Assembly: GCA_965237375.1 (NCBI GenBank)
Contig: CBDEFI010000002.1
Span: forward strand, 15,911-79,910
Length of the DNA: 64,000 bases
From: Acidimicrobiales bacterium
GTDB taxonomy: Bacteria > Actinomycetota > Acidimicrobiia > Acidimicrobiales > CATQHL01
Direction of reading: 5' to 3'
Below are positions 1 to 64,000 of this stretch, piece by piece. A model generated the notes under the pieces. The model saw nothing but the letters and a program-made list of their open reading frames with translations, did not search any database and was not told where the DNA came from. The first letter of the stretch is position 1. Each line of letters opens with the position of its first letter. The position numbers were made by a program, and so were the translations under genes.

Positions 1-29
1 GAGAGTTCGCCTGTTTCACCGAGGTTCTG

Positions 30-1658
30 ATGAGATCACGCGTATCTTTCCCGCAATTCGACCGCGCTTGCGTGCCTGTTGGCAGCGGCGTCAAGCTGCG
101 TTCGCGCGCCCTCGTCGCCGGCGTGGCCGTGGGAGCAGTCTGCCTGCTGGCGGCCGCCTGCGGAGGCGACGACACGTCCCAGGTGACACAGGGAGCGATC
201 GACGTCACCGTCCCGGAGGGCGTCTCCGAAACGACCGCTGATTTCATGGCGTCGAGACCCGGCGCCGGGATCACGGCGGCCGGCGGGAACGTGGAGGGCG
301 GGGCGCCATGCCCAGCCCCCGGAAGCCCCGGAGCCGCCGAGAGGGTGAAGATCGCCGTCGTTACTCCCGACGTGGACCGCCTGGGCGATATCGGGCTTGG
401 CGACCTCGTCTTCGACTCCTTCGACCACACCTTCGACGCCTACATCAACAGGGTCAACAGCCTCGGCGGTATCGGTGGGAACTGCTTCGAGTTCCTGTAC
501 TACGAGTACGGCTTCACCAACCCGGCCGAAGAGATCGGATTCATCTGCACCGACCTGCCGCAACAGCAGCCGCTCGTGATGGTCGCCTTCGCGCTCAGCG
601 ACGCCATCACCGGGTGTGCCACCATCGCCGGACAGATCCCGACCATCGGGCTCTACAGCCAGTTCCCTGAGGTCTTCTTCGACCAGACCGGTGGGCTGCT
701 CCGCGTCGATCACGGAGCGCTGGAGTTCCTGCTCGACAACGGTCTCCGCTCCGCCGCTCGCTCGGGCCTCTTCGACACGGCCGACAGCGTGGGCCTGCTG
801 TACACGGAGGACGAGACCGCCCCGTCCCTACAGGCAACCTTTGCGCAGGCGGCCGATGCCCTCGGTCTTCAGGTGGCCACCTCGATAGGTGTGCCGCCGG
901 ACCTCTCCGGGACAATCGTGAACATCACCGTGCAGCAGTTCGGCGCCCTCGGCGGCAACCTGTTCGATTCCGACGAAGTGGCCTTCGCTCAGGCCACCGC
1001 CGTACTGCCCCCCGACCTGGCCGACCTGCTCGTTAGCATACGTCAGCACTTCATCGACACCGCCGCCGTCCTGCGAGACGCCGGCGTGAACACCGTGGTG
1101 GCGACGGCGTCCTGGGACGCCGTGCGTAGCCTCATGCAGGCGGCCGAACTCATCGGCTGGTACCCGACGTGGATCATCAACGACTCGCAGTTCTCGCTGA
1201 TCGTGCTCACCGATGCCCCCAAGGCGCAGGGATTGAACCTCGTGCAGATCAGTTCCCGACGAGCCGCCGACGACCCCATCGACGGCCTCGACCGAGGATG
1301 CCTCAGCCTGCGCAACACCCACACCGCCGCGGAGCCTTTCGCTTTCCGATTTCACACCGATGCCTGGAACCTCATGACCGCGAGCTGCGACTACCTCGAC
1401 GTCATCTTCAGCGCGGTATCGCGGGTCAGCGGACCGCTGACACGCGAGGCGTTCCTGGCCGCTCTGAACGAGACGACCTACGAGGCGGCCCACGGGTCGC
1501 TCGTCGAGTTCAGCGAGGGCGACCTGTACGGTTCCGACAGCTTCCGGGTTCTGAACGCCGACCCCGACTGCGTGCTCAACGACTGGGGATGCATGCGGCC
1601 CCTCACCGGCTGGCTCCCGTTGGCGGATGCCCCAACGGGAGGGAGCACCGATGGCTGA
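30..1658 (+). CDS. Secreted lipoprotein, tentatively a type-I periplasmic solute-binding protein (Leu/Ile/Val-binding-like)
   Basis: 542-aa ORF with lipobox LLAAAC|GGDD. The body (KIAVVTPD..., alternating hydrophobic/helical pattern) looks like Peripla_BP_6-type binding proteins. Family call is by eye only. Confidence 0.55.
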   Translation: MRSRVSFPQFDRACVPVGSGVKLRSRALVAGVAVGAVCLLAAACGGDDTSQVTQGAIDVTVPEGVSETTADFMASRPGAGITAAGGNVEGGAPCPAPGSPGAAERVKIAVVTPDVDRLGDIGLGDLVFDSFDHTFDAYINRVNSLGGIGGNCFEFLYYEYGFTNPAEEIGFICTDLPQQQPLVMVAFALSDAITGCATIAGQIPTIGLYSQFPEVFFDQTGGLLRVDHGALEFLLDNGLRSAARSGLFDTADSVGLLYTEDETAPSLQATFAQAADALGLQVATSIGVPPDLSGTIVNITVQQFGALGGNLFDSDEVAFAQATAVLPPDLADLLVSIRQHFIDTAAVLRDAGVNTVVATASWDAVRSLMQAAELIGWYPTWIINDSQFSLIVLTDAPKAQGLNLVQISSRRAADDPIDGLDRGCLSLRNTHTAAEPFAFRFHTDAWNLMTASCDYLDVIFSAVSRVSGPLTREAFLAALNETTYEAAHGSLVEFSEGDLYGSDSFRVLNADPDCVLNDWGCMRPLTGWLPLADAPTGGSTDG

Positions 1659-2862
1659 CCGCCGCGCGCCGAGAGCCTGGGGCGCCGCCTGCCTGGCGGC
1701 CGTCCTGGCCCTGTCCGCCTGCGCCGGCACGGGCGGCGGGTCGTCGGCCAACCTGGCGACCGAGGTGACCGTCGCGGGCCCCTCGGACGCCCCGGCCCCG
1801 CCCGGCGCGGGGACCGAACCTGTCCGCATACGCCTCGCCCTTGCCCCCGATCCCCTCTGGCAGTGGCTGGAGGACTCCGGCACCGTCGCCGCGTGGGAGC
1901 AATCGCGCAACATACGCATCGAGGCGAGCAACCCCTTCGATCAGTTCGCCGCCTTCGCCGGCGGGCACGCCGACGTCGTGGTCATCAACGCCCTCGACGT
2001 GCCGAAGTTCGTGGAGCAGCCCGGACGCGACCCGGTCATCATCGGCAAGTACACCGTCGACCGCAGCATCCTGGCCGTCAGTCGCACGTCGCGGGCGGAG
2101 AACCTCGACGACCTGGTGGAGAGAAGGATCGCCGTCGAGAGTTCCCTGGCCTCCACGCTGCTCTGGGGGCTCATCGCGGAGTCCCTCTACGGCTTGGACT
2201 TCCGCCCCGACAGCGCCGACTTCGACATCGTCACGGTGGAGCCTGCCAGTGTCGCCGACCTCGTCCTACGCGGTGACGTGGACGCCTGCATCTGCACGCC
2301 GGACTTCAGCGTTCCGTATCTCGCGTCGGGCAGGCTGCGGCCCCTCTACGAAGGGATGTCGGCCTCGGAGATCTACGCCCGCAGCGTCGTCGGCGATCCC
2401 ACGACGCTGCTGATAGCGGACGCCTTCGTGGTGGACAAGGTCTGGCACACCCAGAACCCCGAAGCGGTCGATGCCCTCCTGGCGTTGTGGGAGAAAGGCC
2501 TCGAGGCCTGGAAGTTGAACAAGGCGCAGATCGTCGCCGACTATCCGCACCATTTCTCGGTGGAGACCGACGCGGAGATCGCCTGGATGACCGACTACAT
2601 CGGCGGTCACGACTGGGTCGTCCGGTCGGTGTACATCAACAGCGCCGAGGCGGCGACGCACTCCGATGCGTTCGCCCGGATGCAGGCCCTCGGCCTGGTT
2701 TCCGCCGGTTCCGTCGAGCCGGAGATCGACCTGTCCTACTCCCAGGAGTTGTCGGCGCTGGAGGAGATCCTGAAGCCGGGCTCCGAGGGCGACGGCTCCG
2801 AGGGCGACCTGGACCGGCTCTCGACCCGCCTCTCCACACCGGATGAGGGTTCAGGAGGGTAA
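1651..2862 (+). CDS. ABC transporter substrate-binding lipoprotein (NitT/TauT, NMT1-like family, tentative)
   Basis: ATG at 1651 preceded by GGGAGGGA. Lipobox LALSAC|AG. Sits immediately upstream of two NitT/TauT-type permeases and an ATPase. Start chosen inside track ORF 1627..2862. Confidence 0.6.
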   Translation: MADRRAPRAWGAACLAAVLALSACAGTGGGSSANLATEVTVAGPSDAPAPPGAGTEPVRIRLALAPDPLWQWLEDSGTVAAWEQSRNIRIEASNPFDQFAAFAGGHADVVVINALDVPKFVEQPGRDPVIIGKYTVDRSILAVSRTSRAENLDDLVERRIAVESSLASTLLWGLIAESLYGLDFRPDSADFDIVTVEPASVADLVLRGDVDACICTPDFSVPYLASGRLRPLYEGMSASEIYARSVVGDPTTLLIADAFVVDKVWHTQNPEAVDALLALWEKGLEAWKLNKAQIVADYPHHFSVETDAEIAWMTDYIGGHDWVVRSVYINSAEAATHSDAFARMQALGLVSAGSVEPEIDLSYSQELSALEEILKPGSEGDGSEGDLDRLSTRLSTPDEGSGG

Positions 2863-3708
2863 ATGTCGGCGAACACTTCTGTTACACCCGACGCCATATC
2901 GGAACTCGCCGCCAAGGAGATCCGCCGGTCTATCTGGCGCCGCTGGGGTTACCGGCTGAGCGTGTTCGTGGGCTGGGCCGTGTTCATCGGCATCTGGTAC
3001 CTGTTCGCCCGGTTCGTCTTCACTCCCCAGCAGTTGCCACAGCCGCACGTCGTGGCCCGCGAGGCGGGGTCGCTGCTCAGCGACCGAAGCTTCAGCGACA
3101 ACCTCCAGGCCAGCGTCACCAAGGTGGTCTCCGGTTTCCTGCTCGCCATCGTGCTGAGCACCGGCCTGGGTCTGCTGATCGCCTACAGCAAATGGTGGCG
3201 CATCCTGCTGCAGAGCCTGCTGCTGTTCATCGTCAGCACCCCCACGGTGAGCTACGCCATCCTCTCGCTGATCGTGCTCGGCATCTCGCCGCTGGGACCG
3301 ATCATCACCACGATGCTGGTGGCGACGCCGTACATCACGATGAACCTGGCGCAGGGTCTCACAGGGGTGGACCGAAGACTGATCGTCATGAGCGAGTCCT
3401 TCGGGCGAACCCGCCAGCAGATCATCGCCGGGGTGCTGCTTCCGTCGTCGCTGCTGTCGGTCATGGGAGGGGCTCGGCTGGCTTTCGCCGTGGCGTGGCG
3501 CATGGAGCTTCTGACCGAGGTCTTCGCCGCCTCCGAAGGCATCGGGTTCCAGATCAGGCGCAGCTTCGAGAGCTACGACATTCAGGGCATGCTGGCCTGG
3601 GCGGTTCTGTTCGTCGCCATCATGCTCATTGTCGAGAACCTGGTCTTCCGCCAGATCGAACGCCGGCTCTCGCGCTGGCGCAGCGCCGACGTGGGGATAA
3701 CGCTATGA
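2863..3708 (+). CDS. ABC transporter permease (NitT/TauT-type, BPD_transp_1)
   Basis: 281 aa with multiple hydrophobic TM segments. EAA-loop-like MSESFGRTRQQIIAGVLLPS. Directly abuts the upstream binding-protein gene. Confidence 0.85.
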   Translation: MSANTSVTPDAISELAAKEIRRSIWRRWGYRLSVFVGWAVFIGIWYLFARFVFTPQQLPQPHVVAREAGSLLSDRSFSDNLQASVTKVVSGFLLAIVLSTGLGLLIAYSKWWRILLQSLLLFIVSTPTVSYAILSLIVLGISPLGPIITTMLVATPYITMNLAQGLTGVDRRLIVMSESFGRTRQQIIAGVLLPSSLLSVMGGARLAFAVAWRMELLTEVFAASEGIGFQIRRSFESYDIQGMLAWAVLFVAIMLIVENLVFRQIERRLSRWRSADVGITL

Positions 3709-4595
3709 GTGATATCAGCGCCTACCGGGACATTCCGGGGTTGCGCCAGGAGGAGGAACTCCCGCAGCCGGAGCAGAAGGGCGTCCTGTCGGCCAAGGGA
3801 CTGCTGCGGCGACCGTGGTTCATCCGCCTCGTGGCTCTCGCCATCCTGCTGTTCATCTGGCAGTGGATCACCTTCGCCAACAGCAGGGTGCCGGGCATCG
3901 ACGAGATCGTGTCCTTCCTCATCACCGAGTTGACGGGCGGGTCGCACGGCGGGACGCTCAGAGGTGAGTTCTGGGAACCGCTGGGGCTCAGCCTGCAGCG
4001 CTACGGCATCGGCCTGGCCATCGGCATCCCCGCGGGCGCGGCGCTGGGGCTGCTGATCGGCGCCTCCACCTGGACCCGCGGCCTGCTGAACGACACGATT
4101 CTTGTGCTGCTGGCGCTGCCGGCGGTCGTCTGGGCGTTCCTGGCGTCTCTGTGGTTCGGCCTCACGTCGGAGGGCCCCATCGTTGCGGTCGTGTTGACGG
4201 CGATCCCGTTCGTGGCGATCAACCTCAGCACAGGCGTGCGCAACATCGACAAGGGCCTCCTGCAGATGAGCCGATCCTTCCGCGTGCCGGCCCGGCGACG
4301 GATGACGCAACTGCTGCTGGGCGGAACCCTGCCGAGCGCCTTCACCGGCGTTCGACTGGCTTTCATGACCGGGTGGAACAGCCTCCTCATCGTGGAGTGG
4401 TTCGGTGCCACGTCGGGCGTCGGCTGGCGGGCGAGGTTCTGGTACGACGCCCTGCGCTTTCCCGGCTTCGTGGCCTGGATCTTCCTGTTCGTGCTGCTCA
4501 TCACGCTGCTGGACCGGCTGCTGCTGAGCCCGCTGGAGCGCCGGGCGTTCCAGTGGAACCAGCGCCCCACGCTGACCTTCGCGGAGGACGTGTGA
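3705..4595 (+). CDS. ABC transporter permease (second subunit)
   Basis: ATG 3705 overlaps the upstream stop (ATGA). MSDISAYRD..., TM-rich, EAA-loop-like MSRSFRVPARRRMTQLLLGGTLPS. Same frame as track ORF 3192..4595. Confidence 0.85.
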   Translation: MSDISAYRDIPGLRQEEELPQPEQKGVLSAKGLLRRPWFIRLVALAILLFIWQWITFANSRVPGIDEIVSFLITELTGGSHGGTLRGEFWEPLGLSLQRYGIGLAIGIPAGAALGLLIGASTWTRGLLNDTILVLLALPAVVWAFLASLWFGLTSEGPIVAVVLTAIPFVAINLSTGVRNIDKGLLQMSRSFRVPARRRMTQLLLGGTLPSAFTGVRLAFMTGWNSLLIVEWFGATSGVGWRARFWYDALRFPGFVAWIFLFVLLITLLDRLLLSPLERRAFQWNQRPTLTFAEDV

Positions 4596-4728
4596 GGCCC
4601 GCTGACGTGACGACGCACCACTCGACCGGATCGCCGGGCGTTCCGGTGGAACCGGCGGTCCGCGCTGAGCTTCGCGGCGGACATGTGAGGCCCACCGGCG
4701 TGACGACGCACCACTCGACCGGATCGAC
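4543..4728 (+). repeat. Diverged tandem duplication (2 x 93 bp) of the permease 3' end including its stop codon
   Basis: Unit 1 (4543-4635) gggcgttccagtggaacc...gtgtgaggccc...cgcaccactcgaccggatcgcc. Unit 2 (4636-4728) gggcgttccggtggaacc...atgtgaggccc...cgcaccactcgaccggatcgac. Roughly 85% identical by eye. Confidence 0.85.
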
Positions 4729-4778
4729 TCGCCGCACGACCGGATCATCGACCGGATCAACGGCCCTGGAAGGATGAC

Positions 4779-5546
4779 ATGGCGACCGTACTGATAGAGA
4801 ACCTGACCAAGGTCTACCCCCCGACGATCAACCATCCCAGCCAGGTGCAGGCACTCGGCGGGGTGAATATGTCGATCACCGGGAACGTGTTCGTGGCCGT
4901 GCTCGGCCCGTCCGGCAGCGGCAAGACGACGCTGCTCAACATCGTGGCCGGCGTCGAGCGGGCCACGTCCGGCTCGGTGCGGGCGCTGCAGGACGGCGTC
5001 CCCGCGCAGGTCGGCTACGTGTTCCAGGAGCCCCGGCTGTTGCCGTGGCGCACCGTCGTCAACAACATGCTCTACGTGCAGGACCGCAAGTCCGACAGGT
5101 CGCGGCGCGAGGCCGAGTTCTACCTCCAGATGGTGGGATTGAGCGAGGTCGCCAACCTGTACCCGTCGCAACTCTCCGCGGGGATGCAGCAGCGGGTGGG
5201 CATCGCCCGGGCGTTCCTCGTGAACCCCGACGTGCTGCTGATGGACGAGCCGTTCAGCCACCTGGACGCCCTCACGGGTCGCTCGCTGCGGGAATACCTG
5301 CAGAGGATCTGGCTGCAGACCCGCAAGACGGCGCTGTTCGTCACCCACGACGTGACCGAGGCCGTGGAATTGGCCGACCGGATCGTGCTGCTGCGCCCCG
5401 GCGGCGTGGCCTACGACGACATCCCCATCAACCTGCCACGCCCCCGGCATCCCGGCTCTCCCGAGGTACGGGAAATGCAGGAAGAGGTGCTGCGCCGCTT
5501 CGACGCCATGGGAGCAGCCGTCCGCTTCGGCGCCCAAGGCCAGTAA
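4779..5546 (+). CDS. ABC transporter ATP-binding protein (NitT/TauT-type)
   Basis: Walker A GPSGSGKTT, signature LSAGMQQR, Walker B LLLMDEPFSHLD. Confidence 0.92.
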   Translation: MATVLIENLTKVYPPTINHPSQVQALGGVNMSITGNVFVAVLGPSGSGKTTLLNIVAGVERATSGSVRALQDGVPAQVGYVFQEPRLLPWRTVVNNMLYVQDRKSDRSRREAEFYLQMVGLSEVANLYPSQLSAGMQQRVGIARAFLVNPDVLLMDEPFSHLDALTGRSLREYLQRIWLQTRKTALFVTHDVTEAVELADRIVLLRPGGVAYDDIPINLPRPRHPGSPEVREMQEEVLRRFDAMGAAVRFGAQGQ

Positions 5547-5633
5547 ACGGCAAGCACCCACCCCCGGTTGTTCCAGCCCCCTCCTCCACCATTCCGCCCA
5601 GAGCCCGCCCCCGCGCCGGCGTCCCCTCTCTTC

Positions 5634-5790
5634 CGTCATTCCGGCGGACGCCCGCATTCCGCCGTCCCTATTCGTCATTCCGGCGAAGGCCCGCCGTGCC
5701 ACCGACTCCTCCACCATCGTCATTCCGGCCTCCTTCCCCGTCATTCCGGCGAAGGCCGGAATCCACTGCTGCAGCGGTCCGACTCGCGCT
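5634..5790 (+). repeat. Cluster of REP-like hairpin repeats (one full and three partial copies)
   Basis: GTCATTCCGGC occurs at about 5635, 5674, 5720 and 5741. The last copy is complete: cgtcattccggcgaaggccggaatccactgctgcagcggtccgactcgcg (stem TCCGGC/GCCGGA). Confidence 0.85.
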
Positions 5791-5794
5791 CGCG

Positions 5795-6700
5795 ATGGGC
5801 CTCGTGACGGTGCTGGCAGTGTCCGCAGCGGCCTGCTCGGCCGATTCGCCACCCGTTGCCTTGGAGTTCTCCGCTCCGCCCGCCGCGCCGAAAGACTCTG
5901 GGCCGGTGGTGGAGGTGGTGCCTGCCCGCGAGACCCCGCCCCTCGACCCGACCGCCGACCCCCGCACGGAGCTGGGCGAGTTGCGCGCCCGCTACCTACC
6001 GGTGTGGTCGTCGGACTTCGACTGGGCCTTCCCCCCCGAGGTGTGCGGCAGCGATTGGCCACTCGATGCCATCGCAGAGCCGACAAACGAGGCCGACCTG
6101 GCCGTTCTCGGCGATGCCGCAGCCGCCGCGGCACTGTCGGTGATGCGCTACGAACACCTCGTCTCGCAGACCCTGGCCGAACCCGACGTGCTCGGCCAGA
6201 TCTGCATCGGAGTAGCAGCGGTCGGCTCGGCCCGCGATCAGGGGTTGGACACGTTGGCATCTCACCTCGCGACGGGTGCACGGAATGTCGGGGCGAGCAC
6301 CTATCCCAACGAGGTGATGATTGTGGCGGCCGGTCCGACCGCGGCGCTCGCCGTGGCATGCATCACCTCGGTCTCGGTTGGGATGGACGCCGGCCAAGAT
6401 GAGGCCGCGGAAGAGATGCCGGAGCCCGCGCGCCTCGGGGCCTACCTTCTACACGTGTCCCGCGGCCTGGAGGACGCCGTTGCTGACATCTCCTACCGCG
6501 TTTCCAGCATCACGCACTGGGCCGCGGAGGACTGCAGTGGGCTGGATACCTGGGCCGCCGACTGGAGTCGGGAGGCCGGCATCTGGGCCGAGTCCGGCGA
6601 GATCTGGGGGCCGGTCGACCGAACGGTGACCGTCGATGGGCTCTGTGAATCGCCGCCACCCGACGGCCCCGACGAGTGCCCGAGGCAGTGGTCGCCGTGA
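5795..6700 (+). CDS. Hypothetical lipoprotein
   Basis: ATG 5795, in frame with track ORF 5045..6700. MGLVTVLAVSAAAC|SADS lipobox. No recognisable domain. Confidence 0.5.
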   Translation: MGLVTVLAVSAAACSADSPPVALEFSAPPAAPKDSGPVVEVVPARETPPLDPTADPRTELGELRARYLPVWSSDFDWAFPPEVCGSDWPLDAIAEPTNEADLAVLGDAAAAAALSVMRYEHLVSQTLAEPDVLGQICIGVAAVGSARDQGLDTLASHLATGARNVGASTYPNEVMIVAAGPTAALAVACITSVSVGMDAGQDEAAEEMPEPARLGAYLLHVSRGLEDAVADISYRVSSITHWAAEDCSGLDTWAADWSREAGIWAESGEIWGPVDRTVTVDGLCESPPPDGPDECPRQWSP

Positions 6701-8925
6701 TCGCTCGCCGTAGGCATCGGAACCCGTACGGGCGGTCGGCGACCGCTGTCAGGCCGCTTCTCCGCCCGCTCGTGGGAGTGACTCTGGTCCTCGTCGGGCT
6801 ATTGGCACCCGTTGAGCCCGGAAGCCTTCCGTCTGAACTTGAAGAGATTGTCAGTACCCCGCCTGCTCTTGCTCAGGCTCAGACGATCTCGCGAACTCTG
6901 GGACAGTTCCTCCAGTGCCGCTCGACACCGGCGCAATTTGTTGTTGGTGGTCCCAACAACTCCGAATGCATCCTCGAGTTGGAGCCCTGCCTGGAGGATC
7001 CCTTGCACCCACCGCAGTTCCTGGTCCGGTCGATTGAATTCCCCGACTTTTGTGAGTCCAGCATCCTCCAACCGGACGATCCGGCGATGTATACCACATG
7101 TACAGGGCTGACAGGATATGCGGTATTTAACTTCACAATGACGGACTTGAACAACAACACCATCGACGGATGCCGGATAGTAGCACCGACCACATGTCCG
7201 GCAGCTCTCGTTCGAGTGAACGACCGAACATGTCGGGCTGTGGAGCGCCGTACATGGAGCTGCCCGGCTACTTATAGACCCAGCAATCAATTCGGTGCCT
7301 GTTATAAAGTCACACCCAGCCTCTTCTTCGTCCCTGCTCCGTCCTGCGCAGGAGGACATCCAGACTTCACCCTCATACCCTGCGATGACTACGTCGGAGG
7401 TGACTTCCTGGCGTCACCGCGGGCGGTATTGTGCACGAGTTACGTATCGGTGTCGCTGGCAACCTCAATGCGAGCGAATACACGAACCGGTCCTGCGCGA
7501 GATCACTGGTGCCAATTCAATACTGCGATGACGCGGATTGCATGTCATGCCGCAGGTGCCAACTGCACGGCCGACTGGGCCTTCTGCCTCAAACGAGAGA
7601 GCCAAACCGGCGGCTGTAGTGGTATTGGCCGAACGATCAACTGCCGGTCCTTACAGGCACAGTATGCCGATCCGAACGTAAATATCGCGGCGAGTGCAGT
7701 CCGTCTCGAGGGATGTGAGCCCTGTCTACTTCTACCGTTTGAGAGCGTCCCGAATCACTGCCCCGACGAAATTGACGGGGAGCCGATCCCAGATCGGGGG
7801 CCCTCGACATATCAAGATCTATTCAGAGTGCGTCAGGACATTCGAACGACGCTAGGTGCGTGCCGACCAGTCATCGATAACTACGAAGACATGGACGATC
7901 ATCCGCTGTGTAAAGATGCCGCCGTCCCGTGTGCCGATCCCCCGGCGGGCCGACTTTCATGGTCGTCGACACATCATTCACAACTTCCAGTAGTGAATTC
8001 CCCGGTGATTCTGCACCTCTACGACCTCCCAACCGAAATCCGAACAATCGGCAACAATTACATTCTGCCAGGCTTCAGGGCGCGCGAGAGTGACCTTAAT
8101 GTGCTCCTCTACCCCGAGCCAGAAGCCGACGGACGGAAGCGCAGGTTGGGTTTATGGCAGCAGCCGGATCCCACAACACAAGCGACGACGATAAAACAGT
8201 TAGTCAACACTAATACCAGCCCGGCATATGACTGTTCACTCAGCTCTCTTCCGAACTTTCGAGTGTTTGTGCAAGAATTGTGGCCGGACGACAAGACCCT
8301 CATTGAGGCGTTGTTCGGAGCACGTTCGGTTGATTGGTGGCATAACGACCTTACCTCGGGCGAGCAGGAGCGCCGGACTATAGCGCGGGGACTCCGCTGG
8401 TGGAACAACCTCACGCCTGCTGAACAAGTGGAGGAAAGAAAGCTGCGACGCGAACCGCTTACTGAAGAAGTTATTTGCAACAACGAGGAAGGCGAAGAAC
8501 TGTGGTGCCGGTGGACGCCAACTCGGCCCGGGTACTACACGCTCTCAGTAGCGGGTGCGTGGCGCATGTCGGCCGGCCAGACAAGGCAATGGGAAGGCAC
8601 ATCGACACTTAATAGGCTCCAGCGAGAGGTCAACCGCCTGATCGGCAATCCAGCAGCCCAGGCCCAGGTTCAAACGAACTTGGATCGTGCCAACTTGACG
8701 GCAAGAGACGTTGGACTGCTAGATACGTTGGACGGTCTGGCACCGCCGCACCGCGGGGGAACGGATGACCTGTTCAAGGCGTCGAGCGATGGACTGTTCT
8801 ATCCGTTTTATGACTTTCGTGTCAAGACAGGGGGCAACGACGGCTCCTACAACTACACGGAGAGTGAGCCGATCGGCCTGCTCGTGCACGAGGTACGGGT
8901 TGCGACAAGAGCGCCAACGCAATAG
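6676..8925 (+). CDS. Large secreted cysteine-rich protein of unknown function (low-GC, probably foreign)
   Basis: 749-aa ORF. Hydrophobic signal-like segment VTLVLVGLLAPV...ALAQAQ; alternative GTG start near 6772. About 28 Cys by my count, 25 in the first ~430 residues. Sampled lines are 45-48% GC versus ~70% in flanks. Confidence 0.6.
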   Translation: MPEAVVAVIARRRHRNPYGRSATAVRPLLRPLVGVTLVLVGLLAPVEPGSLPSELEEIVSTPPALAQAQTISRTLGQFLQCRSTPAQFVVGGPNNSECILELEPCLEDPLHPPQFLVRSIEFPDFCESSILQPDDPAMYTTCTGLTGYAVFNFTMTDLNNNTIDGCRIVAPTTCPAALVRVNDRTCRAVERRTWSCPATYRPSNQFGACYKVTPSLFFVPAPSCAGGHPDFTLIPCDDYVGGDFLASPRAVLCTSYVSVSLATSMRANTRTGPARDHWCQFNTAMTRIACHAAGANCTADWAFCLKRESQTGGCSGIGRTINCRSLQAQYADPNVNIAASAVRLEGCEPCLLLPFESVPNHCPDEIDGEPIPDRGPSTYQDLFRVRQDIRTTLGACRPVIDNYEDMDDHPLCKDAAVPCADPPAGRLSWSSTHHSQLPVVNSPVILHLYDLPTEIRTIGNNYILPGFRARESDLNVLLYPEPEADGRKRRLGLWQQPDPTTQATTIKQLVNTNTSPAYDCSLSSLPNFRVFVQELWPDDKTLIEALFGARSVDWWHNDLTSGEQERRTIARGLRWWNNLTPAEQVEERKLRREPLTEEVICNNEEGEELWCRWTPTRPGYYTLSVAGAWRMSAGQTRQWEGTSTLNRLQREVNRLIGNPAAQAQVQTNLDRANLTARDVGLLDTLDGLAPPHRGGTDDLFKASSDGLFYPFYDFRVKTGGNDGSYNYTESEPIGLLVHEVRVATRAPTQ

Positions 8926-9085
8926 CGAGAACGCGTGTGACGCTGGCTATGGTCAAGCAGGACGTTCTCTTGCCGCTGTTGGCAATAGCGATCTCGCCGC
9001 GGCGGGTCCCCAAACGCCGCCCCATCCTCGAACGGCTCTCGACTTTCATCTCCCCCGGCATTGCCGACCGGCAGCCGGCGTCGCC

Positions 9086-10498
9086 TTAGGCGGCCGCCCG
9101 GGCCTCGGCGAGCCAGGTGTCCACCAGGTTGCGGTTGTCGGCTATCCATTCGGCGGCGTGGTTGGCGACGTCGACCTCGGTGTTCTCGCCGGCCTCGTAG
9201 CGGACGTTCTGCAAGGCGACGTCGAGAACGTCGATGGTGAACAACTCGAAGAGTTTGGCGGCTGCCGGGTTACCGGCCAGGAAGTTGTTGTTGGCCACGA
9301 CGGTGATGTCCGATGGCGCGAAACCCATGAGGCAGGGCTGCGCCGGGCACTGGTTCTCGGGCAGTGCCGCCGGTTGCGCCTGATCGAGGGCGGCGCGGGG
9401 GAAGGAGAGCCAGTAGGCGTTCTGGCCGGGTGTGAGCGTGATGATGTAGGCGGTGGGGGTCCACATGTAGATCAGGACCGGCTCGCCGGCCTCCAGGTCC
9501 ACCCGTTCCTGTTCCCACAGGGCGAACCAGTCGGCGGAGACCTGCTCGATGCTGTCGTCCCAGCCGTTGAGGGTGATCGTGGTGTTGATCACGTCCTTGC
9601 ATCCCCAGCCGTCGTCACAGCCGGATATTTCGGCCAACCCGTTGCCGTCACTGTCCCAGGGTCCGGGGTTGGCGGCGATGTCGGCCATGGAGGTCACGCC
9701 GAACTCGTCGGCGGTTTTCCTGTCGGCGAGCAGTCCCTGCAGGGCGCCTACGGGTATCGCCTTGCCGACGGCGCTGACGTAGTCGCCGATGACCCCGCCG
9801 TCGGGTAGTTCGATCTCCAGATCCTCCGCGAACAGGTACTGATCGTGCGACGGGAACCAGCCGTGCCCCCAGAAGTCCAACTCCCCTCTGGCCAGCATCG
9901 GATAGAAGTCGGCCGGTGTGAGCGTTGCCGCGGCAGGGTCGCCGACCGTGTAGTCGAGTTCTTCGAGGAGTGACCGGAGTATCGCCGCCTGCATGTAGCC
10001 GGAACTCCAGTTGGCTCGCGCCATGGTTACCTCGACCCCCGCGCCGGGACCGCGCACGGCGCCGGCGGTCTCGCCGAGCGAGGCGGGCTGCGCAGCGGCT
10101 ATCTCCTCGGCACGGCCGAGGGCTTGGCGTGCCGCTTCCGACGCAGCGCCCACCGCAGCGGCCGCCGCAGCGATCATCGCCGGATCGTCCACCGCGACGG
10201 CCTGTGCGAGGTCGGCCGTTGCGAGGGCGAGATTCAGTGCCATCTCTGCCATCTGCGCCTGCGCCGCTGCGGATGCGGCGACCCCTTCAGCGGTCGCCTG
10301 CGCCGACTGGGCCGTCGAAAGAGCCACCAGGGCGGTCGACGCGGCGGCCCCATCGGAGGAGTCGTCCGCGAGACTGCATGCCGAAGCCGTCAGTGCCGTC
10401 AACCCGACAACGGCCCCGCACAGCAGCCACGCTGAACGACCCCGCAAACGTCGGTCGGAGCGGCTCGGCGAGTGGGCAGAGCGGCTTTTCAGAAACAT
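9086..10498 (-). CDS. Glycine betaine/osmoprotectant-type ABC substrate-binding lipoprotein (OpuAC/ProX-like) with a long Ala-rich N-terminal linker
   Basis: Start chosen at MFLKSRS... (ATG 10498, in frame with track ORF 9086..10975). Lipobox LTASAC. C-terminal ~330 aa (ARANWSSGYMQAAIL...DFWGHGWFPSHD...MWTPTAY) resemble ProX/OpuAC. Confidence 0.75.
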   Translation of the reverse strand: MFLKSRSAHSPSRSDRRLRGRSAWLLCGAVVGLTALTASACSLADDSSDGAAASTALVALSTAQSAQATAEGVAASAAAQAQMAEMALNLALATADLAQAVAVDDPAMIAAAAAAVGAASEAARQALGRAEEIAAAQPASLGETAGAVRGPGAGVEVTMARANWSSGYMQAAILRSLLEELDYTVGDPAAATLTPADFYPMLARGELDFWGHGWFPSHDQYLFAEDLEIELPDGGVIGDYVSAVGKAIPVGALQGLLADRKTADEFGVTSMADIAANPGPWDSDGNGLAEISGCDDGWGCKDVINTTITLNGWDDSIEQVSADWFALWEQERVDLEAGEPVLIYMWTPTAYIITLTPGQNAYWLSFPRAALDQAQPAALPENQCPAQPCLMGFAPSDITVVANNNFLAGNPAAAKLFELFTIDVLDVALQNVRYEAGENTEVDVANHAAEWIADNRNLVDTWLAEARAAA

Positions 10499-10580
10499 GG
10501 CAACAACACGTTGACCGAGGCTTTTTCCTGCATCCATTTCCAGAACTTCCGGTTGATCAATCAGCCGGTCAGTGTAGTGA

Positions 10581-13513
<2,933 letters not shown>

Positions 13514-13515
13514 CG

Positions 13516-14499
13516 TCAGGCACGGGGCAAGAACCCGACCACCTGACGCACCCTGTCCATGGTGGCGGTGGCCACGTCGGCGGCGGTCTCGGCGCCCGCC
13601 GCGAGCGTCCGCCCGGTCTCGGCCGGATCGGCGCTCAACTCGGCGAAGCGTCGTTGAATGGGGGCCAGCATCTCGACGAGCGCTTCGGCGCAGTCGGCCT
13701 TCAGCGGCCCGTAGCGGTCGTAGGCGGCGGCCACCTCCAGCGGCGTGCGGTGTGTGGCCGCGCCCAGGATCTCCAGCAGGTTCGAGACCCCCGGCTTCGC
13801 CTCCCGGTCGAAGCGCACCTCCGGCTCGCTGTCGGTGACCGCTCGGCGGACCTTGCGGCGGACCACGTCGGGGTCGTCCAGTAGCCAGATCGTCCCAGGA
13901 GCGTCGCCGAGCGACTTGGACATCTTGCGGGTGGGGTCCTGCAGGTCCATCACCCTGGCGCCCGCGGGCGGGATGCGGTGCTCGGGCACCACGAGTACGT
14001 CGCCGTAGCGGGCGTTGAAACGGTGGGCGATGTCGCGGGTCAACTCCAGGTGCTGGCGCTGGTCGTCGCCCACCGGTACCACATCGGTGTCGTAGATCAG
14101 GATGTCCGCGGCCTGCAGCACCGGGTAGGTGAACAGGGCCGCCGAGACGAAGTTGGCACCGTCGGCCTTGTCCTTGAATTGGTGCATCCGCCGCAGTTCG
14201 CCGAATCCGGCGGTGCATTCCAGAATCCACGACAGCTCGGTGTGCTCGGGAATGTGGCTCTGCACGAACAGCACGCAGATCTCGGGGTCGAGGCCCGAGG
14301 CCATCAGCAGTTGCGCGAGGCGCAGCGTGGCGGCCTGCAGTTCGGCGGGATCCTGCGGCACGGTGATGGCGTGCAGGTCCACGATCGGGTGAAACGACTC
14401 GTGCGTGTGCTGGTCGGCCACCCAGTTCCGCAGGGCACCCAGCAGGTTGCCCAAGTGCACGTCGCCACTCGGCTGAATCCCCGACAGAATACGCCGCAC
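13516..14499 (-). CDS. trpS: Tryptophan--tRNA ligase
   Basis: GIQPSGDVHLGNLLG (HIGH-type) and KMSKS motifs. 327 aa, typical TrpS length. Confidence 0.95.
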   Translation of the reverse strand: MRRILSGIQPSGDVHLGNLLGALRNWVADQHTHESFHPIVDLHAITVPQDPAELQAATLRLAQLLMASGLDPEICVLFVQSHIPEHTELSWILECTAGFGELRRMHQFKDKADGANFVSAALFTYPVLQAADILIYDTDVVPVGDDQRQHLELTRDIAHRFNARYGDVLVVPEHRIPPAGARVMDLQDPTRKMSKSLGDAPGTIWLLDDPDVVRRKVRRAVTDSEPEVRFDREAKPGVSNLLEILGAATHRTPLEVAAAYDRYGPLKADCAEALVEMLAPIQRRFAELSADPAETGRTLAAGAETAADVATATMDRVRQVVGFLPRA

Positions 14500-14559
14500 C
14501 CCAAGAGGCTAGCCACCGCGACCCGCAACGATCCACCGCACCGTTGTGATCCCATCTCT

Positions 14560-14731
14560 CGTCATCCCGGCACAGGGGCACCCCCCGTCATCCCGGCGGA
14601 GAGCCTGCCCCGGGCTTGATCCGGGGCCGGGATCCACTGCCGCAGCCACCCGACTCGCGGTTACTGACCCCCTCCGTCGTCATCCCGGCGGAGGCCGGGA
14701 TCCACTGCCGCAGCCACCCGACTCGCGGTTA
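14560..14731 (+). repeat. Three REP-like hairpin repeats (one partial, one with a nested extra hairpin, one canonical)
   Basis: gtcatcccggcacagg (14561). cgtcatcccggcggagagcctgccccgggcttgatccggggccgggatccactgccgcagccacccgactcgcgg (14586-14663). cgtcatcccggcggaggccgggatccactgccgcagccacccgactcgcgg (14677-14731). Confidence 0.88.
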
Positions 14732-14772
14732 TCGCGGGCGTCGGGTCCGGGGGGTGGGGGAGTGCGACATCT

Positions 14773-15543
14773 ATGCTCGCGGGCATGGGTGTTCAGGTGC
14801 ACACCCCTCAGTTCGAGGGGCCGTTGGACCTGCTGCTGCATCTCATCCTGCGCAAGGAGATCGACCTGTACGAGATCTCCCTGGCATCGATCGTGGACGC
14901 CTACCTCGACGAGATCGCCCGCATGGAGACGTTCGATCTGGACGGGGCCACGGAGTTCCTGCTCATCGCCGCCACGCTCGTGGACCTCAAGAGCCGCCGC
15001 CTGCTGCCGGACCTCGATGACGGCGACACCGCCGAGATCGAACTCCTGGAGGAACGTGACCGGTTGCTGGCACGCCTGCTGGAGTGCAAGACGTTCAAGA
15101 ACGCAGTTGTGGTCTTCGAGGAACTGGCCGCCGTGGCCGCCCTGTCACAGCCGCGCCTCGTCGGCCCCGAGGCCCACTTCCTCGACCTGATGCCCAACCT
15201 GCTGGCCGGCGTCCGGCCCGAGGACCTGGCCGTCGCCTGCGCCCGTGCCCTGCGTGCCCGGTCGGCACCCGAGGTGGATCTGTCGCACCTCCCGCAGAGC
15301 ACCCTGCAGGTGGGTGACGTCGTGGCCGACCTGGCGATCCGGCTGCCCGAACAGGGCCGGCTGACGTTCCGGGAGCTGACGAGGTCGCTACAGAGTCGGC
15401 GGGAGGTCGTCGTGCACTTCCTGGCCCTGCTGGAGCTGTTCAAACAGGGCCAGGTGGAGTTGCACCAGGCCGCCCGGTTCGGCGGGATCGTCGTGGAGTG
15501 GTCCGCGCCGGAGGCCGCCTCCGTGCAACTATCGGGCCGATGA
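14773..15543 (+). CDS. scpA: Segregation and condensation protein A
   Basis: FEGPLDLLLHLILRKEIDLYEISLASIVDAYL is the typical ScpA N-terminus. Followed by scpB with an ATGA overlap. Confidence 0.9.
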   Translation: MLAGMGVQVHTPQFEGPLDLLLHLILRKEIDLYEISLASIVDAYLDEIARMETFDLDGATEFLLIAATLVDLKSRRLLPDLDDGDTAEIELLEERDRLLARLLECKTFKNAVVVFEELAAVAALSQPRLVGPEAHFLDLMPNLLAGVRPEDLAVACARALRARSAPEVDLSHLPQSTLQVGDVVADLAIRLPEQGRLTFRELTRSLQSRREVVVHFLALLELFKQGQVELHQAARFGGIVVEWSAPEAASVQLSGR

Positions 15544-16262
15544 TGGACGACGAGCGTCGCCGGGCGCTGGAGGCCATCTTGATGGTCACCACCGAGCCGG
15601 TACCGCCGCAGGTGCTGGCGCAACTGCTGGAGTGCCCGCTCGTCGAGGTGGAGGCCGCCCTGGTGCTGCTGGGGGAGGAGTGCGCCGGCCGGGGATTCGT
15701 GCTGCAGAAGGTGGCCGGCGGTTACCGCTTCGCCAGCCATCCCGACTGTGCCCCCTACGTGGAGCGTTTCGTGCTGGCGAGGGAACCGGCGCGGCTGTCG
15801 GCGGCGGCGATGGAGACGCTCGGGATCGTGGCCTACCGGCAGCCGGTCTCGCGGGCGCAGATCGCCGCCATCAGGGGTGTCAACGTGGACAGCGTGGTGC
15901 GGACACTGCAGCGGCGGGGCCTCGTGGATGCCGTGGCCCGTGACCCCGGACCGGGCAACGCCGTGCTGTTCGGGACGACGCCGCTGTTCCTGGAGCGTCT
16001 GGGGTTGGACTCACCGGCCGATCTGCCCCCGCTGACGGACTTCGTGCCCGACGCCGACGTCGTGGAGGCACTCGACGCGGCGTTGCGCACGGCCTCCCGC
16101 GCCGAGAACGCCGAAGCGGCCGACGATGAGCCGGCCGACGATGAGCCGGCCGAGGACGCCATGCCGTCCGATGCCGAGCGGTCCGACGCCGATTCACCCC
16201 CGTCGCCGCTCGATCGGTTCCTGTCCGAGCCGACCCCGCCGCCGCCAGATCCGCCGGCGTGA
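15540..16262 (+). CDS. scpB: Segregation and condensation protein B
   Basis: MMDDERRRALEAILMV..., GYRFASHP..., AAMETLGIVAYRQPVSRAQIAAIRGV winged-helix repeats. Start 15540 chosen inside track ORF 15498..16262. Confidence 0.9.
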   Translation: MMDDERRRALEAILMVTTEPVPPQVLAQLLECPLVEVEAALVLLGEECAGRGFVLQKVAGGYRFASHPDCAPYVERFVLAREPARLSAAAMETLGIVAYRQPVSRAQIAAIRGVNVDSVVRTLQRRGLVDAVARDPGPGNAVLFGTTPLFLERLGLDSPADLPPLTDFVPDADVVEALDAALRTASRAENAEAADDEPADDEPAEDAMPSDAERSDADSPPSPLDRFLSEPTPPPPDPPA

Positions 16263-17020
16263 CCGACCCTGCACCCGCCCACGGCGGCGAGCGCCTGCAG
16301 AAGGTCCTGGCCGCCGCCGGTGTGGCCAGCCGGCGCCACGTGGAGGAGATGGTGCGCGACGGGCGTATCAGGGTGAACGGTCGGCCCGCTCGCCTCGGCC
16401 AGAGGATCGATCCCGACACCGACACGGTGGAGGTGGACGGCTCGCCCGTCAGCCTGCGCAGCGACCTCGTCTACTACCTCCTGAACAAGCCGACCGGCGT
16501 CGTGAGCACCGCCTCGGACCCCCAGGGCCGCCCCACGGTGTTGGACCGCCTGCCCGCCGAGCCGCGCGTCTACCCGGTGGGGCGCCTGGACATGGACAGC
16601 GAGGGCCTGCTGCTGCTCACCAACGACGGTGACCTGGCCGGCCGTGTGATGCACCCCTCGAGCGGCTGCGAGAAGGAGTACCTGGTGGGCGTCGAGGGTA
16701 AAACCACCGCCGGCGCGCTCCGGGCGCTGCGCCAGGGTGTTGAACTCTCCGACGGCCCCACTGCGCCGGCGCGGGTGTCGAGCCCGCAGCTGCGGCTGCT
16801 GCGCATCGTCGTGACGGAGGGGCGCAACCGCCAGGTGCGGCGGATGTGCGCCGCCGTGGGTCTGACCGTCACGCGGCTGGTGCGCACCCGCATCGGCCCG
16901 CTGCGCGACCTGCACCTGCGCCCCGGCGAGTGGCGGGAACTCACGCAGGCCGAGTTGCGGTCGCTCGAGGCGGGCCTGGCCCGCTCCGAGCCGTGGGAAC
17001 CGCCGGCGCCAAGGGAGTGA
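16259..17020 (+). CDS. rluB: Pseudouridine synthase, RsuA/RluB family
   Basis: S4 domain (RLQKVLAAAGVASRRHVEEMVRDGRIRVNG) and catalytic PVGRLDMDSEGLLLLTNDG. Confidence 0.9.
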   Translation: MTDPAPAHGGERLQKVLAAAGVASRRHVEEMVRDGRIRVNGRPARLGQRIDPDTDTVEVDGSPVSLRSDLVYYLLNKPTGVVSTASDPQGRPTVLDRLPAEPRVYPVGRLDMDSEGLLLLTNDGDLAGRVMHPSSGCEKEYLVGVEGKTTAGALRALRQGVELSDGPTAPARVSSPQLRLLRIVVTEGRNRQVRRMCAAVGLTVTRLVRTRIGPLRDLHLRPGEWRELTQAELRSLEAGLARSEPWEPPAPRE

Positions 17021-17093
17021 GAACCCCGCCTCCAACCCCCCGATCGACCGCCGGTCCGGGCGGCCGCCACGGAGGTCGGTAGAATCCACTGCC

Positions 17094-17465
17094 GTGCCTC
17101 GGCTTCTGCGCGCTCTGCGGGGCGCGGTCACCATCACGGAGGACACCCCTGAGGAGGTGGCCGTTCAGGTTGCGTTGTTGCTGCGCGAGGCCTTCACCCG
17201 CAACGGCGTCGCTGCTGAGGATCTCGTCAGCATCTTCTTCACCGCCACCGACGACGTGCGCTCGGCGTTTCCCGCGCAGGCGGCCAGGGAACAGCTCGGC
17301 CTCGGCGACGTGCCGCTGCTGTGCGCCCGGGAGTTGAACATCGAGGGCGCCCTACCTGGCGTGATCCGGATGATGGCCCACTTCTACACCGACCGCGCCC
17401 GTGACGAGGTCGAGCACGTGTACCTGGGATCGGCGTCCGCCCTGCGCCCCGATCTGGACGTCTGA
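17094..17465 (+). CDS. aroH: Chorismate mutase, AroH class
   Basis: 123 aa. LRALRGAVTI...DLVSIFFTATDDVRSAFPA...VIRMMAHFYTD...LRPDL matches the Bacillus-type AroH layout. Confidence 0.85.
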   Translation: MPRLLRALRGAVTITEDTPEEVAVQVALLLREAFTRNGVAAEDLVSIFFTATDDVRSAFPAQAAREQLGLGDVPLLCARELNIEGALPGVIRMMAHFYTDRARDEVEHVYLGSASALRPDLDV

Positions 17466-17474
17466 GCACCGGCC

Positions 17475-18560
17475 ATGGGGTTGGGTGCGCCCGTTGCCGC
17501 CGTCGGCAGTGTCCAGATACAGGGCCTGGGGCTGATCGGCGGTTCCATCGGGCTCAGCCTGCGCGACGCGGGCTGGTGGGTGACCGGCTGGGACATCGAC
17601 GAACTACGGGCCCGTCAGGCTCTGCGCCTGGGGGCGGTGCATGACATCGGGCAGAATCCCGACGCCGACGTGACGTTCGTCGCCACGCCGACGGCGGCCA
17701 TCTCGCCGCTTGTCCACGATGCCCTCGCCGGCGGCAATGGCGTTGTGACCGACGTGGGCAGCGTGAAGGGTCCGATCTGTGCCGCCGTGGAGCACCCCCG
17801 GTTCGTGGGCGGCCACCCCATGGCGGGCAGCGAGCAGATGGGCATCGCCGGCGCCCGCTCCGACATGTTCAGCGGGGCCGTGTGGGTCCTGACCCCCGGG
17901 TCGGCCACCCTCGACGAGACCTATGCGGCGGTGCGTTCGGTGGTGGCCGACATGGGCGCCGAGGCGGTGACGATGCCACCCGATCTGCACGACACCCTGG
18001 TGTCGGTTGTCTCCCACGTACCGCACCTCACCGCGGCGGTGCTGATGCGCCTCGCCGACGAGCGGACCGCCGAGCGGACGGTCCTGCAGCGCCTTGCCGC
18101 CGGCGGTTTCAGGGACATGACCCGGGTGGCAGCGGGCAGCTCCGACATCTGGCTGGATATCTGCGACGCCAACCGGACGGCTATCTGCACCTCGCTGGAC
18201 CGTCTCATCGAGGCGCTCGGCGAGGTGCGGGACATCGTCCACCGCAGCGACCGGGAGGGGCTGAGCGGCCTGCTGGAGCGGGCCCGGATCGCACGGGCCA
18301 ACCTGCCCACGGGGATCCCCTCCGACGTGGCGCTGGCCGTGCTGCGGGTTCCTATCAAGGACCGTCCCGGCGAGGTTGCCCGGATCGCCACCCTGGCCAC
18401 CGAGATCGACGTGAACATCTACGACCTGGAGATCGCACACTCCCCCGAGGGGGACAGGGGTGTGCTGATCATGGTCGTGTCCGCCGATCTGGCGGAACGT
18501 CTGCAGGGTGCCCTGATCGGCGACGGCTACAACCCCTCCCTGCGGCACCTGGGCGTCTGA
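17475..18560 (+). CDS. tyrA: Prephenate dehydrogenase
   Basis: NAD-binding GLGLIGGSIG, HPMAGSE catalytic region, C-terminal ACT-like segment. Sits in an aromatic amino acid operon. Confidence 0.9.
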   Translation: MGLGAPVAAVGSVQIQGLGLIGGSIGLSLRDAGWWVTGWDIDELRARQALRLGAVHDIGQNPDADVTFVATPTAAISPLVHDALAGGNGVVTDVGSVKGPICAAVEHPRFVGGHPMAGSEQMGIAGARSDMFSGAVWVLTPGSATLDETYAAVRSVVADMGAEAVTMPPDLHDTLVSVVSHVPHLTAAVLMRLADERTAERTVLQRLAAGGFRDMTRVAAGSSDIWLDICDANRTAICTSLDRLIEALGEVRDIVHRSDREGLSGLLERARIARANLPTGIPSDVALAVLRVPIKDRPGEVARIATLATEIDVNIYDLEIAHSPEGDRGVLIMVVSADLAERLQGALIGDGYNPSLRHLGV

Positions 18561-18564
18561 GACG

Positions 18565-19896
18565 GTGGGCGGTCGGATCCTGGGCGACTGTGGCGCTGGT
18601 GGTGGGGGCGCCGGCGACGGGGTTCTCTCCGTGCGCGCCGGCGGGCCGGTGCGCGGCGAGTTGCGGGTGCCCGGCGACAAGTCCATCTCGCATCGGGCGT
18701 TGCTGCTGGCCGCCCTGGCCGACGGCACGTCGGAGATTTCCGGGCTGTCCGACGGCGAGGACGTGGCCGCCACGGCCGGCGCTGTGACCGCACTCGGGGC
18801 GGTGGTGGAAGCCGCCGGCAGGTCGGCGGGGTCGCTGCGGGTTAGGGGAGGAACGCTGCGGGCGCCGGCCGGCGCCATCGACGTGGGCAACTCGGGTACC
18901 GGTATCCGCCTGCTGGCCGGCATCGCCGCCGGCTGCCCGTTCACCACCGTCCTCGGCGGCGACGCCTCGGTGAACAGCCGCCCCATGAGCCGCGTGACCG
19001 AACCGCTGCGGCTGATGGGCGCCGACGTGCAGGGCGCCGACGGCGGCAACCGTGCACCGCTGCGCATCACCGGCGGCCGGCTGCGGGGCATCCGCTGGGA
19101 GCCCCCGATGGCGAGCGCGCAGGTGAAGGGAGCGCTGCTGCTGGCCGGGCTCTTCGCCTCCGGCGAGACGGTGGTGCGCGAACCGATCCCCACGCGCGCC
19201 CACACCGAGGAAATGCTGGCCGCCTACGGGGCCGACGTGCGTATCGCCGGCGGCGAGGTGGCGGTGCGGGCCTCCCGGCCGTCGCCGTTCGTGTGCGCCG
19301 TGCCGGGCGACCCGTCAGCGGCCGCCGTCTGGATCGTGGCCGCGGCCATCGTTGCCGGCAGCGACGTGACGGTCCACGACGTGTACCTGGGGCCGGGCCG
19401 CGACGGCTTCGTGCGGGTACTGCAACGCATGGGCGCCCTCCTGTTGGTGACGCCGACAGGCGACCGGCGGGCGCGCCTGACCTGCCGGTACGGTCCGCTG
19501 CGGGCGGTAACGGTTGCGGCGGGCGAGGTGCCCGACCTGATCGACGAGATCCCGGTCCTGGCGGTGGCGGCCGCTGCTGCGGAGGGCACCAGCCGGTTCG
19601 AGGGGGCCGGCGAGCTGCGCCACAAGGAAAGCGACCGGTTGGCAAGCGTGCTGGATGGCTTGGCGGCGCTCGGTGCCGCCGCCGAGGTGGACGGCGACAC
19701 GCTGGTGGTGCACGGGGGGACGCCGCTGGGTGGCGGAACGGTGGACGCGGCCGGCGACCACCGCATCGCCATGGCGTTCTGCGTGGGCGGCCTCGCCGCG
19801 ACGCCGGGTGCCGAGACCACGGTGCGGGGCTGGGAGTCGGTGCGCACCAGCTATCCCGGCTTCATCGCCGATCTCCGAAGGTGCCGGGCGTCGTGA
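18565..19896 (+). CDS. aroA: 3-phosphoshikimate 1-carboxyvinyltransferase (EPSP synthase)
   Basis: VPGDKSISHRALLLAALADG, LGNSGTGIRLLAG and DHRIAMAF motifs. Confidence 0.95.
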   Translation: MGGRILGDCGAGGGGAGDGVLSVRAGGPVRGELRVPGDKSISHRALLLAALADGTSEISGLSDGEDVAATAGAVTALGAVVEAAGRSAGSLRVRGGTLRAPAGAIDVGNSGTGIRLLAGIAAGCPFTTVLGGDASVNSRPMSRVTEPLRLMGADVQGADGGNRAPLRITGGRLRGIRWEPPMASAQVKGALLLAGLFASGETVVREPIPTRAHTEEMLAAYGADVRIAGGEVAVRASRPSPFVCAVPGDPSAAAVWIVAAAIVAGSDVTVHDVYLGPGRDGFVRVLQRMGALLLVTPTGDRRARLTCRYGPLRAVTVAAGEVPDLIDEIPVLAVAAAAAEGTSRFEGAGELRHKESDRLASVLDGLAALGAAAEVDGDTLVVHGGTPLGGGTVDAAGDHRIAMAFCVGGLAATPGAETTVRGWESVRTSYPGFIADLRRCRAS

Positions 19897-20555
19897 GCCG
19901 GCCGCAGGTGGCCATCGACGGCCCTGGCGGCGCCGGCAAGACGTCGGTGGCGCGGGCGGTGGCTGCGAGGTTGGACGTCGAGTGCCTCGACACCGGTGCC
20001 ATGTACCGGGCCGTGGCCGCCGCCGTGCTGCACCGGGGATTGGATCCCGCCAACAGCGAGGCGGTCGCCGGCGTGGCCGCTGCGGTGGTCGCCACCATCG
20101 ACGTACAGGAGCGATCGGTTCTCCTCGAGGGCACTGATGTGACCGAGGAGATCCGCGGCTCGGAGGTCACCTCGGTGGTCAGCGCCGTGGCGGCCAACCC
20201 GAAGGTGCGCCGGGTGATGGTGCAACGCCAGCAGTCCTGGGCCCGCGAGCGCGACGGCTGCGTGATGGAGGGACGCGACATCACCACCGTCGTGCTGACC
20301 GGCGCCGACGTGAAGGTCTACCTGACCGCCGATGCGCAGATCAGGGCGCGGCGGCGGTCGGGGGAGTCCGGTGGCAACGAGGCCGCGGTGCGGGCGGCGC
20401 TGTCGGAGCGCGACCACCGCGACAGCAGCCGCTCCCACGCCCCCCTGCCGCCGCCCGACGGTCTGGCGGAGGACATCCGGGTGATCGACACCACGTACCG
20501 CACCGTCGACGACGTCGTGGCGGAGATCATGCAGATGATCGAGGAGTCGACGTGA
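19893..20555 (+). CDS. cmk: Cytidylate kinase
   Basis: GTG 19893 overlaps the aroA stop (GTGA). VAIDGPGGAGKTSVARAVA...LDTGAMYRA. Confidence 0.93.
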   Translation: MSRPQVAIDGPGGAGKTSVARAVAARLDVECLDTGAMYRAVAAAVLHRGLDPANSEAVAGVAAAVVATIDVQERSVLLEGTDVTEEIRGSEVTSVVSAVAANPKVRRVMVQRQQSWARERDGCVMEGRDITTVVLTGADVKVYLTADAQIRARRRSGESGGNEAAVRAALSERDHRDSSRSHAPLPPPDGLAEDIRVIDTTYRTVDDVVAEIMQMIEEST

Positions 20556-20705
20556 GAACCAGAGCCGGCGGGCCGCTCCCGCAGTGCCCGTCGCCGCCGT
20601 CGAGAGGTTCGGACCGTGCGGACTATGCGGAATCCGGCGTGAGAACCGGGGCCGGCGGGTCGCTCGCGCCGTGCCCGTCGCCGCCGTCGAGAAAAGGGAG
20701 GGTTC
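20551..20705 (+). repeat. Diverged tandem duplication of the cmk-stop/plsC-start junction (period 87 bp)
   Basis: cgtgagaaccagagccggcgggccgctcccgcagtgcccgtcgccgccgtcgaga (20551-) versus cgtgagaaccggggccggcgggtcgctcgcgccgtgcccgtcgccgccgtcgaga (20638-). About 90% identical over ~54 nt. Confidence 0.85.
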
Positions 20706-20706
20706 T

Positions 20707-21474
20707 GTGAACCTGACGTCCGACGAGCGCCACGAGAGCGCCCCTTCGGAAGATCTGCTCCACGGCGGCGCCACGTTCGGCGCGCCGGTGCCGTGGACCG
20801 GATTCCTCCTGCACGGCCTGCTGAAAAACCTGATACTGCTGGTCGCGGTCACGTACCTGCGGATGCGCTGGCGAGGAAGGAGGCGGGTCCCGAAGGGGGC
20901 GGTGATCGTCGCCCCGGCCGGGCACCGATCCAACCTGGACACCCCCCTCATCGGCGGGGTGATGTCCCGGCAGTTGCGCTACATGGCCAAGAGTTCCCTG
21001 TTCAAGAGCCCCTTCTGGACGCGTTTCTTTGTGGCGGTGGGGGCGTTTCCCACCGAGCGCGACCGGGTGGACCGGCGGGCGCTCCGGTGCGCCCGGGACG
21101 TTCTGGGACGCGGCGATCCCCTTGTCGTGTTCCCCGAGGGCGAGCGCAAGACCGGCCCACGGGTGCAGCCCCTGCTCGACGGCCCTATCTGGTTGTCGAT
21201 CATGACCGGCGCGCCGATCCTGCCGGTGGGCATCGGCGGTTCCGAGCGGGCCATGCCCCGCAAGGCGCTCATCCCGCGGCCCCGTCGGGTGCGCGTCGTC
21301 TTCGGCGGTCTCATCACCGCCCCGCTGCCCACCGCCGGCCGTCGCACCGTCACCCGCCGCCAACGGGCCGAGGCGAGCGAGCGCCTGCGCGAGATTCTGC
21401 AGGATCTGTTCGACGAGGCTCAGGCCTGGGCCGGCAGCCCCAACCCACCCCGCACCGACACCACCGACGACTAG
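20707..21474 (+). CDS. plsC: 1-acyl-sn-glycerol-3-phosphate acyltransferase
   Basis: GTG 20707 with AAGGGAGGG 6 nt upstream. HX4D motif (GHRSNLD) and FPEGER motif. Same frame as track ORF 20584..21474. Confidence 0.85.
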   Translation: MNLTSDERHESAPSEDLLHGGATFGAPVPWTGFLLHGLLKNLILLVAVTYLRMRWRGRRRVPKGAVIVAPAGHRSNLDTPLIGGVMSRQLRYMAKSSLFKSPFWTRFFVAVGAFPTERDRVDRRALRCARDVLGRGDPLVVFPEGERKTGPRVQPLLDGPIWLSIMTGAPILPVGIGGSERAMPRKALIPRPRRVRVVFGGLITAPLPTAGRRTVTRRQRAEASERLREILQDLFDEAQAWAGSPNPPRTDTTDD

Positions 21475-21509
21475 AAACGGTCCACGGCGACGTCAACGTC
21501 GCCGCCCGT

Positions 21510-21619
21510 GCGCCTTCTCCTCCTCGCTGTGGCGACGCGACGATGCGGATTTGCGTAGGGCGTGGTGACCAGGTCCCCCTGCGCCTTCTTATCCTCGCTG
21601 GAGCGACGCGACGACGCCG
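21510..21619. repeat. Intergenic direct repeat (2 x ~39 bp, period 71 bp)
   Basis: gcgccttctcctcctcgctgtggcgacgcgacgatgcgg (21510-21548) versus gcgccttcttatcctcgctggagcgacgcgacgacgccg (21581-21619), between convergent plsC and the MscS-family gene. Confidence 0.75.
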
Positions 21620-21666
21620 TTTCCGTTCTCTGTCCTGCAGCCATGACTCCGATCCCGCTTCCAACC

Positions 21667-22668
21667 TCAGGAGCTCTCACCGGACCCGGAGAGATCCTCC
21701 GCGTCCCTGTCGCTGCGGCGCAGACCGCGGCGGCGCCACTGTGGGACGCGGCGCTCCTCATCGGTCTGCACGTGGTCCAGACCCGGATAGGGCGTGTTCA
21801 CGGCGCTGATGCCGCCCCCGTAGAGCTGGTCGGGCCTTTGTAGGCCGCTCCAGACAACCACCTGGGGGAACGCGATTGTGATGGACTCGGCTGTGAACGC
21901 CTGATGGATAGCCACGACGAGGTCGTGGCGGGTGGCCAGCTCGGAGGGAACGTCGCTGGCATGCCAGTACAACACGGTGAAGCCGATGCTGGAGTCGCCG
22001 AATCCGTCCAGGTTCACCGACGGCTCGGGCTCCGCCAGCACACGGGGCACCCTGGCCAGCGCGCCGTATATCGCCTCGGTGGCCTGCTGGAGGTCGGTGT
22101 CGTACGCCACGCCTACCGGCAGCGAGCTGCGCCGGATCGGCTCACGCGTCAGATTGACGATCGTGGCGCCGACCACGTTGGCGTTGGGGATGCGGACGTG
22201 GGTGCCGTCGAGGTCGCGGATATGTGTGACGCGAGAGTCGATGTCCTCGACGATTCCGATGCGGCCGTCGAGTTCGACGGTGTCGCCCAAGGTGAAGGGC
22301 CTGCGGGTCTGCAGGATTATCGACGACACGAAGTTCCCGACCACGCCTTGCAGGGCCAGTGCGAGCACAAGGCCGCCCAGTCCCAGGGCGCCGAGCAGCG
22401 GGCCGACTCTCACGCCGAGGCTCGTGAGTGTGTACGACAGCCCGACCAGGAAGACCGCGTAGCTGATGAGCCGGGAGGTCGTGATAGCGGCGAAACCGGA
22501 CCCGAGGCCGCGGAAGACGACCTGGCGCAGCACCTTGGACACGACGGTCGCCAGGAGCACCGAGCCGACGAGCACAGCTCCGGCTCTGATCCAGTCCCCG
22601 CTCGTCAGCGGGTCGTCCAGTAGGGCTTCGGCTTCGGACTGGGCCAGAACGACCACGAACCGGATCAT
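21667..22668 (-). CDS. Mechanosensitive ion channel, MscS family
   Basis: Three N-terminal TM helices, then the conserved MscS core FVSSIILQTRRPFTLGDTVELDGRIGIVEDIDSRVTHIRDLDGTHVRIPN. Confidence 0.85.
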   Translation of the reverse strand: MIRFVVVLAQSEAEALLDDPLTSGDWIRAGAVLVGSVLLATVVSKVLRQVVFRGLGSGFAAITTSRLISYAVFLVGLSYTLTSLGVRVGPLLGALGLGGLVLALALQGVVGNFVSSIILQTRRPFTLGDTVELDGRIGIVEDIDSRVTHIRDLDGTHVRIPNANVVGATIVNLTREPIRRSSLPVGVAYDTDLQQATEAIYGALARVPRVLAEPEPSVNLDGFGDSSIGFTVLYWHASDVPSELATRHDLVVAIHQAFTAESITIAFPQVVVWSGLQRPDQLYGGGISAVNTPYPGLDHVQTDEERRVPQWRRRGLRRSDRDAEDLSGSGESS

Positions 22669-22732
22669 CAGCGGCCAAGTCTGTCACGCTCGGCTGTCCG
22701 GGGTGGCATAGCCGGTGGTGCCCCCGCTGTTG

Positions 22733-23752
22733 TCAGTCGAGGACCGAGCTGGCCTCCACGAGGCGGTCGGCGCCCATGCCGACGGGAGGGTCGCCCCCCA
22801 GGGTGGCTGCGGCGAACCCGGTGACCACGGTGATCAGGTCCCGGAGCTGGCGGGGCGGCGGGAAGTACTCCTCCTCGGAGGTGACGGTCACCTCTTCGGT
22901 GCCGTTGCGCGGCGCCAGGCGCTCCAGCACCTCGGTCACCAACTCTTCGGGAGCCGAGGCGCCGGCGGTTAGCCCCACGGTGCCGCTCAGGTCGTCGGGA
23001 AGCTCGTCGGCCCGGTTGACGCGCAGAACGCGCTTGCAGCCCATGTCGTTGGCCAACCTCTCCAGTGCCAAGGTGTTGGAGGAGTTGGCCGAGCCCACGA
23101 TCACGAAGGCGTCGCAGCGCTGGGCGATGGCCGACAGGGCGGCCTGGCGATTCGTGGTGGCGAAGCACAGGTCGCTGCGTCCGGGCGTCCACATGTTGGG
23201 GAAGCGTTCCCGGGCGGCGTCGGCGACGTCGCTCCAGTCCCGGTGGCTGAGCGTGGTCTGCGCCAGGAGGGCAACCGGATCGGCGAATTCCGGCAGCGCC
23301 GCCACGTCGTCGGTGGTCTCCACCCGGTGGATGGCCTCGGGGGCCACGGCCATTGTGCCCACGGCTTCCTCGTGTCCCTCGTGGCCGACGTAGACGATCC
23401 GGTAGCCCTTGCCGGCCCGCACCTTCACCTCGTGGTGCACCTTGGTGACAAGCGGGCAGACCGAGTCCACCACGTAGCCGCCTGTGTCGTAGGCCGCGTT
23501 GCGGACCTCGGGAGCGGAGCCGTGGGCGCTCAGCATCAGCGGCCCGCCTGGTGGCACGTCGGCGATGTCGTCCACGAAGATCACGCCGAGCTTCTCGAAG
23601 CGATCCACGACCTGCTTGTTGTGCACGATCTCGTGGTAGCAGTACACCGGCGGCTCGAAGGCGTCCACCATGACCGCCAGCGCCTTGATGGCCATCTCGA
23701 CGCCGGCGCAGAAACCCCTCGGCGAGGCCAGCAGAACCTGCTCCACAACCAC
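22733..23752 (-). CDS. ispH: 4-hydroxy-3-methylbut-2-enyl diphosphate reductase
   Basis: LytB family: VLLASPRGFCAGVEMAI, YCYHEIVHN, SAHGS and GSANSSNT motifs. Confidence 0.95.
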   Translation of the reverse strand: MVVEQVLLASPRGFCAGVEMAIKALAVMVDAFEPPVYCYHEIVHNKQVVDRFEKLGVIFVDDIADVPPGGPLMLSAHGSAPEVRNAAYDTGGYVVDSVCPLVTKVHHEVKVRAGKGYRIVYVGHEGHEEAVGTMAVAPEAIHRVETTDDVAALPEFADPVALLAQTTLSHRDWSDVADAARERFPNMWTPGRSDLCFATTNRQAALSAIAQRCDAFVIVGSANSSNTLALERLANDMGCKRVLRVNRADELPDDLSGTVGLTAGASAPEELVTEVLERLAPRNGTEEVTVTSEEEYFPPPRQLRDLITVVTGFAAATLGGDPPVGMGADRLVEASSVLD

Positions 23753-23882
23753 GCCACGAGGCTACCCGGTGCCGTGTGCCACAACCCGATCCGACCCTCG
23801 AGCCCGCAAGGCCGCCAACCCGACCGCCACCAGCGCGGGGCGTGCCCCGGGGCCGGGGGGACTTGGGCGGTAGATTTAGGTA

Positions 23883-25355
23883 ATGGGCCGCCCGCGCGTC
23901 GTTGCTGTGGCGCCGTCGGGGCCGGCCGCGATTGCCGGGCTGGCGGTCGGTGACGAGTTGGTGTCTCTGAACGGCACGGCGCCGCGGGACGTTCTGGAGT
24001 ACCGCCGCCTTACCGACGAGGCGTTCGTGGACATCGAGGTGGACCGGGGCGGGCTGCAGTTCAGCGTGGAGATCGCCAAAGCGGCCGGCGCTCCGCTGGG
24101 CCTGGAGGTCCATTCGGCCCTGTTCGACCAGGTGCGCACCTGCGACAACCACTGCGAGTTCTGTTTCATCTACCAACTCCCGCCGGGGATGCGCTCCAGC
24201 CTGTACCTCAAGGACGACGACTACCGGCTGTCGTTCCTGTACGGGAACTTCACCACGCTGACCCGCTTCACCGAGGCCGACTTCGAGCGGGTCGTGAGCG
24301 AGGGCCTGTCGCCACTGTTCGTGAGCATTCACGCCACCGACCCCGAACTGCGGGCCGAGATGCTGCGCAACCGCCGGGGGGCAACCAGCCTGCGCTGGCT
24401 GCGGGCCCTGCTGGACGCCGGCGTGGACGTCTACGGCCAGGTCGTGGTGTGTCCCGGGGTCAACGACGGGCTGTGGCTGGAGGACACCCTCTGCGGCGTG
24501 CTGGAGTCGTACACCGATCTGCGCGCCGTCTGCGTGGTGCCCCTGGGGGTCAGCCGCCATGCCGCCGAGGGCCGGATGCGGCCCCACACCCCGGCCGAGG
24601 CCGCCGAGGTGCTGGACACCGTGGCCTCCTGGCAGGAAACGTTCGGCACCGTGCTGGGGCGGCGCATGGTGTTCGCCGCCGATGAGTACTACCTGCTGGC
24701 CGGGCGGGAACTGCCGCCGGCGGCACACTACGAGGGTTTCGACATGCACGAGGATGGCGTGGGAATCGGCCGCAACTTCGCTGAGGAGTTCACCGGGCGC
24801 ACCGCTGAGGCCACCGGGGTGCAGGCCGGCTTCTTCGCCTGGGTGGACGGCGCCCCCGCCGAGGGCTATCGCACTCCGACGACGGGTTGCGGGGCGGCAT
24901 CGGCCGGAGACCCGCTGCCGAGGCGGGTGACGCTGCGGCGCCGCGGCTCGACGGCTGTGTTGACCGGCGAGTTGGGCGCTGCCGTGCTCGGCCCGCTGCT
25001 GGCCGACGCCGGTTACGACGACGTACGCCTCCTTGCCGTGGAGAACCATTTCTTCGGCGGCAACATCGGCGTGACCGGGCTGCTGGTGGGCGAGGACGTG
25101 GCCCGCGTCCTGCGCCACGAGCCCGCCGACGGGCGCTACCTGCTGCCCGACGTCTGCCTGTCCGGTGGGCGTTTCCTGGACGGGACGACCCCGGCCGACC
25201 TGCCCCGCCCCGTCGAGATCATCAAGACCGACGGCATCGCCCTGCGCCGGGCGCTCGACGCCTCCCGGGTCGATGCGGCTCCGGTGATCGCCCCCGTGAG
25301 CGTCCCGAAGCTGCCTGCGGGCGCCGCCGATCGACTACCTGCGAGCGCGTCGTGA
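23883..25355 (+). CDS. PDZ plus radical-SAM-like DUF512 protein (TIGR03279-type)
   Basis: N-terminal PDZ-like GLAVGDELVSLNG. CDNHCEFC (CxxxCxxC) cluster. Conserved position upstream of der. Confidence 0.75.
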   Translation: MGRPRVVAVAPSGPAAIAGLAVGDELVSLNGTAPRDVLEYRRLTDEAFVDIEVDRGGLQFSVEIAKAAGAPLGLEVHSALFDQVRTCDNHCEFCFIYQLPPGMRSSLYLKDDDYRLSFLYGNFTTLTRFTEADFERVVSEGLSPLFVSIHATDPELRAEMLRNRRGATSLRWLRALLDAGVDVYGQVVVCPGVNDGLWLEDTLCGVLESYTDLRAVCVVPLGVSRHAAEGRMRPHTPAEAAEVLDTVASWQETFGTVLGRRMVFAADEYYLLAGRELPPAAHYEGFDMHEDGVGIGRNFAEEFTGRTAEATGVQAGFFAWVDGAPAEGYRTPTTGCGAASAGDPLPRRVTLRRRGSTAVLTGELGAAVLGPLLADAGYDDVRLLAVENHFFGGNIGVTGLLVGEDVARVLRHEPADGRYLLPDVCLSGGRFLDGTTPADLPRPVEIIKTDGIALRRALDASRVDAAPVIAPVSVPKLPAGAADRLPASAS

Positions 25356-26764
25356 GCGCACCCGTCGAGCCCTCCGTGAGCGCGCCGCCCTGGTCGGCGA
25401 CCCCGTCGGTGGCCGTGGTGGGCCGCCCCAACGTCGGGAAGTCCACCTTGGTGAACCGGATCATCGGGCGGCGCGAGGCCATCGTGGAGGAGCGCCCCGG
25501 CGTGACCCGGGACCGCAAGGAATGGACCACGTACTGGCAGGGACGGCCCTTCGTGGTGGTCGACACGGGCGGCTGGCAACCCGAGGGCGAGGGCGGCGCA
25601 CTCGCCTCGCTGGACCGCAAGGTCTCGGCCCAGAGCCGCCGGGCCATGTTGGAGGCGGACGTGGTGGTGCTGGTGACCGACGTGACCGCAGGGGTGACCG
25701 AACCCGACGTGGCCACCGCGGCGCTGCTCTGGGAGCGCCAGGGCCCGGTGCTGGTGGCCGTGAACAAGGTGGATGACGAGGCCCACGAGTCGCTCATCTG
25801 GGAGTTCGTCACGCTCGGGCTGGGCGACCCGCATGCCATCAGCGCCCTGCACGGCAGCGGCTGTGCCGACCTGCTCGACACCATCGTGGCCGGCTTTCCC
25901 GCCGCAGGCGACGAGGTGGCCGGCGACGAGAGCGCCACGGCGGCCCCCGAGGTTGCCGGCCCGCCGGGCACCGACACCGGCGTCGCCGCCGACGATCCGT
26001 CCACGGTGGCGGTGGCCATCGTGGGTCGTCCCAACGTGGGCAAGTCCACGCTGTTCAACCGCATCGTGGGTGAGGAGCGGTCGGTGGTGCACGATCTGCC
26101 GGGCACGACACGGGATTCGGTGGACACCCTCGTGCAGACCGTCTCGGGGCCACTGCGCCTCGTGGACACGGCGGGGCTGCGTCGGCGGGCCAAGATCGAC
26201 GAGAACACCGAGTACTACGCCATGCTCCGTGCCCTGCGGTCGGTGGATCGGGCCGACGTGGTGCTGCTCGTGGTGGACGCCACGCAGGGTGTCACCCACC
26301 AGGACCAGCGCCTGGCCGAGCGGATCGACGGCGCGGGCTGTCCGATCCTGCTGCTGCTGAACAAGTGGGACCTGCTCGACACCGAACAGCGCATCACCGT
26401 GCGGACCGACGCAGCCGACCGGCTGGGCTTCCTCGGCGGCTCCCCGGTGTTCGGCATCTCCGCCCACACCGGCCGGGGCGTGTCGCGCATCCTCGACACC
26501 CTCGGCGGCACCATTGACCAGTACCGGCGGCGCATCCCCACCCGGGCGGTCAACCTGACCATCCGCGAGGCGCAGGCCGCCCATGCCGCCCCCGGTGGCG
26601 CCCGGGTGCTCTACGCCACGCAGGGGGCCACCGATCCGCCCACCTTCACGCTGTTCGTCAACCGGCGCCTGCCACCCACCTACCTGCGCTACCTCCAGAG
26701 GCGCCTCGCCGAGGCGTTCGACCTGGGCGCAACCCCCGTCAAGTTCCACGTCCGCCAGCGCTGA
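25352..26764 (+). CDS. der: Ribosome-biogenesis GTPase Der (EngA)
   Basis: GTG 25352 overlaps the upstream stop. Two GTPase domains (GRPNVGKST twice, DTGG/DTAG, NKVD/NKWD) and a KH-like C-terminus. Confidence 0.95.
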   Translation: MSAPVEPSVSAPPWSATPSVAVVGRPNVGKSTLVNRIIGRREAIVEERPGVTRDRKEWTTYWQGRPFVVVDTGGWQPEGEGGALASLDRKVSAQSRRAMLEADVVVLVTDVTAGVTEPDVATAALLWERQGPVLVAVNKVDDEAHESLIWEFVTLGLGDPHAISALHGSGCADLLDTIVAGFPAAGDEVAGDESATAAPEVAGPPGTDTGVAADDPSTVAVAIVGRPNVGKSTLFNRIVGEERSVVHDLPGTTRDSVDTLVQTVSGPLRLVDTAGLRRRAKIDENTEYYAMLRALRSVDRADVVLLVVDATQGVTHQDQRLAERIDGAGCPILLLLNKWDLLDTEQRITVRTDAADRLGFLGGSPVFGISAHTGRGVSRILDTLGGTIDQYRRRIPTRAVNLTIREAQAAHAAPGGARVLYATQGATDPPTFTLFVNRRLPPTYLRYLQRRLAEAFDLGATPVKFHVRQR

Positions 26765-26859
26765 CGCCCGTCACCGTCGACCGCTCCGGTTGAGCCTCGA
26801 TCCCGCTTCTGCCGGGCGCAGGAAGGGGCGGCGAGCGGGCGGCGAGTAGATTTGCGGCC

Positions 26860-28044
<1,185 letters not shown>

Positions 28045-28063
28045 TCGGCCCAGAGCGTCGGCC

Positions 28064-28297
28064 GTGCCCTGGTGCGGACCCTGTGAGCGGTTCTTCAACC
28101 CGTCCACGCTGAAACCCGACGGCACCTGTCCCGCCTGCGGCGCCGAGGTGGAGCCCGCGGGGGCGGTGCCCGGCGAGGAGTCAGGGGAGCAGGAGGAGTA
28201 CCGAGCACCCTGGCATTTCCGCCTGATGGTGGTGGCCACGGCGGCGTACGTCGCCTGGCGGATCGTGCAACTGGTGGCCCGAGGCTGGGGCGTCTGA
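28064..28297 (+). CDS. Small zinc-ribbon membrane protein (hypothetical)
   Basis: GTG 28064. CGPC...(17 aa)...CPAC four-Cys ribbon and C-terminal TM helix FRLMVVATAAYVAWRIVQLV. Start uncertain. Confidence 0.4.
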   Translation: MPWCGPCERFFNPSTLKPDGTCPACGAEVEPAGAVPGEESGEQEEYRAPWHFRLMVVATAAYVAWRIVQLVARGWGV

Positions 28298-28335
28298 GCC
28301 GCCGGACCGGGCCGCGGCGATAGCCTCACTTCTGC

Positions 28336-29274
28336 ATGCTCGTCCTGGATTCGCTGCCCGCCGACTCGCCCCCTTCGGCCGTGACAGTCGGCGTGTTCGA
28401 CGGGGTGCACGTCGGCCACCAGGAGATCCTGCGCAAGGTCACCGATCGGGCGGCTACGGACGGTCTCTGCAGCACCGTCGTCACCTTCGACACACACCCG
28501 GCTCTCACACTGCGCCCCGAGAACGCACCCCGGCTGCTTACTGACCTGCGCCAGAAGATCGACGTCTTCGCCTCCCTGGGCCTGGAGCGGGCCGTGGTGC
28601 TGTCCTTCGGTGACGATCTGGCTTCCACAACGGCGCAGGACTTCATCCGTGGCGTGCTCGTGGAGCGGCTCAACGCCCGGACGGTCGTGGCCGGCGCCGA
28701 CTTCCACTTCGGCAGCGATCGGGCGGGCTCCAACGCCACGTTGCGCGCCGAGGGGGTCCGCGCTGGTTTCGACGTGGAGACCGTGGACCTGTTCCGCTTC
28801 CCGGGCGCGCCCGAGCCGGTTTCCTCCACGGCCATCCGCCGGGCGCTGGCCGGCAGCCGCGTCGCCGACGTGGTGCAGATGCTGGGCCGGCCCTATGCCA
28901 TCCGCGGGGTGGTCATCGAGGGCGACCGCAGGGGGGTCACCGTGGGTTTTCCGACGGCCAACATTCCCGTGGCGACCGACAGGGCGTGGCCCGCCGACGG
29001 CGTGTACGCCGGACGGTTCACCGATTCCGACGGCGCCCGCTTCGGCTGTGCCATCAACATCGGCCGGCGCCCCACCTTCTTCGAGCACGCCGAGCATTCG
29101 ATCCTCGAGGCGCACCTGCTGGACTTCGACGACGACCTCTACGGCCACGAGGTGGAGGTGGAGTTCCTGCGGTTCCTGCGTAGCGAGCGGCGCTTCAGCG
29201 GTATCGACGCGCTCGCGACACAGTTGAAGAAGGACGTCCGGAATGCCAGGCGCATCATCGCCGACCACGTCTGA
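28336..29274 (+). CDS. ribF: Bifunctional riboflavin kinase / FMN adenylyltransferase
   Basis: VTVGVFDGVHVGHQ nucleotidyltransferase motif. C-terminal kinase GFPTANI...EAHLLDFDDDLYG. Confidence 0.95.
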   Translation: MLVLDSLPADSPPSAVTVGVFDGVHVGHQEILRKVTDRAATDGLCSTVVTFDTHPALTLRPENAPRLLTDLRQKIDVFASLGLERAVVLSFGDDLASTTAQDFIRGVLVERLNARTVVAGADFHFGSDRAGSNATLRAEGVRAGFDVETVDLFRFPGAPEPVSSTAIRRALAGSRVADVVQMLGRPYAIRGVVIEGDRRGVTVGFPTANIPVATDRAWPADGVYAGRFTDSDGARFGCAINIGRRPTFFEHAEHSILEAHLLDFDDDLYGHEVEVEFLRFLRSERRFSGIDALATQLKKDVRNARRIIADHV

Positions 29275-29920
29275 GCCCGACGTCCCCGACGGCCCTCCGA
29301 CCGCCTCGGGTCAGGGGCCGGAGACCTTCCTGGTGTTGCTGCGCCACGGGCGCACCGAGTTGAACCGCCTCCGCCTGCTGCAGGGCGCCAGCGATCTTCC
29401 GCTCGATGATGTCGGCCGCCGCCAAGCGGTGGAGGCGGGCGCCTACGTCCGCCGCCACTGGCGTATCGACAAGGTGGTGTGCAGTCCGCGGCGGCGTGCC
29501 CGCGAGACGCTCGCCATCGCCGGGTTCGATGGCGATGACGTGATCGTCGAGGACCGCTTCGCCGAGATGGACTACGGAGCCGTGGAGGGCCGGCCGGTGC
29601 CGCTGGTGTCCGGAGAACTGATCGATGCGTGGTCGGCGGACCCCGGCTACGCCCCGACCGGCGGCGAGTCTCTGACCGACCTGTACGAGCGTTCCGTGGC
29701 CGCCACCGAAGAACTGCTGGCCTCCTCGGCGGGCCAAACCGTGCTGGTCTGCTCGCACGCCAACCCCATCAAGGCCATCGTGGCCCGGGCACTGGGCGGG
29801 TCGGCATCGATGATCATGCACATGTACCTGCGCCAGGCGTCGGTCTCGGTGGTGGCCTCCATTCCTCCGGCCCTGGTCCTCCTCGGCTTCAACGAACGCA
29901 CCGACCCACCCGAACGCTGA
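29243..29920 (+). CDS. Histidine phosphatase family protein (phosphoglycerate-mutase-like)
   Basis: RHG catalytic motif (LVLLRHGRTELN) and later SHANPIKA His motif. Start may lie downstream of 29243. Confidence 0.82.
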   Translation: MPGASSPTTSEPDVPDGPPTASGQGPETFLVLLRHGRTELNRLRLLQGASDLPLDDVGRRQAVEAGAYVRRHWRIDKVVCSPRRRARETLAIAGFDGDDVIVEDRFAEMDYGAVEGRPVPLVSGELIDAWSADPGYAPTGGESLTDLYERSVAATEELLASSAGQTVLVCSHANPIKAIVARALGGSASMIMHMYLRQASVSVVASIPPALVLLGFNERTDPPER

Positions 29921-29971
29921 CCGCGCCCCAACCGCCCGGCCGTACGCCTAACAACGTCGCGCCCCCCAGTC

Positions 29972-30025
29972 CGTCATTCCGGCGGAAGCCGGAGTCCACT
30001 GTCCAGCGGCCCGGGCTGCACTGCG
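29972..30025 (+). repeat. REP-like hairpin repeat
   Basis: ccgtcattccggcggaagccggagtccactgtccagcggcccgggctgcactgc. Confidence 0.85.
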
Positions 30026-30150
30026 GTGGGACAGCTCAGCGGGTGAATCGAGGCGACCGGCTCTCAGGCGGAGCGACCTCAGCGGCCGGGTAGCCGCGGC
30101 GGTCGCCGCGGTATCCTGAGCAGGCACCTGGGAGGACCGAGGGAGGCGTT

Positions 30151-30636
30151 ATGCAGATCACCGGTATGAACCACGCCGTGCTGTACGTGCGTGATGCACG
30201 GCGCCACGCCAAGTTCTATGCCGACGTGCTGGGGTTCGAGCAGGTCATCGACGGTCCCGGCGGGGCGTTCGCTTTCATGCGGGCGCCCGAGTCGGAGAAC
30301 CACCACGACATTGCCTTCTTCAGTGTCGGTAAGGAGGCCGGCGCCTCGCAGGCGGGCAGCCGCACGGTCGGCCTCTACCACATCGCATGGGAGGTGCCCA
30401 CGCTGGAAGCTCTCGACGCGGCGCGCCGGCGGCTCGAGAAGGAGGGCGCCCTGGTGGGGGCCAGCGACCACGGCTGCAACAAGAGCCTCTACGCCCGCGA
30501 CCCCGACGGTCTGGAGTTCGAGGTCATGTGGCTGGTACCGCCCGAGCACTGGGGCGACGCCGAGCATCAGGCGATCGTCGAGCCGCTGAACCTCGCCGCC
30601 GAGCGCAAGCGGTTCGCCGCGGTCGGCCTCCGCTGA
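30151..30636 (+). CDS. VOC (glyoxalase/dioxygenase) family protein
   Basis: MNHAVLYVRDARRHAKFYADVLGF... and HIAWEV...; paired beta-alpha-beta-beta-beta VOC pattern. Confidence 0.78.
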   Translation: MQITGMNHAVLYVRDARRHAKFYADVLGFEQVIDGPGGAFAFMRAPESENHHDIAFFSVGKEAGASQAGSRTVGLYHIAWEVPTLEALDAARRRLEKEGALVGASDHGCNKSLYARDPDGLEFEVMWLVPPEHWGDAEHQAIVEPLNLAAERKRFAAVGLR

Positions 30637-30669
30637 CCCCGTCGCCGTCGCACAGGAAAGGCAGACCGC

Positions 30670-31110
30670 ATGGACCTCAGCCGCCAGACCGTGTTCTTCC
30701 TCGACGAGGAGGCCTTTACCGAGACCGCCCGGCCGGGCTTCCGCCGCCGGGTGGTGACCGGCGACGATCTGCAATTGTGCTTCTGGCGCATCGCCGGAGG
30801 CACCCCCGGTTCGTACCTGCACCATCATCCCGACCACGAGCAGCTCGGCATCGTGGTGCGCGGCGCCCTGGACTTCCGCATCGGCGACGAGTCCGGCCCC
30901 CCGGAGGATCAGGAGCGGGTCGTGCTGGGCGCGGGCGACTCGTACCTGGCCTACAAGGGGGTGTGGCACGGCGACAGTGTCTTCGTGGGCGACGAGGAGT
31001 ACGGCGAGTGCTGGATCCTCGACGTGTTCGCCCCGCCGCGGGACGACCTGATCGACGCCGCCGCCCCCAGCGAGGCACTCGCGCAACACCCCGATCCCGC
31101 AGATGGCTGA
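30670..31110 (+). CDS. Cupin domain protein
   Basis: 146 aa. GSYLHHHPDHEQLGIVVRGAL...WHG resembles the cupin G(X)5HxH...H metal motifs. Confidence 0.65.
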   Translation: MDLSRQTVFFLDEEAFTETARPGFRRRVVTGDDLQLCFWRIAGGTPGSYLHHHPDHEQLGIVVRGALDFRIGDESGPPEDQERVVLGAGDSYLAYKGVWHGDSVFVGDEEYGECWILDVFAPPRDDLIDAAAPSEALAQHPDPADG

Positions 31111-33184
31111 TTGGCGCCTCGCCGTCGACATCGGCGGCACCTTCACCGACACCGTCCTGCTCGACGCCGAGTCGGGCCGGGTTGCCGTCCACAAGGAACT
31201 GACCACTCCCGCCGATCCGCTGCAGGCGGTGCAGGCGGCGATCGCCAGTGTGCTCGGGCGGGCGGGCGTCCGGGCCGCCGAGGTCACCGCCCCCATCGTG
31301 CACGCCACCACGCTGGTCACGAACGCTCTCGTGCAGCGCCGCGCCGGCCGGGCGGCCCTGGTGACCACGCGGGGCTTCGCCGACACGCTGCTGATACGTG
31401 ACGAGCATCGCTACGACATGTACGACCTGCAGATCGAGTTCCCCGAGCCGCCGATACCCCGGGAACGCGTCCTGGAACTGGACGAGCGGGTCACGGCCAG
31501 CGGCGATGTCCGGACGGCGCCCTCTGCCGCCGACCTGGAGCGCCTGGTGGCCGACCTGGCCACCGCTGAGGTGGAGGCCGTCGGCGTGTGCTTCGTGAAC
31601 TCCTACATGAACGGCGCCAATGAGCGGGCCACCGGCGAGTACCTGGCGGCGGCGCTGGGGGTGCCGGTGTGCCTCTCGACGGACGTGGCGCCGCAGATCC
31701 GGGAGTACCCCCGGATGATGACCACGGCTTGTAACGCCGCCGCCATGCCCGTGCTGGGCACCTACCTGGACGACCTGCAGCGCTGGCTGGCGGCCGAGGG
31801 GTTCGGCGGCTCGGTGCTGATGATGCTGTCCAACGGCGGTGTCGTCTCGGCCGACGAGGCGGCCCGCGTGCCCATCCGGCTGGTGGAGTCGGGGCCCGCG
31901 GCAGGGGCCCTGGCGGGCACGTGGTACTCCCGGCGCCTCGGCGAGGACCGCCTGCTGTGCTTCGACATGGGCGGCACCACCGCCAAAGCCTGCCTCATCG
32001 AGGACTACGAGCCGGCGCTGACCTCCTCCTTCGAGATCGCCCGCGTCTGGCGCTTCAAGAAGGGGTCCGGTTACCCGGTGCTGGTGCCGTCGGTGGATCT
32101 CGTGGAGATCGGCGCCGGCGGCGGGAGCCTGGCGCGGGTGGACGAGTTGGGGCTGCTGCGCGTCGGACCCCTCTCGGCGGGTGCCGACCCGGGGCCGGCC
32201 TCCTACGGGCGGGGCGGTACCGAGCCCGCCGTGACCGACGCCGACCTGCTGGTGGGCTACCTGAGCGCCGAGGCGTTCCTGGGCGGCGACATGCCCCTGT
32301 CCACCGAGGCGGCGCGGGCGGCGGCCGAGCCGCTGGCAAAGCGCCTGGACCTCGACGTGGAGAGCCTGGCCGGGGGTGTCGTCGAGGTGGTGGACCAGAA
32401 CATGGCCGCCTCGGCGCGCATGCACGCCGTGGAGCGGGGCGTGGACCTGCGGGGCGTGACACTGCTGGCGTTCGGCGGCGCCGGTCCGGTGCACGCCTGC
32501 CGCGTGGCGGAGCTGGTGGAATCCACCCGGGTGGTGTTCCCGGTGCACGCCAGCGTGCTCTCGGCGTTCGGGACGCTGGTCTCGCCCGTGCGCATCGACC
32601 TGGCCCGCAGCCTCCTGCGGCCGTTGTCGGAGCTGCGAAGCCCCGAGACGGCGGAGCTTCTGGAGGCCATGCGCTCCGAGGGCCGCCGCGTGCTAGCGAC
32701 GGCGGGGGTGCCCGCTGAGCAGGTGCGTTTCCGCTACGGCATCGATGTCCGCTACCGCGGGCAGGGCAACGAGATCACCGTCTGGCTGGGTGAGGGCCCC
32801 GAGTGGCCCACCGACGACGCCGAGACCCTGGCCGCCTTCGAGGCGGAGTACGCGCGGGTCTACGGACTCACCATCGACGACGTGGCGGCCGAGGTGGTGA
32901 CCTGGCGTCTCTCGGCGTGGGCCCCCGTGACCGGCGTGACCCCCGACCTGGCGGCGCCGACGGGGACCGACGCCGCGCCGACCGGCCGGCGCACGGTGCG
33001 CTTCGGGCGTGGCCGGCCACCCGACGACGTGGCGGTGTACGAGCGCAGCGGGCTGCCCGCCGGAACCCGCCTGGACGGCCCGGTCATCATCTCCGAGGCC
33101 GAGACCACAGTCGTGATTCGCCCGGGCTGGCACGTCGAGGTCAACCCCGACGGCAGCCTGCTGGCCCTGCGGGAGGCGCCATGA
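31103..33184 (+). CDS. hyuA: Hydantoinase/oxoprolinase family, A (beta) subunit
   Basis: WRLAVDIGGTFTDTVLLD N-terminus and MGGTTAKA ATPase motif of the Hydantoinase_A family. Confidence 0.9.
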   Translation: MADWRLAVDIGGTFTDTVLLDAESGRVAVHKELTTPADPLQAVQAAIASVLGRAGVRAAEVTAPIVHATTLVTNALVQRRAGRAALVTTRGFADTLLIRDEHRYDMYDLQIEFPEPPIPRERVLELDERVTASGDVRTAPSAADLERLVADLATAEVEAVGVCFVNSYMNGANERATGEYLAAALGVPVCLSTDVAPQIREYPRMMTTACNAAAMPVLGTYLDDLQRWLAAEGFGGSVLMMLSNGGVVSADEAARVPIRLVESGPAAGALAGTWYSRRLGEDRLLCFDMGGTTAKACLIEDYEPALTSSFEIARVWRFKKGSGYPVLVPSVDLVEIGAGGGSLARVDELGLLRVGPLSAGADPGPASYGRGGTEPAVTDADLLVGYLSAEAFLGGDMPLSTEAARAAAEPLAKRLDLDVESLAGGVVEVVDQNMAASARMHAVERGVDLRGVTLLAFGGAGPVHACRVAELVESTRVVFPVHASVLSAFGTLVSPVRIDLARSLLRPLSELRSPETAELLEAMRSEGRRVLATAGVPAEQVRFRYGIDVRYRGQGNEITVWLGEGPEWPTDDAETLAAFEAEYARVYGLTIDDVAAEVVTWRLSAWAPVTGVTPDLAAPTGTDAAPTGRRTVRFGRGRPPDDVAVYERSGLPAGTRLDGPVIISEAETTVVIRPGWHVEVNPDGSLLALREAP

Positions 33185-34809
33185 GCACACAGACCACGAC
33201 CGATCCCGGCGGCGCCGCAGCGGCCCGCTTCGACGCCGTCGACCTGCAGGTGCTCTGGCAGAGTCTCATCTCCACGGTGAACGAGCAGGCGACGGCCCTG
33301 CAGCGCTCGGCCTTCAGCCCCATCGTGCGGGAGGCAGGCGACCTCGCCAACGGCCTCTTCGACCCGCGGGGGCGCATGGTGGCGCAGGCGGTGACGGGCA
33401 CGCCCGGCCACATCAACTCCCTGGCGATGGGCGTGGTGGCCGTGCTGGCCGAGCACCCGGCGGAGTCGCTGTCGCCGGGCGACGTGCTCATCACCAACGA
33501 CCCCTACAAGACCGCCGGGCAGTTACTGGACGTCACCGTCATGACCCCGGTGTTCCGCGGCGGGCGACTCATCGCCTTCTTCTGCTCCACGATCCACCAC
33601 TCCGACGTGGGCGGCTACGGCATCGGTGCCGGCGGCCGCGACGTGTTCGAGGAGGGCCTGTGGATCCCCATCTGCAAGCTAATGGTTGCCGGCGAGCGCA
33701 ACGCCGACGTATGGAACTTCATCCTCTCCAACGTGCGCACCCCCGACCACGTGGCCGGCGACCTGCACGCCCAGATGGCCTCCGCCGCGGTGGGGGAGCA
33801 GCGCCTGCAGGCCCTGTGCGACGCCTGGGACCTCGACGACATCGACGACCTGGCCGACGAGATCATCGAGCGCTCCGAGGCGGCCACCCGTGAGAGCATC
33901 CGTTCCCTGCCGGCGGCCACGCACGAGGCCGAAGCCCTCCTGGACCTGGCCGACGGTTCCCTCATCACCATCCGCTGCGCGGTGACCGTGGATCCCGACG
34001 CCGGGGAGATCCTCGTGTCCTACGAGGGCTCCTCGCCGGCCAGCCCCTGGGGTATCAACGTCGTGCGCAACTATACCCACGCCTACACGACTTTCACCGT
34101 CAGGTCGATGTTGAATCCCGAGATCCCCAACAACCACGGCAGCCTGGCCCCCATCCTACTGGCCGCCCCGGAGGGGTCGGTCGTGAACGCGGTGTCGCCG
34201 CAGCCCTGCACCGCCCGCCACGTGGTGGGCATGTTCCTGCCCAACGCCCTGCTGAAGGCGCTCGCCCCCGTCAAGCCCTCCCAGGCCATGGCGGAGGGGT
34301 CGGGCGCGGTGTGGACGATGCAGGTGAGCGGCTTCCACGACGACGGCAGCCCCTTCATCACGGCCATGTTCACCTACGCCGGGGGAGTGGGCGGCCGGGC
34401 CGCCAAGCCGGGCCTGTCGGCCTGCTCGTACCCCACCGGCGTGGCGGCGGTGCCCGTGGAGGTGGTGGAGGCCTCGGCGCCGGTGCGCTTCCTGCGCAAG
34501 GAGTTGCGGGCGGGCTCCGGCGGTGCGGGACGCCAGCCCGGCGGGGAGGGCCAGATCATCGAGTTCGTGGTGGACACCGACCGGGAGTGGCAGCTCAACG
34601 CCGTGACCAGCCGCCTCACCGCGGCGCCGCAGGGCCTGAACGGCGGTGAGCCGGGGGCGGCGGGGCGGTTCTGCGTGAACGGCGAGCCGGTCACCACCCA
34701 GGCCCGCCTGCGCCTCGACCCCGGCGACGTGGTGCGCCTCGACCTCCCTGGCGGTGGCGGCCAGGGCCCGCCGGCCGAGGCGACGAACGGAGACGCCGGC
34801 GGCTCATGA
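33181..34809 (+). CDS. hyuB: Hydantoinase/oxoprolinase family, B (alpha) subunit
   Basis: ATG 33181 overlaps the hyuA stop (ATGA). ...SAFSPIVREAGDLANGLFD...ITNDPY... is typical Hydantoinase_B. In frame with track ORF 32803..34809. Confidence 0.9.
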   Translation: MSTQTTTDPGGAAAARFDAVDLQVLWQSLISTVNEQATALQRSAFSPIVREAGDLANGLFDPRGRMVAQAVTGTPGHINSLAMGVVAVLAEHPAESLSPGDVLITNDPYKTAGQLLDVTVMTPVFRGGRLIAFFCSTIHHSDVGGYGIGAGGRDVFEEGLWIPICKLMVAGERNADVWNFILSNVRTPDHVAGDLHAQMASAAVGEQRLQALCDAWDLDDIDDLADEIIERSEAATRESIRSLPAATHEAEALLDLADGSLITIRCAVTVDPDAGEILVSYEGSSPASPWGINVVRNYTHAYTTFTVRSMLNPEIPNNHGSLAPILLAAPEGSVVNAVSPQPCTARHVVGMFLPNALLKALAPVKPSQAMAEGSGAVWTMQVSGFHDDGSPFITAMFTYAGGVGGRAAKPGLSACSYPTGVAAVPVEVVEASAPVRFLRKELRAGSGGAGRQPGGEGQIIEFVVDTDREWQLNAVTSRLTAAPQGLNGGEPGAAGRFCVNGEPVTTQARLRLDPGDVVRLDLPGGGGQGPPAEATNGDAGGS

Positions 34810-36410
34810 CCGGCCTCGACGCCCCGGGCACGGCGCCGGCCGGTACCTGGCCGGAGGCGGTCACCTTCGCCCAGACGTGGGACCGGGCCGTCGAACGCAA
34901 CCCGGAAGCGCTGTTCCTGCGCTACACAGCTCCCGACGGCACCGTCGCCGAGTGGAGCTACGGCGCCTTCGACCGCTGGATCGACGGTGTGGCGGAGCGC
35001 ATGCACCGCGCCGGGGTGCGTACCGGCCGTGCCGTGCACCTGGCGCTGGCCAACGGTCCCGCTTTCGTGGCCGTGTGGCTGGCGGCGATCCGGCTGGGGG
35101 CCACGATGGTGCCCTCCGACCCGCACGGGCGGGCTCCGGAATTGGCAGGGCACATCTCCCGCACCAACCCGGCGGTGGGCTTCTGTGCCGCTGAGCGGGC
35201 GGAGGAGTACCGGCGGGGCGCCGACGAGGCCGCTGCGGCCGTGCCCGACCTCGCCATGGAGATCGTGGCACTCGACGAGCACGCCCCGAGTCTCGACGCC
35301 GTTGTTGGCGGCGTCGGCGCCGCACCCGCCCGAGCACTCGCCCGGCCCGATATCGGGCTGCGCGACACGGCGGCCATCATGTTTACCTCCGGTACCACCG
35401 GGCGGCCCAAGGGCGTGGAGATCACCCAGGCCAACTACGCCTTCAGCGGCAAGATCATGGCCGAGCGGGCCGGCTTCGACGCCGATCACCGCCTGCTGGT
35501 GGTGCTGCCGCTGTTCCACGGCAACGCCCAGTACTACTCCTTCGCCGCGGCCATCTGGGCCGGGGCCGCCGTGATGCTCCAGCCGGCCTTCTCGGCCGGC
35601 CGCTTCTGCGCGCAGGCCACCGCCGACGGGGCCACCGCCGCGAGCCTCTTCGCCGCGCCGATGCGCATGATCCTGGCCCGCGGCGCCGGCGGCCCGGCCC
35701 TGAATCTGGCGCACTGCTGGTACGCCCAGAACGTGAGCGACGAGCAGTACACGCAGCTCAGCGAGCTGTTCGGCTGCCTACCGCGCCAGCTCTACGGCAT
35801 GACCGAGACGCTGCCCGCCGTATTGACCGAGCCGGCGGATGACCCCGTACCGTCCTCGATGGGCCGGCAGACGCCGGGCTGCCTGGTGGACGTGCACGAC
35901 GCCGCCGGCCGCTCGGTACCCGACGGCGAGGTCGGCGAGCTGGTGGTGGGTGGTGATCGGGGCATCACTCTGTTCGCCGGCTACCTCGACGACCCGGCGG
36001 TGACTGTCGCCTCGTTCCGCGACGGCTGGCTGCTGACCGGCGACCGAACCCGTCGCGACGCCACCGGCCGCCACTACTTCGACGGCCGTCACAGCGAGGT
36101 ACTGAAGGTGTCCGGCGAGAACGTCTCGGTGGTGGCCGTGGAGGCCGTGCTGGCGGAGCATCCGGCCGTATTGGAAGCAGCAGTGGTGGGCCGAGCGGAC
36201 CCGATACGCGACGAGGTGCCGGTGGGTTTCGTGGTCGCCCGCGACCCGGCCCGACCTCCGAGCACCGCCGAGCTGATGGCCTGGTGCGGCGAGCGCCTCG
36301 GCAAGGCGGCCATGCCCCGGGACCTGACCCTCCTGGATGAACTCCCCCGCACCTCGGTGGGCAAGATCCGCAAGTTCCTCCTGGCCGGCCGCGCCGCCAC
36401 CGACACCTGA
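34806..36410 (+). CDS. AMP-dependent synthetase/ligase (acyl-CoA synthetase family)
   Basis: AMP-binding motif IMFTSGTTGRPKGV, YGMTE, and C-terminal ...TSVGKIRK. ATGA overlap with hyuB. Confidence 0.88.
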   Translation: MTGLDAPGTAPAGTWPEAVTFAQTWDRAVERNPEALFLRYTAPDGTVAEWSYGAFDRWIDGVAERMHRAGVRTGRAVHLALANGPAFVAVWLAAIRLGATMVPSDPHGRAPELAGHISRTNPAVGFCAAERAEEYRRGADEAAAAVPDLAMEIVALDEHAPSLDAVVGGVGAAPARALARPDIGLRDTAAIMFTSGTTGRPKGVEITQANYAFSGKIMAERAGFDADHRLLVVLPLFHGNAQYYSFAAAIWAGAAVMLQPAFSAGRFCAQATADGATAASLFAAPMRMILARGAGGPALNLAHCWYAQNVSDEQYTQLSELFGCLPRQLYGMTETLPAVLTEPADDPVPSSMGRQTPGCLVDVHDAAGRSVPDGEVGELVVGGDRGITLFAGYLDDPAVTVASFRDGWLLTGDRTRRDATGRHYFDGRHSEVLKVSGENVSVVAVEAVLAEHPAVLEAAVVGRADPIRDEVPVGFVVARDPARPPSTAELMAWCGERLGKAAMPRDLTLLDELPRTSVGKIRKFLLAGRAATDT

Positions 36411-36554
36411 CGTACTCGGGTCGAGCCTCACTCGTTTGGGACCATCGAATCGCGCCAGCCGGTGTCGTGTGGCATGATTCTTGCCCGCGTGCTGCCCCGC
36501 GTTCCCGCCGGAGCAGGAGTGCAGCACCTTCATTCACAACAGAGGGGAAAGCCC

Positions 36555-37928
36555 ATGAAAACACCCAAGCGCCTGTCGCTCCTTCTCGTGACCGTAGCTG
36601 TCGCCGGTCTCCTGGCCGCCGCCTGCGCGAGCTCCGACGACGGTGTCGCGGACACAGTGGCAGCCGCCAACGCCTCGACCGCCGAAGCCGGATCCACCGC
36701 TGCGGACGCAAGCTCGACGGCTGCAGACGCCGCCGTCGGCGCCGCCACCGCCCAGGTAACGGCCGACGCCGCCGGTGCTGCCGCCGCCGTGGCGAAGGCC
36801 ACCGCCGAGGGCAACCAGGCGGAGGTGGCCAGTGCCGAGGCCGCACTGGCCAATGCGCAGCAGGCAGTGGAGGCCGCCCGCGCCGAAGCCGAGTCCGCCC
36901 AGGAGGACGCTGCTGAGGCAGTGGCCGCTGCCGAGGAGGTCATGGCCGCGGCGCTGATCGCCGCGCTCGACATGAACGACGACGGGGACGTGGTCTTCGG
37001 CGTGGCCACCGCCGGGCCGCGCGACGACGGGGCGTACTACCAGGCCCTCGTCGAGGCGGTGGAGGAGTTCTCCGCAACCAACGGCTTCTCGGCCCCCATC
37101 ATCGTGGACAACATCCAGCCCGCCGATGCCGCCACCGAACTGGCCAACCTGGCCGAGCAGGGTGTGGACGTCCTGGCGGTGGGCGCCAGCGAGATCGCCG
37201 AGCCGCTGGCCGATCTCGTGGAGCAGTACCCGGAGATCTTCTGGTACTGCAACTGCGGCGCCGGCTACCCGGCACTGTCGGGGCTCGCCCAGGCGCAGGA
37301 CGACAGCTCGCAGATCAGCTACAGCGCCGGCTACGCCACGGGCATCCTGCTGCGCGACAGCGGCGGCGACAGCGTCCACTTCATCGGCTGCTGCGACCTG
37401 AACTTCGAGAAGGAGGCCTACATGGCCTTCGAGATGGGCCTGCAGGCGGTGGACGCGAGCTTCACGATGACCTACGTGCCGACGGGCAACTTCCCGTTCG
37501 ACTTCGACAACATCTCCGGCGCCACCGAGGCGTTCAACAACGCCGTGGCGCAGGGCGCCGACGCCGTGTACCCGTACCTCGGCGGGGCGCACGAGCCGCT
37601 GGTGGCGCTCGCCAACGAGAACGATGTCATCGTCATGTCGGCCGGGGCGTCCGACGTCTGTGAGCGCACCGACCTGGACTACGACCTGGCCGTGCAGTTC
37701 GACGCCGGTGACTACATCGAGACACTGCTGCAACTCATCGCCGACGGTCAGTTCGGCGAGGGCGAGACGTTCACCTTCAGCGTCGGGCAGTTCCCGTTCG
37801 TGGGTGCCAAGCTGTGCAACGCCACCGCCGAGCAGCAGGCCGAGTTCGACGCCGAACTGGCCAACATCGCCGCCGGCACCTACGCCGAGCCGTTCTTCGC
37901 CATCAAGGCCGAGGCCTACGGCTTCTAG
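36555..37928 (+). CDS. BMP-family (Med/PnrA-like) ABC substrate-binding lipoprotein with a long Ala-rich linker
   Basis: ATG 36555 after AGAGGGGA. Lipobox LLAAAC|ASSDD. ~130-aa Ala/Glu-rich region, then a BMP-like body (VVFGVATAGPRDDGAYYQAL...). Confidence 0.8.
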   Translation: MKTPKRLSLLLVTVAVAGLLAAACASSDDGVADTVAAANASTAEAGSTAADASSTAADAAVGAATAQVTADAAGAAAAVAKATAEGNQAEVASAEAALANAQQAVEAARAEAESAQEDAAEAVAAAEEVMAAALIAALDMNDDGDVVFGVATAGPRDDGAYYQALVEAVEEFSATNGFSAPIIVDNIQPADAATELANLAEQGVDVLAVGASEIAEPLADLVEQYPEIFWYCNCGAGYPALSGLAQAQDDSSQISYSAGYATGILLRDSGGDSVHFIGCCDLNFEKEAYMAFEMGLQAVDASFTMTYVPTGNFPFDFDNISGATEAFNNAVAQGADAVYPYLGGAHEPLVALANENDVIVMSAGASDVCERTDLDYDLAVQFDAGDYIETLLQLIADGQFGEGETFTFSVGQFPFVGAKLCNATAEQQAEFDAELANIAAGTYAEPFFAIKAEAYGF

Positions 37929-38024
37929 GGGTAGCAACGGCCGACCGGACGACGCGGCAGGCCCGCTACCGGGGATGAGTCTCCGGAGGCGGGCCTGTCG
38001 CGTGCGCAGGCCGACCACCGCGCT

Positions 38025-39605
38025 GTGACCGCGCCGGTCGCCGCCGAACTGCAGGGCATCACCAAGCGCTTCGGCGCGGTGCTGGCCTGCGACGACGTCG
38101 ACCTGTCGCTGTGGCGGGGTGAGATCCACGGCATCCTGGGCGAGAACGGTGCCGGCAAGTCCACGCTGATGAAGGTGCTCTTCGGCCTGGTGCTGCCCGA
38201 CGCCGGCACGATCCGCATCGACGGCGCAGCCTGCCGGATACGTGACCCCGCCGAAGCGGCCGAGCAAGGGATCGGCATGGTGCACCAGCACTTCAGCCTG
38301 GTGGAGCCGCTCACTGTGTGGGAGAACGTCATCCTCGGCGAGCGCATCGGCCTGAACGCGGCCGCGGCCCGCCGGCGGGTGGGCGAGATCAGCGAGCGCT
38401 ACGGCCTGGACGTCGACCCCGACGAGCGGGTGAGCGACCTGAGCGCCGGCCTGCGCCAGCGGGTGGAGATCATCAAGTGCCTGCGCCGCGACCCCGCCAT
38501 TATCGTGCTCGACGAGCCCACGTCGGTGCTGACGCCGGGGGAGGCCGAGCAACTCTTCGCGGTGTTGCGACGGGTCGTGGAGCGGGAGAACAAGGCGGTT
38601 GCCCTGGTCAGCCACAAGCTGGACGAGGTGCTGGCCGCCAGCGACCGGATCACGATCATGCGGGCCGGAGCGGTGGTGGATCGGCGCGACACCGCCGACG
38701 CCGACGCTCCGGGTCTGGCCCGCGCCATGGTGGGCCGCCCGGTGTCGCTGCGCTCGGAGGGTGCTGCGCTGGGCCACCTGGAGGTTCTCGGCGAGGGGGC
38801 GACCCCCCACGAGGAGGCCGCGCCCGGCGGCGCGCCGGCGGGGCCGCGACCCGTGCTGTCGATCAGCGGCGCCACTGCTCGGGGCCGCGACGGCAGGGTC
38901 CTGCTGGACGATCTCTCCCTGGAGGTCCACCCCGGCGAGATCGTGGGCGTGGCCGGCGTCGAGGGCAACGGCCAGGCTGCGCTGAGCGACCTGCTCTCCA
39001 GCCTGCTGAGCCTCCAGAGCGGCACGGTGCGGGTGCGTGACGCCACGCCGGTGCCGGGTCGTCCCGGCGCCATGGCCGCAGCGGGCGTGGCGGTGGTACC
39101 CGCCGACCGCCACGAGTCGGGTTGCGTGCTGGACATGACCGTGGCGGAGAACCTGACTCTCGTCTCGCCGCCGCGATCCCGCCTTGGCCGCGCCATCCTG
39201 GACCGCGCCCGGCGCCAGGAGCGGGCCGAGCGGCTCATCGAGCAATTCGGCATCCAGACGTCCGGACCCGACGCCCCGCTGTGGTCGCTCTCGGGCGGGA
39301 ACCAGCAGCGCGTCGTGCTGGCGCGGGAGTTGAGCGGCGATCCGGCGGTGCTCGTGGCGGCGCAGCCCACGCGGGGCCTCGACGTCGGGGCGATCGAGTA
39401 CGTGTCCGAGCGCCTCCGGGAGGCCGCCCGCGACGGGGTGGGCGTGCTGCTGATCTCCACCGAGTTGGAGGAGGTGCTGGATCTGGCCGACCGGATCGTG
39501 GTCGTCTTCCGGGGACGCATCGTCGGGGAGATGGACCGCACCGAGGTGGACATCGAGCGCCTCGGCCTGCTGATGAGCGGGGCGCAGCAGGCGGCGGCGT
39601 CGTGA
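38025..39605 (+). CDS. ABC transporter ATP-binding protein, tandem-ATPase (sugar/nucleoside-uptake type)
   Basis: First cassette GENGAGKST / LSAGLRQR / IVLDEPT. Second cassette LSGGNQQR. Confidence 0.92.
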   Translation: MTAPVAAELQGITKRFGAVLACDDVDLSLWRGEIHGILGENGAGKSTLMKVLFGLVLPDAGTIRIDGAACRIRDPAEAAEQGIGMVHQHFSLVEPLTVWENVILGERIGLNAAAARRRVGEISERYGLDVDPDERVSDLSAGLRQRVEIIKCLRRDPAIIVLDEPTSVLTPGEAEQLFAVLRRVVERENKAVALVSHKLDEVLAASDRITIMRAGAVVDRRDTADADAPGLARAMVGRPVSLRSEGAALGHLEVLGEGATPHEEAAPGGAPAGPRPVLSISGATARGRDGRVLLDDLSLEVHPGEIVGVAGVEGNGQAALSDLLSSLLSLQSGTVRVRDATPVPGRPGAMAAAGVAVVPADRHESGCVLDMTVAENLTLVSPPRSRLGRAILDRARRQERAERLIEQFGIQTSGPDAPLWSLSGGNQQRVVLARELSGDPAVLVAAQPTRGLDVGAIEYVSERLREAARDGVGVLLISTELEEVLDLADRIVVVFRGRIVGEMDRTEVDIERLGLLMSGAQQAAAS

Positions 39606-40729
39606 CCACGGCGACGGCCGCAGGGGACGAGGCGGGCGCCCGCCTCTCGCGGACACGTGAGGGCGTCACGGTTCTGGGCATCTACCTCGCCAGCGTCGCC
39701 GTGGCCCTGCTCGTGGCGGCGCTCGTGCTCTACGCCACGGGCGGTTCCTGGACCACGGTCCTCTCGGCCCTGCTGGACGGCAGCGTGCGCCGCCCCGGCC
39801 GCTGGGGCGACACCATCGGCGAGGCCACCCCGCTGCTCCTCGTGGCCCTGGGCACCATCGTGAACTCACGGGCCGGCCTGGTGAACATCGGCCAGGAGGG
39901 GCAACTCTACGTGGGCGCGGCCCTTGGCACCTATGTGGCCACCCACGTCGGAGCCTCGGGTCCGTTCGTGCTGATCCTGGTGCTGCTGGCGGGCATTGTG
40001 GGCGGGGCAATCTGGGCGGGCATCGCTTCGGCGCTGCGCTACGGGCGGCGCATTCCGGAGGTGTTGAGCACGTTGCTGCTGGTGTTCGTGGCGGCGCAGG
40101 CCGTGGGCTACGGGCTGAAGAACACGAATCTGCTGCTGGACCCCACCCCCGACACCGGCAACCGCAACCTCATAAGCGATCAGCTCGACACTTCCACACG
40201 CCTTCCCCGGGTCACCTGGTTCGGCAACGAGTTCCCGGTGAGCGCCTTCGTGGCGCTCGTCCTGGCCGTGCTGGTGGCGCTGGCGCTCACCTGGACGGTC
40301 ACCGGCTTCCGCCTGCAGATGCTCGGGCAGGGTCCGCGCACGGCGCACCGCGCCGGTGTGAGCGAATCGCGCTACGGCGGCATGGCGCTGGTCGTCTCCG
40401 GGGCGTTCTGCGGCTTGGCCGGGGCGTTCATGTTCACCGGGGGCGACTTCGGCAACTACCGCCTCACGCCCGGCTTCCCGGTCAACATCGGCTGGGAAGG
40501 GCTGCTGGTGGCGCTCGTGGCCCGCGCCCACCCGATCGTGGCGATCCCGGCGGCGTTCGTGTTCGCCGCCCTGCGCACCGGGTCGGGATTCCTCGCCGCC
40601 ACCGGCGTTGACCGCGACATCACCAAGGTGGTGCAAGCGCTGCTGGTCCTGGCGCTGCTGGTGCCGCCCGCCATCCTGTTCGTGCGAGACCGGCGCCGGG
40701 CCCTGGCCGCGGCACGAGATCGGGTCTGA
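39602..40729 (+). CDS. ABC transporter permease (BPD_transp_2 type)
   Basis: GTG 39602 overlaps the ATPase stop. TM-rich. In frame with track ORF 39122..40729. Confidence 0.85.
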   Translation: MTTATAAGDEAGARLSRTREGVTVLGIYLASVAVALLVAALVLYATGGSWTTVLSALLDGSVRRPGRWGDTIGEATPLLLVALGTIVNSRAGLVNIGQEGQLYVGAALGTYVATHVGASGPFVLILVLLAGIVGGAIWAGIASALRYGRRIPEVLSTLLLVFVAAQAVGYGLKNTNLLLDPTPDTGNRNLISDQLDTSTRLPRVTWFGNEFPVSAFVALVLAVLVALALTWTVTGFRLQMLGQGPRTAHRAGVSESRYGGMALVVSGAFCGLAGAFMFTGGDFGNYRLTPGFPVNIGWEGLLVALVARAHPIVAIPAAFVFAALRTGSGFLAATGVDRDITKVVQALLVLALLVPPAILFVRDRRRALAAARDRV

Positions 40730-40732
40730 GTC

Positions 40733-41671
40733 GTGGTCGGCGATTTCTTCTCCGCCATCGGCGACGTGCTCTCCAGCGAGTCCACGTACAGCAGCGGCTG
40801 GCGGCTGGCCGCGGCGCTGGGGTTCGTGGCCGTGGGGGAGTGGATCGCCGAGCGGGCCGGCACCATCAACGTCTCCGTGGAAGGGGCCATGCTGGGAGGC
40901 GCCTTCGCCGCCGCCATGGGCTACGACGCCTCCGGCTCGATTGCTGTGGGTCTGCTCGTCGGCGCGGCGGCGGGGCTCGCGGTGGGTGCCGTGCAGGCCC
41001 ACTTCAGCCACAACCTCACGGCGAATCAGTTCGTGGTCGGACTGACGCTCAACATCCTGGTGCTCGGCGTGGCCAGCTTCCTGAACAGCAGCCTGAAACC
41101 CGAGACCGCCGCGGCGCACGTCTTCGAGGTGCCCGGCCTCGTGGAGATCCCGCTGCTGGGGCCTGCCCTTTTCGGCCAGCCGTGGCCGTTGTACCTGCTG
41201 TACCCGCTGGTGCCGCTGGCTTGGTGGCTGCTGTATCGCACGCGCTGGGGGTTGGAGGTGCGTGCCGTGGGGGAGAACCCCCAGGCCGCCGACGTGTCGT
41301 CCATCAACGTGAACGCCCGTCGGCGCCAGGCCATCTACATCGCCGGCATCACGTCGGGGCTGGGTGGCGGCTACCTGCTGTTGGGGCAGGTCGGCTGGTA
41401 CGAGGACTCCATCGTGGGTGGCCAGGGCTTCATCGCCATCGCCGCGGTCATCTTCGGCGGCTGGACATTGCGGGGGGCGATGTTCGGCTGCCTGCTGTTC
41501 GGCAGCGCCAATTCCTTCCGTCTCAGCCTGCCCGGTCTGGGCCACCCCCTCAACTCCGAATTGCTGTCATCGCTGCCCTTCGTGCTTACGATCTGCGTCA
41601 TGGCCCTGTTCGCGCACCGCACGCGCGAGCCGCAGTCCCTGGCGCGACCGTTCATCAGGGGCCTGCGATGA
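40733..41671 (+). CDS. ABC transporter permease (second subunit)
   Basis: 312 aa, TM-rich, paralogous layout to the preceding permease. Confidence 0.85.
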   Translation: MVGDFFSAIGDVLSSESTYSSGWRLAAALGFVAVGEWIAERAGTINVSVEGAMLGGAFAAAMGYDASGSIAVGLLVGAAAGLAVGAVQAHFSHNLTANQFVVGLTLNILVLGVASFLNSSLKPETAAAHVFEVPGLVEIPLLGPALFGQPWPLYLLYPLVPLAWWLLYRTRWGLEVRAVGENPQAADVSSINVNARRRQAIYIAGITSGLGGGYLLLGQVGWYEDSIVGGQGFIAIAAVIFGGWTLRGAMFGCLLFGSANSFRLSLPGLGHPLNSELLSSLPFVLTICVMALFAHRTREPQSLARPFIRGLR

Positions 41672-41781
41672 GGGCGGTGCTCTACGAGGTGCCCGCGTGT
41701 CGTCCGGAGGTGCTGCGCCGCGTGGCGGTGTCGGTGGGGCGGTTGTTCTTTGGGGGGTCGGCCGTGAGGGATCTGCGATGA
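41663..41781 (+). repeat. Diverged tandem duplication of the permease-stop/oxidoreductase-start junction (period 110 bp), creating a 37-codon ghost ORF
   Basis: ctgcgATGAgggcggtgctctacgaggtg...ggaggtgctgcgcc (41663-) versus ctgcgATGAgggccgtcctctacgacac...cgaggtgctgcgcc (41773-). Ghost peptide MRAVLYEVPACRPEVLRR... versus real MRAVLYDTHGGPEVLRL... Confidence 0.85.
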
Positions 41782-42812
41782 GGGCCGTCCTCTACGACAC
41801 CCACGGCGGGCCCGAGGTGCTGCGCCTCGCCGAGGTGCCCGACCCCGAGCCTGGCCCGGCCGACGTGGTTGTGCGCGTGGCGGCGGCCGCCCTGAACCGT
41901 CTCGACGTGATCCAGCGCGCCGGCTGGTTCACCATGCCGGGCTTCTCGCTGCCGCACATCGCCGGCATGGACGTGGCGGGCACGGTGATCGCCGCCGGCG
42001 AGGCGGTCGAAGGCGTCGCGGTGGGTGATCGAGTGGTGGTGGACCCGTCGCTTTCGGGTGTGCCCGAGGGCTCCCGGTTGGCGGGGCGGGGCAATCTCTA
42101 CGGCGAACTCGGAATTGTCGGTGCAAACGCCGACGGTGGTTACGCCGAGCTGTGCTTGGCGCCGGCCAGCCACACCTTCCTGGTGCCCGAGGAGATGTCC
42201 TTCGAGGCCGCGGCGGTGTTTCCCACCTGCTGGATGACCGCGGCGCATGCCCTGTTCGACGTCGGCGGGCTGCGGGCCGGCGAGACGCTGCTCGTCCACG
42301 CCGCCGGCAGCGGGGTCTCCACGGCCGCCATCCAGTTGGCCCGTCACGCAGGGGCGCGGGTTCTGGCCACCGCCGGCAGCGAGGCCAAGTGCGCCCGGGC
42401 CCGGGAGTTGGGCGCGGAGGAGACCGCCAACAACCGTGAGGCCGATGTGGCCGCCTGGGCCCGCTCGGTCACCGGTGGCGCAGGGGTGGACATGGTCTTC
42501 GACCACGTCGGCCCGGCGCTGTGGGAGGCGTCCATCTGGGCACTGGGGACCCGTGGGCGCCTGGTCAACTGCGGGAACACGACCGGCGACGCGGTCACGA
42601 TCCCGTCGCTGGGTCACCTGTTCCATGCGGGCCTGCGGATCATGGGCTCCGATCCGTACCGCCCCGAGGAGTTCGGCCCCGCCTGGGAGACCTACTGCAG
42701 CGGTGGATTCACCGCGCCCGTGGACTCGGTATTGGCCCTGGCCGAGGCGGCCGCCGCGCAGGAGCGCCTGCTGGCCGGCGACGTCTTCGGCAAGATCGTG
42801 CTGCGGCCCTAG
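41778..42812 (+). CDS. Zinc-type alcohol dehydrogenase / NADPH:quinone oxidoreductase family
   Basis: MRAVLYDTHGGPEVLRLAEVPDPEPGPADVVVRVAAAALNRLD. Rossmann motif HAAGSGVSTAAIQLA. Confidence 0.9.
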   Translation: MRAVLYDTHGGPEVLRLAEVPDPEPGPADVVVRVAAAALNRLDVIQRAGWFTMPGFSLPHIAGMDVAGTVIAAGEAVEGVAVGDRVVVDPSLSGVPEGSRLAGRGNLYGELGIVGANADGGYAELCLAPASHTFLVPEEMSFEAAAVFPTCWMTAAHALFDVGGLRAGETLLVHAAGSGVSTAAIQLARHAGARVLATAGSEAKCARARELGAEETANNREADVAAWARSVTGGAGVDMVFDHVGPALWEASIWALGTRGRLVNCGNTTGDAVTIPSLGHLFHAGLRIMGSDPYRPEEFGPAWETYCSGGFTAPVDSVLALAEAAAAQERLLAGDVFGKIVLRP

Positions 42813-42846
42813 GAGACAGGGGAGTCGTGCGACAGACCTCCGCTTG

Positions 42847-42925
42847 CGTCATTCCGGCGGAAGCAACGTCACCCCGGACCCCGATCCGGGGCGGAAGCCA
42901 CTATCCAGCGGCACCCGCTGTGCCT
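42847..42925 (+). repeat. REP-like hairpin repeat with nested extra hairpin
   Basis: cgtcattccggcggaagcaacgtcaccccggaccccgatccggggcggaagccactatccagcggcacccgctgtgcc. The insert CCCCGG-N8-CCGGGG resembles the one at 14586-14663. Confidence 0.8.
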
Positions 42926-42961
42926 ACTGTCGACCACCCGGCACACTCCTAGGGCCGGGCC

Positions 42962-44074
42962 GTGGCCGACTCGCCCTATCCGGAACTGAAGAAGACCCAC
43001 ACCATGGCCCGGGTGGGCCGGCCCTACAGCGACGTGCGGCCCCCGTCCTCGGCGCCGGTGTGGAGCGTGATCTTCGGCTTGGGTGCCTACTGGATGCTGG
43101 TGGCCGCCCTCGATCTGGGTCTGTTCGAGGCGCTGTCGACGCACGGCTCGCTGAAGCCCGAGGATCTGGCCGAGCACTTGGGCTCCTCGGCGTCGCACAC
43201 CGAGGCCGTGGCCGATGCTCTCGTGGTGCTCGGTCTGCTGGACCGCCACAACGGCCGATTCGACGTGAACGACTGCTCGCGCCGCTACCTGTGCCGCGCC
43301 AGCCCGGCCTCCATGGCCGACCTCGTATCGGTTGCGCCCGGGCCACTGGAGAACTGGACGGATCTTGCCGACACGCTGCGCAATGGTGGCCCCGCGCATC
43401 CTGTGGACGAAGACACGGCAGGCTTCTGGGTGCCGCTCGTGGAGGGCACGTTCTCCACGGTTCTGCGCGCCGCCACCCGTGCCGACGCCTGGATCTCCTA
43501 CAGCCGCATGGAGGCACCGCGCGTGGTCGACCTGGGGGCCGGCGGAGCGCCATGGACGATCGCGGTGCTGCGGGCCTGCCCCGGCGCCACCGCCGTTGTG
43601 AACGAGCTGCCCGACGTGGCGGAGATCGCCCGAGCGCGCATCGCCGAGGCCGGCCTGACCGATCGCTGCGAGCTGCGCCCCGGTGACTACCACACGGTTG
43701 CGCTGGAGGACGCGGCCTTCGACCTCGTCGTGCTGAGCCACGTCTGCCGCACCGAGGGAGCCGACGGCACCCGGGCGTTGCTGGCGCGCGCCGCCGCCAC
43801 CTTGCGCCCGGGCGGGCGGGTGCTCGTGGCCGACTACTACCGGGCCGACGAACCGCGCCGCAACCCCCAGGGCACCTTCATGGCGGTCACCATGGCGGCC
43901 TGCACCCGGCAGGGAACGGCCCATACCTACGAGCAGATGTCAACCTGGCTCGGCGAGGCCGGCTTCGGGTCCATCCGGCTCATCGAACCCATCGGCGCCC
44001 AACAGGTCTTCGTCGCAACCAAACCGGCCACAATCCATACAACCGAAAGGCAGGCAGATGAACCACCCCGATGA
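42962..44074 (+). CDS. Class I SAM-dependent O-methyltransferase (Methyltransf_2 type with winged-helix dimerisation domain)
   Basis: N-terminal DLGLFEALS... dimerisation-like domain. SAM-binding VVDLGAGGAPW. Acidic loop NELPDV. Confidence 0.8.
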   Translation: MADSPYPELKKTHTMARVGRPYSDVRPPSSAPVWSVIFGLGAYWMLVAALDLGLFEALSTHGSLKPEDLAEHLGSSASHTEAVADALVVLGLLDRHNGRFDVNDCSRRYLCRASPASMADLVSVAPGPLENWTDLADTLRNGGPAHPVDEDTAGFWVPLVEGTFSTVLRAATRADAWISYSRMEAPRVVDLGAGGAPWTIAVLRACPGATAVVNELPDVAEIARARIAEAGLTDRCELRPGDYHTVALEDAAFDLVVLSHVCRTEGADGTRALLARAAATLRPGGRVLVADYYRADEPRRNPQGTFMAVTMAACTRQGTAHTYEQMSTWLGEAGFGSIRLIEPIGAQQVFVATKPATIHTTERQADEPPR

Positions 44075-45491
44075 GACCAACGGCGCCGGTCGAACGGCCG
44101 CACACCCCGAGCCCGTCGACACGCTGATCCGGGCCGGGCACGTCGTCACCATGAACCCCCGCCGCGACATCATCCGCCACGGGGCGGTGGCGGTGCGCGG
44201 CAGCGAGATCGTGGCGGTGGGCAAGGAGACCGACCTGCGCGCCCGCTACGAGGCCGCCGAGGTGACCGGCGGCGACCGCTTCGTGGCCACGCCGGGGATG
44301 GTCAACAGCCACATCCACATCACCGGCGAGCCCTTGACGCGTGGCTACGTGCCCGACGACACGACCTTCGAGGAGAACGTGTTCCAGTGGCTCTGCCCGC
44401 TGTACGCCACGTACACCGCCGCCGATGAGCGCCTCTCCGCGCAGCTGGCGGCCGTGGAGATGCTGCGCTCGGGCACCACGTGCTTCCTGGAGGCCGGCAC
44501 CGTCCGCTTCCTCGACGACGTGGTGGACGGACTGGTGGAGGTGGGTATCAGGGGCCGGGTGGGGCGCTGGGTCTGGGATCTGCCGCCCGAGCCCGACGTC
44601 TACCTCCAGACCACCGACGAGGCCATCGCCAACCTCCTCGGCGTGCTCGAGCGCCACGGCTCCGTTGCCGGGGGGCGCATCGCCGGCCACGTCGTCCTCG
44701 TCGGGCACAACACGTCCTCCGACCCGCTGTGGCGGGCGGCTCGTGAGATCGCCACCGAGCACGGCGTGGGGTTCAGCTTCCACATGTCGCCGGCGCAGAT
44801 GGACCCCGACTCGTTCCTGGCCGAGTTCGGCCACCGGCCCATCGTGCATCTCGCCGAGTTGGGCGTGCTCGCCGACGACGTGGCGATCACGCATTGTGTG
44901 CGGCTCGACGACCGCGAGGTCGCGCTGCTCGCCGAGACCGGCGCAAGCGTGGCGCACTGCCCGACGACGGCGCTGAAGGTTGCCTACGGCGTGACGCAGG
45001 TGGGCAAGATGCCCGAGATGATGGCCGCCGGCGTGAACGTGTCCATCGGCACCGACGGCAACAACGCCTCCAACTACTCCGACCTGATGCGGGCCACCTA
45101 CCTGGTGGCCGGCCTGTTCAAGGACGCCCGCTGCGATCCGCAGATGTTCCCCGCCGAGATGGCCTACGAGATGGCCACCCTCGGCGGCGCCCGCGCGATG
45201 CTCGCGCAGGACGAGATCGGCTCGCTGGTGGCCGGCAAGAAGGCCGACGTGGTGCTGCACGACACCGACCGCCCCGAGTGGCGGCCGCTGCTGAACGTGA
45301 TGAACCAGCTCGTCTGGTCGGCCGACGGGCGCGGCGTGCACAGCGTGTGGGTGGACGGCGCCCAGGTCGTGGACGGCGGGCACATGACCACCATCGACGA
45401 GGAAAGGTTCTGGGCGCAGTGCCAGGTCGCCGCCGAAGGCATCTGCGCCCGCTCCGGTCTGCCCGACAAGGCCAAGTTCCCGATGGTCTGA
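44058..45491 (+). CDS. Amidohydrolase family protein (nucleobase/aminohydrolase-like deaminase or chlorohydrolase)
   Basis: Metal-binding GMVNSHIHI. Later HMSP...HC and GTDGNN motifs of the amidohydrolase_1 superfamily. Confidence 0.85.
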   Translation: MNHPDETNGAGRTAAHPEPVDTLIRAGHVVTMNPRRDIIRHGAVAVRGSEIVAVGKETDLRARYEAAEVTGGDRFVATPGMVNSHIHITGEPLTRGYVPDDTTFEENVFQWLCPLYATYTAADERLSAQLAAVEMLRSGTTCFLEAGTVRFLDDVVDGLVEVGIRGRVGRWVWDLPPEPDVYLQTTDEAIANLLGVLERHGSVAGGRIAGHVVLVGHNTSSDPLWRAAREIATEHGVGFSFHMSPAQMDPDSFLAEFGHRPIVHLAELGVLADDVAITHCVRLDDREVALLAETGASVAHCPTTALKVAYGVTQVGKMPEMMAAGVNVSIGTDGNNASNYSDLMRATYLVAGLFKDARCDPQMFPAEMAYEMATLGGARAMLAQDEIGSLVAGKKADVVLHDTDRPEWRPLLNVMNQLVWSADGRGVHSVWVDGAQVVDGGHMTTIDEERFWAQCQVAAEGICARSGLPDKAKFPMV

Positions 45492-45504
45492 GGAGCGCCG
45501 CGCC

Positions 45505-46545
45505 GTGGGCGGGTTCACCTTCGAGGCCGAGATCACGCCCGGCATGGCACCGGCGCAGGTGGCCGCCCTGGCGGCTGGCGTGGAGCGGGCCGGCTTCGAC
45601 CGGCTCGGCATCTCCGACGTGGTGCTGTGGCACGACTGCTACGTGCTGATGACCCTCTGCGCCGCGGCCACCGAGCGGCTGGAGTTCGGCCCCCTGGTCA
45701 CGAACCCCTATTCGCGCCATCCGGTGGTGTTGGCGGCAGCGGTGGCCACGCTCGGCGAACTCTCCGGTGGCCGGGCGTTCCTGGGCCTTGGGGTGGGCGC
45801 CGGGCTGGAGCAGTTCGGGATGGACTACCCGCGGCCGGTGCGGACCCTGCGGGAGGCGGCGGCGATCTGCCGGGGACTGTGGACCGGCGAGGAGGTCACC
45901 CACCGGGGCGAGATCTTCACCGCCGATGGGGCGCGCCTGCAGAGCCCGCCGGAGGCGATGCCGGCGCTGGTGTTGGGGACCCGCAGTCCCGGTGTCATGC
46001 GTCTTGCCGGGGAGGTGGCCGACCGGGTGCTGGTGGGGGCGCGCTACTGGTCGGCTGCCCAGGCCGACGAGTACCGCCGTTGGCTCGCCGAGGGGGCTGC
46101 CAGGGTCGGTCGCCCGCCGGACGCAGTGGAGGTCTCACCTCGCCTCACGGTGTGCATCTCCGACGACGGCGACCTGGCCCGTCGCAGCGTGAAGCGCTAC
46201 GTGGCGCACTACCTGACCCTGCTGCGCCCGCCCGATCTGAACCTGCCGCCGGGACTGATCGAGCGGATCGACGAGGCGTTGGCACAGGCCCGAGGCTGGT
46301 ACTTCGACCATGACCGCTACGACCCTCCGCAGCTCTTCAGCCTCATCGACGACGACCTGGTGGAGCGCTTCGCCGTGGCGGGCACACCGGCCGAGTGCGT
46401 TGCCCAGATGCGCCGGGTGGCCGACCTGGGTTTCGACTCCTTCAGCCTCAACCTCGCAGCGGTGCTGCGCCCCACCATGTTCGAGGGCCTCGCCGAGACC
46501 ATCGACGGCGCAGCCGGTGTTCTGGCGGCGCTTCGAGTGGCTTGA
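45505..46545 (+). CDS. LLM-class (luciferase-like) flavin/F420-dependent oxidoreductase
   Basis: ...FDRLGISDV...GPLVTNPYSRHPVVLAAAVATLGELSGGRAFLGLGVG... is the typical LLM TIM-barrel signature. Confidence 0.85.
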   Translation: MGGFTFEAEITPGMAPAQVAALAAGVERAGFDRLGISDVVLWHDCYVLMTLCAAATERLEFGPLVTNPYSRHPVVLAAAVATLGELSGGRAFLGLGVGAGLEQFGMDYPRPVRTLREAAAICRGLWTGEEVTHRGEIFTADGARLQSPPEAMPALVLGTRSPGVMRLAGEVADRVLVGARYWSAAQADEYRRWLAEGAARVGRPPDAVEVSPRLTVCISDDGDLARRSVKRYVAHYLTLLRPPDLNLPPGLIERIDEALAQARGWYFDHDRYDPPQLFSLIDDDLVERFAVAGTPAECVAQMRRVADLGFDSFSLNLAAVLRPTMFEGLAETIDGAAGVLAALRVA

Positions 46546-46589
46546 AGGCTCGGGCGGCGGATGCACGGCGGAGAAGCTCTGGGCGGCCG

Positions 46590-47615
46590 GTGGACCCTGC
46601 CCGACCGTTGGGCACGTTGACCTGTCCGCCGACGATCCGGCGTCCGCTGCCCGCTGTTGCTGCGGTGGCGGTCATCGCCCTTGCCGCCGCCGGTTGCGGC
46701 AGCCCGGTGACGACGACGGGCGTGGCCCCCGACGGTCCTGCGACCGAGGCACCCGCTGCCGGGAAGGTTCTTCCCGCGTCCCCCGACACGACTGTTCCCG
46801 TCGCCGCCATTGCCGACCCCACCGTTGCCGACACTGGCGCTGCGACCACCGCCGGCACCGCACCCGTCGAAGCGAAGGACGAGGACGGCACATTCGACGA
46901 CGCCTCCGGCGCTGCTCCGGTGGACGCGGACGGCGCGGCCACACCCGACGCCATCACCCCCGACACGGTCACGCCCGACACCGTCACGCCCGAGGACGGC
47001 CCATCCGACGCCATGACGCCTGAGGTCGTCACCTCCGACGGCAGCGCATCCGACGCCGTCATGCCTGAGTCCGTTACCTCCGACGGCAGCGCATCAGAAG
47101 GCACCGCGGTTGGAGGCACAGCATCCGAGGTCGCCGCGGCGGACCTTCCCGTTACCGACACCGCGGCATCGGGCGGAGAATTCGTTGTGACCGAGGACGT
47201 TCCGGCTTTCGACATGATCGACGTGTCCACCGGCTCGACCGTCAACCTGCGGAGCGTCGTGTCGGGCGGGACGCCATTGCTGTTCTGGTTCTGGTCCCCA
47301 CTTTGACTGACCTGCCAGGAGGAGGCTCCCGGCCTCGAGCAGTTCGCTCGGGACAATTCCCACCGGCTCACCGTGGTCGGCGTCGGCGGCGAGGGGAACA
47401 TCGACTTCGCGCAGCGGTTCGTCGCCGACTCCGGTGTCACGTTCCCGATGCTGTGGAGCGACACCTTCGCTGCGTGGCGCCACTACTCCATCATGCTCAG
47501 TTCCGACTTCTGGCTGCTCGACGAAGCCGGGAACCGGATCGGTGACGGCCCCGCGCCTTACGATCAGGCCGTGGTCGAGGAACTACTGGCCGACCTGGCC
47601 GGCGCGCCCGCCTGA
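46590..47615 (+). CDS. Thioredoxin-fold TlpA/ResA-like lipoprotein, candidate selenoprotein (in-frame TGA 47304-47306 read as Sec)
   Basis: Track ORFs 46395..47306 and 47373..47615 share one frame, separated only by TGA. Read-through gives LLFWFWSPL-U-LTCQEEAPGLEQFA... (UxxC at the CxxC position). Lipobox-like IALAAAGC. Start (GTG 46590 or TTG 46617) uncertain. Confidence 0.6.
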
Positions 47616-47705
47616 TGGAGACACGAATCGCGCGCGCGTGGCTGGTGGCCGACCTGGCCGGCGCGCCCGCCTGATGAAGACACGACTCGCGTGCGCGTTG
47701 CTGGT
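47588..47705 (+). repeat. Diverged tandem duplication of the gene junction between the two redoxin genes (period 59 bp), creating a 19-codon ghost ORF
   Basis: ggccgacctggccggcgcgcccgccTGATGgagacacgaatcgcgcgcgcgtggctggt versus ggccgacctggccggcgcgcccgccTGATGaagacacgactcgcgtgcgcgttgctggt. Confidence 0.85.
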
Positions 47706-48711
47706 GGCCATGCTGGCCGGGTTGGGCGTTGTCGCTGTGCCATCGGTGGCGGCCGCTCAGCAGGCTGATGATGGCGACCACGCCGAGGTGCGGATCGTGG
47801 CGCAGCGGCTCGACGATGATCGCATCGAGTTCGCTCTGCAACAACGGGGGCCGGACGACACCTGGGGTGAACGGCTGCTGCCGGATCAGCGCTTCTTTCC
47901 TGCGGGGGCCGAGGTCGGCCGCTGGCTGGTCAGTTCGCCGCTCGTCCTGACGACCGGCAACAGCACGACAGGAGTGCCTGACTCCAGCGCGGCGGTGGAA
48001 GTGCGCATAGTCGCGCAGCGCCTGTCCAGCGGGCGCACCGAGTTCGCTCTCCAGCAGCGAGCGCCCGACGACATCTGGGGTGAACGGCTGCTGCCGGAGC
48101 GGCGCTTCTTCCCTGCCCGGGTCGAAGTCGGTCGCTGGCTGGCCAGTTCTCCTCTTGAGTTGCAGATCGTCGCCGGCACAACCGACTCCGGACCGGTCGA
48201 CACCGCCCAAGGCACCGGCTCTCCGCCTGAGGAGCACCCGGAACAGGACGACCCGCCTGCAGAGGGCGACGAGCAGTCCGGCGCCGTTTCGATCTCCGCG
48301 GACGTTCCCGACTTCGACATGGTCGACGTTCACAGCGGCGAGACGGTCAACCTCCGATCCGTCGTGACCGGCGAGACGCCGCTGCTGTTCTGGCTGTGGT
48401 CACCGTATTGAGGCACCTGCCAGAGCCACGCTCCGGCCATCGAGCAGTTCGCTCGAGACAACTCCCACCGGCTCACCGTCGTCGGCATCGGCACCGTGGG
48501 CGACCTCGAAACCGCCCAGAACTTCGTCGACTACCACGGGATCACCTTCACGATGCTCTGGAGCGAGTCGCCGCAGCCAACGGACTACTACCAGACGATT
48601 ACAGGCGTATGGTCCAGCGTCTGGCTGCTCGACAGCACCGGCGACCGCGTGCTGAGTGTCAACAGATTCCACGGCGCCGTTCTCGAGTACCTCCTGGCCG
48701 AGTACTTGTGA
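47674..48711 (+). CDS. Secreted protein: two novel ~55-aa repeats plus a thioredoxin-fold TlpA/ResA-like domain, candidate selenoprotein (in-frame TGA 48409-48411 read as Sec)
   Basis: ATG 47674, signal peptide MKTRLACALLVAMLAGLGVVAVPSVAAA|QQ. Track ORFs 47434..48411 and 48496..48711 share one frame. Read-through gives LLFWLWSPY-U-GTCQSHAPAIEQFA... Confidence 0.6.
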
Positions 48712-48789
48712 CCCGCACCTGCGTCCGGTCCCGTGACCGCGGGCGGATACCCCCGGCATTCGCTCAGCGAGGGTGCTGAGTAGTTCGTC

Positions 48790-48848
48790 GGCAGCGCAGC
48801 CCGGACCGCTGGACAGTGGATCCCGGCCTCCGCCGGGATGACGGAGTA
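48790..48848 (-). repeat. REP-like hairpin repeat (reverse orientation)
   Basis: Reverse complement reads ccgtcatcccggcggaggccgggatccactgtccagcggtccgggctgcgctgcc. Confidence 0.85.
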
Positions 48849-48862
48849 CAGGAACTGCGGAG

Positions 48863-49435
48863 TTACTCAGCGGTACCGTGGTCGCCGTTGCCCCAGACCG
48901 ATTGGGCTGTGGAGTAGACGCCCTGGTCGTAGGAGTACTCGATGACGTTTCCGTCGGGGTCGTTGAGGGCGCAGATGTATCCCACGGGCGGGGGCATCTC
49001 GGTGGGCGACATGTTGAGGCATCCGGCGGCTTCGCCACGGCGGGCGATGTCGTCCACGGCCTCGAGGCTGGGCAGTTCGATGCCAAGGTGGGCGAAGGGC
49101 TTCAACAGCCCGAGCCCCTTCTGGCCGCTGCTGGAGAAGAACTCGATCAGCACCAGGATGAACGGTCGCTCGGCCGCGTCGGGATGGCCCATCCAGCCGC
49201 CGTGGCCCAAGGCGTCGGTGCGCTGGTCCAGCAGTTCCAGAGGCGTGAACTCCGTGTACCAGTCGATGGAGGCTTGGAGGTCGCCGGATGGGAGCGCCAC
49301 GTGGGTCCATCGCGGCGTACCGGGATGGGTGGGGTAGACATCCTGGCGGGCTTCGCCGGTGGGGGTGTCGGCCATCCCCGTGGCTTCGCGCATCGCGGCG
49401 GCCCCCGTGGCGAACCCGGACTGCTCGGTGGTCAT
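48863..49435 (-). CDS. VOC (glyoxalase/dioxygenase) family protein
   Basis: Start MTTEQSGF... (ATG 49435) preceded by AAGGGAGGA. WTHVALPSGDLQASIDWYTEF... and HLGIELPS... VOC modules. Shorter than track ORF 48863..49534. Confidence 0.72.
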   Translation of the reverse strand: MTTEQSGFATGAAAMREATGMADTPTGEARQDVYPTHPGTPRWTHVALPSGDLQASIDWYTEFTPLELLDQRTDALGHGGWMGHPDAAERPFILVLIEFFSSSGQKGLGLLKPFAHLGIELPSLEAVDDIARRGEAAGCLNMSPTEMPPPVGYICALNDPDGNVIEYSYDQGVYSTAQSVWGNGDHGTAE

Positions 49436-49493
49436 GGATGGTCCTCCCTTGCTGTTGTTCGGTTGTGCGTGCGCGGGCTGTGGCCCGCCCCGG

Positions 49494-49982
49494 CTACTCG
49501 CTGGTCCATCCCTCGGGGATCTGCGGGTTATCACCGCCCTGGGTCCACAGGATGAAGGTATTCCCCGACGGATCCTCGAAGGCGCAGTTGAAGCCGTTGA
49601 ACTCCGCCCAGTAGTGGTTGCGCCACAGCTCCGTGGCGCCGAGTTCCACAGCGGTGTCGAGGATGCGGTCGGCGCTGTCGTCGTCGCTGACCAGGATCCA
49701 CATGCGCTGGGTGCGGCCCTCGCTGCGCAGAGTGCGTGGTTCGGTGCCGTCGGGGTTGGGATGGGGGCGGGCGTTGGCGACGTTGCTGATGCCCATGTGC
49801 AGGTTGCCGACCCCGGAGCGTTCGCCGTCGTTCAGGAACTCGTCGCCGGGCACGATGCGGTGGAAGACGCCAGCCGGGCGCCCCTCCACCTCCCAGCCGA
49901 AGACCTGCTCGTAGAAGCGGGCCGTGGCCTCCGGGTCGTTACTGGGGAAGTCGACGAAGATCAGCGTGTTCGGGTAACCCAT
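49494..49982 (-). CDS. VOC (glyoxalase) family protein
   Basis: MGYPNTLIFVDFPSNDPEATARFYEQVFGWEV...; single-domain-pair VOC layout. Confidence 0.78.
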   Translation of the reverse strand: MGYPNTLIFVDFPSNDPEATARFYEQVFGWEVEGRPAGVFHRIVPGDEFLNDGERSGVGNLHMGISNVANARPHPNPDGTEPRTLRSEGRTQRMWILVSDDDSADRILDTAVELGATELWRNHYWAEFNGFNCAFEDPSGNTFILWTQGGDNPQIPEGWTSE

Positions 49983-50243
49983 GAGAGCACCTTCCGGGTC
50001 GTCGGTCCGTGGGCGCCGGGCGCCGCCGCCAAACTAGCAGCGAGACCCTTGTCTCGGCCCGCCGCAGCGACCTACCGCAGGCCGACGTCGGATTCGCGCC
50101 GCGTCGCCCGCGGCCGGGCGCCTACCGGCTCGCCCGTGAAGGCGATGTCCGCCGGTGGTGGGGAATCGGCCTCCGGTTCGCGTTGTCGGGGCGGCCGTCG
50201 TAAGGTTCTGGTCACACACATCGGGCGAACCTTTCGAGGCGCC

Positions 50244-51242
50244 ATGAGCACGCACGTCTTCTCCGACAATCCCGCCCTGGCGGACGCCTGGCACGCGGTC
50301 ACCCGCACCGGCGACGTGGCACCCGGCCCGCTGGGCGTGCGCCTGCTGGGACGGCCGTACGTGCTGTGGCGCGACCCCGCGGGGGTCGTGACGGCGGCGG
50401 CGGATCGCTGCCCGCACCGGGAGGCGCCCCTCTCGGCCGGCACGGTGATCGACGGGTGCCTGCAGTGCTGCTACCACGGCTGGCGTTTCGGGGCCGAGGG
50501 GCGCTGCGTGCTGGTTCCGTCCGCGCAACCCGGCGTGCCGGCCCCGCCGAGGGCCCATCTGGGGCCGGTCGGGGCGACGGAACGCTACGGGCTGGTGTGG
50601 ATCTGTCCGGGCACGCCGGCCGAGGACATCCCGGTCATCGTCGAGGATTCCGATCCGTCGTTCCGGCGCATCAACCCCGATGTGGAGGTGTGGGCGGCGT
50701 CGGCGACGCGGATGGTGGACAACTTCGTGGACATCACGCATTTCCCGTTCGTGCACGCCGGCACCATCGGCGGTGACACCGACGAGGTGGTGCCCCGCCT
50801 GGAGTTGGCGCAACTCGACGAGAGCTTCTACGGCTACCGCTACGAGGTGACCGTCAGCAACCCGGAGATCGCGTCGGCCACCTCGGGCACGGCGGGAGGG
50901 GTGGTGGCCCGCAGGATGTCCAGCGCGTTCGCGCTGCCGTTCGCCTGCCGCAGCACCATTGCCTACGAGACCGGCCTGGAGCACGTCCTGCTGCTGTTGT
51001 CGACCCCCATCGACGATGTGACCTCGTACTTCATCTTCGTAGTGTGGCGCAACGATGACTTCTCGGTGCCCTCCGACGAGGTGATCCGCTTCGATCTGGC
51101 CATTGGCGCCGAGGACAAGCTGATGCTGGAGCGCCTCGACGGCGTGTTGCCGCTCAAACTGGCCGGCACCGTGAGCGTCCAGTCCGACAAGCCCTCGGTG
51201 GAGTGGCGCCGCCGTTTCTCGTCCCTCCTGGCCGGGAGTTAG
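50244..51242 (+). CDS. Rieske [2Fe-2S] non-haem iron oxygenase, alpha-subunit-like
   Basis: ATG 50244, in frame with track ORF 49359..51242. Rieske motif CPHREAPL...CCYHGWRF. Catalytic-domain DNFVDITHFPFVH. Confidence 0.85.
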   Translation: MSTHVFSDNPALADAWHAVTRTGDVAPGPLGVRLLGRPYVLWRDPAGVVTAAADRCPHREAPLSAGTVIDGCLQCCYHGWRFGAEGRCVLVPSAQPGVPAPPRAHLGPVGATERYGLVWICPGTPAEDIPVIVEDSDPSFRRINPDVEVWAASATRMVDNFVDITHFPFVHAGTIGGDTDEVVPRLELAQLDESFYGYRYEVTVSNPEIASATSGTAGGVVARRMSSAFALPFACRSTIAYETGLEHVLLLLSTPIDDVTSYFIFVVWRNDDFSVPSDEVIRFDLAIGAEDKLMLERLDGVLPLKLAGTVSVQSDKPSVEWRRRFSSLLAGS

Positions 51243-51274
51243 GACTGTGCCGAGTAATACCGCCGACCTCTAGC

Positions 51275-51315
51275 TCGTCATTCCGGCGAAGAGCCGGCCC
51301 GAACCCGCTGGCGCG
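51275..51315 (+). repeat. Degenerate REP-like repeat
   Basis: cgtcattccggcgaagagccggcccgaacccgctggcgcg, at the left edge of the low-GC island. Confidence 0.55.
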
Positions 51316-51397
51316 AAGCCTTACGCCTCGCCCGCCGAGTTGCCCCCTACTAGCCACCACTACGGCGGGCCGTCACGCGGCGTCAGCTACGGGTTGA

Positions 51398-52618
51398 TCA
51401 CCCAGTCGGCTGGCTTCTCTGCTTGATCACATTGTCCAGAGTCTGAGCAATGAGCCGATTCGTGTTGGTCACGGTCACTCGGGCGAAGAACGAGTAGTGG
51501 CCCATTTCGACCACAAGCTTGGCAATGAACTCGTCTGCAAATGAGGCGGATACGAGAGCCACATCACCGAAGTCGACTCTGACTCGAGCCCCCTGAAACT
51601 GGGTCATGAGATTCTGCAGCTTTGTTCGGAGTTCTCGTCCGGTTTGACGATTGCCGAACCCGCTCGCTTCTTCCGCGACTCGGAAAACAATCTCGTTCTT
51701 GTCATCCAAATGGGTCATCTCGAACTCCGCCGTAGGAGGTGTCCCCCACAGCGCCTGGGAGATATCGATCTCGACATTCGTGGGCAGGATCAGACTCACG
51801 CTTGTGCCTGGAACGGCTCCTGACTTGCGAGTCGTCGAATCGCCGTTGACGATGTTGAGTTCCGCATTGCCGGACATGATCATTAGTTCTCCGCCGGCTG
51901 TCGAGACGATACGCACCGAGCCGGCGAGCCCGTTTCCTTGACCCGCGGCGTGGTCGCGGGTCACTCCTGCCTGAATGGCCTTCGACAGGGCCTCCTCATC
52001 GTTCCGGGTCTTGTGCGCCTGTGCGAGTGAGGCTCGGATGCCGCGACCGTAGTCCGAGACAACAAGATCAACCTTTTTCTGGTCAGGGTGGCTAACGACT
52101 TGTATGAACCCTTCGACATTCTCTCCCGGTTCACCTGCATGGACCAGTACGTTGTCGGCAAGCTCGTTCAAGGTCCATGCGACCGAGTCCAGCACGCCTG
52201 GCGAGCATTGCATGTGGCGCGACAGCACGTCCATGACTGCTGTCACAATGCCGTTGAGGCCACTGGAATCGGAGTACCCTTGAACAGGCAGATAAGACTT
52301 GCCACAATCAATTAGCGGCGGCTCTACCCCTGCGATAATCTGCCTCCAGCCGGCGATATCCCAGTAGTAATCGTCGTACGGGTACATCACCTCGATCTCA
52401 GTTCCCTGAGCGCGCAGATGCTTGATAAGTGAGATCAGCGGGACAACGGCCGTCGCGTAGGAGAAATTGACGTTCTCAAGGTCGAGGCGAAGGCTTCTCG
52501 GAAGCGATTGACCATAGAGGCGCCTTGTGATGCTTCGAAATTTGTTGCGATCAAAGACGCCCTCAAACTCCATATTGAGTTGACGATTCCTGTACACCAT
52601 GATGATCCTCTCATGCAC
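51398..52618 (-). CDS. GHKL/histidine-kinase-like ATPase flanked by STAS-like domains (C-terminal DUF4325-like); low-GC single-gene island
   Basis: N-box-like LNELADNVLVHA, G1 SDYGRGI, G2 GQGNGLAG. C-terminus ...VRVDFGDVALVSASFADEFIAKLV... resembles the DUF4325 STAS-like domain. A sampled line is 50% GC versus ~70% in flanks. Confidence 0.7.
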   Translation of the reverse strand: MHERIIMVYRNRQLNMEFEGVFDRNKFRSITRRLYGQSLPRSLRLDLENVNFSYATAVVPLISLIKHLRAQGTEIEVMYPYDDYYWDIAGWRQIIAGVEPPLIDCGKSYLPVQGYSDSSGLNGIVTAVMDVLSRHMQCSPGVLDSVAWTLNELADNVLVHAGEPGENVEGFIQVVSHPDQKKVDLVVSDYGRGIRASLAQAHKTRNDEEALSKAIQAGVTRDHAAGQGNGLAGSVRIVSTAGGELMIMSGNAELNIVNGDSTTRKSGAVPGTSVSLILPTNVEIDISQALWGTPPTAEFEMTHLDDKNEIVFRVAEEASGFGNRQTGRELRTKLQNLMTQFQGARVRVDFGDVALVSASFADEFIAKLVVEMGHYSFFARVTVTNTNRLIAQTLDNVIKQRSQPTG

Positions 52619-52788
52619 AGATCCTGTGCTCTGGACAGATCAGACTACATCCACTCGAAGCCGGCCCGGCTCGTCCGCCGCAGGCGCGTGCGGCGCCCGC
52701 CGCTTGCCGCCGCCGCAGGGTCGTCGGCGCTGCCGCGGCGGTCGGCATCCCTCGGACCCGGGCTGGATTTGCTCGGCCGTAACGTTGG

Positions 52789-53037
52789 CTACAGGTTGGG
52801 GCGAGGGGAGTCCAGCGAGGAGAATGAGAAGACAACGTTGCTCATGCTGGCCTCGGCGTTGGCCTCGCCGGCGATGTTCTGGACGATGGTGATGCGGTTG
52901 GCGCCGCAGTCGCCGAAGTCGTCGCAGGTGATCGTGCCGCTGAGGCCGCTGAATCCCTCGACGCCGTCGAGGCAGTCGCGCACGCCTTGGCGGTCGACAA
53001 CCAGCGTGTCGCCGTCGAGGTAGGAGGCGCTGAAACG
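52789..53037 (-). pseudogene. 5'-truncated remnant of a Leu/Ile/Val-type ABC substrate-binding protein gene
   Basis: Only the C-terminal ~80 codons remain (...FSASYLDGDTLVVDRQGVRDCLDGVEGFSGLSGTITCDDFGDCGANRITIVQN...). The reading frame is closed upstream by a stop, right against the end of the next gene. Confidence 0.5.
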
Positions 53038-53043
53038 TGCTCG

Positions 53044-53871
53044 TCAGGGCATGTAGCGGAGGTTCGTGACGATCCGCTCGGCGGCCTCGGTGTCACCGTC
53101 GAGGCTGACGAGGCCCTGCCCGATGGCGTCGGTGCCCGCAATTCGCCCTCCGGCCAGCCGGGTGTAGGTGTGGGCGTCGGTACCGATGGTGATCGTGGGC
53201 TCCGCATCGCCGTCGAAGACACCCACGAGCCGGCCGCGACGCTCGGCGACCTGCACCCGCCAGGCGCGAGCGGCCGGACCGGTCAGGTCGATCAACACTC
53301 TCGCGCCGTCGGGGGCCCGCCCCAACTTGGCGACGGCGAACCCCACGGCGACGGCGAACTCATCGAGGGCAACGTCGACCACCGGCCCCTCCCGGTGGCC
53401 CGGAGCGCCGATCGCGCCCCTGATGTCCTGCTCGTGGACCCAGCAGTCCAGCGTCCTGATCCGCATGAACCGCCCGTAGGTGTCGTTGCCGGCCGGGGTC
53501 CACGATTCGGCGTCGAAGTCGGCCTGCGTCAGGCCCGCCAGTGCCGAGAGTCGTCCTGCGGTCACCTCCCGGAACTCCTCGAGCACGGCGGCCGGCGCCC
53601 AGGGACGACGCTCGGCGATCCACAACTCGTTCATCCGACCGATCTCGTTGCGGACGTGAGGCGATTCACCCAGGTCCACGTCAGGCGCCGGATCGCCGCT
53701 CAACATGCGCTCGGTGCCGGTGATGTGGCTGAGGTTGTCCTGGACACTCCAGCCGGGGCAGTCGGTGGCCGCTTCCCACTGCGCATCATCCAGCCCGTCG
53801 CAGAGATCGGCCATGGCCTCCCACTCGGCCGCGAGGGCAGCGACGACGGTGTCCTTGTCGACGGTGACCAT
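53044..53871 (-). CDS. Mycothiol-dependent maleylpyruvate isomerase family / DinB-like (TIGR03083-type) protein
   Basis: MVTVDKDTVVAALAAEWEAMADLCDGLDDAQWEAATDCPGWSVQDNLSHITGTE is the typical N-terminal MDMPI_N domain. Confidence 0.8.
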   Translation of the reverse strand: MVTVDKDTVVAALAAEWEAMADLCDGLDDAQWEAATDCPGWSVQDNLSHITGTERMLSGDPAPDVDLGESPHVRNEIGRMNELWIAERRPWAPAAVLEEFREVTAGRLSALAGLTQADFDAESWTPAGNDTYGRFMRIRTLDCWVHEQDIRGAIGAPGHREGPVVDVALDEFAVAVGFAVAKLGRAPDGARVLIDLTGPAARAWRVQVAERRGRLVGVFDGDAEPTITIGTDAHTYTRLAGGRIAGTDAIGQGLVSLDGDTEAAERIVTNLRYMP

Positions 53872-53971
53872 GTCGTCTCCTCGTCTCGATGCGAAGCGGT
53901 GCCACGCTACCAGCGCACCCCGTACGGCAGTCTGTCGCAGCCCGCCGGGTAACCTTGCGGTCCACTTGTTC

Positions 53972-54025
53972 CGTCATACCGGCGGAGGCCGGAATCCACT
54001 CTCCAGCGGTTCGGCCTGCACTGCC
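53972..54025 (+). repeat. REP-like hairpin repeat
   Basis: ccgtcataccggcggaggccggaatccactctccagcggttcggcctgcactgcc. Confidence 0.85.
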
Positions 54026-54080
54026 GATGAAATACTCCACACCCTCTAGCCTGACGGCACCGAACCGCCCGGAGGAGAAC

Positions 54081-55382
54081 ATGGCCTGGGACTTCGCCAC
54101 CGATGAGGACTTCCAGCCCAAGCTGGACTGGATGCGGGAGTTCCTCGACGCCGAGATCCTGCCGCTGGAGACGATCGCCGGGGACGCCACGCCCGAGCAG
54201 TGGCGAACGCTGACCGACCCCCTCAAGCAGCAGGTCAAGGAGCAGGGTCTGTGGGCCTGCCACCTGGGTCCCGACCTGGGGGGCCAGGGCTGGGGGCAGG
54301 TGCGTCTCGCCCTCATGCACGAGATCCTCGGACGCTGCGCGTATGCCCCGATGATCTTCGGCAACAACGCCCCCGACTCGGGCAACGCCGAGCTGTTGGC
54401 CATCGGTGCCGACGATGAGATGCGCCGACGCTGGCTGCAGCCGCTGCTGGCCGGCGAGATGCGCAGCGCCTTCTCCATGACCGAACCCGAGGTGGCCGGT
54501 TCGGACCCCCGTCTGATCCGCACCCGGGCCATGCTCGACGGCGACGAGTACGTGATTTCGGGTCACAAGTGGTTCACCACCAACGGATCGGTGGCCGACT
54601 TCCTGATCGTCATGGTGGTCACCAACCCCGACGTGCACCCCTACCAGGGATGTTCGATGATCCTGGTCCCCGTCGACACGCCGGGCGTGCGCATCGTGCG
54701 GGACATCCCCAACATGGGCGAGCCGCACCTGTCCGGGCCACCCCGGCCGGGCAGCCATGCCGAGATCGTCTACGACAACGTGCGGGTACCGGCGGCGAAC
54801 ATCATCGGCGAGCCCGGCGAGGGTTTCGTGCTGGCGCAGAAGCGACTCGGCCCCGGCCGCATCCATCACGCCATGCGCTGGATCGGCCAGGCCCGCCGAG
54901 CGTTCGACATGATGTGCGAGCGGGCGCTGTCACGCACGTCGCACGGCTCGCTGCTGGCCGACAAGCAGATGATCGCCGACATGATCGCCGAGACCAAGAT
55001 GGAGATCGAGGCCACCAAGCTGCTGTGCATGCACGGCGCCTGGCACATGGACCGCCACGGCGCCTCGGCCTCGCGCACCGAGATCGCCATGATCAAGGTG
55101 TACGGCACCCGGATGCTGTTCAATGCGATCGATCGGGCCATCCAAGTGCATGGGGCGCTGGGGTTCAGCGCCGACCTGCCGCTGGAAGACATGTACCGCC
55201 ACGCTCGGGCCTCCCGTCTGGTGGACGGCGCCGACGAGGTGCACAAGGTCACGATCAGCCGCCGGGTGCTGCGGGGCTACGAGCCCGTGGACGGCTGGCC
55301 GACCGAGCACGTACCGACCCGCCGGGCGGCGGCGCTGGAGCGCTTCGGCGACGTCCTCGAGACGGTCACGGCGAACTCGTGA
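54081..55382 (+). CDS. Acyl-CoA dehydrogenase
   Basis: ATG 54081 after GGAGGAG. FSMTEPEVAGSD, KWFTTNG and C-terminal ...QVHGALGFSADLPLEDMYRHAR... are typical ACAD motifs. Confidence 0.9.
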   Translation: MAWDFATDEDFQPKLDWMREFLDAEILPLETIAGDATPEQWRTLTDPLKQQVKEQGLWACHLGPDLGGQGWGQVRLALMHEILGRCAYAPMIFGNNAPDSGNAELLAIGADDEMRRRWLQPLLAGEMRSAFSMTEPEVAGSDPRLIRTRAMLDGDEYVISGHKWFTTNGSVADFLIVMVVTNPDVHPYQGCSMILVPVDTPGVRIVRDIPNMGEPHLSGPPRPGSHAEIVYDNVRVPAANIIGEPGEGFVLAQKRLGPGRIHHAMRWIGQARRAFDMMCERALSRTSHGSLLADKQMIADMIAETKMEIEATKLLCMHGAWHMDRHGASASRTEIAMIKVYGTRMLFNAIDRAIQVHGALGFSADLPLEDMYRHARASRLVDGADEVHKVTISRRVLRGYEPVDGWPTEHVPTRRAAALERFGDVLETVTANS

Positions 55383-55418
55383 CGGTCCGCCGGGGGGTGC
55401 GAGCGTCCGCTTGAGGCC

Positions 55419-56114
55419 ATGACCAGACTTGGCCTCACCACCGACGAGATGCTGCTCACCACCCGAGCGGTTCGCAAGCGGCTGGACTTCGACCGTCCCG
55501 TGCCGGAATCGCTGCTGCGGGAGTGCGCGCGGTTCGCCGTACAGGCGCCCACGTCCTCCAACGCCCAGGGTTGGCACTTCGTCTTCGTGACCGAGCGCCC
55601 CAAGGTGGAGGCGCTGGCCGCCATGTACAAGCGCGCCTCCGATCCGAACAGACGCAGGTTCATCAAGGCGTCGCATGGCCGGGCGGAGCGTGACGCCGCC
55701 TGGGGAGCACAGCAGGCCCGCGTCATCGACTCGGGAATACACCTGGTGGAGAACCTTCATCGCAGCCCGGCAATGCTGATCCCCTGCGCCGCCGGGCGCT
55801 CGGAGCAGCCCCGCGACGTGGTGGAAGGCGCCGGCTCGGTCATCCAGGCCGCCTGGAGCTTCATGCTGGCCGCCCGCGAGCGCGGCCTGGGCACATGCTG
55901 GACAACCGTGCATCTGATCTACGAACAGGAAGCGGCCGACATAGTTGGCATCCCGTACGAGAAGGTGAGGCAGTACGCCCTGATTCCGGTCGCCTACACG
56001 CACGGCGCAGACTTCAAGCCCGCCGACCGGGACCTCGACAGCGTGCTGAGCTTCAACAACTGGAGCCGCTCAGCGCCCCTCGTGCCGGCTCTCGGGGGTA
56101 CCCGAGACCCTTAG
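55419..56114 (+). CDS. Nitroreductase family protein
   Basis: TTRAVRKRLDFDRPVPESLLRECARFAVQAPTSSNAQGWHFVFV is the typical nitroreductase N-terminus. Confidence 0.85.
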   Translation: MTRLGLTTDEMLLTTRAVRKRLDFDRPVPESLLRECARFAVQAPTSSNAQGWHFVFVTERPKVEALAAMYKRASDPNRRRFIKASHGRAERDAAWGAQQARVIDSGIHLVENLHRSPAMLIPCAAGRSEQPRDVVEGAGSVIQAAWSFMLAARERGLGTCWTTVHLIYEQEAADIVGIPYEKVRQYALIPVAYTHGADFKPADRDLDSVLSFNNWSRSAPLVPALGGTRDP

Positions 56115-56232
56115 GCATGGACTAGACCCGAGTCCGGTCGCAGAACCGCGGGGACGGGTCACCGATCTCGTTCATGCCTGCGCCGCTCCGCTGCTCGTTC
56201 CACGGGTCGGACGAGAGCGTACGCTTCGGCGC

Positions 56233-56889
56233 ATGAGCAGACTTGGGCTTTCCACCGACGAGATGCTGTCCACCACCCGGGCGGTGCGCAAGCGCCTCGA
56301 CTTCGAGCGCCCGGTATCGGAGTCGCTGCTGCGCGACTGCGTCGAGTTGGCCGTGCAGGCCCCGACCGCATCCAACATGCAGAGCTGGCACTTCGTGTTC
56401 GTCACCGAGCGCGACAAGATCGAGGCCACCGCTGCGCTCTACAAGCGGGCTTTCGGCGCCTATGTGAGCGGCCCCCGGGCGGCCGGGCGGGCATCCGCCG
56501 GCCACGACGAGACCTGGGTGGCGCAGCAGACCCGTGTCGTCACCTCGGCGATCTACCTGGCGGAGAACATGCACCGCAGTCCCGTGCTGTTGATCCCCTG
56601 CGTCGCCACCCGGTCCGAGCGGCCGGTGGACGTCGTGGCGGAGGGCGGCTCGGTCGTCCAGGCCGCCTGGAGCTTCATGCTCGCCGCCCGCGAGCGCGGC
56701 CTCGGCACCTGCTGGACCACCCTGCACCTCGTCTACGAGCGCGAGACGGCGGAGATCCTCGACATCCCCTACGACAAGGTGCGCCAGTTCGCTCTGATCC
56801 CCGTCGCCCACACCATCGGCACCGACTTCAAACCGGCCACCCGAGGCGACCTGGACGCCGTACTCAGTTGGAACCGCTGGAGCCGCTGA
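56233..56889 (+). CDS. Nitroreductase family protein (tandem paralogue)
   Basis: Clearly paralogous to 55419..56114 along its whole length (STTRAVRKRLDFERPVSESLLRDCVELAVQAPTASNMQSWHFVFV). Confidence 0.85.
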   Translation: MSRLGLSTDEMLSTTRAVRKRLDFERPVSESLLRDCVELAVQAPTASNMQSWHFVFVTERDKIEATAALYKRAFGAYVSGPRAAGRASAGHDETWVAQQTRVVTSAIYLAENMHRSPVLLIPCVATRSERPVDVVAEGGSVVQAAWSFMLAARERGLGTCWTTLHLVYERETAEILDIPYDKVRQFALIPVAHTIGTDFKPATRGDLDAVLSWNRWSR

Positions 56890-56970
56890 GAGCCGGCGCG
56901 GCTGCTCACCGGCACTTCCGACCACACTTGCGCCGGGGGAGAGTGGCGCGGCGGCAGCCGCCCCGAGGCG

Positions 56971-59127
56971 GTGGCAATGCCACAGGCGCTGCGTGAGATA
57001 CCGTCTGAGGCGGTGGTTGGTTCGCTTCGGTGGTCTCGGAGCGGATCCGCCGATGCGGCAGAAAAGCCGGACTTCCCGCAAGGCGGGTCGCGACGCCGCT
57101 CACGGCGGCACGTGCGCATCCTTTCGGTCGCGTGCCTCCTCTGTGCAGGTCTCGCGGCTCCGGTTCTCCCCACCGGCGGGGTTGCCGCCGCCGTTGACGG
57201 TGGTGCGGGCCCGGGGACCGAGCAGAACGTGGTCCCCGCATCTCCGGCGGCCGAAGTTGCGGCGCCGACCTCGGGCCGCAGCCGCGCACCGGGCCGGGAC
57301 TTCTCACCGCGTCCCGATCGTCGGGACGTCCTGCCCGCCGAACGCGACCGAGCCAGGGTTCTGTGGGGCCCGCAGTTCGTAAGGGGTGCGGCGCGTAGTG
57401 GGGACAGCCTGATCGCTGCCTCGCGCGGTCGGACGTGCGCCGTGCGCCTCGACGGTGGTGTCACGTGCTGGGGTCAGGACGGCATCCGCGAGCGGCTGAC
57501 CGCCGCGGGCCTGGAGAACGTCGCGAGCGTGAGCACCGGTGATCATCCTCACCAGGATCTCCACGTCTGCACGCTGCACGCCGGCGGGACCGTGTCGTGC
57601 TGGGGACTGGGTCTCGAGGGACAACTCGGGCAGGGTGGAACGGTCGGTAGCTACCTTCCGGTCAGCGTGTCAGGTATCTCCGACGCCGTCGCGCTCGCCG
57701 CCGGGTCGGACCACACCTGCGTTGTTCACTCCAGAGGAGGAGTCTCCTGCTGGGGCGCGGGGTCGCTCGGCCAGATGGGTGATGGATCCGCCGCCGCTTC
57801 CAGCAGTCCGCAGAGGGTTCCGGGCCTCGATGACGTGGTGTGGATCGACGCGGGGCCGTCTTCCAACTGCGCCATTGGCATCGACGGCTCACTGTCGTGT
57901 TGGGGCTTCGGAGGTGGCGCCGGCGACGTCAACTCCTTCGCCCCCGCCAAGGTGGACGGTCTTCCTGCGGTGGCTTCGGTCTCCACCGGTTGGGACCGCA
58001 CGTGCGCGGCAACTGTTGGCGGTGAGGTCTATTGCTGGCCGGTCGCCCCGACGGCTCAACCGGTGCGGGTCGACGAGATCGAGGATGTCGTGGCCGTCTC
58101 GGTGGGCGATGGCGGCGTCTGCGCCGTGCATGACGACGGCGGCGTGTCGTGCTGGGGGGACAAGAACGCCGCAGGTCAGCTTGGCAATGGCAGCACTGCA
58201 CCTCAGCCTCGGCCGGCTCGTGTCCCCGGCATCGCCGATGCGGTGGCCGTGACGATGGGCGCGGGTTCCTCGCGCATCACGCCGCACACCTGTGTTGCAC
58301 ACCAGAGCGGTTCGTACTCCTGCTGGGGAGGCAACGGGGTTGGCCAGTTGGGCGACGGCACCCTCGAGGGGAGTCCGGTCCCCGTCCCGGTCGCCGGTTT
58401 GGCCGTGACCCCTGAGGATCGGATCCCCGCGGACGAAACCGATCTGCTGAAGATCTGGATGGGCGACGTCGTGCTGCGGGTCGAGAACGACTTCCCCTGG
58501 CTGCGCGCCGCGTGGGACCGCATCCGCGACCGAGCCTCGGTCTCCCGGATCGAGGGTCTCCGGGGGGCCGTCCGTTCGTCCTGCCACCTGCTCGACGGAT
58601 CGTACGAGTGCTGGGCGGACAGCATGGAGATCGCCGAGATGAGTCTCGCCAACGTCGTCCACGAGTTGGCACACGTCTACGACGGCACCACAGGTCTGGC
58701 GTCCGGTAGGATCTGGGGGGCCGTACAGCTCTACTTCGCCGCGACGTATCCCGACTGCCATCGGGACTTCGGGCAGCCGCGGGGATCGGAGATCCTCGCC
58801 GACACGCTGACACATCTCGTCGTGCCGACGGCGTGGTTGACCTACCACTCGTCGGGATGCCCGGGGTTGGGCGGCGAGCCGGACAACGAGGCGGAGGAGG
58901 TCGTCGGCGCCGGCCTGGCCGGTGAGGCGCCGGACTGGTACAGCGAGAACGTCACGAACGGCGCCGAGTTGTGGACGGCTCTGCGACGGGTTCTGTCGGC
59001 GTCTCTGCTGGGCAATCTGGCGGGAGAGTTCGGCGGGTTCTGCTCGACCGACTGGTTCCGCTACCCGCTGGACCCCTCGCTGTTCCCCCCGGCGCGCGCC
59101 AATCCGTTCCGGCATGGCGGCTGCTAG
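56971..59127 (+). CDS. Secreted RCC1-repeat (beta-propeller) protein with a C-terminal HExxH domain
   Basis: Seven or more repeats of C-A/V-x-x-x-D/G-G-x-V-S/T-CWG-x-x-x-x-GQLG. C-terminal ~230 aa contain HELAH (58659-58673). The likelier start is GTG 57112 (VRILSVACLLCAGLAAPV signal). Confidence 0.75.
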   Translation: MAMPQALREIPSEAVVGSLRWSRSGSADAAEKPDFPQGGSRRRSRRHVRILSVACLLCAGLAAPVLPTGGVAAAVDGGAGPGTEQNVVPASPAAEVAAPTSGRSRAPGRDFSPRPDRRDVLPAERDRARVLWGPQFVRGAARSGDSLIAASRGRTCAVRLDGGVTCWGQDGIRERLTAAGLENVASVSTGDHPHQDLHVCTLHAGGTVSCWGLGLEGQLGQGGTVGSYLPVSVSGISDAVALAAGSDHTCVVHSRGGVSCWGAGSLGQMGDGSAAASSSPQRVPGLDDVVWIDAGPSSNCAIGIDGSLSCWGFGGGAGDVNSFAPAKVDGLPAVASVSTGWDRTCAATVGGEVYCWPVAPTAQPVRVDEIEDVVAVSVGDGGVCAVHDDGGVSCWGDKNAAGQLGNGSTAPQPRPARVPGIADAVAVTMGAGSSRITPHTCVAHQSGSYSCWGGNGVGQLGDGTLEGSPVPVPVAGLAVTPEDRIPADETDLLKIWMGDVVLRVENDFPWLRAAWDRIRDRASVSRIEGLRGAVRSSCHLLDGSYECWADSMEIAEMSLANVVHELAHVYDGTTGLASGRIWGAVQLYFAATYPDCHRDFGQPRGSEILADTLTHLVVPTAWLTYHSSGCPGLGGEPDNEAEEVVGAGLAGEAPDWYSENVTNGAELWTALRRVLSASLLGNLAGEFGGFCSTDWFRYPLDPSLFPPARANPFRHGGC

Positions 59128-59277
59128 CTACTCGGATTGATCACCGGCGGCTCGGCGAGTCACGGCGCCGACACCGACCTATCGGTCGACCGGCACGTAT
59201 AGGCCAGGCGGAGGAGGATGCACGATCACGTCCGCCAAGGCTCTATTGGTCGCTGTCCGGGTGGTCAACGACCGCAG

Positions 59278-60327
59278 TTATAGGACACGAAGGCGGGTGG
59301 CGGCGCGGTTGAGGTAGGTAGTGCGGACGTCCTGCTCGGTTGCGTGGATCAGGGCGGCGACCTGACTCGTGCTCCATCCCGCGCTAGTGAGGGCGGTCAC
59401 GAGTCGCTGCAGTAGCGTGGGTTCCTCCTTGGGGAACTCGCCCGGCTCGTTCTTGGTGTATCCGAGTTGGTTACGGCGCATGAAGAAGGATCGAAGCTGA
59501 CGGTCGGTTAGGGCACCCAGATCGTTGGCGCGGCGAGCGATCGCAGCAATGGATGTCCGCCAGTGTTGCTTGAGATTGACTGCGCGCTCAATTGTGATCC
59601 GGCCCGAACCGAAGTGGGGGAGAATGTCCTCGGCGGGCATGAGGAATCCCGCGGCGAACCGATCGGCGTCTATCTCTGCACGGGTCGGATCAGTCGGAGT
59701 CTGGTGCATCACCAAGTGGCCGAGTTCGTGGGCGAGCGTCCAGCGCATGCGGGACGCTGGGAATGCGGCGTTGAGAACCACTACGGGGGTGGTGCGATAC
59801 CACTGCGTGACGGCGTCGAGCTTGGCGGTTGCGAATGGTCGTACGACGATCAGCACCCCGGCGTTCTCAAGTGCCTCGACCAGGTTGCGCACCGGTCCGA
59901 CGGGCATCCGCCAGGCAGCGCGAACTGCGGCGGCGATTTCCTCGGGTGCGTCAAACTCGTCGGGGTCGAACGCGGGAAGCGGAAGATCGGTGGTGAACTC
60001 GACCTTCTCGAGCAACCGGCTGATCTGCATGCGGAGGATGTTTGCCTCTGCGTGGGTCTGCCAGAGGGCCTTCTTGGGCACGGTGGTGCGCTTCCGGTGG
60101 TAAAAGTCTGAGATGCCGCCTCGGGTGATCTCGTCGGTCTGCGCAAAGAACGAGACGGGCCGATCCAGAACACCGGCCAAGGCTTCGAGTTGGCGCGCTT
60201 CGGGGGTCCGGTCGCCGTTCTCGAACTGCGAGATAAGCGGCTGCGAGACTCCGGTGGCCGTGGCGAGTGCTGTCTGCGGCAGCGCTGCAGCTTCACGTGC
60301 GAGCTTGAGCAGGGCGGGATTGAACAT
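59278..60327 (-). CDS. XRE-family HTH fused to an ImmA/IrrE (COG2856) zinc metallopeptidase domain
   Basis: HTH: LPQTALATATGVSQPLISQFENGDR. Peptidase motif LAHELGHLVMH. 349 aa. A 3-nt gap after the upstream ORF suggests an operon. Confidence 0.85.
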   Translation of the reverse strand: MFNPALLKLAREAAALPQTALATATGVSQPLISQFENGDRTPEARQLEALAGVLDRPVSFFAQTDEITRGGISDFYHRKRTTVPKKALWQTHAEANILRMQISRLLEKVEFTTDLPLPAFDPDEFDAPEEIAAAVRAAWRMPVGPVRNLVEALENAGVLIVVRPFATAKLDAVTQWYRTTPVVVLNAAFPASRMRWTLAHELGHLVMHQTPTDPTRAEIDADRFAAGFLMPAEDILPHFGSGRITIERAVNLKQHWRTSIAAIARRANDLGALTDRQLRSFFMRRNQLGYTKNEPGEFPKEEPTLLQRLVTALTSAGWSTSQVAALIHATEQDVRTTYLNRAATRLRVL

Positions 60328-60330
60328 CGC

Positions 60331-60939
60331 CTACCCGGCCACCTCGCCTTCGGCCTTGTCCTGGTCGGATTTCACCGTCACCTGTGCAGGCCTCGCCGTT
60401 GGGGCAGCCGGGAGCACTGTGGGGATCGTCGCTGTCACGAGGTGTGCGAGGTTGAAGCTCCACACAGGGGGATCCTTCGGTTGTTCGTGGGAGCACACCA
60501 GAACGTGCTCGATGCTGGCTTGGTCTTCGGCGAGAAGGTAGCCCACCACGAGGTGGGTCTCGGTCGGCAATCCCGGTAAGGGTTGCTGGTAGAGGAGTCG
60601 CAGTTGCTCGATCGTCTCGTTGGAGTTGAGCGTTCCGTCCCGGTTCAGCTTCTTGAACCTCAGGTCGACGCCGCTCGATGCGAGAAGGACGTGAGTGACG
60701 CCGTAGCGCTCGTAGAAGCTGATATCCGGGTGGCGGGCCAGGACATCCTGGGCATGCCTACCCAACTGATCGAACACCACGCTTGCTCGACTTCTGGGGC
60801 CGACACCGTGCCACGCCGGTGGCCGATGGATCCAGTCCTGGAATGCCAGATCGAAGACTTCGAGCAGGTCAGCCGCGTACGGCCTCAGGATCTGCTTGGC
60901 TTCATCGGCGCTTTGATAGGCCACTGCTCCCCCTGTCAA
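60331..60939 (-). CDS. Hypothetical protein, first gene of the XRE-ImmA operon
   Basis: 202-aa ORF with no recognisable motif. The track start is TTG 60939; a GTG at 60924 with GGGGGAG 2 nt upstream is a better start. A sampled line is 55% GC. Confidence 0.55.
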   Translation of the reverse strand: MTGGAVAYQSADEAKQILRPYAADLLEVFDLAFQDWIHRPPAWHGVGPRSRASVVFDQLGRHAQDVLARHPDISFYERYGVTHVLLASSGVDLRFKKLNRDGTLNSNETIEQLRLLYQQPLPGLPTETHLVVGYLLAEDQASIEHVLVCSHEQPKDPPVWSFNLAHLVTATIPTVLPAAPTARPAQVTVKSDQDKAEGEVAG

Positions 60940-60972
60940 TATTGCTCAGAAATATTATACCGAAGAAATGAC
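60934..60972 (-). promoter_or_regulatory. AT-rich promoter/operator candidate for the hypothetical/XRE-ImmA operon
   Basis: On the minus strand, TATAAT (60954-60959) lies ~30 nt upstream of GTG 60924. Two AATATT palindromes (60938-60943, 60951-60956). Inverted repeat TGTCA (60934-60938) / TGACA (60968-60972). Confidence 0.45.
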
Positions 60973-61010
60973 AGGCAACGCGGTTATTTCCAATCTCCAC
61001 ATGCCGACGT

Positions 61011-62000
61011 TCAGGTGAGTGTGTACTGGGAGGTTGTGTCGTCGCCGGACGGGTCGCTGGTGACCTGGCCCCGCTGGGTGAGGTGGATGAGGTGGGCGAG
61101 GACGGAGCGCTCGGCGGCGGGGTGCAGCACCTTGGGTGTGTCGGTGTACATGCGGGCCACCATCGCCGGGATCGTGGCAGGGCCGTCGCGCAGGCAGCTG
61201 AGGATCTGCGTGGTGCGGCGGTGGCGGTGCGCCAGCAGTGCCCGAGCGAAGCGCACCGGTGAGGCGATGGGCGGGCCATGCGTCGGCCAGTACACCTGGT
61301 CACGGCCGCCGCGGTCGATCAGGAGTTGCAGGCTCCGCAGGTAGTCGCCGAGATCACCGTCGGGGGGTGGGATGATCGTCGAGGACCAGCCCATGACGTG
61401 ATCGCCGGTGAGGACACCGCGCTCCTCGGGTACGGCGAAGCACAGGTGGTTGGAGATGTGCCCGGGCGTGTGCAGGCACTCCAGCGTCCAGCCGTCGCCG
61501 GCCACCACGTCGCCGTGGCCCAACTCGGCATCGGGCGCGAAGTTCCAGTCGCCGGGCTCTTCGACCACTGACGCCTCGGTGCCGCCGCGCCGGGCGTCGG
61601 TCGGCGGGTGCAGGCCGAATCCGAGGATCGGCGCTCCGGTGGCGGCGGCGAGGGCGCGCGAGGCGGGGGAGTGGTCGCTGTGCGTGTGGGTCACGCAGAT
61701 GTGGGTGACCGTCCGGCCCTCCAGGACTCGCAGCAGGGCGGACACGTGTGCGTCGTCGTCGGGCCCCGGATCGATCACCGCCACGCGCCGCCTCCCCACG
61801 ATGTACGTGCCGCTGCCTGTAAACGTGAACGGGCTGGGATTGGTCGCCGTGACCCGCTGCACGAGCGGCGACACCTGAACCGCCGTGCCGTATGCGGGGT
61901 CGTGGTCGGTGTCGAACAACTCCTCCAGCCGGGCGGGCTTTGCGCAGGCCTCGGGCGGTCCTTGCGGTCTTCCGTATGTGTGATCACCGGTTGGATCCAT
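61011..62000 (-). CDS. MBL-fold metallo-hydrolase
   Basis: HxHxDH motif (CVTHTHSDHSP) and later HTPGH. 329 aa. Confidence 0.85.
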   Translation of the reverse strand: MDPTGDHTYGRPQGPPEACAKPARLEELFDTDHDPAYGTAVQVSPLVQRVTATNPSPFTFTGSGTYIVGRRRVAVIDPGPDDDAHVSALLRVLEGRTVTHICVTHTHSDHSPASRALAAATGAPILGFGLHPPTDARRGGTEASVVEEPGDWNFAPDAELGHGDVVAGDGWTLECLHTPGHISNHLCFAVPEERGVLTGDHVMGWSSTIIPPPDGDLGDYLRSLQLLIDRGGRDQVYWPTHGPPIASPVRFARALLAHRHRRTTQILSCLRDGPATIPAMVARMYTDTPKVLHPAAERSVLAHLIHLTQRGQVTSDPSGDDTTSQYTLT

Positions 62001-62340
62001 GGACCGTCCGCTTCGAGGTCGTCGGGAGATATGGACGATACCTGCAGGGGTCAGTACCGCTGACCACCCGAGACGCGGCCGGACCGTGGTCGGAGCGCTG
62101 TGTGGCGCACTCGGCGCGGTATCGTACTGCGACGTACGACCTTCAATGGAAGGGCGCCGTGGCCGTGCCCGTCACGGTGCTGGTGGGCAGAGCAACCTCC
62201 TCCCTTGCGAACGCGCAGGAGTTGGAGTCCGAGAGTGATGACCTCGGGCAGCGGATGCACGTCGAGGCACGGAGCCCCGATGACGGGCGCACGGAGTTCG
62301 AGCTGCGGCTGCACGATGCCGAGGACCGCTGGGAGGATCG

Positions 62341-64000
62341 ATGAGGCGCACCTGCCGGGGGTTGGCCGCAGTGCTGGTTGTCGTGGCGGGCATGGCTTCG
62401 ATCCCTGCTGCCGCAAGCGCCCAACAGTCCACAGCCGAAACCGATGGACGAGACGTGCGGATCCTGGCGCGGCGCCTCGAGAGCGGGCGCGTCGAGTTCG
62501 CGATGCAGCAACTTGGGGCCGGCGGTGAGTGGGGCGAGAGGATGCTCGCGTCGCGGCGCTTCTTCCCATCCGCAGTGACCGTCGGGCGCTGGCTGCAGAG
62601 TTCGTCTCTGACCATCGAAACGGCGCCGGCAACCGAGGTGCGGATGGTGGCCCGGCGCCTCGAGAGCGGACGCATCGAGTTCGGGTTGCAGCAGCGCGGG
62701 ATCGGCGGTGCGTGGGGTGAGCGGCAGTTGCCCCAGCGGCGCTTCTTCCCGACCGATGCCACGGTCGGGCGCTGGCTGGTGAGTTCATCCTTGACGGTCG
62801 CGGTCCCCTCCAGCAGCGCTGAGGGGCGACGACGCGGTCAAAACCTGGTTGCGGTCTCGAGCGGCCGTACGTGTGTCGTGCGGGCGGATGGCAACTTGCT
62901 GTGCTGGGGCCACCATGGTCTTCGCGAGAGCCTCAGCGCCTCCGTTCTGGACGACGTCGTGGCGGTTGCCATGGGCCTGCAGACCCAGGTCGAAACCCAT
63001 GCCTGCGCGTTGCACGCGGACGGCAGGGTGTCCTGTTGGGGTGATGGGTTCTATGGCCAACTCGGTCAGGGAGATGCTCTGGAGCACTGGCTGCCGGTCG
63101 AAGTACCGGACATTACGGACGCTGTGAGCATTGCGGCGGGCACGTCCCACACGTGTGCAGTGCATCACGATGGTGAGGTCTCATGCTGGGGAGAGAACGG
63201 GCTCGGACAGTTGGGCGACGGAACCCTCGAGCCGAGCAACCTGCCGCAGAGAGTCCCGGGACTGGAGAGAGTCGCGGCCGTGGCATCATCCGCGAACACC
63301 AACTGTGCACTGCACGTCGACGGTTCCGTCTCGTGTTGGGGATGGAGCGGCACAGACATGACTCCCGTCGGGGTGCGGGGGGATCACCTGTCACCCGGGA
63401 AGGTCGCAGGTCTCGCAGGGATCGACTCGGTTTCGGTCGGCCATGACCGAGCCTGCGCTGTGGACACGCGCGGGCGCGTGTATTGCTGGCACTTCGCCCA
63501 AGGCTTTCACCGGATGTCACCGCCGGCACGCATCGCAACCATCGATGACGCCGTGGCCGTCTCGGCAGGCTGGCAGAGCGTCTGCGTTGTTCATCGCGAT
63601 GGCGGGGTCTCCTGTTGGGGCGATGACAACTCCTCCGGCCAGCTCGGCGACGGCACGAGGAGTCCTCGGTCGCGCCCCGCACGCGTTCGGGGGATCACGG
63701 ACGCAGTCGCGATTGCCGTCACTCCGCTGTTCCTTGAAGGGGAGGCGCACGCATGTGCTGTGAACGGCGACGGCTCGGTGTCATGTTGGGGAGGCAACGG
63801 GTTCGGCCAACTCGGAGACGGCACTCGCGAAGCGAGCCTGCGCCCTGTGCTCATCGAGCAGTTGAACGACTTCGCAGTCGATCAGGTTCCGACGGATCTG
63901 ACGACGTTCCTGCGCATCTGGTTGGACTTGGTCGTCGAGGACTTGGAGCCGGAGTTCCCCTGGTTGCGCACCGCATGGGATCACATCCGGGAGCAGTCGT
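62341..64000 (+). CDS. Secreted protein: two novel ~55-aa repeats plus RCC1 repeats plus the start of the conserved C-terminal domain (3'-partial, runs off the window)
   Basis: Not in the ORF track because no stop is reached. I translated 62341-64000 and it is open throughout: MRRTCRGLAAVLVVVAGMASIPAAASA|QQ..., VRILARRLESGRVEFAMQQ..., then seven CWG...GQLGDG repeats and ...FLRIWLDLVVEDLEPEFPWLRTAWDHIREQS. Confidence 0.8.
   Translation, partial: MRRTCRGLAAVLVVVAGMASIPAAASAQQSTAETDGRDVRILARRLESGRVEFAMQQLGAGGEWGERMLASRRFFPSAVTVGRWLQSSSLTIETAPATEVRMVARRLESGRIEFGLQQRGIGGAWGERQLPQRRFFPTDATVGRWLVSSSLTVAVPSSSAEGRRRGQNLVAVSSGRTCVVRADGNLLCWGHHGLRESLSASVLDDVVAVAMGLQTQVETHACALHADGRVSCWGDGFYGQLGQGDALEHWLPVEVPDITDAVSIAAGTSHTCAVHHDGEVSCWGENGLGQLGDGTLEPSNLPQRVPGLERVAAVASSANTNCALHVDGSVSCWGWSGTDMTPVGVRGDHLSPGKVAGLAGIDSVSVGHDRACAVDTRGRVYCWHFAQGFHRMSPPARIATIDDAVAVSAGWQSVCVVHRDGGVSCWGDDNSSGQLGDGTRSPRSRPARVRGITDAVAIAVTPLFLEGEAHACAVNGDGSVSCWGGNGFGQLGDGTREASLRPVLIEQLNDFAVDQVPTDLTTFLRIWLDLVVEDLEPEFPWLRTAWDHIREQS

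Follow-up and report, generated by a model that had tools for sequence, protein, structure and literature searches.

Tandem redoxin genes with in-frame UGA codons in an Acidimicrobiales bacterium: very probable UxxC selenoproteins of the DsbE/DsbF branch

Two neighboring genes of an Acidimicrobiales bacterium are each interrupted by a single in-frame TGA, which raises the question whether these codons end translation, mark dead genes or are read as selenocysteine (Sec). We addressed it in the 64-kb stretch of DNA that carries the genes (64,000 nucleotides, hereafter the window) and in related loci. Recomputed frames and translations agree with the original prediction: the open reading frames 46395..47306 and 47373..47615 share one frame, in which TGA 47304-47306 is the sole break, and the frames 47434..48411 and 48496..48711 are likewise separated by TGA 48409-48411 only. 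The read-through peptides, ...LLFWFWSPL-U-LTCQEEAPGLEQFARDNSHRLTVVGVG... in gene 1 and ...LLFWLWSPY-U-GTCQSHAPAIEQFARDNSHRLTVVGIG... in gene 2, are exactly those claimed. Gene 1 has 341 codons and a TGA stop at 47613-47615, its start being uncertain between GTG 46590 and the in-frame TTG 46617, and gene 2 has 345 codons and a TGA stop at 48709-48711. The genes and their internal TGAs are as follows.

46590..47615, + strand: gene 1, read-through open reading frame of a UxxC redoxin, predicted lipoprotein type (from frame and translation)
47304..47306, + strand: putative gene 1 Sec codon (UGA) in a U-L-T-C motif, with the resolving Cys at codon 47313-47315; its counterpart in Mt-DsbE/DsbF and the Cys-form relatives is the first Cys of CxxC
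47674..48711, + strand: gene 2, read-through open reading frame of a UxxC redoxin, predicted secreted type (from frame and translation)
48409..48411, + strand: putative gene 2 Sec codon (UGA) in a U-G-T-C motif, with the resolving Cys at codon 48418-48420

The TGA was proposed to replace the first Cys of a thioredoxin-fold CxxC motif, and the Pfam matches, which in both proteins extend from one side of the TGA to the other, together with the aligned homologues place it there. Scored with C replacing U, against gathering cut-offs of 26 bits for AhpC-TSA (PF00578) and 26.6 bits for Redoxin (PF08534), gene 1 reaches 29.8 and 29.3 bits, respectively (residues 201-314), and gene 2 reaches 33.0 and 33.3 bits (residues 209-317), both above the cut-off. 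Full-length homologues carry Cys at the U position, namely M. tuberculosis DsbE and DsbF and the relatives P0023, P0024, P0027, P0042, P0045 and P0050.

Acidimicrobiia genomes and metagenomes yielded 219 homologous sites, and at each of them the codon is TGA. The 78 genome loci contribute 133 sites, every one of them TGA, and 82 further metagenome sites likewise have TGA; the carriers span at least 70 species, and family members lie on complete chromosomes, e.g. OZ242194.1, OZ220687.1, OY760933.1, OZ244832.1 and OZ253564.1. TAA and TAG never occur, and TGC or TGT is restricted to a few distinct Cys-form relatives. Over the 219 sites the conservation of TGA is far beyond chance. The genetic code is unchanged, since the family genes mostly end in ordinary TGA stops (101 of 132 terminal stops). 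No other gene with an in-frame TGA and coding signal on both sides was found outside the redoxin family in the window and the related loci surveyed.

The original prediction also held that the genes are translated through the TGA and are not dead, and the region 3' of the TGA bears this out. None of 190 unique sequences has an in-frame stop over ~93-98 downstream codons, while the other two frames are interrupted in 169 and 124 of the 190; the downstream lengths cluster at 96-100 codons, and 20 residues 3' of the TGA are invariant (alignment A1). Gene 1 has orthologues in loci L005, L012, L014, L015 and L023. When it is compared with its orthologues over this region, the differences at codon positions 1/2/3 are ~13/7/30 and NG86 dN/dS is 0.20-0.28. 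The C-terminal part of gene 2 diverges fast from its orthologues (~35% amino acid difference, codon-position differences 24/18/28, NG86 dN/dS ~0.5), and this counts against the Sec reading. The medians over all paralogue pairs, 0.48 upstream and 0.67 downstream of the TGA, are saturated and inflated by codon bias, dN/dS being informative for close orthologues only.

Each TGA is followed by two hairpins, which together would form the SECIS element.

47313..47334, + strand: gene 1 putative SECIS hairpin 1, variable stem-loop, -11.4 kcal/mol
47334..47352, + strand: gene 1 putative SECIS hairpin 2, stem 47334-47340 / 47346-47352, loop AGUUC 47341-47345, -9.7 kcal/mol
48418..48439, + strand: gene 2 putative SECIS hairpin 1, -9.5 kcal/mol
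48439..48457, + strand: gene 2 putative SECIS hairpin 2, stem 48440-48445 / 48451-48456, loop AGUUC 48446-48450, -8.8 kcal/mol

Most family members have hairpin 1, though in varying registers (71% pairing when one register is imposed), and in some of them it fails the bSECIS rules. Hairpin 2 is the RNAalifold consensus: it is 98% paired and a fixed 34 nt lie between UGA and its loop. In gene 1 it falls on the LEQFAR codons. There are 39 compensatory cells, in which U-A replaces C-G (26 sequences) or G-C replaces A-U (13); these changes link two positions, one synonymous and the other non-synonymous, that lie 10-14 nt apart. The stem keeps two rare codons, Ala GCT in 100 of 115 sequences and Arg CGA in 59 of 88, compared with 5.2% and 5.6%, respectively, in the window's genes. 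The motif occurs 133 times in 630 kb, every time exactly 31 nt past a TGA. The bSECIS rules ask for a loop of 3-9 nt with G at one of its first two positions, an upper stem of 4-16 bp, a distance of 16-37 nt from UGA and an MFE <= -7.5 kcal/mol (PMC13188914). Hairpin 2 agrees with all four of them: its loop has 5 nt with G in second place, its stem has 6-7 bp, it is spaced 34 nt from the UGA, and its MFE is -8.8 / -9.7 kcal/mol. The Cys-form relatives are without hairpin 2. One of them, P0023, keeps the EQFAR peptide with the common codons GCC and CTG and forms 4 of the 6 pairs (MFE -11.5 vs -23.2 +/- 3.8 in Sec forms); in the other Cys forms the peptide varies. A constraint on the RNA, imposed by the SECIS, would thus explain why the EQFAR peptide is invariant. 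Rfam returned no SECIS match at gathering or permissive thresholds, which is expected because it covers bacterial SECIS poorly.

These hairpins are not those first proposed. The stems CTGC/GCAG and GAGGC/GCCTC of the original prediction are not a conserved structure and show no covariation beyond shuffles in the 115-sequence alignment: the lower one consists of invariant coding bases, which are uninformative, and is in competition with the real hairpin (47334-47352 in gene 1, 48439-48457 in gene 2), and the upper one is 60% paired with no excess covariation. The suggestion that the SECIS is weaker in gene 2 does not hold either, as the real hairpin 2 is equally good there (-8.8 vs -9.7 kcal/mol).

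Because the TGA is fully conserved, the downstream frame is intact and conserved, full-length homologues have Cys at this position and a covarying hairpin stands at a fixed distance, it is very probable that genes 1 and 2 are genuine UxxC selenoproteins and that both TGAs are Sec codons. The proposal of tandem UxxC selenoproteins is thereby supported. In the mechanism that we envisage, the SECIS directly 3' of the UGA, made up of a variable hairpin and then an invariant one of 6-7 bp whose apical loop AGUUC lies 34 nt past the UGA, would recruit SelB.GTP.Sec-tRNA(Sec) during translation, and Sec would be inserted at the UGA in place of termination, presumably in a SelB-dependent manner. The products would be exported thiol:disulfide oxidoreductases of the thioredoxin fold, with U-x-x-C as their active site: a lipoprotein from gene 1 and a secreted protein from gene 2, both of the DsbE(Mpt53)/DsbF branch. 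Sec would act as the attacking nucleophile; by analogy with the mycobacterial enzymes, the targets are most likely cysteine pairs of envelope or secreted proteins. The redox direction of both proteins, oxidant or reductant, we likewise infer by analogy.

One would argue that the hairpins only stimulate read-through of the UGA without Sec, so that a near-cognate tRNA gives Trp, Cys or Arg, or Cys is delivered on tRNA-Sec. Stable structures past stop codons can indeed promote read-through, and neither the 64-kb window nor ~1.1 Mb of related loci contains selA, selB, selD or tRNA-Sec. ARAGORN detected no tRNA-Sec in the window and 140 loci, and tblastn with E. coli SelA, SelB and SelD gave no true match in the window and all loci; four SelB matches of 25% identity are CysN-CysC fusions beside CysD and hence not SelB. 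Additionally, the Sva0996 bin134 MAG, which carries two intact members of the redoxin family (locus L087), has SelD=1, SelA=0 and SelB=0 in the COG table of a draft that is 90% complete (PMC5649159). However, the UGA lies exactly on the catalytic Cys of CxxC, the classic position of Sec/Cys exchange, a sense codon would be the simpler way to Cys or Trp and yet is absent at the 219 sites, and the loop of the hairpin, the position of its G and the spacing all match the bSECIS model of the SelB type. Sec machinery is also present elsewhere in the class Acidimicrobiia: the sponge bin76 has SelA, SelB and SelD (PMC5649159, Table S4) and Actinomarinales carry selA/B/C/D (bioRxiv 10.64898/2026.04.03.716425). 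We consider read-through without Sec very unlikely. Searches of the literature retrieved no study of selenoproteins from sponge Acidimicrobiia or Microtrichales.

A related thought is that the recoding bypasses the canonical SelA/SelB route, because bin134 has SelD without SelA and SelB and because the two-hairpin element has its invariant loop unusually far (34 nt) from the UGA. We give this very little credence, and a divergent SelB with a clade-specific SECIS is much likelier. If it were true that complete Acidimicrobiia chromosomes with the redoxins lack SelA and SelB, UGA would be recoded there, at a redox-active site, by a new mechanism.

It could also be that translation truly terminates at the UGA and that an N-terminal and a separately initiated C-terminal polypeptide are made, which possibly reassemble. 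Some C-terminal fragments do have a possible start codon two codons past the UGA (P0003 and P0004, 'MCRSEAP...'), but the genes in the window have none there (U-L-T-C and U-G-T-C), and no Shine-Dalgarno-like requirement is conserved. Such a split would cut the thioredoxin fold within its active site with loss of the nucleophile, and it leaves the hairpin and its spacing unexplained, which makes two polypeptides extremely improbable. That both genes are dead through a nonsense mutation in each is already refuted in practice: gene callers cut every copy into two frames and the downstream part of gene 2 evolves fairly fast, but the same 'mutation' would have to stand at 219 of 219 sites in at least 70 species, with 190 unique downstream regions free of frameshifts and further stops, with invariant residues downstream, with a hairpin kept by compensatory change and with a downstream dN/dS of ~0.2-0.28 in gene 1. 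Sequencing or assembly artefacts are excluded by the identical feature in independent ENA, Logan, NCBI and JGI assemblies from short and long reads.

The two very probable selenoproteins differ in their N-terminal parts, and the junction of their genes contains a duplication.

46590..46697, + strand: gene 1 predicted signal peptide, lipobox LAAAG-C at its end, Cys codon 46695-46697 (translation, by eye)
47776..48168, + strand: N-terminal region of gene 2, two all-beta modules of ~60 aa each in tandem (residues 35-95 and 107-165; alignment A4)
47587..47720, + strand: 59-bp tandem duplication, 2.3 copies, 90% identical, spanning the gene 1 stop and the gene 2 start (TRF score 219)

The lipobox, as read by eye, predicts that the gene 1 product is a lipoprotein, and similar lipoboxes are seen in the Cys-form relatives P0023, P0024, P0027, P0042, P0045 and P0050. 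The product of gene 2 is predicted to be secreted, its hydrophobic N-terminus ending in VAAA-QQ (by eye from the translation); a signal peptide (~47674-47757) is followed by two beta-repeat modules, an acidic linker and the redoxin domain. The modules are kept in the orthologues (alignment A4) and their predicted structure is confident (pLDDT ~90 over both); they match no Pfam family and no PDB fold (best Foldseek E 0.075, TM <0.25). The 59-bp duplication yields a chimeric mini-ORF of 19 codons (47615-47674). The two genes of the relatives have a 4-nt overlap (5774-6004 and 6001-6753 in L005).

No class of bacterial selenoproteins is commoner than the UxxC proteins of the thioredoxin fold. The principle is therefore already known, and genes 1 and 2 add to a known kind. 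Their relevance lies partly in annotation: in the gene calls and database records examined every copy is split into two fragments (record P0001 is the N-terminal fragment of gene 2 itself, with the last residues ...WSPY), and since gene callers split the genes and none of the NCBIfam models covers the family, the annotation of Acidimicrobiia MAGs, many of which come from sponges, is systematically wrong at two or three loci in each genome. The Sec redoxin family could serve as a handy marker of Sec use in a class where such use is barely documented, and its SECIS is unusually well defined by covariation. A large and nearly pure-Sec branch of exported DsbE/DsbF proteins would also offer a natural experiment on selenium in extracytoplasmic thiol-disulfide chemistry.

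Among solved structures, the best matches of the family profile are Mt-DsbF (3IOS, 3.7e-22, 81.5 bits) and Mpt53/DsbE (1LU4, 1.1e-21, 80.0 bits); the matches extend over the entire domain, and both structures have Cys where the family has U. StoA/ResA score at most 55.8 bits. Judged by these profiles, both proteins belong to the actinobacterial DsbE(Mpt53)/DsbF branch and not to ResA, CcmG or TlpA. Of the original label 'TlpA/ResA-like' the thioredoxin-fold redoxin stands, whereas the nearest characterized proteins are the exported oxidants DsbE(Mpt53) and DsbF and not the ResA/TlpA reductants. The cytochrome c maturation reductants ResA and CcmG(DsbE) were rejected on their scores (ResA 22.5-26 bits vs a cut-off of 170, dsbE 18-24 vs 123) and for want of a ccm/res neighborhood; no DsbD/CcdA-like partner, ccm or res gene was found among the neighbors in the window and related loci. 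The neighbors differ between subfamilies (LLM oxidoreductase/glyoxalase/Rieske; PDH E1/PstS-like; GcvT/MerR; CysNC), and therefore the context indicates no redox partner or substrate.

The closest likeness is thus to M. tuberculosis DsbF (Rv1677, 3IOS) and DsbE/Mpt53 (Rv2878c, 1LU4), which are exported actinobacterial proteins, share the thioredoxin fold and the occurrence as paralogue pairs with genes 1 and 2, and are both oxidants that fold hirudin (PMC3853704). The active-site surroundings are LWFWAPW-C-PTC in the Mt enzymes and LWFWAPH-U-PTC in the Sec family; unlike these Cys enzymes, the Sec family has Sec at the first position, the copies in the window reading SPL-U-LTC and SPY-U-GTC, and gene 2 has the two beta modules in addition. 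NCBIfam NF041054, the 'ResA-like WAxxUGC motif-containing protein', is likewise a TlpA/ResA-like selenoprotein and matches 9 of 33 relatives weakly (best E 3.7e-09). This UGC type was rejected, as its motif is U-G-C (UxC) and not U-x-x-C and the proteins in the window give no match at E <= 0.01; no NCBIfam model reaches its curated cut-off on the Sec redoxin family.

Kryukov and Gladyshev reportedly described UxxC selenoprotein families of the 'Prx-like' and 'thiol:disulfide interchange' kinds. Such UxxC families, 'Prx-like thiol:disulfide oxidoreductase' and 'thiol:disulfide interchange protein', are known (Zhang et al. 2006, PMC1794560; PMC2398784, GOS Prx-like 1/3; PMC13188914). They share with the present genes the AhpC-TSA/Redoxin thioredoxin fold, UxxC with Sec first and a coding-region SECIS just past the UGA, and come mainly from Deltaproteobacteria, Clostridia and ocean reads. 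In contrast, the Sec redoxin branch is Acidimicrobiia-specific, predicted to be exported, arranged in tandem arrays of usually 2-3 genes and nearly all Sec; an overlap with the GOS 'Prx-like' reads is possible. The SECIS resembles that of E. coli fdhF: both are coding-region stem-loops 3' of the UGA whose apical loop contains G-U. In fdhF this GU lies at +23/+24 from the U of UGA, whereas in hairpin 2, with its loop AGUUC, it lies at +39/+40, and a separate variable hairpin fills the interval.

The original prediction described tandem redoxin genes, each broken by a single in-frame TGA at the first Cys of a CxxC motif, and both the reading frames and the Pfam matches agree with it. The features of the locus are as follows:

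~46590 to 47615 (+): gene 1, predicted lipoprotein-type redoxin; single frame, sole interruption TGA 47304-47306, TGA stop 47613-47615
47313-47334 (+): hairpin 1 of gene 1, GC-rich, between UGA and hairpin 2, from folding
47334-47352 (+): hairpin 2 of gene 1, -9.7 kcal/mol, UGA-to-loop 34 nt
47674 to 48711 (+): gene 2, predicted secretory-type redoxin; ATG at 47674, single frame, sole interruption TGA 48409-48411, TGA stop 48709-48711
47776-48168 (+): tandem beta modules of gene 2, residues 35-95 and 107-165, pLDDT ~90
48418-48439 (+): hairpin 1 of gene 2, GC-rich, between UGA and hairpin 2, from folding
48439-48457 (+): hairpin 2 of gene 2, -8.8 kcal/mol, UGA-to-loop 34 nt

With Cys put for TGA, both products match AhpC-TSA and Redoxin above the Pfam gathering cut-offs, and the match extends across the TGA, which takes position 1 of the C-x-x-C motif (SPL-U-LTC in gene 1, SPY-U-GTC in gene 2). 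The 309 nt 3' of the gene 1 TGA carry a coding signature (GC1/GC2/GC3 of 0.70/0.47/0.87). Both TGAs very probably encode selenocysteine (Sec).

A 59-bp tandem duplication (47587-47720, 2.3 copies, 90% identical) covers the stop codon of gene 1 together with the start of gene 2 and produced a chimeric 19-codon mini-ORF (47615-47674) with a gene-2-like start (METRIARAWLVA) and a gene-1-like end (DLAGAPA*). This mini-ORF overlaps each of the two genes at a TGATG stop-start motif; their counterparts in relatives share a direct 4-nt overlap. Elsewhere in the window, no ORF in 51242-53044, between the Rieske oxygenase and MDMPI-like genes, passed the coding-signal filter, and two related loci (L009 and L010) have an HTH-HipA toxin-antitoxin pair in this place.

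Querying 5.8 billion proteins with the read-through form of the redoxin domain gave 22 matches, all fragments: each is either an N-terminal piece ending exactly in ...LLFWLWSPY or a C-terminal piece starting 2 residues past the TGA position. Syntenic contigs carry the identical pair of split genes, flanked by a luciferase-like oxidoreductase and two glyoxalase genes. Scanning one genome per GTDB species yielded 78 loci, nearly all from Acidimicrobiia or Acidimicrobiales MAGs and many of sponge origin (Sva0996 bin134, SB06xx bins, Ca. Poriferisocius, Spongiisociaceae, Aldehydirespirator). Their 133 sites (119 unique sequences) have TGA without exception. JGI metagenomes from marine, saline and soil samples added 82 TGA sites and four Cys-form sites, and TGA sites total 219 over genome loci and metagenomes. 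Neither TAA, TAG nor any sense codon except Cys was found at homologous sites in either set. The copies mostly form tandem pairs, with triplets of consecutive genes in two Spongiisociaceae MAGs (L026 3127/4274/5591; L033 3124/4269/5588). A 595-bp ENA contig (P0002) has the C-terminal portion of a redoxin resembling gene 1 running in frame, with no intervening stop, into a gene-2-like linker and redoxin domain; two Sec-redoxin domains would then belong to one polypeptide. A 2.8-kb contig that is assigned to an 'uncultured Phenylobacterium sp.' MAG (L077, NZ_CADEGK010000334.1), and is probably mis-binned, shares its Sec-redoxin peptide with a contig from an Acidimicrobiales MAG (L078, JADLEF010000453.1).

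The region downstream of the TGA is translated. In all 190 unique sequences the first 93 codons past the TGA are open, whereas the two alternative frames contain stops in 169/190 and 124/190. The downstream part is typically 96-100 codons long, and 20 of its residues are invariant in the protein alignment. Compared with five orthologues, gene 1 differs here at codon positions 1/2/3 by ~13/7/30 (NG86 dN/dS 0.20-0.28), while the C-terminal part of gene 2 is under weaker constraint (24/18/28, dN/dS ~0.5), with no indels >1 codon. All-pairs dN/dS was set aside because it is saturated and inflated by strong GC3 bias. The terminal stop of the Sec-redoxin genes is itself TGA in 101 of 132 cases, and TGA therefore keeps its normal meaning.

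For 115 distinct sequences aligned without gaps (6 nt upstream to 75 nt downstream of the TGA), RNAalifold gives a single consensus hairpin (hairpin 2; columns 38-43 with 49-54, loop AGUU(C/U), 98% paired). Within it, C-G predominates at pair 39-53 (87 sequences, with U-A in 26) and A-U at pair 41-51 (99 sequences, with G-C in 13). In these compensatory changes a synonymous third-codon site varies together with a non-synonymous site 10-14 nt away, a coupling that protein-level selection cannot explain: CTC-to-CTT accompanies CGA-to-CAA (R to Q), and GCT-to-GCC accompanies GAG-to-GGG (E to G). Rare codons persist in the stem: Ala GCT in 100/115 sequences, against a frequency of 5.2% among the Ala codons of 17 genes of the window, and Arg CGA in 59/88, against 5.6%. 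All 133 occurrences of the motif G[AG]GCAGTT[CT]GC[TC]C in 630 kb (both strands) lie 31 nt past a TGA, and hairpin 2 conforms to the bacterial SECIS model on all four of its published rules (summary in PMC13188914). Its loop is invariant, which argues for hairpin 2 as the predicted SelB contact. Hairpin 1 (mean -11 kcal/mol) varies by subfamily in sequence and register; in a fixed register it is 71% paired, with compensatory changes in 4/7 pairs. The hairpins originally proposed are not the conserved structure: their lower stem (CTGC/GCAG), which overlaps hairpin 2, is built of coding bases that do not vary, and their upper stem (GAGGC/GCCTC) is 60% paired without covariation excess.

An exhaustive HMMER search with the C-terminal 99 residues of gene 2 supplied natural controls, the full-length Cys-containing relatives P0023, P0024, P0027, P0042, P0045, P0050, P0054 and P0058, most with lipoprotein signals and the motif WFWAPH-C-xx-C. 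The invariant EQFA(R/Q) of the Sec forms largely reflects RNA constraint, because Cys forms vary this peptide (EELAR, EQLSQ, VAFAE, EAFSK, EAFAA, ERFAR, ERLAA) and P0023, which keeps EQFAR, spells it with CTG and GCC, both common codons. In P0023 the hairpin 2 region retains 4/6 pairs, and its local MFE is -11.5, versus -23.2 +/- 3.8 kcal/mol in Sec forms. Hairpin remnants in two Cys forms (L169 6666 (+), 5/6 pairs; L172, the locus of P0023) would fit recent Sec-to-Cys conversion.

Among solved structures, the family profile matches M. tuberculosis DsbF (3IOS, 3.7e-22) and Mpt53/DsbE (1LU4, 1.1e-21) over the whole domain, with far lower scores for StoA, ResA, CcmG and thioredoxins. Both mycobacterial enzymes are exported and act as oxidants: they promote the oxidative folding of hirudin but show no insulin reduction (PMC3853704). 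ResA and dsbE identities were rejected, as these NCBIfam models score far under their cut-offs. None of the NCBIfam models specific to selenoproteins fits, and some relatives match the WAxxUGC, TUGYCR and SelL-related models only weakly. Gene 1 has a predicted lipobox (LAAAG-C, with the Cys codon at 46695-46697) and after it a linker of low-complexity Thr/Pro/Asp sequence, where imperfect tandem repeats (46940-47095; periods 15, 30 and 45 nt) encode TPDTV- and SDGSAS-type low complexity. Gene 2 has a predicted secretory-type N-terminus, two conserved all-beta modules of ~60 aa (VRIVAQR..D.R.EFALQ.R....W.ER.LP..RFFP....VGRWL.SSP), an acidic linker and the redoxin domain. The modules have no Pfam family and no fold match in the PDB (best Foldseek E 0.075), and the modeled fold may represent an undescribed extracytoplasmic domain.

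Flanking genes vary by subfamily, and no CcdA/DsbD, VKOR or ccm genes occur among the neighbours of family loci. In one marine subfamily (L136 12999-14963, L159 1550-3451, L150, L163) the Sec-redoxin gene adjoins a CysN-CysC fusion and CysD (sulfate activation). No tRNA, selA, selB or selD was found in the 64-kb window or ~1.1 Mb of related loci, where four weak SelB-like matches proved to be CysNC. All Actinomarinales (class Acidimicrobiia) have selA/B/C/D according to a 2026 preprint (bioRxiv 10.64898/2026.04.03.716425). SelA and SelB are enriched in sponge symbionts, with SelA, SelB and SelD in Acidimicrobiia bin76 and SelD only in bin134, at 90% completeness (Slaby et al., 2017, PMC5649159); bin134 is the MAG of locus L087, which has two family members.

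UxxC selenoproteins of the 'Prx-like thiol:disulfide oxidoreductase' and 'thiol:disulfide interchange' types were already known by 2004-2008 (PMC1794560, PMC2398784, PMC13188914), and the Acidimicrobiia Sec-redoxins are therefore not new in kind. What is new is a SECIS delimited by covariation and the systematic mis-annotation of these genes. New too are the lineage, Acidimicrobiia that are often sponge-associated, the DsbE/DsbF affiliation and predicted export of the family, its near-exclusive Sec use and its tandem arrays.
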